From a virus (lineage: Duplodnaviria > Heunggongvirae > Uroviricota > Caudoviricetes): DNA of 33,277 bases. The translations under genes were made by a program, and so were the position numbers. The stretch is from IMG/VR virus record IMGVR_UViG_2778261295_000004, one strand, 5' to 3'. The notes beneath the pieces were generated by a model. It was given only the letters and a program-made list of their open reading frames with translations. It ran no database searches and was not told the origin of the DNA. Of this stretch, positions 1 through 33,277 are shown one piece after another (positions within the stretch are counted from its first letter, which is position 1; each line of letters starts with the position of its first letter).

Positions 1-258
1 ATGCAAACCGTTATTTTTGGTCGTTCGGGTTGCCCTTACTGTGTGCGTGCAAAAGATCTGGCTGAGAAATTGAGCAATGAACGCGATGATTTTCAGTATC
101 AGTATGTAGATATTCGTGCGGAAGGGATCACTAAAGAAGATCTACAACAAAAGGCAGGTAAACCCGTAGAAACCGTGCCGCAGATTTTTGTCGATCAGCA
201 ACATATCGGCGGCTATACCGATTTTGCTGCATGGGTGAAAGAAAATCTGGACGCCTGA
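1..258 (+). CDS. grxA: Glutaredoxin 1
   Basis: 85-aa ORF starting at ATG at position 1 with the CPYC redox motif; sequence matches my recollection of E. coli GrxA. Confidence 0.9.
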   Translation: MQTVIFGRSGCPYCVRAKDLAEKLSNERDDFQYQYVDIRAEGITKEDLQQKAGKPVETVPQIFVDQQHIGGYTDFAAWVKENLDA

Positions 259-267
259 TCGTCTGAC

Positions 268-300
268 AAGCCCTCGCGTTGAGGGCTTTACTGATTTTTT
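268..300. terminator. Probable bidirectional intrinsic terminator between convergent grxA and ybjM
   Basis: Inverted repeat agccctc / gagggct with a 5-nt loop followed by a T-run (ctgatttttt); overlaps the ybjM stop codon. Confidence 0.5.
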
Positions 301-665
301 CTGTGCTGTGGTTTAAACAAACTACTGATAAATAAGAAACACAGTGCCCCCAGCGCACACCAGAACACCGCGCTTAGTAACCATGCCAGCTCTTGCCAGA
401 ATGAGCGCGTCGGTGAAAAAAACAGCCGCATAATGAGCATTGAACAGGGTGCCGCCAGCATTGCGCCAAATAGAGGTTTCAGGACTTCTCTACGCTGTGA
501 AAAGAAACTGGCAACTGCTCCAGGAAGAATGAAAAATAGCAAGCCGATTTCAGGATGCCCGGCAGCCCGAAAAGCGCCTTTCATGTGCGTCGCCAGAAAA
601 AGGCACACCACAATGAAGAGGACAAAACAGCAGATTGCCCCCGCCCAACGTTGTTTATGTTTCAC
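288..665 (-). CDS. ybjM: Inner membrane protein YbjM
   Basis: 125-aa strongly hydrophobic ORF, GTG start, in the conserved position between grxA and ybjL. Confidence 0.7.
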   Translation of the reverse strand: MKHKQRWAGAICCFVLFIVVCLFLATHMKGAFRAAGHPEIGLLFFILPGAVASFFSQRREVLKPLFGAMLAAPCSMLIMRLFFSPTRSFWQELAWLLSAVFWCALGALCFLFISSLFKPQHRKNQ

Positions 666-934
666 TCGTTCCTCCTGACACTGCGTCTATCGAACACATT
701 TTTCGCCAGTGTGGCGTTCAGTAAGATAAAGCCGCTTCGCATTCCATGCTAATATAGGCCAACGCAATTCATATAGCCGTTGATACCTAATGTGATTACA
801 CTAGTAAAATATATTGTTACTTTACTATCGTTTAGGTGCGCTGAATGAATCTGCGCCCTGAATTCTGGTAAAAAACATTATCGTAAATTACCATTTCTTT
901 CAACAGCTTACTAGTAAACAAGAAGTTAGCCTCC

Positions 935-2620
935 GTGAATATAAACGTCGCCGAATTGTTAAATGGGAATTACATTCTGTTATTATTTGTGGTCCTCGCG
1001 CTTGGGCTATGTCTCGGAAAGTTACGACTTGGTTCGATCCAACTGGGTAATTCCATTGGCGTTTTAGTCGTATCGCTGTTATTAGGCCAACAACATTTCA
1101 GCATTAACACCGATGCGCTTAATCTTGGCTTTATGCTGTTTATTTTCTGCGTCGGGGTCGAAGCCGGACCGAACTTTTTTTCCATTTTTTTTCGCGATGG
1201 GAAAAATTACCTAATGTTAGCACTGGTGATGGTTGGCAGTGCGCTGGTGATCGCCTTAGGGTTAGGTAAGCTGTTTGGCTGGGATATTGGCCTGACGGCC
1301 GGTATGTTAGCAGGCTCTATGACGTCGACACCGGTTCTGGTCGGTGCTGGCGATACACTGCGTCATTTCGGCATGGAAAGCAGGCAGCTCTCACTGGCAC
1401 TGGATAATCTGAGCCTCGGGTATGCCTTAACCTATTTAATCGGTCTGGTGAGTTTGATTGTTGGTGCGCGTTACTTGCCGAAATTGCAGCATCAGGACTT
1501 ACAGACCAGCGCCCAGCAAATCGCCCGCGAACGTGGCCTGGACACTGATGCCAACCGTAAGGTTTATTTACCGGTGATCCGCGCCTATCGCGTCGGCCCG
1601 GAGCTGGTGGCCTGGACCGACGGCAAAAATCTGCGTGAACTGGGTATTTATCGACAAACCGGCTGCTACATTGAACGTATTCGACGTAACGGGATTCTGG
1701 CAAATCCAGACGGTGATGCCGTGCTACAAATGGGCGATGAAATAGCGTTGGTAGGCTATCCCGACGCCCATGCCCGACTCGATCCCAGCTTCCGTAACGG
1801 TAAAGAAGTTTTCGATCGTGACCTTCTCGACATGCGTATCGTCACTGAAGAAGTGGTCGTTAAAAACCATAACGCTGTAGGTAAACGTCTCGCACAACTG
1901 AAGTTGACCGATCACGGTTGCTTCCTTAACCGCGTCATTCGTAGCCAGATTGAGATGCCGATAGATGACAACGTCGTGCTTAACAAAGGTGACGTTTTAC
2001 AAGTCAGCGGTGATGCCCGTCGCGTAAAAACCATCGCCGATCGCATCGGCTTTATCTCGATTCACAGCCAGGTCACTGACCTGCTGGCATTTTGCGCCTT
2101 CTTTGTTATTGGGCTGATGATCGGGATGATCACCTTCCAGTTCAGCACATTCAGTTTCGGCATGGGGAACGCTGCCGGGTTGTTATTCGCCGGAATTATG
2201 CTGGGCTTTATGCGTGCTAACCACCCGACCTTCGGTTACATTCCGCAAGGTGCATTAAGCATGGTGAAAGAGTTCGGCTTGATGGTGTTTATGGCAGGCG
2301 TTGGTCTGAGCGCCGGTAGCGGTATTAATAACGGCCTGGGCGCGATTGGCGGTCAGATGTTGATTGCCGGATTAATTGTCAGTCTTGTGCCCGTGGTTAT
2401 CTGTTTCTTGTTCGGTGCTTATGTATTGCGAATGAACCGCGCACTGTTGTTCGGCGCAATGATGGGCGCACGCACCTGCGCGCCGGCAATGGAGATCATC
2501 AGTGATACAGCTCGCAGTAACATCCCTGCGCTGGGCTATGCGGGCACCTACGCAATCGCCAACGTCCTGCTGACGCTGGCAGGGACAATCATCGTCATGG
2601 TATGGCCAGGATTAGGATAA
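935..2620 (+). CDS. ybjL: Putative transporter YbjL (YidE/YbjL-type membrane transporter)
   Basis: 561-aa ORF (GTG start) with hydrophobic N- and C-terminal membrane halves around a soluble central segment; matches my recollection of E. coli YbjL. Confidence 0.85.
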
Positions 2621-2732
2621 AACTGAAGTTGCCCTGAAAATGAAATTTTTTTGCACAACCGCAGAACTTTTCCGCAGGGCATCAGTCTTAATTAGTGCCA
2701 CTGCTTTTCTTTGATGTCCCCATTTTGTGGAG

Positions 2733-2776
2733 CCCATCAACCCCGCCATTTCGGTTCAAGGTTGATGGGTTTTTTG
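2733..2776 (+). terminator. Intrinsic terminator-like hairpin downstream of ybjL
   Basis: cccatcaacc ... ggttgatggg inverted repeat followed by tttttt. Lies in the host/prophage junction interval 2621-2855 where attR is expected. Confidence 0.45.
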
Positions 2777-2855
2777 TTGCCTGAAATTTATACCCTTTAA
2801 AATCATGATGTTAGAAGCACTGCTTTTTAACGATGGCGACAAAATGGCGGCAGCG

Positions 2856-3074
2856 TCAAAGAGAGAGCGCCACCTGTCCTGATTTCATTGGATGCGGCTG
2901 AACCGGATTTGACTCTTTTGGCGTTGCAATCGAACGAACAAAAGTTTCATGGGTAACAAAAGTATGGCTGCAGTTAATGTTCTGGCACTGGTTGTAACGC
3001 TCTTTGGTCAATGAAGATACCTGAAAACTGCTGCGAGTATGGGCGGCACTTCCACACAGTGGGCAAATCATCAT
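2856..3074 (-). CDS. ogr: Late gene transcriptional activator Ogr (zinc finger)
   Basis: Small protein with CPLC ... CQNINC zinc-finger spacing resembling P2 Ogr; immediately downstream of D. Start refined to an internal ATG with an upstream GGAG (table ORF extends to 3107). Confidence 0.85.
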   Translation of the reverse strand: MMICPLCGSAAHTRSSFQVSSLTKERYNQCQNINCSHTFVTHETFVRSIATPKESNPVQPHPMKSGQVALSL

Positions 3075-3164
3075 TTTTCGAGTTCTCCCCATTTTTGCTA
3101 AATTCACAATAATGATACCGTATTATTCCATTTTGCAAACTTAAAAGTTCTCCATTGCGAAGAA

Positions 3165-4265
3165 TCATTCCATTTCGAAATCATCAATCCTCACTTCAAG
3201 CTCCAGACTGGTCGTAAAACCGTTATCCGGGCTGACGGTATGTGTCAGAGTCGTAATGGTCCATTCCGCATCATCTATCGGCTGTTTAAAACCACTGACT
3301 TTCACTGGCATTTCCGTGTAGAGATCCGCCCGCCCTTCTGCCAGTTGTAATGAGAATGACGCAACACCGCGTTGCAGGCGTTCCCACTGCATTTTCGCCG
3401 CTCGTTCGGCGTTGCTCCGGTTGGCATAAGTGCGATTAAGTACCAGCACGTTTTCATCCGTACCCACCAGGTAATCGCCCTGCTTCGCTTCCGGCTCTTT
3501 CTTCTGCTTCTTGGCCCTGCGCTTACGCTTCACTGTAGTGCTTTCTTTCTTCGTGGGTTCGCGGGTATGCAACCAGCTGGCAATTACGCCCGTGTAAGCT
3601 CCGCGATCCGCCAGGGTAAAGCGGTGACTGTCGCCGTCCTTACGTGTGATAGTGATCACCGACAGTGGTTTACCGCTGGCACTTTTACCCTGTCCCTGCC
3701 GGATGAATAACAGATTGCCATTTTTCACCGACGCAATAGCACCGTACTGGCGCGCCAGCCGCATCAGAAAACTACCGTCACTCTCATTAGTCTGGTCTAT
3801 ATGCTCCACGGGCTTATCCGACAGGTCTTTACCCAGTGCCATCTTCAGCTTGTGACGTGCGGCTATTTCCTTCACCACTTCCCCGACAGTGGTCTTGTGC
3901 CACGATTTTTCACGGCGGGTATTCAGCGTTTCCCTAAAATCAGCACTTCGCGCCCGGATAGTCAGGCGATCCGGTGCGCCAGTGTGTTCAATCTCGTCCA
4001 CCGTGAATGCCCCTTTCGGGAAAAGCGGCTGCCCTTTCCAGCCCAGCGCCAGCGTAATAACCGCACCACGGCGCGGCAGCACGATTTTTCCGTCGGCGTC
4101 GTCCAGCTCCAGATCAAGCTGGTCCGCTTCAAATCCCCGGTTATCCGTCAACGTCAGCCCCATCAGGCGGTTGTCCAGCACAGTGGTAATATCCCTGCCT
4201 TCAATACTGATGCTGAATGCCGGAGTTTTGTTGCCTTTGTTAACCAGTTCAGAGCTGAAATTCAC
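3165..4265 (-). CDS. D: Tail protein D (late control gene D)
   Basis: 366-aa ORF in the D position after U; GTG start overlaps the U stop (GTGA). Confidence 0.9.
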   Translation of the reverse strand: MNFSSELVNKGNKTPAFSISIEGRDITTVLDNRLMGLTLTDNRGFEADQLDLELDDADGKIVLPRRGAVITLALGWKGQPLFPKGAFTVDEIEHTGAPDRLTIRARSADFRETLNTRREKSWHKTTVGEVVKEIAARHKLKMALGKDLSDKPVEHIDQTNESDGSFLMRLARQYGAIASVKNGNLLFIRQGQGKSASGKPLSVITITRKDGDSHRFTLADRGAYTGVIASWLHTREPTKKESTTVKRKRRAKKQKKEPEAKQGDYLVGTDENVLVLNRTYANRSNAERAAKMQWERLQRGVASFSLQLAEGRADLYTEMPVKVSGFKQPIDDAEWTITTLTHTVSPDNGFTTSLELEVRIDDFEME

Positions 4266-4747
4266 GACAGAAGCCCTCCCACCGTTTTACTGATATCGCT
4301 TAAGGCAGATGTTGCCGTTCCCTGCAGATTACTCAGCTGCGCACTGAGATCACCGAACATATCGGACAGGGACTCATCCACCCGTTTGAGCGACAGGGTG
4401 AACTCAATCCGGCGCGGCATACCGTCGCGGAAAAACTCCGTTTTAGTCTGATTCAGTCCCTCAATCACATACATGCCGTAAATCGTGCCGCTGCCTTCAA
4501 TCAGAGGCCATGCTTTCCCCTGTTCTGCCATCTGCTCAAGTGCCAGCAACGACAGCCTGCCGCCTGTTATCTCCGGCATAAGAACACCGGAAAGCGTCAG
4601 CATGTCGTTGTCCGGTCCCAGAAACTGCGTGGACGGACGACGATTTACCCGGCTGTTAGCCGCATGTCGCCAGCTGCGCTGATACTGCAGTTCCTGATAC
4701 GGCACGGTGCGCAGCATAAACACGTACAATCCCAGCACCATCATCAT
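4262..4747 (-). CDS. U: Tail protein U
   Basis: 161-aa ORF; ATGA start/stop overlap with T; position between T and D. Confidence 0.9.
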   Translation of the reverse strand: MMMVLGLYVFMLRTVPYQELQYQRSWRHAANSRVNRRPSTQFLGPDNDMLTLSGVLMPEITGGRLSLLALEQMAEQGKAWPLIEGSGTIYGMYVIEGLNQTKTEFFRDGMPRRIEFTLSLKRVDESLSDMFGDLSAQLSNLQGTATSALSDISKTVGGLLS

Positions 4748-7700
4748 GCGTCGTATCCCCCCTGATCGCTGTAGTTACTCCTGGCTTTTGCCTTCAGCCT
4801 GCGTTCACGTTCATCAAGCTGGCGGGCCACCTCCCGCGCAATATCCTGCGCACTTTGTCCTGGCTGTGTCTGGATGATGATCTGCGTCGGTGCCTCAATC
4901 CTGTAAACGGGCGGCACAGTGGCTGCACGACTCACAATTGCTTCTCCACCTTTCGCGGGAAGTGCCAAAGGGTGCAACGGTGGAAGCTCTGCTGGCGCGG
5001 CAGCAACGCCCATCATTCCGGCAACAACGGCAGCCAGTGCAGCTGTATTTCTCCGGCTGATCACATTTGCCGGGCCGTTAACAATTTCCGGCCCGTTTTC
5101 ACCGACGATGCCAAACTGCCCGCGCGGGATATACCCGCCGCTGTCATACATCCCCGCAAAGCCATATCCCCATGACGGGAAACCACCCGATGGCATCATC
5201 ACTTTACCGTCTGCATTCACCGTCGCAGGTTGCTGACGCGTCACGCTTTCCGGCAGTTTTGCCTTTGCGGCCTCTTTACTGACAATGCCGAGCTTCTCCA
5301 GCAACCAAGAAACGCCGGATTTCAGGGAGTCCAGCGGATGCATGACCATATTCAGCCCTTCCGCCAGTGCCTCTCCGAATCGCCGCCCCATTGCCGCTGC
5401 ACTCTGCAGTTCGGCAGAGGTCGACTTAACGGGCGTCAGCAGATCAGTAAACCAGCCCCACAGCGCCTGTACTTTGTCGCCAATCCACTGGAACACGGGC
5501 TTAAGCGGTTTGAATGCTGCACTGACGGGACCTGCCGCCGCTTTGAATCCTTCCACCACGCCACCAAGAAATGCGGTGATGGGTTGCCAGTATTTCCAGA
5601 CAACCAGCGCCAAGCCCGCCAGTGCAGTAACCACAAGACCTATCGGACTGAGCAGAGCACCTAACAGACCAGATATGGCATACAGGGCAACGCGCAGCAT
5701 CGCCAGTGGACCAGATGCCAGTACTCGCAGCACCGTGCCTGCGGCGGCCAGTCCACCGCGCAGTACCGCCAGAGGATTCATAAACATCACAGCAACAGCA
5801 CGTAAACCGGATAATCCAGACCGCAAAAGTGCAACCGGCGCACCTGCTACAGTTTTCAGGACATTTCCCGTCAGTGATGCCGTGCGGCGCAAAGACGACA
5901 ACGGCGCAGTAAGTAAACCTGCGGCGTTGCCCGATGAAGCAAGCCCGCGTCGCAGCAGTGCCAGTGGTGCGCCAGCCAGCCAGGACAACGCGCTGCTGGT
6001 TCGAGTTACTGCTGCCGTAACGGAAGGTAACGTTTTGATACCCAGCACAGATAATCCCAGACGGATCACTGCCAGCAGCCCCAGCACTGCAGCCAGCGCC
6101 ACCGCTAAGGTGCCGAGGCCTACGGTAACCGCAGCCACCACAGCGGCTACTTTCATCAGTGTGCCTGTCAGTTCCGGGTTAGCTTCCACCCAGCGGCGCA
6201 ACGCCCCCGTGATGCTTTTCACCGTGTACAGAATATCCATCAGCGGCTGGCGCAGCGTTTCGCCCAGGCTGCTGAAGGTGTTCTGCGCTCCGGTTTTGAC
6301 CAGCAACCACTGAGCAGAAAGTGAGTCTTTGTTGATGTCGGATTCTTTCTGCATGGAACCGAGCGCATCATTGCCCGCAGTCAGTTTTAGCTGGCGCTGC
6401 AGTTCCGGCAGGTTGTTTGCCAGTTTCGCCGCGTCATCGCCAAACTCTTTACCAAACAACATGGTCATGGCAGACAGGCGCTTATCCTGCGGCAGTGCGT
6501 TCACCTTCTCCAGCACACGCTGGATAGTTCCCATCGCATCCTTCGTCATCTGCTTTTCAATCACTTCAGGATTGAGCTTCAGCAGATTCATTCCTTCAAA
6601 GAAACTCTTGCTTTGCATGGTGGCAATGGACAATTCACGCACCATCGCGTTTGCTGCACTGGCTGCAACCTCTGGCGCAGCACCCAGTGTCAGGAAGGTG
6701 GAACCCAGCGCCGCCGCTTTACGATAATCCAGACGGTCAGCCACACCGCCCAGGCGTTGCATGACATCAATGATGTCCGCCCCTTTCGACATGGCGTTAT
6801 CATCCAGATAGTTCAGCGCATCACCGAGCTGTTCAATATTGCGGGTAGGTATTTTGTAGAGCTGGGCGATTTTCCCCAGACTTTCTGACAGTTCATCCGC
6901 TGGCAGCTCAAAGGCTGTTGCCGCCTTTGCCGCCGTGCTGGCGAAGGCCAGCAGGTCACGTTTCTGGTCTTCCCAGCTGTCGTCAGGGTTTGCGACGTTC
7001 ATGCGCGCCCCACCTTCAACCAGTGCGGCGAAGTCCACAGCACCGTTTTCCATCGGCAACTGTTCGCTGGCAGCCTTGATGGCATCCTGCATTTCATAAA
7101 AACGCGCAGTGCGATTGCCATTATCGCCACGCAGACCATTGACCTGCTTTGCCACACCTTTCATGGCATCTTCCATGCTGGTATAGCTTTTTACTGCCGC
7201 CATCACTGGTGCGCCCATTGCCAGCCCTGCAGCCGTGGTGGTGGCTCCGGCACCTGCAATCCGATCCCTTACTTCAAGACGCCTGGCGTAAGCCCCCCGG
7301 GCGGCGTGCATTTTTCGCTGTTGCTCCCCGACACGTCGTAACCTCGCTTCCTGCTCAGAAAGCTGCCTGTTATAACGCATCGTTTCACGGGTAATGCGGG
7401 CCGTCGCACTGGCGCCATCATTAGCTGAAATACCAGCACGATAAAGTTCTGCACGCACAAGCGCCGTCTGCTGCTGCAGCTTTTTCTGGCGTTCTTCCAG
7501 GCGCTGAACAGCCAGCCGTTGACGGCCCAGAGCAACAACCTGACGTTGCGAAGGCGGCCCCATCGCTCCCAGTTCCTGACTGAGCAAATTTGCACGCTGG
7601 CGGGCATAGTTCAGCCTGTCGCCTAATTTCTGATTTTCTGCCTGCAGCTTTCGGAAGCTGTCCAGACTGCTCCCGGCCTGATCAAGCTGCTTTATTGCAT

Positions 7701-7821
7701 CGCGGGATTTTTTGACAGCAGCAGCCAGTTCTCTTGAACTGGCCTGCGCAGATCGAAATGGGCGGGTGAGCTTGTCAACCGCATTAAGAATGACCTGCAG
7801 ACGCAGGTTGTTATCACTCAT
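4744..7821 (-). CDS. T: Tail tape measure protein T
   Basis: 1025-aa ORF with N-terminal coiled-coil-like region and Ala/Gly/Leu-rich hydrophobic repeats, located after E/E'. Confidence 0.9.
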   Translation of the reverse strand: MSDNNLRLQVILNAVDKLTRPFRSAQASSRELAAAVKKSRDAIKQLDQAGSSLDSFRKLQAENQKLGDRLNYARQRANLLSQELGAMGPPSQRQVVALGRQRLAVQRLEERQKKLQQQTALVRAELYRAGISANDGASATARITRETMRYNRQLSEQEARLRRVGEQQRKMHAARGAYARRLEVRDRIAGAGATTTAAGLAMGAPVMAAVKSYTSMEDAMKGVAKQVNGLRGDNGNRTARFYEMQDAIKAASEQLPMENGAVDFAALVEGGARMNVANPDDSWEDQKRDLLAFASTAAKAATAFELPADELSESLGKIAQLYKIPTRNIEQLGDALNYLDDNAMSKGADIIDVMQRLGGVADRLDYRKAAALGSTFLTLGAAPEVAASAANAMVRELSIATMQSKSFFEGMNLLKLNPEVIEKQMTKDAMGTIQRVLEKVNALPQDKRLSAMTMLFGKEFGDDAAKLANNLPELQRQLKLTAGNDALGSMQKESDINKDSLSAQWLLVKTGAQNTFSSLGETLRQPLMDILYTVKSITGALRRWVEANPELTGTLMKVAAVVAAVTVGLGTLAVALAAVLGLLAVIRLGLSVLGIKTLPSVTAAVTRTSSALSWLAGAPLALLRRGLASSGNAAGLLTAPLSSLRRTASLTGNVLKTVAGAPVALLRSGLSGLRAVAVMFMNPLAVLRGGLAAAGTVLRVLASGPLAMLRVALYAISGLLGALLSPIGLVVTALAGLALVVWKYWQPITAFLGGVVEGFKAAAGPVSAAFKPLKPVFQWIGDKVQALWGWFTDLLTPVKSTSAELQSAAAMGRRFGEALAEGLNMVMHPLDSLKSGVSWLLEKLGIVSKEAAKAKLPESVTRQQPATVNADGKVMMPSGGFPSWGYGFAGMYDSGGYIPRGQFGIVGENGPEIVNGPANVISRRNTAALAAVVAGMMGVAAAPAELPPLHPLALPAKGGEAIVSRAATVPPVYRIEAPTQIIIQTQPGQSAQDIAREVARQLDERERRLKAKARSNYSDQGGYDA

Positions 7822-8250
7822 CGTTGGCCCCGCTTCTCTGAATCGCTTTATACCGCCATTCCAGCACTTCGGTCAGCGGCATAACGTCAGTAACGGATGG
7901 CGGCCAGTGAAAAATGGTGGCGATATCTGCCACCAGATCGTCAACCGTCAGGCTGTCGGTAAACCGGCAAGCACCGACTTCTTCAACAAAAAAGTGACAA
8001 CCTCAACCGACATGGCAGTGAGATCTGCCGGGTCCATCTCTGCAATTTCCTGTGCAGTCAGTGCCGGACTGGAGATGCGGGGGATCACGGTCATCATCGC
8101 GTTTACATCCATATCCATAATGGCCTGCAGGCGTGTACCGCGCAGCGCACCGGACTGCGGTTTACGCAGCACAATTTCGGTGATTTCTGTTTTACCGCGC
8201 TTGATGGGGGTATCCAGTTGAATGGTCTTTTCAGTCTGCTTATCGCTCAT
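7814..8250 (-). CDS. Tail assembly chaperone E+E' (predicted programmed -1 frameshift product)
   Basis: Slippery heptamer T-TTT-TTG on the minus strand at 7993..7987 inside gene E. By my hand translation the -1 frame continues about 52 codons past the E stop and ends at a TGA at 7816..7814, overlapping the T start codon. Confidence 0.65.
7948..8250 (-). CDS. E: Tail assembly chaperone E
   Basis: 100-aa ORF between FII and T containing the TTTTTTG slippery site near its 3' end. Confidence 0.85.
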   Translation of the reverse strand: MSDKQTEKTIQLDTPIKRGKTEITEIVLRKPQSGALRGTRLQAIMDMDVNAMMTVIPRISSPALTAQEIAEMDPADLTAMSVEVVTFLLKKSVLAGLPTA

Positions 8251-8304
8251 TTTGCTGTCCTGTCAATTGGGTTCTGGCGCGGTATTCCGCGCCGTTCAGA
8301 TATA

Positions 8305-8820
8305 TCAGAGGCCGAGGGCGTTGCGGTGCGCTTCCATCAGGTCCACACCGTCCACAATTTCCACCATGTTGATAAGGTCCACTTCATAGAGCACCTCACC
8401 ATTGATGGTCAGCTTCGCGTAGCTGTTGGTACTGGTCACTTTGGTGGTGTTGCTTTCGCCCGTCTTCCACTCGCCGGAATCCACTTCTTTGTGACGTCCA
8501 CGCACGACAAGCTCCACGGCCTGCACTTCCCCGGTATCGTCACGCTGAATAGAGCCAGTAAAGCGCAGCTGGATGCCATCCACCGTGGCTTTACCCATCT
8601 GTTTAAACAGCAGCAATTCAGTACCACCAATGGAAAATTCTGTGTCCAGCGCACTGTCATCAAGCCCCAGATCCACATCCACCGCACCCGGCATTCCGCC
8701 GCCGCGATACTTCTCATATTTGCGGGTAAATTTCGGCAGCGTCAGCGACTCAACGATCCCCTGCCAGTTGTTCCCGTCGTTAAACAGGTTCAGGTGTTTT
8801 AATTTGCGTGGTAAAGCCAT
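8305..8820 (-). CDS. FII: Tail tube protein FII
   Basis: 171-aa ORF directly downstream of the sheath gene; P2 order FI-FII-E-T. Confidence 0.9.
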   Translation of the reverse strand: MALPRKLKHLNLFNDGNNWQGIVESLTLPKFTRKYEKYRGGGMPGAVDVDLGLDDSALDTEFSIGGTELLLFKQMGKATVDGIQLRFTGSIQRDDTGEVQAVELVVRGRHKEVDSGEWKTGESNTTKVTSTNSYAKLTINGEVLYEVDLINMVEIVDGVDLMEAHRNALGL

Positions 8821-8829
8821 GTTGTCCCC

Positions 8830-10002
8830 TTACGCGCTGACCTGGCTGGCGAAATTCACCAGGTACTGATCGGTGATGCGCTGACGCAGCATCAGGTTTT
8901 CAAGTGGCGGCACTGGCGTGTAGTCGTAGTCGATGGTGAGTTTTCCGGCTTTCAGCGTGTCTTTGTCGTTCACCGACTCATCCAGCCAGCAATCACCACC
9001 AATGAGATAGCCCTGACTGACCAGGCTGCGCATTTTGGCGCGGATACCTTCGATAATGTCGCGGGCCAGCGACGGGTTAAGCGGTTTATCCACCGCCCAC
9101 ATGTGTGCTTCTGCCATCGTGTCCATCAGCACCTGCGCCGTGCGGGTGTAGTTTTCGAAGGCAAAGAGCGGGTCATCACTCAGGCAGCGGGAACCCCAGA
9201 AGCGGAAACCGTCTTTACGCACAAGCGTGGTGACGTCGTTCTGGTTCAGCAGACCTGCATCGGTTGCCGGGTCCTGCAGATCCCAGAACACATCTGCAGA
9301 AATTCCGGTGACACCGTTCACGCCCACGTTGGACAGGCTTTTGTGCCATCCGGTCTGCTCGTCAATTTTGGCGCGCAGACCAAGCGCACGGGCGGTGGCA
9401 TATGCCGTTGCTTCGGCATTCAGCACCGTGTCCCAGCCAGTAAAGTCAGGCCAGATCAGCATCCCTTCGCGCTGGCTGAAGTTTTCGCGGTAAGTGATCG
9501 CCTCCTGCACTGTCTTGCAGCCATACGCTGACAGGTAAGCAAATCCACGCAGGCTTTGCGCCACGCTCAGCAACTCAGTAGCTACCGCCTTGGTGTCGTG
9601 GCCTGGCACGCCGAGAATGCGCGGTTTAACGCCGAGCTGTGACTGGGCAGATAACAGGGCTTTCATACCTGTTTTTTTACCTTCAGCAGTCACTGCGCCG
9701 ATGATATTGGTCGTGGTTTCGTCTTCCGTTTCACCCTGCGGCACACGCACAACAATGGTCACGGGTTTTGCCTGGTCAGCGATGGCATCCAGCGAACGGG
9801 CCAGAGTACCGGACTCACCCGCTTTACCGCTGGCAGTCAGCACATCAGTGATCAGCACTGGTTTATTAAGAGGAAACATTTTTGCATCGGCATCATCGCC
9901 CGTGCAGACCATACCCACGATGGCGGTGCTCACCGTGGTAATGGATCGGGTGCCTTCGTTGACTTCAACAACGCGCACCCCGTGGTGGTAATCCTGAGCC
10001 AT
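8830..10002 (-). CDS. FI: Contractile tail sheath protein FI
   Basis: 390-aa ORF at the head of the FI-FII-E-T-U-D operon; ATG start. Confidence 0.9.
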
Positions 10003-10077
10003 AAGGCAGTCTCTCCGGTAGTAGAGGGGGTCTGCCTATGTTCTGGTTGATACGAGCAGGATGCACGTTATGTGGTT

Positions 10078-10095
10078 TGTATGAAAAATGGCACA
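10078..10095. promoter_or_regulatory. TGT-N12-ACA dyad upstream of FI (candidate Ogr-dependent late promoter element)
   Basis: tgt-atgaaaaatggc-aca, centred roughly 85 bp upstream of the FI start codon. The TGT-N12-ACA dyad is the activator element I recall for P2/P4 late promoters. Confidence 0.45.
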
Positions 10096-10134
10096 ACGGC
10101 GGATACAGGAATCCCCGCAGACGCGGGGATGTAT

Positions 10135-10569
10135 TCAGACTTCTGGTGATAAAGGCCAGACTATATCCGGGGCATCACTTACATTAATATTTTCAAGTAA
10201 CTCAAGATAATCCAGCATCGCATTAAATCTGGTTGTCTCCATTTCGTTCAGCCTGCCAAGCTGTAATTTTGATGGCCATTGTTTTTCATTAATCAGGTTG
10301 TTAGCCTCATTAATGCGCATCTGTTTCATCATTTCTGCCTGTTCCACCTGTTCCTCATGGGTCAATGGTGGACGTTCTTCCCATGATGGCTGGTTATCAG
10401 TGCCTGCAACCATTTTGTACCCTTCCCGATAACCAAGATAAAACTCCTGATAGACTGCATCACTTACCTCAATACAGTCATCCGGCCACGCATCGAGAGC
10501 ATCGTAATAATCAGATTTCAGTTCACTGTTATAAAATGCATTTCTTGATGGACTGTAAAAATAACTCAT
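10135..10569 (-). CDS. G: Tail fibre assembly protein G
   Basis: ORF immediately after tail fibre H; start refined to the ATG overlapping the H stop (TGATG); table ORF extends to 10602. Confidence 0.8.
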   Translation of the reverse strand: MSYFYSPSRNAFYNSELKSDYYDALDAWPDDCIEVSDAVYQEFYLGYREGYKMVAGTDNQPSWEERPPLTHEEQVEQAEMMKQMRINEANNLINEKQWPSKLQLGRLNEMETTRFNAMLDYLELLENINVSDAPDIVWPLSPEV

Positions 10570-12299
10570 CAGACCCCCTCCGCAATAAACCCAATATTCC
10601 ATCCACCGTTATCTCCGGTGATGCTCAGAGTAAAGCCAGTTGCAGTAATAGCTGTAATGGCGACACCCTCAACACTCCCACCGTGTGGCGAACGGAAAAC
10701 GGGGATCACGTACCAGCACTGACGGGCAAATGGTGTCGGAAAATTCACCTGATACTCTTTATTCACCACACCAGTTGCCCCGGGAAAATAACTGTTAAAA
10801 AACTGCTTCAGCACACCGCCAGTTATTCGGTGATAATTGCTGCCAAATGAAAATTCATCTTCACAAACACCCCGACGCCATAGTGTTGTATTGTCTTTAA
10901 CCGTATCAGAGCCGCTGAAACGGTGATACATTTCCCCTGCTCCGGTGATGAAAATCTGCGCGCGTCTGTTCTTGTTATACGCAGCCTGAAAACCTGCACC
11001 ATTCGATGGCACTTCATCTGCATTACCTGAATATGCAAGAAACTGTGAAACCTCACCCATTTCGTAGTTATTATTGCTACCGATTCCGTATGCTCCCTGT
11101 TGCAGAGCACTTTCAGCCTTATCAACCGTCGGTTTAAGTCCCAGATTCTGAATAAACAAAGTCGGGTCAGGAATATCAGCACCATTGCGGTCCTTTGCCA
11201 GTCTCGCGCTGGCGTTGTCCATCGCAATTTTTACCGCTTTCAATGTCGCCGCAACATTTTCTGACACGCTGTTTACATCGTTCCCCAGTTGCACCATTCC
11301 TTTAACACTCACTGATGCTTCTGGATAATGTGCACTGGTGAACACCTGATTCCACGGTGTTTCATCATCGGCAATTTTCGATAACATGCTGAATCGACAG
11401 TACATCTTGCCATCATTAGCGACATAAATCTGTGCACGTCGATTGTCGTTGTAACAGGCCTGGAAACCAGCACCATGTGTTGGCACTTCTGGATAGCCGA
11501 CAGCTGTACCATAAGCAAAAAATTGCGATTTGGTTCCCATGGTTTTCAGATAAGCCAGGCCAATTCCATAATCTCCTGGCTGAATCGCTGATGCAGCTTT
11601 ATCAACAGTCGTTTTCAATCCCAGATTCTGAACAAACAGTGCCGGATTGGGAATATCAGAACCATTGCGGTCTTTTGCCAGTCTGGCGCTGGCATTATCC
11701 ATCGCTATTTTCACTGCTTTTGGCGTTGCAGCGACTGTTTCATCATTGCTTTCCACACCGCTATACAGACGTACAAATCCCTTTTCTGTCAAAGACGCAG
11801 AAGGATGGAGGCGCGATTGCTCATGAATTTCTATTTGTTGATCTACATAATGACGGGTTGCCAGCACGACAGCAGGGTCGATTTTCAGGGTGATATTGTC
11901 CGTACTGCTGGTAATCAGCACCATGCGCACGGTCTGGGTGCGCCCGCTGCCTTCAGCCAGTTGTGGCTTATAGCTTTCCGGGCAGTTGCCCACGGCAATC
12001 AATGCCCCGGACTCATCAAACAGGCCCACTTCACGTATCCACCAACCGCCCTCGTTTTCTGGGATCACCTGTTCGGCAATAATCTGGCTGCTGTTCTGCG
12101 GGTCGATATAGAGCATATTCAGCGCAGCCCGGCGTTTCTCATTTACCAATGCTGTCTGCTTTGCGTCCGGCGTTGGCAATGTTCCGCCGCCATCGCCGAC
12201 CGCCATATGGGTAATTTTTAAAGGCACACCGAGCGCGGCGGCGCTGGCAAGTTTCGCCGCGCCAATATCCGTCAGCAGGGTATAAAATTTTGTGCTCAT
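10569..12299 (-). CDS. H: Tail fibre protein H
   Basis: 576-aa ORF after baseplate gene I; N-terminus has the conserved P2-like tail fibre anchor region; C-terminal half contains a tandemly duplicated module. Confidence 0.85.
   Translation of the reverse strand: MSTKFYTLLTDIGAAKLASAAALGVPLKITHMAVGDGGGTLPTPDAKQTALVNEKRRAALNMLYIDPQNSSQIIAEQVIPENEGGWWIREVGLFDESGALIAVGNCPESYKPQLAEGSGRTQTVRMVLITSSTDNITLKIDPAVVLATRHYVDQQIEIHEQSRLHPSASLTEKGFVRLYSGVESNDETVAATPKAVKIAMDNASARLAKDRNGSDIPNPALFVQNLGLKTTVDKAASAIQPGDYGIGLAYLKTMGTKSQFFAYGTAVGYPEVPTHGAGFQACYNDNRRAQIYVANDGKMYCRFSMLSKIADDETPWNQVFTSAHYPEASVSVKGMVQLGNDVNSVSENVAATLKAVKIAMDNASARLAKDRNGADIPDPTLFIQNLGLKPTVDKAESALQQGAYGIGSNNNYEMGEVSQFLAYSGNADEVPSNGAGFQAAYNKNRRAQIFITGAGEMYHRFSGSDTVKDNTTLWRRGVCEDEFSFGSNYHRITGGVLKQFFNSYFPGATGVVNKEYQVNFPTPFARQCWYVIPVFRSPHGGSVEGVAITAITATGFTLSITGDNGGWNIGFIAEGV
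10905..11300. repeat. Tandem duplicated module inside tail fibre gene H, copy 2 (approximate bounds)
   Basis: Second occurrence of the same roughly 130-aa module, diverged in sequence from copy 1. Confidence 0.6.
11370..11760. repeat. Tandem duplicated module inside tail fibre gene H, copy 1 (approximate bounds)
   Basis: Protein segment ...AVKIAMDNASARLAKDRNG(S/A)DIP(N/D)P(A/T)LF(V/I)QNLGLK...GAGFQA.YN.NRRAQI... occurs twice in gpH; this is the first occurrence in the protein. Confidence 0.6.
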
Positions 12300-12901
12300 G
12301 GATTCACTCTCATTGTGTCAATAACATGGACCGCCCCACCTTCATGCGCGGTGCCGCCGGAAATAATTGTTTCGTTGATATACGGATAGATCGTGATTTC
12401 TTCGCCAAGATAGCTGGCGGCCCCCACCCAATGCGGACCGCTGGTCTGCAGATTGATGGACATGCCGATCATGTGACGGCTACATGGTTTGGCATCGCTT
12501 ATCAGCCGCTCAAGTTCCAGATAGGTATCTTCAGTGATGCCCTGGTCCTGCACGCCGATATCCAGACGAAACGTGCCCGGTGCCTCTCCGGTCTGCCACC
12601 ACTCAATAATGCGGATCAGAAAGCCGAACGGCTCCACCACCCGCCGCACGGCACTGGTGGTCCCTTTATGCTGATGAATATAAAAAGCATCCTTCACCAC
12701 CTGGCGCTTGACGCTTTCTGTCCAGCCTTCGTCCCAGCGATCCACAGAGAACGCCCAGGCGAGATAAGGCAGGAAGCTGACCGGGCAGGTAGCCGGATTC
12801 CACAAGTCACGCAGCGGCAACTGCAGATCAGAAATCCCGCTACAGGTCTGCGCCAGTCGGCGCTCCAGTGAAGTTGACCCCGATGGCAGCAGACTATTCA
12901 T
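12296..12901 (-). CDS. I: Baseplate assembly protein I
   Basis: 201-aa ORF between J and H; ATGA overlap with the H start. Confidence 0.85.
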   Translation of the reverse strand: MNSLLPSGSTSLERRLAQTCSGISDLQLPLRDLWNPATCPVSFLPYLAWAFSVDRWDEGWTESVKRQVVKDAFYIHQHKGTTSAVRRVVEPFGFLIRIIEWWQTGEAPGTFRLDIGVQDQGITEDTYLELERLISDAKPCSRHMIGMSINLQTSGPHWVGAASYLGEEITIYPYINETIISGGTAHEGGAVHVIDTMRVNP

Positions 12902-13802
12902 CCGTTCCCCCGTTGGTCACGCTCCACTCCGTACATGATGCCGCCTGCGTTTTGTTCAAAACCACATCCGCCAGCGGCGAAGCCAGCTCCACACGCTGCA
13001 CACCCTCAACATGCAGGGCGGCAAAGATGGCGCTACGGCGAATATCCCGACCAAGACGCGTCTGACTGGCGATGTACTTCTGCAGGCTGGCTTTTGCCGC
13101 TGCCATTACCGGCTCTGCTTCCGGTCCCGGATAGAGAAAAATGGTGGCTTCCACGCGATACGGGATGATTTCTGCGCTGCGAACCGTCAGACGGTCAGCC
13201 ACCGGGCGGACGTTCTCACTGTTCAGAGCTTTTTCCACCACGTCCAGCAGGTCTTTTTCTGCAGTTCCATCGCCTTCGCGGCTAAGGACAGTCAGCACCA
13301 CCTCTGCAGGTGCCGGGCTGGTTGCACTGGCATCCGCCACCCGACCGTCGGCGCTTCGGGCATGAAATTCATAAGCTGCAGTTGGCCCCGCAACAGAAAG
13401 CCCTTCAAAGGCTGCAGGCACACGCAGGCGTAACGCTTCATCGCTTTCCATCACAGCTGCAACGGGCGGCACAGCATCATTATCAGCAGGCGTCACCGTC
13501 AGGCGTGTCACGTTGTAGTTGGCAGCGAGCTGGTCAAGATCGCCGCCCATCGCGTAAGCCACCATCACCGCCTGCGCGGCTTCGTTAATGCGCTGGCGCA
13601 GAAGCAACTCACGGTAAGCGTTCTCCTGCAACAATTTAGTGACGGGTTCAGATTCCAGTTCCAGCGTTCGGATCACGGCTTCCTGCTCATCTTTCGGATG
13701 AAGCGCCACAAATTCTGCCTTGCGTTCGGCAAGCAGCGTCTCAAAGTCCGGCACATCCACAATCTGCGGTGCAGGCAACTGCGAAAGGTCAATCACTGCC
13801 AT
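12894..13802 (-). CDS. J: Baseplate protein J
   Basis: Start refined to ATG (MAVIDLSQLPAP...) with an upstream AGGAG; the table ORF begins at an upstream GTG (13841). Confidence 0.85.
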   Translation of the reverse strand: MAVIDLSQLPAPQIVDVPDFETLLAERKAEFVALHPKDEQEAVIRTLELESEPVTKLLQENAYRELLLRQRINEAAQAVMVAYAMGGDLDQLAANYNVTRLTVTPADNDAVPPVAAVMESDEALRLRVPAAFEGLSVAGPTAAYEFHARSADGRVADASATSPAPAEVVLTVLSREGDGTAEKDLLDVVEKALNSENVRPVADRLTVRSAEIIPYRVEATIFLYPGPEAEPVMAAAKASLQKYIASQTRLGRDIRRSAIFAALHVEGVQRVELASPLADVVLNKTQAASCTEWSVTNGGTDE

Positions 13803-14148
13803 TCTCTGCTCCTGTTGATACGGAAAGGGACACAGGCACACCGTTATTCCGCCGCCCGGTCAGCTCCACCACCATAGAACCGTCAAAGTTGCTGTTGATG
13901 GTGATGGAATCCAGCGTCAGCCGTGGCTCCCAGCGACTCAGCGCCACATACACTGCCGACATGACCTGCAGGCGTAATGCCGGATTTTGTGGCTGATCTA
14001 TTAAAACCGACAGGAGGGAACCATATTCCCGGCGGGCAATACGGCTACCCTGCGGTGTCAGCAGAATGTCCCGCACCGACTGGCGCAGATGATCAATATC
14101 AGTAATGACTTTGCCGCTGGTATTGTTCATCCCGCTATAAAGCGTCAT
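13789..14148 (-). CDS. W: Baseplate protein W
   Basis: 119-aa ORF; ATGA overlap with the V stop; GGAGG Shine-Dalgarno upstream. Confidence 0.85.
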   Translation of the reverse strand: MTLYSGMNNTSGKVITDIDHLRQSVRDILLTPQGSRIARREYGSLLSVLIDQPQNPALRLQVMSAVYVALSRWEPRLTLDSITINSNFDGSMVVELTGRRNNGVPVSLSVSTGAENGSD

Positions 14149-14723
14149 ACCGGGCCTCCGGTTGTATCGCCGCCTTTCAGGACGCCAGTATGCTGATGCG
14201 CATCAACCACGATCCCGTTAGAACTCATCGCTCCGCCGCCCTGGGTAACGCCACCATTGATCACCACTTCGCTGTTAATGCGCGTGCGGTCAGCCTCCAG
14301 TACAAACTCACTGGTTTTCATGGTGATGTTGTCAGCAGCCTCAATGACCATTGATTTGATGCCCCTGACATACCAGCGCCCGGTGGCGGGTTCGTATTCA
14401 AACCAGCCACCGTCAGGATGTTCTGTCACGCAGGCGTCCGCCGACGTCGACGGTGGTGCGAACTGATTCGAATAGACAGCGGGCAGCGCAAAGGCGGTTT
14501 CCAGATTGCCGCCCAGACTCAGCAGCACCACCTGCTCACCTTCCGATGGTCGCCACCATGTACGGGCATTCCCGGCACGCAGCGTCAGCCAGCTGATCCA
14601 GTTGGTTTCAAGCTCGCCCGTTTTCACCCGGCAAAGCCAGTTTTCCCTGTCCACTTCGGTGACTACCCCTGTGCGGATCAGGTTGGTGATAAGGCGCATG
14701 ATTTCGGTTAATTGTGCGTTCAT
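14145..14723 (-). CDS. V: Baseplate spike/assembly protein V
   Basis: 192-aa ORF at the head of the V-W-J-I-H-G operon. Confidence 0.85.
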   Translation of the reverse strand: MNAQLTEIMRLITNLIRTGVVTEVDRENWLCRVKTGELETNWISWLTLRAGNARTWWRPSEGEQVVLLSLGGNLETAFALPAVYSNQFAPPSTSADACVTEHPDGGWFEYEPATGRWYVRGIKSMVIEAADNITMKTSEFVLEADRTRINSEVVINGGVTQGGGAMSSNGIVVDAHQHTGVLKGGDTTGGPV

Positions 14724-14769
14724 AGGGAAAGGTTGCCATCAGGGGAAGAAAGGCGGCAGTGCTGCAACT

Positions 14770-14787
14770 TGTATCAGTGCTGATACA
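14770..14787. promoter_or_regulatory. TGT-N12-ACA dyad upstream of V (candidate Ogr-dependent late promoter element)
   Basis: Near-palindromic tgt-atcagtgctgat-aca in the 68-bp gap between the S stop and the V start. Confidence 0.45.
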
Positions 14788-14791
14788 AAGA

Positions 14792-15238
14792 TCACCCCGC
14801 CAGCCATTGCAGAATCATGTCACGGGTCATTGCCTCAACATCATCATTTACACCCAGAAGGCGACGCTCTGCGTAACGCACCTCCGGTCCCTTACGACTG
14901 ACGCGATCTCGCAGGCCGTAATGGTGAACGCGGGCAATGCGCTGCACCTTGCCTTCAAACTGCACGCTGGCAGAGTCGGTGCTGGCGGCAGTTTTCAGGT
15001 ATTTTGTGGTGCGCAGCTTTGCAAACATCTGACGTTTGATACGGCCTTTTTTACTGCGTGCTGTTACCCGTCGCGGTTCATAGCTGCTGCCGTCAGGGTT
15101 GCGCTGCATCCTGATATTCTGCTGCTGTGTCCGGCGAAGTTCCTGCGCCAGCTGGCGCATCATGCGGCTTCTCGTGGCTGGTTCCAGATTCGCCAGCAAG
15201 GCACTCAGCCAGTCGTCCACCTTCTGCAGTTCAGCCAC
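14792..15238 (-). CDS. S: Tail completion protein S
   Basis: 148-aa ORF with GTG start overlapping the end of R; P2 order R-S-V. Confidence 0.8.
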   Translation of the reverse strand: MAELQKVDDWLSALLANLEPATRSRMMRQLAQELRRTQQQNIRMQRNPDGSSYEPRRVTARSKKGRIKRQMFAKLRTTKYLKTAASTDSASVQFEGKVQRIARVHHYGLRDRVSRKGPEVRYAERRLLGVNDDVEAMTRDMILQWLAG

Positions 15239-15662
15239 GTTTCACCGTCCACATTTCTTCAGGTGCATCAGGTTCCGCTATAGCTTCAACGCTCGACACA
15301 CTGCCGTCAGTGCTGACCAGCACACGCTCCGTCAGTTGCAGGTTCAGGCTGATATCACAGACATCGTTGCGCAGAATATCCACCTCAAAGGTGAATAGCT
15401 TTTCCCGTAACGCCGGGTTATTGATGGCATCGGGCTGGTTATCCCTCAGCCACAGCAAAACCGGGGCCATCAGCAGATTCTGGTCGCCGCTGAAATCCTC
15501 AATCACCGCGTTCAGTGTGTAACGGTACTCCCACGACATGGAGCTGGCTCCCGTGGCAACCAGCGAACCGTTATCCACAAACAGATGCAGTTTGTCCGGG
15601 TTATTGCGGACATAAGGCACCGCTTTATTGAGGGCGTGGCGCAGGGATTGTGGTTTGTTCAC
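15231..15662 (-). CDS. R: Tail completion protein R
   Basis: Start refined to an in-frame GTG preceded by AGGAG; the table ORF starts at an upstream TTG (15683). Confidence 0.8.
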   Translation of the reverse strand: MNKPQSLRHALNKAVPYVRNNPDKLHLFVDNGSLVATGASSMSWEYRYTLNAVIEDFSGDQNLLMAPVLLWLRDNQPDAINNPALREKLFTFEVDILRNDVCDISLNLQLTERVLVSTDGSVSSVEAIAEPDAPEEMWTVKRG

Positions 15663-15915
15663 TGTTTCGCTCCTGACACGCAATAATCATGTCCACTTTG
15701 TCTGCACAGACCGCCCAGGCGGCCTCCGTTTCATCCAGCAACGCGTTCAGATCACCGTTAGTGCGCGGCGTTGCCTGATCCAGCCGACACGGCGTCACTC
15801 GCGGACAACCACTGACGGTAAGCCATACCTCCGGTGAGTGCCGGACGTTTCCGCAGCCGGATAATGTCAGCAGGCAAAGGAGTATCAGCCCAGCGGCGTA
15901 AATCCTCGTTCTCAC
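15625..15915 (-). CDS. lysC: Outer-membrane spanin lipoprotein LysC (Rz1-like)
   Basis: 96-aa ORF with signal peptide and lipobox LTLSG-C; begins inside lysB in another frame and runs past its end; GTG start. Confidence 0.7.
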   Translation of the reverse strand: MRTRIYAAGLILLCLLTLSGCGNVRHSPEVWLTVSGCPRVTPCRLDQATPRTNGDLNALLDETEAAWAVCADKVDMIIACQERNSEQTTIPAPRPQ

Positions 15916-16186
15916 GTTTCAGTTCCTCGATCCGGTGTTGTCGTTGTCTCAGCAGCGTGCTGGTCTGTTCTGCTTCGGCATAGAGCCGCGCCTGCTCCCG
16001 GTTATTGGTTTCAGTCAGAATGGACAGGCTGATAAGCTGGCTATTGCTCTTTGCCAGTGCCTGGCTTTTGCTCTGCAGCTCGTCTGCCTGCGTGCTGATG
16101 GTCTGGCTGGCATCAGCCAGCCGCCACGTCTGCCAGCCCAGCGCCGCCAGTAATAACGTCAGCACAACCAGCGGCAACCGGTTCAT
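15758..16186 (-). CDS. lysB: Inner-membrane spanin LysB (Rz-like)
   Basis: 142-aa ORF with N-terminal TM segment and charged coiled-coil-like remainder; ATGA overlap with lysA. Confidence 0.75.
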   Translation of the reverse strand: MNRLPLVVLTLLLAALGWQTWRLADASQTISTQADELQSKSQALAKSNSQLISLSILTETNNREQARLYAEAEQTSTLLRQRQHRIEELKRENEDLRRWADTPLPADIIRLRKRPALTGGMAYRQWLSASDAVSAGSGNAAH

Positions 16187-16560
16187 GCTGCTACCTGTTG
16201 CGCCATCTGATTACGGGTGATCCAGAAGGCAATAACGGTCAGCAGATAAAAGACCAGGGTAATAGCCCACCCCGTCCAGGCGAGACTTACAACAATCAGC
16301 AATCGCATCACCCAACTGGTAAATACGTTTTCTTTTCGGGTAATTGTCTTCAGCAAAGATACCCTTAACTCCTGCCAGAGCGGGCCATTCTTAATTAACG
16401 CAGCCAGTGCTACCGGAATTACCGCCCATGTCAGCAAACAGGCTACCCAAACGCCGGACGCTGCCAGTACCGGAAAAATCCCCTGCGGATACACCATTGC
16501 TGCGATTAACAGCGCTATCCATAACATCAGAAACAGTCCGCTGATTAATTTCTTTTTCAT
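16183..16560 (-). CDS. lysA: Lysis accessory membrane protein LysA
   Basis: Multi-TM small protein; start refined to internal ATG (MKKKLISG...) with GGGAG upstream, one base after the K stop; table ORF extends to 16632. Confidence 0.7.
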   Translation of the reverse strand: MKKKLISGLFLMLWIALLIAAMVYPQGIFPVLAASGVWVACLLTWAVIPVALAALIKNGPLWQELRVSLLKTITRKENVFTSWVMRLLIVVSLAWTGWAITLVFYLLTVIAFWITRNQMAQQVAA

Positions 16561-16561
16561 T

Positions 16562-17074
16562 TCAGTTTGCTCCCTGTAAACACCAGGCCATCTCCCGCGC
16601 ACGGCGGTTATCCAGCCCCTGATTAAACACACCTTTCACATAAACCCAGCGCGGCAACTGTCGGCACGCATCCGCCCAGCGCCGCTGATTGAGCAATTTC
16701 ACCAGCGTGGAGCTGCAGGCATTGCCTGTCCCCACGTTGAAGGCAAACGACACCACCGAGTCATACACCTTTTGTGGCGGCTGTTGCTTCACACATCTTT
16801 CCAGCGCCCGCTCCACACGCAGCACGTTGGAGATAAGCCCTTCTGCTGCCTGTCGTTCCGTAATAATTTTGCCGGGAATGACGCCCGACGTATTACCAAT
16901 GCCGTCGGTCCAGACACCCGCGCTGCACTGATACGGCTGCAGACGACAGCCTTCGTAATCGGCGATCAGTTTCAGTCCCTCCACGGAGGTGTGAAGCTGC
17001 TGAAACCCCGGCAGCGTGGCAGCAATAGCCAGCACGGCCCCGACAAGGCAGCGTTTAACGATTGATGGATTCAT
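16562..17074 (-). CDS. K: Endolysin K (T4-lysozyme-like muramidase with N-terminal hydrophobic SAR-like segment)
   Basis: 170-aa ORF; E...D...T catalytic spacing in LIADYEGCRLQPYQCSAGVWTDGIGNT; hydrophobic N-terminus. Confidence 0.85.
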   Translation of the reverse strand: MNPSIVKRCLVGAVLAIAATLPGFQQLHTSVEGLKLIADYEGCRLQPYQCSAGVWTDGIGNTSGVIPGKIITERQAAEGLISNVLRVERALERCVKQQPPQKVYDSVVSFAFNVGTGNACSSTLVKLLNQRRWADACRQLPRWVYVKGVFNQGLDNRRAREMAWCLQGAN

Positions 17075-17270
17075 AGTCCTCCCGCGAGATCTGCCCGTCG
17101 CGCAGAAGCTGGTAGGCTTTGTGTTTGTAGTACCAGTTGATAGCCAGCATCAGCACACCGATCATCAGGCCGCCCAGCGTTGAGGCATCCTTGATGGACA
17201 AATCGCCCAGCCAGGCCAGCACGACGGCGATGCAATACGTGATAAAGGCGCTGATTCGCTCAAGCGTCAT
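17055..17270 (-). CDS. Y: Holin
   Basis: 71-aa ORF with two hydrophobic segments and a charged C-terminus, immediately upstream of the endolysin. Confidence 0.7.
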   Translation of the reverse strand: MTLERISAFITYCIAVVLAWLGDLSIKDASTLGGLMIGVLMLAINWYYKHKAYQLLRDGQISREDYESINR

Positions 17271-17273
17271 AAT

Positions 17274-17477
17274 TCAGTCCCATAGCTGGACGGTCTGCAC
17301 GGTGGTGGTCGTCGGAATGTCCGGCAGCTCCACCTGCAGCCCGTGAGGTAAAAAGGGGCTGTATTCGGCAAGCCCCGGATTTGCCTTCAGTACCTGCTCC
17401 GTGACACCCTGCGTGCGCCCGTAATGACGCCAGCAAAGTGCGTCCACCGTGTCATACTGATGCGCACGCACTTTCAT
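17274..17477 (-). CDS. X: Tail protein X
   Basis: 67-aa ORF; ATGA overlap with L; position L-X-holin. Confidence 0.8.
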   Translation of the reverse strand: MKVRAHQYDTVDALCWRHYGRTQGVTEQVLKANPGLAEYSPFLPHGLQVELPDIPTTTTVQTVQLWD

Positions 17478-17941
17478 CAGATAAGCTCCACTGTGCAGTG
17501 CGGCGCATCCTGCACCCGGCTGATGGCCCAGCGGGCGTCACGCCATAAATCACCGCTTGCTTCCGCCAGTTCCTCGCCTCGCTTCGCACCGGATGCCGTG
17601 GCGTCATAGTCCTGGTAACGTTCGTTGAGCATGGCGCGTGCCCAGCAGTAAACCGCGTTGAAATAGTGCTGAATGCGCTCGCTTTTGCCGTCCAGTTGTT
17701 CCGCCGGGACTTCTGCCAGCGAGGCATACCCCAGCATCTGCTGGCGTCTGCGAAACTCATACAGCTCTGCGTTGACCTCCGAAATTGCCGACAGCGCAAC
17801 CTGCTTTAAACGCGGCTGCGTCACCGTGCCGTCAGTGCGCATGACACTGCGAAACTCCGACAGGTCCACATCAGGCCAGAACGGCGTATTTCTAATGATT
17901 TCCGCCTGTTCCGGTGCCTGTTCTGGCGCAACAAACTTCAT
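17477..17941 (-). CDS. L: Head completion protein L
   Basis: Start placed at ATG 17941 preceded by AGGAGA; an alternative GTG start at 18004 (table ORF) lacks a clear Shine-Dalgarno. Confidence 0.8.
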   Translation of the reverse strand: MKFVAPEQAPEQAEIIRNTPFWPDVDLSEFRSVMRTDGTVTQPRLKQVALSAISEVNAELYEFRRRQQMLGYASLAEVPAEQLDGKSERIQHYFNAVYCWARAMLNERYQDYDATASGAKRGEELAEASGDLWRDARWAISRVQDAPHCTVELI

Positions 17942-18036
17942 GCTGCTTTCTCCTGAAATAAAGGGCGGTGGACGGGGTTTTGATGTGGCAGTGCCTTTCG
18001 CCACCCCGTGCCGCCCGTGCGCGGGGGCACGTTCTG

Positions 18037-18687
18037 TCAGCGGCTGTCATTGCGCAGTCTGCGCTCCAGCTGCTGTTTGTCTTTTTTCACGCCACAGCGG
18101 GGATCGAGCTGTAACGCATGGTTGAGATGATTAAGGGCGGAAGCCGGATTGCTTTCACTCAGGACAGCGCCAATCGCTTTATGCAGACGCGCCCGTGACT
18201 GGTCCGGCATATCCAGACCGTCTGTCAGCTCCAGCGTCTGCAGCAACAGATCGACATCAAAGCCGGTGGCGGCAAGCATTGCGCTCTGCGCAGCGTCTGC
18301 CATTTCCTCTGCCAGCACGGTCTGCACATTGCGATTACCCAGCGGCATCACCCAGCCATGACGCAGGGCATGACGCCCGATCTGCAGCGCCCCGGCATAA
18401 TCTCCGGCATCAATGCGCCACAGCATCACGTACATCAGCACGTCATCCTGTTGAGCGCCTCCGGCAGCCAGGACACCCTCTGCCCAGGCGGCGTATTTCG
18501 GCAGCAGCTCCACCTTGATTTCCGCTTTTTTGACCGTGGACTGAACGCCCTTGAGACGGCGGCGGTCTTCCGCCAGTTGCAGCAGCATCAGGTCATAGCC
18601 CGACGCGTGGCGAACACTGCCACCCTCGCGGGCGGCCTGTTCAGCCTGAACGCGCAGGCGATGCTGCCGTGCGGGACTCAGGCTCAT
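18037..18687 (-). CDS. M: Terminase endonuclease (small) subunit M
   Basis: 216-aa ORF after capsid gene N; P2 order O-N-M-L. Confidence 0.85.
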   Translation of the reverse strand: MSLSPARQHRLRVQAEQAAREGGSVRHASGYDLMLLQLAEDRRRLKGVQSTVKKAEIKVELLPKYAAWAEGVLAAGGAQQDDVLMYVMLWRIDAGDYAGALQIGRHALRHGWVMPLGNRNVQTVLAEEMADAAQSAMLAATGFDVDLLLQTLELTDGLDMPDQSRARLHKAIGAVLSESNPASALNHLNHALQLDPRCGVKKDKQQLERRLRNDSR

Positions 18688-18690
18688 GAA

Positions 18691-19749
18691 TTACGCTCCG
18701 GTTTCTGCTGCGGCGGCGCTGAAGTCACCAATCTGGATGTTTTCCACCAGTGCGGCGCAGCGGTAGTCCTCAACCACATAGGCTTCGTTAACGGATTCAA
18801 AGTTTTCAATCCGGTCACGTTTCGGGTTGTCGATAACTGAACGGCGGCGGGTGTCTTCCTGCCAGTAGATGGACAGGTTATCCAGACGGGTGATCAGCAG
18901 CGCATTCGGCGGGAAGAACGGCGCACGCACGGCCTGCAGGCCACCCATGCGTTTCTGGCTGATGATCATATCTGCAGCCAGTTTTTCACTGTTCTCCTGC
19001 TCTTTGTTGACCAGCGGGAAATACTTGTCAGACAGCAGTTCACGACCGCAAATCACCACCAGATCGTCATCGTCCTGGAAAACCACGTCGATAAGCTCAT
19101 TGACGGCATCCATCACCACAGCGTCCAGGTTGGCATATTCGCCACCTTTCCCGACTTTCACCGCACCCGGAGTGGTTTCGCCGCCCGTGGTGGTGCTGCC
19201 CATGACGTGATCCGGTGCATCTTCACGGATTTTCTGCAACCAGCCTTTGTTAACATCCTGCAGCAGCGGGTTTTCGCTGCGGTTGGAGTTTTTCGCACGC
19301 TTCACGCCGTTAAAGCCGATCATGATGCGGTCCAGTGCCTGACGTTTCACGATGGCGTCACGGATACGCACCTGGAAATCCTGAAACTTCGCCCACAGGT
19401 CCAGCTTCGCGTAGGTCAGCACCGTGTCAAAGTTGGTCTGCTCGCATTTATATTCCACATCGACCATCAGCGTCGGATCGACAGGTTCACGCTCTTTCGC
19501 GGTGGTGTCAGTGGTTCCGGCAATGGTGCTGCCAACACCCAGCCCCAGCAGCTGACCGGACTGCTCAATCACTGGGGTGACATTAATCAGCGTCAGGAAA
19601 GCGGCGGACTGCTGGATCTGGTCTTCCAGCGTCTGCTGCACAGACGGCTCCACAGTGAACTTGCTGGACAGTTCTTCAACTGCCACACCGTTCAGACGCG
19701 CCAGCTGCTGCAGGTAAGCGTTAAAAGCAAAGCGGGTATTCTTCTTCAT
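18691..19749 (-). CDS. N: Major capsid protein N
   Basis: 352-aa ORF after scaffold gene O. Confidence 0.9.
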   Translation of the reverse strand: MKKNTRFAFNAYLQQLARLNGVAVEELSSKFTVEPSVQQTLEDQIQQSAAFLTLINVTPVIEQSGQLLGLGVGSTIAGTTDTTAKEREPVDPTLMVDVEYKCEQTNFDTVLTYAKLDLWAKFQDFQVRIRDAIVKRQALDRIMIGFNGVKRAKNSNRSENPLLQDVNKGWLQKIREDAPDHVMGSTTTGGETTPGAVKVGKGGEYANLDAVVMDAVNELIDVVFQDDDDLVVICGRELLSDKYFPLVNKEQENSEKLAADMIISQKRMGGLQAVRAPFFPPNALLITRLDNLSIYWQEDTRRRSVIDNPKRDRIENFESVNEAYVVEDYRCAALVENIQIGDFSAAAAETGA

Positions 19750-19765
19750 CAGGTTTTGTGCTCCA

Positions 19766-20599
19766 TCAGCAATTGGTCAGAGTGTCAGCGGGGGCGTTAC
19801 CGCCTGTTGCACGCTGGCGGTAGTCCTGGCGGCTGTCTTCATGACTCAGCTTATTCACCAGTTCGTTAAAGGCGGTCTGCTGTGCCTGCAGGGCAGTCTC
19901 CAGCTCAGACAGGCGTTCTTCCTGCTCAGACAGGGATTTTTCGGTGCGTGCGCTCAGGTTTTGCTGCTCAGTGGCGACCAGCTCCACGGCCTTATGCACA
20001 TCAGAGAACCGGGCGTCATCGGACTGCTCTTTTTTGGTAAACAGCGCCGTGACGCGGGCAAACAGGGACGGTTTGTCGTCCTGGATTTCTTCCAGTTCGA
20101 TCACCGTTTCCTCTGCAGCGGTAAAGAGATTGGCAGGATTCTGCTTGCGGTTTGCCAACGGGTTATGGGCTGCACTGGCGCTGAATGTCAGCATTTCCGT
20201 ACCCAGACTGGCAGGGTCATCAGTGGCAGCCAGGCCGACCAGGTAGGCTTTGCCCGTATCAGCGAACTTCGGGCTGACTTCCATAGAGGTGAATAATTTC
20301 TGGCCTTTTTTCACCAGTTCCACCAGGGACTCCGTTGGCTCAACGTCAGCATACAGCGCCATCTTGCCTGCCAGCGGACCTTCCGTGATTTCTTCAGCAA
20401 ACAGCGCCGTCACCTTGCCGTAGCGGTTAAAGGTGCTGTCCGGCAGATAAGACTTGATGTGCTCAAGGTTAATCAGCGCGGTATACACCGCCGGGTTATA
20501 GCTGGCTGCCATCTGTTCCAGCCATTCACGCTGGATTTCGCGTCCGTCGGTGGTGGCACCTTCCACCCCGATGCGAAAACGCTTTGCTTTCACTGTCAT
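19766..20599 (-). CDS. O: Capsid scaffolding protein O
   Basis: 277-aa ORF with acidic, coiled-coil-rich C-terminal half, divergent from P. Confidence 0.85.
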   Translation of the reverse strand: MTVKAKRFRIGVEGATTDGREIQREWLEQMAASYNPAVYTALINLEHIKSYLPDSTFNRYGKVTALFAEEITEGPLAGKMALYADVEPTESLVELVKKGQKLFTSMEVSPKFADTGKAYLVGLAATDDPASLGTEMLTFSASAAHNPLANRKQNPANLFTAAEETVIELEEIQDDKPSLFARVTALFTKKEQSDDARFSDVHKAVELVATEQQNLSARTEKSLSEQEERLSELETALQAQQTAFNELVNKLSHEDSRQDYRQRATGGNAPADTLTNC

Positions 20600-20677
20600 G
20601 AGCCGTGCTCCGTTAGAAAAAACTTACTGGAGCCTTATGGTTGCGGTGATAGGGGCAGTGAAACAATGCGCGGTATT

Positions 20678-20695
20678 TGTACCGACAACCACACA
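20678..20695. promoter_or_regulatory. TGT-N12-ACA dyad in the divergent P/O promoter region (candidate Ogr-dependent late promoter element)
   Basis: tgt-accgacaaccac-aca in the 142-bp interval between divergently transcribed O and P. Confidence 0.45.
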
Positions 20696-20741
20696 AACCG
20701 CAGGCGGGGAAAGCCTTCATTCAAGGCTGTAGGTTTGTGCC

Positions 20742-22508
20742 ATGAACACCACACTGACACCCGCAGATCTCGATCCCCGTCGGCAGGCCATGCTGCTGTA
20801 CTTTCAGGGATACCGCGTAGCCCGCATTGCTGAAATGCTGGGCGAGAAAGTTGCAACCGTTCACAGCTGGAAAAAACGCGACAAGTGGAGTGACTATGGG
20901 CCGCTGGATCAGATGCAGCTCACCACCGCCGCACGCTACTGCCAGCTCATTATGAAGGAGCACAAAGAAGGGAAAGATTTCAAAGAGATTGACCTGCTGG
21001 CGCGCCAGTCGGAGCGCCATGCGCGGATCGGCAAGTTTAACAATGGCGGCAACGAAGCCGACTTAAACCCTAACGTCGCCAACCGCAACAAAGGCCCGCG
21101 CCGTCAGCCGGAAAAGAACGTTTTCACCGATGAACAGATTGAGAAGCTGGAAGAAATCTTCCATTCCTCCATGTTCAACTACCAGCGCCACTGGTGGGAA
21201 GCCGGAAAAACCAACCGCATCCGCAACCTGCTGAAGTCACGCCAGATCGGCGCGACCTTCTATTTTGCCCGTGAAGCCCTGATTGACGCCCTGCTAACCG
21301 GGCGTAACCAGATTTTCCTTTCCGCCAGCAAGGCACAGGCCCACGTCTTTAAGCAGTACATCATCGACTTCGCCAAAGAAGTGGAGGTGGAGCTGAAAGG
21401 CGATCCGATGGTGCTTCCTAACGGGGCCACGCTGTACTTCCTCGGCACCAATGCCCGCACGGCCCAGAGTTACCACGGCAACCTGTATCTGGATGAATAT
21501 TTCTGGATACCGAAATTCCAGGAGCTGCGCAAAGTGGCTTCCGGTATGGCTATTCACAAGAAATGGCGACAGACCTATTTTTCCACGCCATCCAGTCTGA
21601 CACACAGTGCTTATCCGTTCTGGTCCGGTGCGCTGTTCAACCGTGGGCGCAACAAAGCCGATAAGGTGGACATCGACCTGTCCCACAGCAATCTGGCCCC
21701 CGGCCTGCTGTGCGCAGACGGGCAATACCGCCAGATAGTCACCGTGGAAGATGCGGTGCGCGGCGGCTGTAACCTGTTCGACCTTGACCAGTTGCGCATG
21801 GAGTACAGCCCGGACGAATACCAGAACCTGCTGATGTGCGAGTTTGTGGACGATCTCGCGTCCGTGTTTCCGCTCAGCGAGCTGCAGGCGTGCATGGTTG
21901 ACAGTTGGGAAGTCTGGACCGACTTTCATGCTCTGGCCCTGCGCCCGTTTGGCTGGCGCGAAGTGTGGATCGGTTATGACCCGGCAAAAGGTACGCAGAA
22001 CGGCGACAGCGCCGGATGCGTGGTGGTGGCACCGCCAGCCGTGCCTGGCGGTAAGTTTCGCATTCTTGAGCGTCACCAGTGGCGCGGGATGGACTTCCGC
22101 GCCCAGGCTGACGCCATCAAAAAACTGACCGAACAGTACAACGTGACCTATATCGGCATCGACTCGACAGGTGTCGGTCACGGTGTTTATGAGAACGTGA
22201 AAGCGTTCTTTCCTGCCGTCCGGGAGTTTGTCTACAACCCCAACGTTAAAAACGCCCTGGTACTCAAGGCCTACGACATTATCAGCCACCGCCGTCTGGA
22301 GTTTGACGCCGGGCATACCGACATCGCGCAGTCATTTATGGCAATCCGTCGCGCCACCACCGCCAGTGGCAACCGCCCGACCTATGAAGCCAGCCGCAGT
22401 GAAGAAGCCAGCCATGCCGATCTAGCCTGGGCAACAATGCACGCACTGTTTAACGAACCGCTGCAGGGCGAGTCCGCCAATACCAGCAATATTGTGGAGA
22501 TTTTTTGA
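20742..22508 (+). CDS. P: Terminase ATPase (large) subunit P
   Basis: 588-aa ORF divergent from O; ATG start; its stop overlaps the Q start (TGATG). Confidence 0.9.
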   Translation: MNTTLTPADLDPRRQAMLLYFQGYRVARIAEMLGEKVATVHSWKKRDKWSDYGPLDQMQLTTAARYCQLIMKEHKEGKDFKEIDLLARQSERHARIGKFNNGGNEADLNPNVANRNKGPRRQPEKNVFTDEQIEKLEEIFHSSMFNYQRHWWEAGKTNRIRNLLKSRQIGATFYFAREALIDALLTGRNQIFLSASKAQAHVFKQYIIDFAKEVEVELKGDPMVLPNGATLYFLGTNARTAQSYHGNLYLDEYFWIPKFQELRKVASGMAIHKKWRQTYFSTPSSLTHSAYPFWSGALFNRGRNKADKVDIDLSHSNLAPGLLCADGQYRQIVTVEDAVRGGCNLFDLDQLRMEYSPDEYQNLLMCEFVDDLASVFPLSELQACMVDSWEVWTDFHALALRPFGWREVWIGYDPAKGTQNGDSAGCVVVAPPAVPGGKFRILERHQWRGMDFRAQADAIKKLTEQYNVTYIGIDSTGVGHGVYENVKAFFPAVREFVYNPNVKNALVLKAYDIISHRRLEFDAGHTDIAQSFMAIRRATTASGNRPTYEASRSEEASHADLAWATMHALFNEPLQGESANTSNIVEIF

Positions 22509-23542
22509 TGGGAAAGAGTAAGAAGAACCGCGCTGCGTCGACGAACCAGATCCAGCATAAAAGCCAAACTTCAGCCGAAGCATTCAGCTTTGGCGATCCC
22601 GTTCCTGTTCTGGACCGCCGTGAACTGCTGGACTATGTGGAATGCGTACAGATGGATCGCTGGTATGAGCCGCCTGTGAGTTTCGACGGACTGGCGCGAA
22701 CCTTCCGCGCCGCCGTGCATCACAGCTCACCGATTGCGGTGAAATGCAACATTCTGACCAGCACCTACATCCCTCACCCGCTGCTCAGCCAGCAGGCTTT
22801 TTCACGTTTTGTGCAGGACTATCTGGTATTTGGTAACGCCTACCTGGAGAAACGCACGAACCGCTTCGGTGAAGTTATCACCCTTGAACCTGCGCTGGCA
22901 AAATACACCCGACGCGGTTTAGACCTGGATACCTACTGGTTTGTGCAATACGGCATGACCACGCAGCCGTATCAGTTCACGAAAGGCTGCATCTTTCATC
23001 TGATAGAACCGGACATCAACCAGGAGATCTACGGCCTGCCCGGTTATCTTTCTGCCATTCCGTCGGCCCTGCTCAACGAGTCCGCCACGCTGTTCCGCCG
23101 TAAATATTACATCAATGGCAGTCATGCTGGCTTCATCATGTATATGACCGATGCCGCGCAGAACCAGGAGGATGTGAACAACCTCCGCAACGCAATGAAA
23201 AGCGCCAAAGGTCCGGGTAACTTCCGCAATCTGTTTATGTACTCGCCTAATGGTAAAAAAGACGGACTTCAGATTATCCCGTTGTCAGAAGTCGCAGCGA
23301 AGGATGAATTTCTGAACATCAAGAACGTCAGCCGTGATGACATGATGGCGGCGCACCGCGTACCGCCCCAGATGATGGGAATTTTGCCGAATAATGTTGG
23401 GGGTTTTGGGGATGTGGAGAAGGCCAGTCGCGTATTTGTACGTAATGAATTAACGCCCTTGCAAAAAAGGCTACAAGAGCTGAACGACTGGCTGGGCGAA
23501 GAAGTGATTAAATTTACGCCCTATATTCTTTCAGAAGAATAA
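22508..23542 (+). CDS. Q: Portal (capsid vertex) protein Q
   Basis: Start refined to the ATG overlapping the P stop; the table ORF starts one codon earlier at TTG (22505). Confidence 0.9.
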   Translation: MGKSKKNRAASTNQIQHKSQTSAEAFSFGDPVPVLDRRELLDYVECVQMDRWYEPPVSFDGLARTFRAAVHHSSPIAVKCNILTSTYIPHPLLSQQAFSRFVQDYLVFGNAYLEKRTNRFGEVITLEPALAKYTRRGLDLDTYWFVQYGMTTQPYQFTKGCIFHLIEPDINQEIYGLPGYLSAIPSALLNESATLFRRKYYINGSHAGFIMYMTDAAQNQEDVNNLRNAMKSAKGPGNFRNLFMYSPNGKKDGLQIIPLSEVAAKDEFLNIKNVSRDDMMAAHRVPPQMMGILPNNVGGFGDVEKASRVFVRNELTPLQKRLQELNDWLGEEVIKFTPYILSEE

Positions 23543-23550
23543 TTCCGAAC

Positions 23551-24249
23551 TTATTTGTTTCTTCTTTGTTCACGCCTTGTCTTGGCTTCGATAAGGCGTT
23601 GAGGTTCAGTGTAAAGCCGTTCTAAAAAAAGATAGGTAAAATCTTCAAGATCCTCAGCAGCAGCTTTATCCAAAATACCTTCATGCGCGCCATCATTTCC
23701 GTCATCTTTAACGCATTCAGCTAGTTCCCTTAAAGCTTCAGGCAATAGATGATTATCAAATAACCAATCCATTCTTAACCCTAGGCTTCTCCTTATTTTT
23801 TGCGCAGGCCCTTGCTCCCCATCAGGAAGAAGTCCTTTTGTTGCATAATCAAGGCAAAGCCTAAACATGGTTGCTGCTGCATTATAACAACCAATAGCCA
23901 AACATTTCGCCCCTTCCTCATATGCACTATTGATATGCTCAGGTAAGAACTCTGGCGGCTCCTCTACTGCTAAGTCTGCCGGTGATATAGGCCTAACAAC
24001 CTCTGCAACTTCCTTTAAGCCGAATATTCCACTTTCCCAATTATAGCCATCTAAAGTTTTATTTTTCGTTAAAGGTCTGCAAAGAAACATTGTCGTTTTA
24101 TGACACTCTCGGCAAACACAATAGACCTCGTATTCGTATGTTTTACCCCCGCCCAATGCATTGTAAACCCTAGTGCAATTCAGCCCATTAACATCAAACG
24201 CTATTTTTTGTGATCCACATCGTGGACAGTCATCCACTAACATAACCAT
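23551..24249 (-). CDS. Cargo protein: N-terminal zinc ribbon plus C-terminal DUF4145/HEPN-like domain (candidate abortive-infection or defence effector)
   Basis: 232-aa ORF with strong GGGAGGAG Shine-Dalgarno; Cys motifs CPRC and CVCREC near the N-terminus; C-terminal ...LRELAECVKDDGNDGAHEG... resembles the GN-x-x-AH core of DUF4145 as I recall it; AT-rich compared with flanking phage genes. Confidence 0.55.
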   Translation of the reverse strand: MVMLVDDCPRCGSQKIAFDVNGLNCTRVYNALGGGKTYEYEVYCVCRECHKTTMFLCRPLTKNKTLDGYNWESGIFGLKEVAEVVRPISPADLAVEEPPEFLPEHINSAYEEGAKCLAIGCYNAAATMFRLCLDYATKGLLPDGEQGPAQKIRRSLGLRMDWLFDNHLLPEALRELAECVKDDGNDGAHEGILDKAAAEDLEDFTYLFLERLYTEPQRLIEAKTRREQRRNK

Positions 24250-24359
24250 GTCAATTGCTCCTCCCTATGAAAAAAATGAGTTGAAAAATTGAATATTCAC
24301 GACTTAAAAAGCTAGCCTATTTAACACCATAATTTCATTAATTCAACCATGAGCGCGCG

Positions 24360-24378
24360 CTCGTATCCCCGCCACGCC
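24360..24378 (-). other. Candidate cos cohesive-end core
   Basis: Minus strand reads GGCGTGGCGGGGATACGAG, matching in its first 13 nt my recollection of the 19-nt P2/186 cohesive end (GGCG(A/T)GGCGGGGAAAGCA...); adjacent perfect palindrome GAGCGCGCGCTC at 24351-24362. Confidence 0.4.
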
Positions 24379-24427
24379 TGCCCGCTTTGTGTAGTGGTTT
24401 TCATGCAGGTGCCTGATCCACGCAAAA

Positions 24428-24450
24428 GCCCGCCAGTTCTGGCGGGCCTT
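24428..24450 (-). terminator. Intrinsic terminator downstream of the 372-aa cargo gene
   Basis: gcccgccag / ctggcgggc stem followed on the minus strand by TTTTG; lies about 65 bp past the stop of the 24514..25632 gene. Confidence 0.5.
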
Positions 24451-24513
24451 AGCAAAAACGATCCTCAAACGGTCATGCAAATTCAGGCAGCATAGGCATG
24501 CACTGTTGTTAGG

Positions 24514-25632
24514 TTAGTTCGTAATGCCAATTTCCTTCAAAACTTTAGCCATTTCCGTCTGACTTAACTTGTTCCTGAACAAAGGGAAATTTTTCATTTT
24601 TTCCGCTCGTTGCCCTTTTGAAATAGTAATCTTTCCTGATGCTGATAACTCAGAGTCAAAAAAATAACATATTGTTGAATTTGAATTCTCCATATTTGAC
24701 TTGATACAATTCCATATGCTTTCTTTTTTCATTTCACACATTCTAGGACCAAAAATGATCCCTTTAACAACATTAGCATCATGATGAAAAATATGTCCAA
24801 TATTTCGATTTACGCGTCTTTGAACATGCCGCTCACTCCCTATTCCTGCATTTGCCTCTGGAATAAACATTCGATATTCAGCTTCATATCTCCAAAATCT
24901 ATTTTTAGTTAAAAATAACTCTGCAACATTTGCGCTTGGGTCTAGAAGTGAAACCTCTTTAGCCTGATTACTATATTTTATTTGCTTAACTGGAAAATTA
25001 AATTTATCTGATGAAAATAAATTTTCTCTTAGCTTCATTCCAGGATGTGGCACGCCATTAATATTAAAATCCTGCGTTTCATAAATCACAACACAACCAC
25101 TAAAGCCTGCAGCATAATGCGCCCACATCATACGATCTAACGCATTAGCTGAAAATGACACACTGAATACTGCAGGAACTATTTTCCTATACAACCTTTC
25201 TTTGATACTGTTCTCGCAAAGTGAGACCAAAAATTGGCGTGGTTCAGGAATATTCCCATAAATAGCGGAATTAATCACATTGATAGGTAGTAAACCATCA
25301 TTTATGATCTTACGTATCTCATCAACGTGTGAGTCAAACAGGCTATCTAATGACTCAATGCTACTTTTTATTTTTTTTCCTCTAAAAATACGATTCAATC
25401 CCTTATGTATCTTCAAATTACTCAAATCTAATATGTGACTCAAATTTTCATAGGATTTATCGCAAGGAGAACGCAATAAAATATCCCATAATTTCAATTT
25501 ATTATCAAAACGATAATCTATATTGAGATCATTAGGATCATTCAATTGCGCAGGAGCGGAAAAATATAATTCATTATAACGAATAGCTTTCTCGAAGAAG
25601 AAGTCCGGACGGTAATACTTGAAAAGATACAT
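24514..25632 (-). CDS. Cargo protein with DUF2971-like N-terminus (candidate anti-phage or abortive-infection protein, function unknown)
   Basis: 372-aa ORF, ATG start; N-terminal LFKYYRPDFFFEKAIRYNELYFSAPAQLNDPND resembles the DUF2971 signature as I recall it; strongly AT-rich and Asn/Lys/Ile/Phe-rich unlike the phage backbone. Confidence 0.55.
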   Translation of the reverse strand: MYLFKYYRPDFFFEKAIRYNELYFSAPAQLNDPNDLNIDYRFDNKLKLWDILLRSPCDKSYENLSHILDLSNLKIHKGLNRIFRGKKIKSSIESLDSLFDSHVDEIRKIINDGLLPINVINSAIYGNIPEPRQFLVSLCENSIKERLYRKIVPAVFSVSFSANALDRMMWAHYAAGFSGCVVIYETQDFNINGVPHPGMKLRENLFSSDKFNFPVKQIKYSNQAKEVSLLDPSANVAELFLTKNRFWRYEAEYRMFIPEANAGIGSERHVQRRVNRNIGHIFHHDANVVKGIIFGPRMCEMKKESIWNCIKSNMENSNSTICYFFDSELSASGKITISKGQRAEKMKNFPLFRNKLSQTEMAKVLKEIGITN

Positions 25633-26137
25633 GACATTACCTATAACATTGCAATATTAACAACCGTATGAAAACGGTTTGATTGTATTGATAATATCCT
25701 ATTCTGCATATACCACAGTGTAAAGATTAATTTTAAATACCATATCCAACAGTAAATCATGTATCGACCGCCAGATAAGAAGCTTTTGAAAAACTTGGAC
25801 AATAATTAATCAAAAGGTAAGAGATACTCTTCAAATACATGACGTTGGCTTCCTCTTTCGTGATAACTATCAAGACCAAGTCCATTAGATAATGGACATC
25901 AAATATTCCAAGTCAATCCAAGAACAATCATCATAAGCTCTTCCCATCCTGTATCCTCTATCTCACTCTTTTGGACATTGAAAGAAGCCCCTCTGACCGG
26001 GAATGATTGTTTCCAGCGTTTGACCACGATATACAATATGATATTTGATGTCTTTTGATCAGATGGCTAACGCCTCGCACAGCTCGTTGTTCAACCTTGC
26101 TGACGCCAGAAGCAAGTTCAGACGCCAGCAACGTTTC

Positions 26138-26371
26138 TTAATGCAGCCAGCTGTCGTCTTCCCACACCTTCTGCATAATTTTCATCACTTGTTTTCTTTC
26201 TTCGTCCAGTTGCAGTCCGGTCAGTTCCACACCGTTAGAGCTACCTTTGCGGATACGAATTACCGTTTTGGGATACAGGGGGCGCAGATTGCGGTAAAGC
26301 TCGGATTCAAGGGCGTCCAGGGTAGACTGGCTAATTTTCTGCTCTTTATCGATCATTATTTCAATGCGCAT
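26138..26371 (-). CDS. DinI-like SOS-response protein
   Basis: Start refined to internal ATG (MRIEIMIDKEQ...) with GAGGTG upstream; N-terminal MRIE... and C-terminal acidic W-containing tail resemble E. coli DinI. Confidence 0.8.
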   Translation of the reverse strand: MRIEIMIDKEQKISQSTLDALESELYRNLRPLYPKTVIRIRKGSSNGVELTGLQLDEERKQVMKIMQKVWEDDSWLH

Positions 26372-26381
26372 AAAAGTCACC

Positions 26382-26570
26382 TCAGCTGATGACATCCATT
26401 GAGCGGTTGTATTCGTGGCTTCTGATTTTTGCCATGAGTTCATCAGTCAATTCAGAAACCCACTGCAGAGCCAGCCCCTTCTCTTCATCACTACACTCAC
26501 TAGCCGCTACAAGCTTAAGAAAAAAATCAATGCGCTGGAGCTTCAAAGACTCCAAAAAATAGTCCTGCAT
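26382..26570 (-). CDS. Small protein (62 aa), first gene of the LexA-box operon; possible Tum-like antirepressor
   Basis: Internal ATG preceded by a perfect AGGAGG; the upstream part of the table ORF (to 26672) contains the LexA box and so is unlikely to be coding. Confidence 0.5.
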   Translation of the reverse strand: MQDYFLESLKLQRIDFFLKLVAASECSDEEKGLALQWVSELTDELMAKIRSHEYNRSMDVIS

Positions 26571-26611
26571 TTTTCCTCCTATGACACCACAAGCAATACT
26601 GTACACATAAC

Positions 26612-26631
26612 CACTGTTTATATTTACAGTA
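26612..26631. promoter_or_regulatory. LexA box (SOS operator)
   Basis: cactgtttatatttacagta fits the CTGT-N8-ACAG consensus with an AT-rich spacer; lies about 40 bp upstream of the small ORF start. Confidence 0.65.
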
Positions 26632-26723
26632 TATAATAATCTTACTGATGTAAAACGTTTTTTTACGTTCATCAGCCTGATATGCCTGGTATTATTAAGA
26701 GCACGAATTGTTAACCCGCGTAA

Positions 26724-29102
26724 TTAATACAGATCCCGCCACTTATCATCTTCCTGCAAACGCTGGTTCCGATAGAAGATACGCAGGCCTGCTCCTGACG
26801 GAATACTGCCGCCGCGAAGGAGTAAATCGACCTCTTTCTCGCTGCCATCAAATCCTCTGGACTTCAGTTCATAGACGAGCTGCTGTCGTTGATGGTCTGT
26901 AATTCGCTGTTTGTAGTCTCTACGCCGTTTCGGTTTCACCAGGCGTAACCTTGCAGCCAGTTCCCGGCGTTCTTTTTTGTTCATACTGTGCAGGTAATCG
27001 TGCAACTCCTTGTCATCCATACGGGTGATATCCGTTCTGGTATCCCCATCAGCTGATTTGTCTTTCCCTTGTTGGTACAAATTTTCAGCAAGGGGACAGT
27101 TATTGCCACGAGTCCGAGTCCAAGGGGCGCAAGCGCCCTGGTCGGCTGCCGCCTCCTGAACATCAACGGCCTTACGAACCATTTTCCACTTCACGGCATG
27201 AGTGCAGATCTTGCCCTCTGCAATAGGTGACCAGATGCCATAAATACGAATGCCGTGATCGCCATAGGCGGTCGGCTCTTCGTTGATTTCATAAGCGGTT
27301 CTGATGAGGTGATATTTGCGGGGAACCAGTACGCCGCCCTGCTTCATGATGTAGGTGGCAAAACAACCAGCATCAGCAGCAGCCAGGATGGCATCAAGGC
27401 GCGGGTTATCCAGTACCGGCGCACCTGCTTTTTTGTCCCCCTGTTGCCTTGCCGCCTGACCAGCCAGCAATCGCAGTTCACGGTAAGCCTGACGCCCCGG
27501 AATGCCAAAGAAGCGGAATTGCTGAACACGATGCAGAGACGCCCAGGCATTAACGTATTCAGCATTATCACGCAGGGATTTCCCCGTTTCCTTGCTGATC
27601 TCGCCAGCCAGACCACGCCCGTCAATGTTCTTACTGATGTATTTCGCGATGTAGCTTGTTGGCGTACCTTTGCGCGGGTTAATCAACTCAGACTTAAAGC
27701 GCGGCCCAGTGTTATTGCCCAGTTCCTCGCGGTCTTCACGGATGGCAAACTTACGCAGTAATGCAGTGATGGCGCGGCGGTCTTTTTTGCGCATAAAACA
27801 CAACAGGTGCCAGTGAACTGTACCGTCATGATGCGGCTCAGCCACCCGCACGCCATACCACCGCAATCCGGCTTTGTGCATCGCCTTACGAAATGCAGCA
27901 AACATGCCGACCAGATAATCACTGCTTTGTCTTACCGTCGCATTTGTCCAAGTTGGGTTGGGCCTGCCATTATTTAGCGTGGAATGGAAACGTGACGGAC
28001 AGGTGATGGTGTAGAAAACGGCGCAGTCACCGCGCATTTCCGCGATAAGCTCCAGGCCTTTAACACAGGCCATCATCTCATTGCGGCGATGCGCAGGGTT
28101 GCTGCTGCTGGCGTTTACCACATCCTCCATGTCCAGCGTGTCGCCGTCTTCGTTCACCAGTTCATGAGAACGAAAAAACTCCAGCGACTTACGGCGCTGC
28201 TCACGTTTATGCATCACGGCTTCATAGCTGACATAGGGAGATGCTTTTTTGCTGACCAGGCAGACAGCACGCAACTGCTCTTCCCGCCATTCGCAACGCA
28301 TCTTCCATAATTTCCGGTACCACCAGTCAGCGCACAACATACGCGCCAGCGAACCCGGAATGAGTTCATAGGGCACGGGTTTACGGCGGTTTCTTTTCCG
28401 GCGGAGTTGCTCAAACGCAGGCGGGATGACATCCAGACGCAGGGTTTCCGCTGCCACCTTTTCCCATGTCTTGCGGATTTCTTCTGGCTTAACGTCATCG
28501 GTGACATACAAATCGCCACAAGCTGCATCAAGGCACATGCTCATATGCGCAGCTACCAGGGTGGACAGGCGTTTCACCTGATCCTGACTCATTTCAGGCA
28601 GGATCAGCAGGCCGTCCAGCCCTTCATGGCTTGCCATAAAGCGAAAAGAAGTGGATAGCTGACAGTCGCGTACATGCTCCAGCCGTTCCAGACATGGCTT
28701 AATCGTCTCACGCAAATAGCGGGAATAAGCCTTTGGCCTGCCCAGGCTGCTGAAGTATTCAATACGTTGCATCAGTGGCTTGCTGATATGGGAAGGCTGG
28801 GCATTAACGTCCGCCAGAATGACCATATCTGGATTAAAACGCTGCTGCTCATGCGCCAGCTTTGCCCGACTAATGAGCTTATCCTGCTCCATTTCGCGCT
28901 GGACAGGATCACGGGATTCATTAAAGAAATAACGCTCCCAGACCTGATCACTCAGTGCCTCGCGGCGCAGCTGTTCCTGCTCGTTATCGGCAGCGTACAG
29001 AGCGATCAGGTTTGAAAGCGCAGAAACTGAAGATTGCTCTTCCGTCTCTACGTAAGGATTGATTGCTTTTTTCTCAGCATTCCAGGAATAGCTGTAGTTC
29101 AT
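26724..29102 (-). CDS. A: Replication initiation protein A (rolling-circle endonuclease)
   Basis: Large ORF containing ...[18 protein letters not shown]... and ...[12 protein letters not shown]... motifs typical of P2 gpA-family initiators. Start placed at ATG 29102 (GGAGA upstream, TAATG overlap with the upstream gene); table ORF extends to 29153. Confidence 0.9.
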
Positions 29103-29932
29103 TACGCAATCTCCAGTTCGAGCTGTGAAGGCTGCAAACCATTCGACAGCCAATCAGAAACTGAAGGTGGGCGAACAGCTTCAATTGCACCTTTTAAAAT
29201 TGCGCAACGGTTTTTCAGAATGACAGCTTTCAGCTCCTTTTCCGTCAGATTGCGCGAATACTCAGCCTCCTGAATAGCCCGCGTCAGCTCAGGATATTTG
29301 CTATTAAATTTGGGGACATTGCAGGCAAGATTTGTACTGTCGGCAGTCGCCAGTGGGTAATTTCCCAACACACGACCGTCAAGCATGCGCAAACCATGAA
29401 CAGCTGTTTTGAAATTGTGTCGGCAATAAATTGCTTCAAAAGCGTCCTGCATACGACGATGCCAGTGCGCAGTTCTGATAGCCGCATATTCACCAGACGA
29501 TCCAAAGCAGACACGAGGCCATTCACGACATAGCTCGATAAGCCGATCGATTGACTCGTGCAGATGCCAGACGGGAGTTGCCTTCCCGTAGAACATTTTC
29601 GGAACTTCGTTTATCAGGGCATCATTGTCACGTTCACCTCCGTCCACAACATCAGGAATGACAAAAAAAGCGACCTTAGGATGGTGGTAATAGTTCAGGA
29701 GCCATTTATAAAAATCACTCCAGTTAATTTTTAGCCCACGCACCCATGCAGAAAATGCGCCGTTATCAATGCCGACGACCTGAGCGTGCTGAATGGACGC
29801 CGCAATCTGATCTGGTCGTACATAGGAGACGAAAGCGCCAGCTCCGCTCACCGCAATACGATGAACGTCGCCAGCACTTCCCCAGACAGGCGTCCCATGG
29901 AAATGATGAATTCCGTGGTGCATTTCTTTCAC
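29102..29932 (-). CDS. Hypothetical protein between dam and A
   Basis: 276-aa ORF, GTG start overlapping the dam stop (alternative ATG at 29923); translationally coupled on both sides. Confidence 0.5.
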
Positions 29933-30783
29933 ACTTGCACCCCGAAAATAACAGTAGAGTCACGTCCCCTACTAAAATCGGCACTAAACCAATTAGCAGA
30001 TTTAGTGGCAATCATCTCTGTTGCAAATTTTCCCTCCCCCGCTGCAACGCCGATGCTGCGTTTCGCCCTGATGTAGTGGTGAGTGAAATTACGATAAAGG
30101 GACCGGGTCAAAGACGTGTTACTGTTAGAAACAATGACCGGATGTCCTTCTGATGACCGATGTTCAAGAATGGATGCCAGGTGATACTGATCATCTTCAG
30201 TGAAACCATCAGTGTGATAGCCGGAAAACGTACCGTCATAAGGCGGATCGCAATACACCACATCCCCCACCTTCAACATCGCCAGCGTTTCATCAAAGCT
30301 GGCGCAGATAAACGTTGCCCGCTGGGCTTTCTCTGCAAATGCGCGAATTTCTTTTTCAGGGAAATACGGATTTTTATAATTACCGTAGGGAATGTTGAAA
30401 TGCCCGCTCTTGTTATAGCGACATAAACCACGGTAACCGTGACGATTGAGATACAGGAAATATACCGCTTTCATGAAATCAGTAATTTCAGTGGAGTAAT
30501 TAAACTCCTGCCTTATGTTGTAATAAGCCACCTCCCTGTTTGCTTCCTCAAATAAAGCTCTGGCACGAGATATAAACGCCTCACAATCAGCAGCAACCTT
30601 TTTATAGAGGTTGATTAAATCAGGATTAATATCCGCAACAAGATAGCTGGGGTAATCCGTCTCCATCATCACTGCACAGGAACCCGCGAAAGGTTCAACC
30701 AGTCGCGGGCCAGCAGGAAGATGCTTTTTCAGTTCGGACATTATGGCGGTTTTATTTCCTGCCCATTTCAGGATGGTGCTCAT
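29929..30783 (-). CDS. dam: DNA adenine methyltransferase (Dam family)
   Basis: Start refined to ATG ([11 protein letters not shown]...) with GGAGGTG upstream; contains the ILKWAGNK and DPPY motifs of Dam-type N6-adenine methyltransferases. Confidence 0.85.
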
Positions 30784-31007
30784 ACAGCACCTCCGTTGTA
30801 ATGTTTGCCTTTCAGCTCTGCGATTTCCTGACAGGTAATGCAAAGCTGCACACCCGGAATGGCACGGCGGCGTGCTGGCGGAATTGGCGCTTCACACTCA
30901 ACGCAAAGCACGCGGGACACGCCCGGCGTTTTGGCACGGGCAGCACGGATATGGCGTTGGCGTTCTTCTTCAACGCGCTGCTGTACGAGATCCATTGCAT
31001 CAGCCAT
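30780..31007 (-). CDS. TraR/DksA-family C4 zinc-finger protein
   Basis: 75-aa ORF with CVEC ... CITC spacing; ATGA overlap with dam. Confidence 0.75.
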   Translation of the reverse strand: MADAMDLVQQRVEEERQRHIRAARAKTPGVSRVLCVECEAPIPPARRRAIPGVQLCITCQEIAELKGKHYNGGAV

Positions 31008-31240
31008 CAGTGGATCTCCTGCGCTTCGTTCTGGATTGCTTCAGCAGTCACACGCAGCAGTTCTGCCGCTTCGACGTGGTTTAGCTGGCGGGAGGTGATA
31101 TGACACGCCAGGCTATCGAGGCGAGCAGCCATTGCTTCAGCCCTTGCCCGGCGTTCTTCCAGACGAGCCTCTGTCAGTAAAAGATTAAGACCTGCATCAT
31201 CCGGTCCGGTTTTGGTCGTGAGGGTTTCAATATTACGCAT
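31007..31240 (-). CDS. Hypothetical early-operon protein
   Basis: Start refined to ATG (MRNIETL...) with AGGAGA upstream; ATGA overlap with the downstream gene. Confidence 0.5.
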   Translation of the reverse strand: MRNIETLTTKTGPDDAGLNLLLTEARLEERRARAEAMAARLDSLACHITSRQLNHVEAAELLRVTAEAIQNEAQEIH

Positions 31241-31307
31241 AAGCAATTCTCCTGAATTTAGATAAAGGGATGCCCGGCGGGTTTACGCCATTAATTTCAT
31301 TAGTTGG

Positions 31308-31649
31308 TTAATTCGGCATGGTTAGCCGTCTGGGAAATAAGCTCACCACTGCACGAAAATGATTCATTGCTTTAATCAACTCCCGCTTTTCGTCAGTGGT
31401 CAGCTCATTAATGCTGATGCTATGACGTTCAGCTGGAATTTTTGCCATAAAGAATATGGCAGCCAGTGCCCGTTTATTTTGTTCATTATTGATATCCCGA
31501 GGATCACGCATATCTTTAATAAACCGCTCAAGCTCTGACTCAATATTCAAACCAAAAACTTTCGCCCTTAACTCCGCAATATGATTAAGTCCATTCAGGC
31601 GTTCACCGGGTCTTAATGGAACAGTCGCCGCAGCGCCTTCAATAGCCAT
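31308..31649 (-). CDS. Hypothetical early-operon protein
   Basis: 113-aa ORF, ATG start, same strand and operon as cII and A. Confidence 0.5.
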   Translation of the reverse strand: MAIEGAAATVPLRPGERLNGLNHIAELRAKVFGLNIESELERFIKDMRDPRDINNEQNKRALAAIFFMAKIPAERHSISINELTTDEKRELIKAMNHFRAVVSLFPRRLTMPN

Positions 31650-31813
31650 TTGTTCCCCCGTTTTTTCGTAGATAGTTCTGCCAGCAATTCATCTTGTGAA
31701 CGGCACGGATGCCAGCGTTTACCATCCTCACCCATGATCCAGCCGTGACCGTAGTGCATTGCCGGACTTTGTTTTACCAGCAGCGATGCAAATGATGGTT
31801 CTTTCGTCAGCAT
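31613..31813 (-). CDS. Hypothetical small protein
   Basis: Start refined to ATG (MLTKEP...) with GAGGTG upstream; contains HPC/WH residues. Confidence 0.4.
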   Translation of the reverse strand: MLTKEPSFASLLVKQSPAMHYGHGWIMGEDGKRWHPCRSQDELLAELSTKKRGNKWLLKALRRLFH

Positions 31814-31820
31814 AAGCACC

Positions 31821-32330
31821 TCACAGCAAACCGAATGAAGCACCGAGGCCAGTCACGGTATCAACTGCACTCGCCATCGCAGGATTAGCCTGTAAACGGG
31901 CCTGCAATGAAACAGCGGCCAGCGCCATCAGTCGTGTTACAGAGTTAATGCTGCTGATAGCATCACGACGACCTGCACTGGTTTTTACATCGCCAGATAC
32001 CGCACCTGCAGCAACACGCCCGATCTCTGCGGTTGCACTCATGACATAATGCGGCAGTTTCTCTTTTGCCACCTCATTAATCGGTACACATGGCAGGCAG
32101 TGAATCTGTGCCAGAAAGCCATCTACCAGCGTTGAATCTTCAGTCAGATCGGTAAGCAACCAGATTTCTGGTGCGGTTAATAAATGAGGTTGAGCTGGGT
32201 TCAGCTTGTTCCGCAGAATCTGTACATTCATGCCTGCACGTTCTGCCAGTCGCACCAGGTTGTGGCGCAGTGCGAATGCACGACAGGCTTCGTCAAAATG
32301 TGGATGTTTGGAAACTTGATAATCAAACAT
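31821..32330 (-). CDS. cII: CII-like lysogeny establishment regulator (186 CII-type)
   Basis: 169-aa ORF directly downstream of apl/cox on the lytic strand; the length equals what I recall for 186 CII; call is by position and size, not by a verified alignment. Confidence 0.55.
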
Positions 32331-32362
32331 AGTCAGCCCCTTCCCTTTATTTCAAAATCGAA

Positions 32363-32584
32363 TCAATTGATTACGACATTGGAATCGGCAAGCGCATCCA
32401 CTGTCATGGCTGCAATGTTGATCATTACCTTTTCACGTTTTTTATCCTTGCGAAGACGATGCCGCTTAAGGCGTCCATCTGCGAGCATACTGTTGATAGT
32501 GTCTACAGATAACCCTGTGAGTTCACTGTACTTTTCAACCGAAATGGATGGGACAGCTAATGTGATTGAAATGTGCTGAGTCAT
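32363..32584 (-). CDS. Excisionase / lytic-switch repressor (Apl/Cox-like)
   Basis: 73-aa basic protein with helix-turn-helix-like segment (SVEKYSELTGLSVDTINSMLADGRL), first gene of the operon divergent from cI; AGGAGA Shine-Dalgarno. Confidence 0.65.
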   Translation of the reverse strand: MTQHISITLAVPSISVEKYSELTGLSVDTINSMLADGRLKRHRLRKDKKREKVMINIAAMTVDALADSNVVIN

Positions 32585-32635
32585 AAGGCAACATCTCCTG
32601 TTTAAGTGTGTTTAACATTGACGAGTAGTTGTAAG

Positions 32636-32709
32636 TCACATTTTGAAATCAATGCGACTATAAGATCACAAATTGAAATCGTCAACCATAAAGTTCACAA
32701 GGTGAAATC
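32636..32709. promoter_or_regulatory. Three direct repeats TCACA-N3-TGAAATC in the cI / apl switch region (candidate operator sites)
   Basis: Copies at 32636-32650, 32666-32680 and 32695-32709, spaced 30 and 29 bp; the third overlaps the cI ribosome-binding site. Confidence 0.5.
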
Positions 32710-32710
32710 G

Positions 32711-33277
32711 ATGGATTTTAGTCAAGGTGGAAAGAAAGCTATCGAAAGGATGGTTGAAGCCTATGGGTTCACTACAAGACAGGCGTTATGTGAACAACTA
32801 GGCATATCAAAAAGCAGTCTTGCTACACGCTACATGAGAGATTCATTCCCTTCTGATTGGGTTATTCAGTGCGCGCTCGAAACAGGAGTAAACATAAAGT
32901 GGCTGGTAACAGGCTTACCTCCTAAACATGAATATTTAACGTCTGACATCATCAATATTCAAAAAATAAAATTGATTGATGGAGTGCTATTGGATGCAGG
33001 AACACTAATGTTTGACAAAGTGTTCATTCCTGATGGTTTATCATCACCATCTGTGATATCAAACGGGAATAACTCTTATTTTATTGAGAGGGATTTCACA
33101 GATGTAGTTGATGGTGATTGGTTAATCTCCATTGATGGAAAGCATTCTATAAAACAAGTTATTAGAATTCCTGATAATAAAGTTAAGATTAACTATGGGA
33201 ATATCATTGTTGATATGAACATTAATGACCTTGTATTCATCGGCAAAGTTATAGCAGAATTCAAGATAAGAGGCTAA
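32711..33277 (+). CDS. cI: Immunity repressor CI (186-type)
   Basis: Start placed at ATG with AAGGTG upstream (table ORF starts at GTG 32606); N-terminal HTH-like segment (TTRQALCEQLGISKSSLATRYMRD), divergent from apl/cox; stop codon is the last three bases of the window. Confidence 0.7.
   Translation: MDFSQGGKKAIERMVEAYGFTTRQALCEQLGISKSSLATRYMRDSFPSDWVIQCALETGVNIKWLVTGLPPKHEYLTSDIINIQKIKLIDGVLLDAGTLMFDKVFIPDGLSSPSVISNGNNSYFIERDFTDVVDGDWLISIDGKHSIKQVIRIPDNKVKINYGNIIVDMNINDLVFIGKVIAEFKIRG

Follow-up and report, generated by a model that had tools for sequence, protein, structure and literature searches.

Among the closest described systems are the DpdA1 enzymes of phages CAjan and 9g (Queuovirinae), which are validated preQ0 DNA transglycosylases. 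CAjan DpdA is genetically required for dPreQ0, and 9g DpdA, acting alone in E. coli, places dPreQ0 into plasmid DNA from host preQ0. Active-site residue roles and a structural CXCX2C...H zinc site, which TGT also has, have been described for bDpdA of the S. Montevideo Dpd system (PDB 7UI4) (PMC10164549), and the catalytic pair of Cap10, from type IV CBASS (PDB 9NTN), is D248/H226. The largest and least understood group of phage DpdAs is the singletons, for which Hutinet et al. 2019 allowed for functional divergence. The modification reported for relatives with a singleton DpdA is very low (0.02-0.13% of G): dADG makes up ~0.13% of G in Pantoea phage MED16 DNA, where the restriction enzymes that were tried were not visibly affected by it (PMC8306585), and phage 7-11 DNA contains 50 dADG per 10^6 nt (PMC6884629). 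Phage Orion, which also has a singleton DpdA, has no modification at all, and its host lacks preQ0 synthesis (PMC6884629). The evidence tying singleton DpdAs to 7-deazaguanine in virions is correlative and comes from 7-11 and MED16. The MED16 DpdA has an HHpred match to the TGT structure 2ASH (99.18%) (PMC8306585).

We analysed a window of 33,277 nucleotides (the whole stretch of DNA), whose source is an E. coli P2/186-like prophage. Four genes lie in the order traR/dksA, dam, dpdA and A on the minus strand of the window, joined in turn by the stop/start overlaps ATGA (traR/dksA stop and dam start), GTGA and TAATG. The features of the locus are as follows.

32657..32685, minus strand: candidate early lytic promoter, TTGACG-17-TATAGT, from a consensus scan only, in which the number of sites was not above chance
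30780..31007, minus strand: TraR/DksA-type zinc-finger gene, traR/dksA (PF01258, 4.4e-11)
29929..30783, minus strand: dam, D12-class N6-adenine DNA methyltransferase, 284 aa
29929..29932, minus strand: GTGA, in which the dam stop overlaps the dpdA start
29102..29932, minus strand: dpdA-like gene (putative singleton phage DNA-guanine transglycosylase), start codon GTG at 29932, 276 aa
29100..29104, minus strand: TAATG, overlap of the dpdA stop (TAA) and the gene A start (ATG), in the sequence gcgTAATGaac
26724..29102, minus strand: replication gene A, rolling-circle initiator endonuclease (PF05840, 1.3e-127)

The GTGA overlap recurs in diverged loci whose DpdA proteins are 80-100% identical at the amino acid level, and of the 53 distinct types of dpdA/A junction the large majority have ATGA or TAATG. 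PGAP places the dpdA start at an ATG at 29923, 9 nt downstream of the GTG, giving a 273-aa protein (WP_001420002.1), but this ATG is not conserved across the diverged loci whereas the GTGA overlap is. The first-pass annotation of this DNA had described dam as translationally coupled to a 276-aa ORF just upstream of gene A, and the two overlaps bear out both the coupling and the position. We rejected an internal promoter or terminator that would split dam, dpdA and A, because a consensus scan gave no more sites than in shuffled sequence and the hairpin at 29974-29952 was not significant. The candidate early promoter lies upstream of an apl/cox-like ORF, which heads the operon with cII, fil, DUF5347, DUF2732, traR, dam, dpdA and A. 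Compared with homologues of 72-85% identity, dpdA has pN values of 0.09-0.30 and pS values of 0.69-0.86, with dN/dS of ~0.04-0.07 where computable. The 276-aa ORF is a genuine gene, and purifying selection on it is strong.

The dam product matches PF02086 (2e-76 over residues 7-244; Pfam scan), scores well above the TIGR00571 cutoff (318 bits versus 114.85), matches the PADLOC orphan MTase model (6e-110), and shows DPPY and EPFAGSC motifs in its translation, so that the first-pass description of the Dam call as solid stands. The score against NF008152, the E. coli Dam equivalog, was 288 bits, below the cutoff of 441, which bears on GATC specificity. GATC sites are neither avoided nor enriched in the window (122 observed versus 115.6±9.9 expected). 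The protein is 90% identical to the Dam of RE2010, from which its C-terminal tail diverges; over its last ~25 codons the gene differs from dam alleles that directly abut gene A.

The 276-aa protein is labelled "hypothetical" in RefSeq. It matches PHROG 887, "queuine tRNA-ribosyltransferase", over residues 2-275 (2.4e-96) and shares 75.7% identity with gp38 of Salmonella phage SEN1 (YP_009217891), which carries a DpdA annotation in RefSeq and appears as a singleton DpdA in the Supplementary Data of Hutinet et al. 2019. Identity is 54.7% to the DpdA of Pantoea phage MED16 (gp38), 38% to the HK106 protein and 34% to the DpdA of Salmonella phage 7-11. A profile of the family aligns with CAjan DpdA over 171 columns (hhalign 98.9%, E 2.9e-17, ~22% identity). 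Judged by sequence, the 276-aa protein is a member of the already catalogued singleton DpdA family (group 3). The kind of enzyme is known, its family having been published in 2019, and what is added here is a member that had not been annotated.

Several other searches returned nothing relevant. At E<=1, Pfam gave no match to TGT (PF01702) and a single irrelevant match at 0.19. There was no NCBIfam match, and the PADLOC DpdA HMM, which recognises even CAjan DpdA weakly (0.0013), gave none at E<=1. Searches of all PDB sequences with phmmer, and with hmmsearch using two family profiles, recovered noise (coat protein, GCN4 coiled coils) and no TGT or DpdA, and alignment of the family profiles to a single E. 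coli Tgt sequence with hhalign was not significant. The validated CAjan DpdA is likewise without a Pfam match, and comparison with Pfam and TGT sequences is therefore a test of low power for phage DpdAs.

The AF2 model of the 276-aa protein (pLDDT 89.8) is a (β/α)8 TIM barrel, most closely related in structure to proteins of the TGT family, and in a BFVD structure search every named match was a phage queuine tRNA-ribosyltransferase. Among 80 diverse members of the family (27-85% identity), only D56, D94, H123, H179, D198 and S199 are invariant, and G144, in a Gly-rich β6 loop, is nearly so. These six residues lie at the C-terminal ends of β3, β4, β5, β7 and β8 in the model, as in the TGT active site. 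The barrel, and the three invariant Asp residues together with the Gly-rich β6 loop, are both features of membership in the TGT/DpdA superfamily (tRNA/DNA-guanine transglycosylases). The codons of the residues to which we assign candidate roles are as follows.

29765..29767, minus strand: D56 codon (IDNGAF motif), end of β3, candidate general acid/base
29651..29653, minus strand: D94 codon (IPDVV motif), just after β4, candidate base-recognition Asp
29396..29398, minus strand: H179 codon, invariant, in β7, paired with D198
29339..29341, minus strand: D198 codon (ADST motif), end of β8, candidate catalytic nucleophile

D56 aligns with the Asp of the CAjan LDSGAFSA motif and D198 with the CAjan CDSS motif, while the second CAjan Asp is offset in the alignment to three positions later than D94. 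By co-linearity rather than three-dimensional superposition, the candidate counterparts in bDpdA and Cap10 are D95 and D73 for D56, D130 and D122 for D94, and D256 and D248 for D198, respectively. The HxHG motif at β1, with the β5 and β7 His residues and the β8 Asp, might form an amidohydrolase-type metal site; no amidohydrolase was found among the top structural neighbours of the protein.

The first-pass annotation had left this protein unassigned, a description superseded by the published family and by the RefSeq annotation of SEN1 gp38. It had also remarked on a faint resemblance to TGT/DpdA-like DNA-modifying enzymes, which is supported here: PHROG 887, the 34-76% identity to phage proteins classed as DpdA, the CAjan profile match and the BFVD search all point the same way. 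Within the three segments on which the resemblance was based lie two invariant residues, D56 (IDNGAF) and D94 (IPDVV), as well as the GSSG of the Gly-rich β6 loop. As for the His-rich N-terminus noted at the same time, the HxHG is conserved but the other histidines are lineage-specific.

To place dam and dpdA in context, we considered their distribution in complete E. coli genomes. A dam gene of this type is present in 1238 of 5426 genomes and dpdA in 103; ~92% of the dam-carrying genomes have no dpdA, and about half of the distinct dpdA locus types have no dam. The dpdA cassette (72-75% identity) also occurs in lambdoid prophages, either between NinB and RusA or beside a Sak4-like ATPase, with no gene A. 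What is conserved is the linkage of dpdA with A; dam and dpdA share a slot but are cassettes independent of each other. An obligatory dam and dpdA pair was rejected, as many loci of P2-family and lambdoid prophages have dpdA but no dam, and RE2010 and most E. coli carriers have dam but no dpdA, and the earlier proposal of a module made of the methylase and a second DNA-modification enzyme was thus overstated. An obligatory partnership between DpdA and gene A is likewise excluded, because the lambdoid dpdA loci lack the latter.

We searched the prophage for genes that could supply a deazaguanine precursor. None of folE, queD, queE, queC, gat-queC, arcS or queF was found, either in the PGAP annotation of a sibling prophage (92.8-99.5% identical), which has P2-family genes only, or in direct scans of two of the window regions that differ from the sibling, one with moron ORFs (DUF4145, DUF2971) and the other (window 1-2700) consisting of host grxA-ybjC-ybjL; the search spanned the prophage outside two short stretches that do not match the sibling (about 14725-14841 and 16144-16581). 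Without folE, queD, queE and queC in the prophage, any deazaguanine base must come from the host.

Taken together, we think it likely that the 276-aa protein is a minimal TIM-barrel singleton phage DpdA of the TGT superfamily that acts on double-stranded DNA. Enzymes of the singleton DpdA family probably replace a small number of the guanines in phage DNA by a 7-deazaguanine that the host makes. In the mechanism that we propose, the dpdA product would be made in lytic growth only, from the early operon, with its translation coupled to that of Dam upstream and of the rolling-circle initiator A downstream. A guanine would be flipped out of newly replicated phage DNA, and Asp198, helped by His179, would displace the base to give a covalent enzyme-deoxyribose intermediate, with Asp56 as the putative general acid/base. 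The intermediate would then be resolved with a 7-deazaguanine base, which we infer to be preQ0 from the E. coli queuosine pathway, possibly ending as dADG, the form found in relatives. Substitution is expected to be sparse, at well under 1% of G. Sparse deazaguanine and Dam methylation may together change how host nucleases see the phage DNA, and by analogy an anti-restriction role of dam and dpdA is plausible.

A variant of this reading, which we consider unlikely, is that the protein is a DNA transglycosylase with another base or product (ADG, which is a QueC intermediate and would be inserted directly, or preQ1) at few specific sites, and that its purpose is perhaps not bulk anti-restriction but a replication or packaging mark or defence evasion. 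Both analysed relatives with a singleton DpdA, MED16 and 7-11, hold dADG and not dPreQ0, and do so without a DpdC homologue; the reported levels correspond, by arithmetic from the published figures, to ~10-30 modified bases per genome; and the dADG of MED16 did not block the restriction enzymes tested. Cap10, the nearest structural neighbour, binds a 7-amido-7-deazaguanine moiety, and some DpdA2 enzymes take preQ1 or CDG. However, all directly tested DpdAs insert preQ0 or preQ1, and the low levels may reflect the small preQ0 pool of queF+ hosts. The sequence features that we examined do not discriminate base specificity, and the site beside gene A may be just a permissive insertion slot, as RE2010 has dam there.

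It is improbable that the protein is a functionally diverged member of the TGT family with a substrate other than DNA, whether handling a deazaguanine-protein conjugate in the manner of Cap10 (for example, on the co-translated A) or exchanging a base in host or phage RNA. Neither a Cap9/QueC-like gene nor a CD-NTase was found in the prophage by annotation or in the scanned regions, and the lambdoid dpdA loci show that A is not required as a target. In addition, the profile match is to CAjan DpdA, which acts on DNA, and the nearest relatives with data, MED16 and 7-11, carry deazaguanine in their DNA.

A more specific proposal, to which we give little credence, is that the singleton DpdA clade marks few specific sites in temperate-phage DNA with a deazaguanine derived from the host, 7-amido-7-deazaguanine or another, and that its function is linked to the initiation of replication or the processing of DNA and not to bulk anti-restriction. 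This would explain why the dpdA stop overlaps the gene A start in almost every P2-family locus and why, in lambdoid prophages, dpdA is located in the nin/replication region. Finally, an unrelated TIM-barrel enzyme whose likeness to TGT and DpdA is coincidental or confined to the fold is hardly credible, having already been largely refuted.

The DpdA reading brings a gain in annotation and not a new mechanism: the "hypothetical" protein of the 103 E. coli genomes can be annotated as a putative phage DpdA-family DNA transglycosylase. An inducible E. coli P2/186-like prophage would also be a convenient model for the base, amount, sites and benefit of a singleton DpdA, as it combines host genetics (queC, queD, queE, queF, tgt, dam) with natural sibling prophages that have dam only, dpdA only or both. 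Such a model would also be relevant to the trade-off with GrwAB and the Dag glycosylases, which are defences directed against DNA that contains deazaguanine.

Compared with known systems, the 276-aa protein shares its family and PHROG with SEN1 gp38 and SW9 gp39 (P2/186-like, Eganvirus), MED16 gp38, and the HK106 and 7-11 proteins. Like the prophage described here, the singleton-DpdA phages of γ-proteobacteria have no preQ0 or G+ synthesis genes. SEN1 dpdA is found in the same slot of the genome and its stop likewise overlaps gene A, but it is preceded by DUF5405, whereas here the upstream gene is dam, coupled through GTGA. The host is E. coli, unlike those of the Salmonella phage SEN1 and the Pantoea phage MED16. 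The DpdA1 enzymes of CAjan and 9g have a homologous core; CAjan DpdA and the 276-aa protein have in common D-x-G-A-F-S, H-x-x-E, the Gly-rich β6 loop, the β7 His and the D-S nucleophile motif, while the HxHG near the N-terminus of the latter and its helical tail at the C-terminus (~200-276) are unaligned with CAjan DpdA. CAjan and 9g encode folE, queD, queE, queC and a preQ0 transporter, none of which the prophage has, and they modify 25-32% of G, far more than would be expected here.

bDpdA, a 413-aa protein that depends on the DpdB ATPase, has the insertions Ins1, Ins2, Ins3 and Ins8 as well as a CXCX2CX22H zinc site. In contrast, the 276-aa protein lacks this site (its five Cys, at 135, 142, 170, 204 and 243, form no C.C..C), has no PADLOC DpdA match, and has traR, dam and A as neighbours instead of dpdB-K. 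Cap10 resembles it in fold at 10% sequence identity and belongs to a defence operon in which its partners are the QueC-like Cap9 and a CD-NTase modified with NDG; no CBASS partner (CD-NTase with an M(G/S)G(G/S)GG N-terminus, Cap9 or Cap11) was found in the prophage by annotation and in the scanned regions. P2-family prophages of the Felsduovirus and RE2010 types have the same backbone and the order traR-dam-A with overlapping stop and start codons. These prophages are without the 831-nt dpdA cassette, which here lies exactly between dam and A, with the last ~25 dam codons remodelled.

The window opens with host chromosome, followed by the ogr and D genes of an E. coli P2/186-like prophage, so that one prophage-host junction lies inside the window and the attachment site is expected at ~2620-2856. 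Tail, lysis, head and terminase genes follow, up to the cI repressor gene, which is cut by the window end. Divergent from cI, the minus strand carries the early lytic operon with, in order, a 73-aa apl/cox-like ORF, cII (PF06892), fil (PF10893), DUF5347, DUF2732, a TraR/DksA zinc-finger gene, dam, the 276-aa ORF (ORF276), replication gene A (PF05840) and tum-like and DinI-like genes. Stop and start codons overlap at all of the last four junctions ahead of gene A.

1-2620 (host region 1-2700): left end of window, host chromosome with grxA (cut), ybjC and ybjL
2856-3107: ogr/delta-type zinc-finger late activator, first prophage gene, then gene D
31007, minus strand: DUF2732/traR junction, common base
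30783-30780, minus strand: traR/dam junction, ATGA
29932-29929, minus strand: dam/ORF276 junction, GTGA
29104-29100, minus strand: ORF276/A junction, TAATG

The GTGA and TAATG overlaps bear out the first-pass annotation, which had described dam as translationally coupled to the 276-aa ORF upstream of gene A; the strings it quoted were all found in place. At the P2 old/tin hotspot, a low-GC island (34-38% GC; 23551-25632, minus strand) separates the portal gene from the DinI/tum-like genes; it has genes for a 232-aa DUF4145 protein (weak match to PADLOC PD-T7-4, 1.4e-06) and a 372-aa DUF2971 protein (PADLOC candidate PDC-S31, 3e-23), which are probably prophage-encoded defence morons. Both are missing from the sibling prophage of E. 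coli RM10466, otherwise 92.8-99.5% identical to the window. In that sibling (L001), an AAA-family ATPase and a DUF4276 gene, a pair type typical of prophage-borne defence systems, lie between cI and the integrase (24280-26013), a region beyond the window end at 33277, inside cI.

The 276-aa protein had no match in Pfam, NCBIfam or the PADLOC DpdA models, and neither phmmer nor hmmsearch with two profiles matched any PDB sequence. Five lines of evidence nonetheless agree that it is a homologue of phage DpdA, which we regard as near certain. PHROGs was the sole profile library with a match (PHROG 887, "queuine tRNA-ribosyltransferase", 2.4e-96, full length). Searching phage genomes with tblastn identified the P2/186-like Salmonella phages SEN1 and SW9 (75.5-75.7% identity), Pantoea phage MED16 (54.7%), HK106 (38%) and Salmonella phage 7-11 (34%); the published "only DpdA" phage list (Hutinet et al. 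2019, Supplementary Data) includes SEN1 (YP_009217891), HK106 and 7-11, and the MED16 protein is reported to match the TGT 2ASH in HHpred (99.18%; PMC8306585). A profile of 80 diverse members aligned to the DpdA of Escherichia phage CAjan over 171 columns (98.9% probability, E 2.9e-17); this enzyme, which likewise has no Pfam match, is genetically required for dPreQ0 in CAjan DNA. The AlphaFold model is a (β/α)8 barrel (pLDDT 89.8, pTM 0.87), and in BFVD it retrieved 31 viral models at E<=1e-3, of which the named ones are all phage queuine tRNA-ribosyltransferases, including nt-1 DpdA2. The tentative TGT/DpdA resemblance proposed from sequence alone is thus upheld, with no assignment to an unrelated family. 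The model stands out from generic TIM barrels (13.7) by a small margin only, and a Foldseek search of the PDB did not discriminate. A coincidental TIM-barrel likeness is very improbable.

ORF276 encodes a genuine, conserved protein. Of 5426 complete E. coli genomes, 103 carry it at 99% identity or more, and PGAP annotates it there as "hypothetical protein" WP_001420002.1, a 273-aa product starting at an ATG at 29923, 9 nt downstream of GTG 29932. This GTG is kept across diverged loci and the ATG is not, which favours the 276-aa reading and suggests that the RefSeq start is probably 3 codons too short. Against homologues at 72-85% amino acid identity, pS is near saturation (0.69-0.86) and pN is low (0.09-0.30), a sign of strong purifying selection. 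When 1.84 billion representative proteins were searched exhaustively by HMM, 881 representatives of the family reached E<=1e-3. Most of these align only over residues ~6-205, which makes the helical C-terminal ~70 residues a clade-specific feature. A 421-aa predicted protein from a 36.6 kb Logan contig (P0011) fuses a Dam domain (PF02086) to a stretch 100% identical to DpdA residues 46-273, most likely because a deletion or frameshift in a single lysogen or assembly has joined the two genes.

The 284-aa Dam call of the first-pass annotation also held: matches to PF02086 (2e-76) and TIGR00571 "dam" (318 bits, cutoff 115) identify a Dam-family enzyme. Its score against the E. coli Dam equivalog model (288 bits) is below the cutoff of 441, and GATC specificity is therefore considered likely only. 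GATC occurs in the window at chance frequency.

The proposed module of Dam plus a second DNA-modification enzyme stood as regards adjacency and coupling but not as a fixed pairing. Among 90 loci from genomes and viral contigs, representing 53 distinct junction types, dpdA in P2-family elements is nearly always directly upstream of gene A, its stop overlapping the ATG of A (ATGA or TAATG), a pattern kept even at loci whose A shares only 30-36% identity with that of the window. A dam gene lies ahead of it in only around half of these types; in the others dpdA follows traR or, as in SEN1, a small DUF5405 gene. Conversely, dam overlaps A directly in RE2010/Felsduovirus-type phages, and the window's dam type occurs in 1238 of the 5426 E. 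coli genomes, compared with only 103 for dpdA. In the window, dam and A flank the cassette exactly. Compared with ~1100 E. coli prophage dam alleles lacking dpdA, the final ~25 codons of dam (29929-30008) are remodelled, and nucleotide matches to those alleles end at ~30008, which marks where the inserted cassette has its left boundary; a hairpin resembling a terminator within this stretch (29974-29952) was not above chance in our scan. Lambdoid prophages also carry copies with 72-75% amino acid identity, in the nin region (L008 4998-5789; order DnaB helicase, NinB, dpdA, RusA) or downstream of a Sak4-like AAA_24 ATPase (L010 3497-4351), which shows horizontal movement between unrelated temperate-phage backbones. 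Judged from these contexts, early/replication regions carry dpdA as a mobile accessory cassette. The dam and dpdA genes are independent of each other, and the dam-less loci and lambdoid contexts exclude both dam and A as obligatory partners. A methyltransferase-plus-DpdA pairing recurs in MED16, where an N6-adenine methyltransferase is encoded ~1.2 kb upstream of dpdA on the same strand (L094 3142-3789 and 4998-5783) and the DNA contains both m6dA and dADG (PMC8306585).

E. coli makes preQ0 for queuosine. No folE, queD, queE or queC was found in the prophage, a check that covered the annotation of the RM10466 sibling and scans of two of the regions where the window differs from it, the moron ORFs and window 1-2700. 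The DpdA of phage 9g, expressed alone in E. coli, put dPreQ0 into plasmid DNA. Together, these points make exchange for a host-derived 7-deazaguanine the most likely function. We favour, with reasonable confidence, a post-replicative exchange in which DpdA would replace a small proportion of the guanines of phage DNA during lytic growth, through the double-displacement mechanism of TGT. The product may appear as dADG, which is present at 50 per 10^6 nt in 7-11 (PMC6884629) and at ~0.13% of G in MED16. Dam methylation and deazaguanine together would alter recognition by host nucleases. We infer the DNA substrate, base, level and benefit. The patchy distribution of dpdA fits a trade-off with GrwAB and Dag1, defences that attack deazaguanine DNA. 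A DNA transglycosylase using a different base, or serving a site-specific, non-restriction purpose, is an unlikely reading, and a non-DNA role, Cap10-like or on RNA, slightly more so.

The alignment of the 80 members, whose identity to the window protein is 27-85%, has just six invariant columns: D56, D94, H123, H179, D198 and S199 (276-aa numbering). The model places these at the C-terminal ends of β3, β4, β5, β7 and β8, and a near-invariant G144-S-S-G147 after β6. Order and spacing are alike in bacterial DpdA (bDpdA; PMC10164549), where the acid/base D95, with F99 four residues on, matches D56 and F60, and D130, H181, the Gly-rich β6 loop and the nucleophile D256 are co-linear with residues of the 276-aa protein. 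So are D73/S74, D122, K154 and the catalytic pair H226/D248 of Cap10. We infer these equivalences from co-linearity and the CAjan alignment. The structural zinc motif of TGT and bDpdA (CXCX2C...H) is absent from the 276-aa sequence, which makes it a minimal phage-type enzyme, neither bDpdA nor canonical TGT.

This prophage is of modest interest, its value lying mainly in offering a tractable E. coli system in which to study what singleton DpdAs do. Singleton DpdAs are already published, with P2-like SEN1 named among them, and a DpdA-type name is in use in PHROGs and RefSeq phage records. To these known systems our analysis adds the assignment of an unannotated E. coli prophage protein, the likely true start of its gene (GTG 29932), a map of invariant residues in the family, and a conserved linkage of dpdA to gene A, not dam.

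Follow-up and report, generated by a model that had tools for sequence, protein, structure and literature searches.

Three copies of the sequence TCACA-N3-TGAAATC lie at intervals of about 30 bp between two divergent genes at one end of a phage sequence, and the question that this locus raises is which regulator recognises them. The original prediction assigned them to the switch region of a cI gene and an apl/cox gene and proposed, from their arrangement, either binding of an Apl/Cox-type protein or a non-classical CI operator. The gene context that it assumed is borne out. The last 1.5 kb of the window (the whole stretch of DNA that was analysed, 33,277 bp) contain fil, cII and a 73-aa gene on the minus strand and a 188-aa gene on the plus strand that continues to the window end:

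31613-31843, minus strand: fil, of the same family as in phage 186.
31821-32330, minus strand: cII, 169 aa, likewise of the family found in 186 (PF06892, 8.7e-42; PF10893, 2.5e-24).
32363-32584, minus strand: cox/apl-like gene, 73 aa, which opens the early lytic operon.
32711-33277, plus strand: cI, 188 aa, an immunity repressor of the 186/HP1 type.

The CI protein comprises an N-terminal HTH domain and a C-terminal domain (Pfam PF07022, 1e-28, and PF16452, 1.7e-26, respectively), is homologous to the 2FKD and 2FJR chains of 186 CI, aligns over its full length with the 186 CI structure 2FJR (E=4e-24) and is 30% identical to 186 CI and also 30% identical to HP1 CI; its HTH covers approximately residues 22-45 (TTRQALCEQLGISKSSLATRYMRD). 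The 73-aa protein matches PHROG 575 (E=3.6e-26), a family described as "Cox-like excisionase and repressor"; it has no Pfam match and shows no similarity to 186 Apl by BLASTP. ORF prediction and the Pfam and PHROG assignments place cI divergent from an operon of cox/apl, then cII and fil; the prophage is of the 186/HP1 type (Peduoviridae), and this is its immunity switch.

Of 5,426 complete E. coli genomes, 17 carry an identical switch; in E. coli RM10466, which carries an identical prophage, the annotated order is cI, AAA ATPase, DUF4276 and integrase. The genes of the AAA-family ATPase and the DUF4276 protein lie just past the window end (4280-6013 of locus L032), between cI and int in the lysogenic operon, and look like a defence-type moron; after int (7170-7562 of L032), an ORF encodes approximately eleven tandem (Y/H)TGPGGG(L/M/A) repeats and then a short unique tail. 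DNA similarity to Klebsiella and Salmonella phages spans cII together with the 3' part of the cox/apl-like gene, ending near 32530, so that the immunity module is distinct from that of any deposited phage. With the Klebsiella phages (4LV2017 and others), this similarity is about 90% over cII and the 3' three-quarters of cox/apl and stops near codon 18, which indicates a mosaic junction inside the cox/apl-like gene (about 32530); of its product, only the N-terminal 18 residues appear to travel with the immunity module.

The pattern TCACANNNTGAAATC (TCACA-N3-TGAAATC) has three exact matches when both strands of the 33,277-bp window are searched, all of them on the plus strand (32636-32650, 32666-32680 and 32695-32709), as against a mean of 0.01 in shuffled sequence, where no shuffle reaches three. 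A repeat search extends the unit to approximately 20 nt and gives start-to-start spacings of 30 and 29 bp, and TRF called no tandem repeat in the region, hence the DNA between the units is not itself repeated. All three copies fall, as had been claimed, within the 126-bp spacer between the start of the cox/apl-like gene (32584, minus strand) and the cI ATG (32711). The helical phasing ascribed to them holds only roughly, since 30 and 29 bp correspond to 2.8-2.9 turns at 10.5 bp per turn and are 1.5-2.5 bp below three turns of relaxed B-DNA. The three units, here named O1 to O3, and the two proposed promoters of the switch are the following:

32566-32594, plus strand: inferred lysogenic promoter pL, -35 TTGAAA (32566-71), 17-nt spacer, -10 CAACAT (32589-94).
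32634-32650 (exact core 32636-32650), plus strand: O1, AGTCACATTTTGAAATC, at about +1 to +15 of predicted pR.
32657-32685, minus strand: predicted lytic promoter pR, -35 TTGACG (32685-32680), 17-nt spacer, -10 TATAGT (32662-32657).
32664-32680, plus strand: O2, GATCACAAATTGAAATC, which fills the spacer between the pR -10 and -35.
32693-32709, plus strand: O3, GTTCACAAGGTGAAATC, upstream of the pR -35 and ending 1 nt short of the cI ATG.

The predicted pR, found by a promoter scan, matches the sigma-70 consensus at 10 of 12 positions and is directed at cox/apl-cII-fil, and its hexamers are invariant or nearly so in nine related switch regions (identity 0.96-1.00). The -10 of pL is too weak for a consensus scan; this promoter is placed by its offset from the apl start codon, which is the same as that of the annotated 186 pL, and both of its blocks are invariant in relatives. 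It would face pR, with the two starts approximately 50 bp apart. O1 overlaps neither a promoter hexamer nor a ribosome-binding site, and O2 and O3 share bases with other signals that constrain the sequence, namely the -35 hexamer, a GATC and the cI Shine-Dalgarno. The last of these, AGGTG, stands 5 nt ahead of the ATG and inside copy 3 (AAGGTGAAATCGATG), an overlap that the original prediction had described correctly.

The units can be summarised as a 17-mer, G-W-T-C-A-C-A-N3-T-G-A-A-A-T-C, with the partial dyad symmetry G.T..CA...TG..A.C. Complementary pairs number three of eight in O1, six of eight in O2 (GATCACAA-A-TTGAAATC) and four of eight in O3, within which TTCAC-AAG-GTGAA forms a short perfect palindrome; for TGAAATC, the arm conserved best, the unit offers no good counterpart across the dyad. 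The GATC is at the left edge of O2 (32664-32667), just upstream of the pR -10, and most related switch regions retain it (45 of 67 distinct regions by a strict test, which missed several more), even those in which the first half of O1 and O3 differs. The prophage has a DNA adenine methylase (Dam-like gene, 29929-30843, minus strand), and Dam methylation may affect pR, or the binding of CI to O2.

The repeats are conserved in related prophages. Relatives were retrieved by CI-based searches via conserved N-terminal motifs of CI, with 80 of at least 588 IMG/VR CI loci compared, and include Rahnella, Yersinia ruckeri, Kluyvera, Brenneria, Hafnia and many IMG/VR contigs, whose CI proteins are 45-63% identical. 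All of these loci, with at least 12 distinct switch regions among them, retain three sites whose distances from the cI ATG are unchanged and whose spacings are 30 and 28-30 bp. Among the nine loci with the TGAAATC-type motif, which share ancestry and for which the statistics ignore kinship, mean pairwise identity is 0.90 for O1, 0.77 for O2 and 0.86 for O3, versus 0.44-0.68 for the unassigned spacer, and O1 is the most conserved non-coding block among relatives, with values of 0.44-0.58 in the unassigned DNA next to it. Across 19 sites, nine positions (T3, C6 and T11-C17) are invariant or vary at a single site, and N3 varies. Moreover, a scan of 2.9 million IMG/VR contigs shows the motif pair in 13, of which 12 carry it directly upstream of a CI homologue. 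The feature is real and functionally constrained.

Other lineages carry other sequences in the same places. Brenneria has GTTTGCTTTTGGAATC three times, the right arms of L028 and L031 read TGTAGAC, TGTTATC or TGTGATC, and Hafnia and the L067 class have GTTCAC-N5-GTGAC palindromes at the homologous positions. Clear palindromes are also found in 813R9 (GTACCCAATTGGGTAC, spacing 30 and 29 bp) and in RE2010 (ATCTTGATTCAAGAT, spacing 30 bp). The search for direct triplets misses lineages with dissimilar palindromic sites, which were read by eye. Judged from these sequences, a layout of three sites at about 30 bp is the usual one in the 186/HP1 CI family, and the two-turn spacing of 186 is the exception in the sample.

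The sites change together with CI. In L012 and L021 as compared with L031, residues 1-50 of the Cox/Apl protein are 100% identical, yet the site sequences differ, and so do the CI recognition helices (SKSTLATRY vs SKGTLANRY). Conversely, L005 and L053 share the same GGAATC-type sites with CI N-terminal domains that are 81% identical and Cox/Apl proteins that are 34% identical. Among relatives, in a comparison uncorrected for shared ancestry, site sequence therefore seems to follow the CI HTH rather than the Cox/Apl protein. A simple residue-to-base code from CI helix to operator was tried and failed: the helix SKSTLATRY pairs with three site types, and several lineages share it but differ in site sequence.

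The CI proteins of these relatives also show a contrast between their domains. N-terminal domains are 71-89% identical and C-terminal domains 31-50%, even with a shared operator motif; between the window and L004, the values are 83% and 31%, a gap due in part to retrieval by N-terminal motifs. This suggests shuffling or fast divergence of the oligomerisation domain. In L035 (323-1264) and L036, the Klebsiella phages 4LV2017 and ST11-OXA245phi3.1, and also in L079, L109 and L110, two CI N-terminal-domain-like modules stand in tandem, beginning in L035 near 380 and near 701 and annotated as a single 313-aa CI; upstream of them, these phages have TCACA-type repeats at spacings of 20 and 29 bp.

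On this evidence, the three repeats are very probably the primary operators O1-O3 of the prophage's own 186/HP1-type CI over pR. In our reading, the units are pseudo-palindromic, with unequal halves set in one polarity, and each unit of approximately 17 bp would be the site of one CI dimer. This reading follows from the homologous sites in HP1, 813R9, RE2010 and Hafnia, which are plain palindromes, and since the units share one polarity, they are seen as direct repeats. The description "direct rather than inverted" is accordingly right as to polarity and incomplete as to the partial internal dyad and the palindromes at the homologous positions of relatives. Similarly, of the proposed non-classical CI operators, the CI operators stand and "non-classical" does not, the spacing of about 30 bp being a common family layout.

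A switch of this form could work as follows. With site centres approximately three turns apart, neighbouring dimers within a CI oligomer could bind with cooperativity and on approximately one face of the DNA. Occupation of O2 and O1 by CI would block RNA polymerase at pR and so keep cox/apl-cII-fil and the lytic cascade off. Since pR and the putative pL would face each other, repression of pR should ease interference on pL, whose transcript would cross the operators and enter cI. When CI is abundant, the occupied operators could impede pL, a putative negative autoregulation, and Cox/Apl, as the product of pR, would bind a 10-bp-phased array of its own and repress pL.

Phage 186 offers a close parallel, with a homologous two-domain CI, cI divergent from apl-cII-fil and pR and pL face to face, as is predicted for the window, and its annotated "3 binding sites for CI" begin at the cI start codon, cross the pR -35 and -10 and end just past +1. 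The C-terminal domains of 186 CI form a 14-mer wheel that wraps DNA. This CI binds the three pR operators cooperatively (PMC3675496). Unlike the sites in the window, spaced by 30 and 29 bp, the operators at the 186 pR are two helical turns apart, whereas the operator pair at pB is 32 bp apart (PMC3675496). Moreover, the central 186 operator is a near-perfect palindrome (ATCTCCCAATTGAGAGAT), whereas the window sites are strongly asymmetric; the window CI is only 30% identical, its Cox/Apl-like partner is unrelated in sequence to 186 Apl, and counterparts of the FL and FR sites (about 300 bp either side in 186) and of the site at pB, the late-activator promoter, were not found at a significant score in the window scan.

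HP1, with a CI of the same family, has three sites at 28 and 31 bp, the three-turn layout of the window, one in the annotated PR2 spacer, one at the PR2 start region and one beside the cI start. They differ from the window sites in being clear 14-bp palindromes (GGGTCAATTGACCC) and in accompanying two annotated tandem lytic promoters, PR1 and PR2. Esposito, Wilson and Scocca reportedly showed in 1997 that HP1 CI footprints these sites. The C operators of P2 and WPhi, which are non-palindromic, resemble those of the window as direct repeats of one polarity over an early promoter, two to three turns apart (PMC2995052). However, the P2/WPhi repressor belongs to an unrelated family (approximately 99 aa, without the CI domains), and there are two 8-bp repeats, in P2 flanking the -10 or -35 of Pe (PMC2995052), instead of three of 15-17 bp.

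Distal CI operators were sought as well. In the window, the best additional PWM match for FL/FR/pB-like operators, at 31685, scores 15.0 and is within the range of shuffles (maximum 16.3); PWM scans over +/-1.6 kb of nine related loci gave weak matches only, at no conserved position; the DNA past the cI stop, scanned in L032, gave weak distal candidates that are likewise positionally unconserved; and the palindromes TTCAC-N5-GTGAA and GATTTCA-N3-TGAAATC occur at chance level. Three such operator-like sequences, all at chance level and at unconserved positions, are GTTCACAAGATGAATTG inside fil (31685-31701, minus strand; it agrees with O3 at 14 of 17 positions), ATCAC-CATCT-GTGAT inside cI, a short perfect palindrome (33043-33057, plus strand, at +333), and the weak GATTCGATTTTGAAATA in the apl-cII spacer (32348-32364). 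The conserved TTCGATWTTGMRATA of the same spacer was considered as a distal operator and rejected, as it is present whatever the operator type and more likely belongs to a pE region.

A variant of the CI reading takes the asymmetry of the units at face value. In this lineage, a CI of the 186 type would then read intrinsically asymmetric operators, with an invariant TGAAATC arm opposed to a TCAC(A) arm, in one polarity and three turns apart, either as a symmetric dimer with two binding modes or through one monomer of the dimer, and the spacing of about 30 bp across the family would make three turns the preferred register of the wheel, with the two-turn pR of 186 as the exception. For the 186 HTH, two distinct recognition sequences have been reported, and for P2 C, it has been proposed that one monomer per dimer reads the sequence. 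We consider this variant rather unlikely.

That the three repeats are instead sites for a Cox/Apl-type excisionase-repressor encoded by the first lytic gene is highly improbable. As direct repeats they do share one orientation, the switch region is of the kind in which these proteins act, and the Cox/Apl-like gene adjoins them. Apl/Cox operators, however, consist of direct repeats of approximately 6 bp, 10-11 bp apart, with at least three adjacent (PMC7498355), as against units of 15-17 bp at 29-30 bp, and in P2-related phages they are found between the starts of pR and pL or over pL, with the operators of the immunity repressor over the lytic promoter (PMC7498355). The three repeats lie over pR, from +15 to beyond the -35. 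Co-variation also speaks against Cox/Apl, since identical Cox/Apl N-termini occur with different repeats and unrelated Cox/Apl proteins with shared ones. Thus, in unit length, spacing, position over pR and co-variation with the CI HTH, the repeats depart from the Apl/Cox binding first proposed for them and from the arrays of 186 Apl and P2 Cox. A separate array fits the Apl/Cox pattern better:

32599-32636, plus strand: candidate 10-bp-phased array TGTTTAAG / TGTTTAAC / TTGACGAG / TTGTAAGT, between the pL -10 and O1.

This array, whose position matches that of published Apl/Cox operators, is, on weak statistical support, a likely candidate for the binding array of Cox/Apl, and its short direct repeats, which follow one another at one helical turn in the interval from pL to pR, resemble those of 186 Apl and P2 Cox. 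It includes the GTTTAA pair already noted in the original prediction, which is present but 1 bp away from where it had been placed (32600-32605 and 32610-32615, 10 bp apart). The 6-mer pair at 10-bp spacing is not significant alone; relatives keep a partly conserved periodic pattern, TTwAG..GTG.TTA. Apl spreads from its own sites into flanking DNA (PMC7498355) and may in this way reach O1.

Near int and att, TCACA-N3-TGAAATC has no copy in L032 or in L039 (E. coli RM10466, 934300-936300). Downstream of int in L039 (reverse strand, approximately 1257-1173), there are two repeats that resemble 186-type Int arm sites, AGTGGCGACA and AATGGCGGCA, and beside them TAAC recurs every 19 bp (TATAAC, TTTAAC, TGTAAC), with weaker TAC/TAA in between; the same stretch holds the repeat CCATTCCCTA twice, 21 bp apart. 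The TAAC series is possibly an att-side Cox/Apl array that resembles the one in the switch.

There is an equally small chance that the repeats are the relic of a tandem duplication of a promoter module of about 30 bp, or sites for host factors, with no specific role in CI binding. Similarity does run slightly past the motif: TGTAAG, TATAAG or ATAAAG precedes each unit (32630-32710), and GACTATAAG after O1 is similar to AACCATAAAG after O2 and yields a weak second -10-like TATGGT. This likeness of the flanks hints at an old duplication of an operator-plus-promoter module of about 30 bp, comparable with the annotated tandem promoters PR1 and PR2 of HP1, which have such a spacing. Nevertheless, TRF reports no tandem repeat, relatives do not conserve the putative second promoter, and a neutral relic would neither retain nine invariant motif positions over 19 sites in different genera, amid drift of N3 and the flanks, nor change in step with the CI HTH. 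An action of the repeats as RNA in the pL leader, where they might control cI translation by folding or by binding a protein or an antisense partner, has a negligible probability, for although all three copies are inside the predicted leader and copy 3 covers the cI Shine-Dalgarno, the fold of the 125-nt leader is no better than that of shuffled sequence (z = -0.62), an Rfam search gave no match and the motif keeps a constant position with respect to the pR hexamers of the opposite strand.

The locus, with its probable CI operators, is best explained as a new immunity type inside the known 186/HP1 switch family, in which such operators are an expected part of the switch. Likely operators, promoters and a Cox/Apl array are now defined for an uncharacterised immunity class of the 186/HP1 type. 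To our knowledge, the immunity type of this prophage has been studied by nobody, and we know of no deeply studied member of the repressor family other than 186. Whether the CI wheel might contact DNA every three turns is a question that single-molecule work on 186 did not settle (PMC3675496), and an operator set with natural three-turn spacing and a homologous CI is therefore a convenient system in which to address it. The switch family also lends itself to the study of how operator specificity changes under a near-constant recognition helix.
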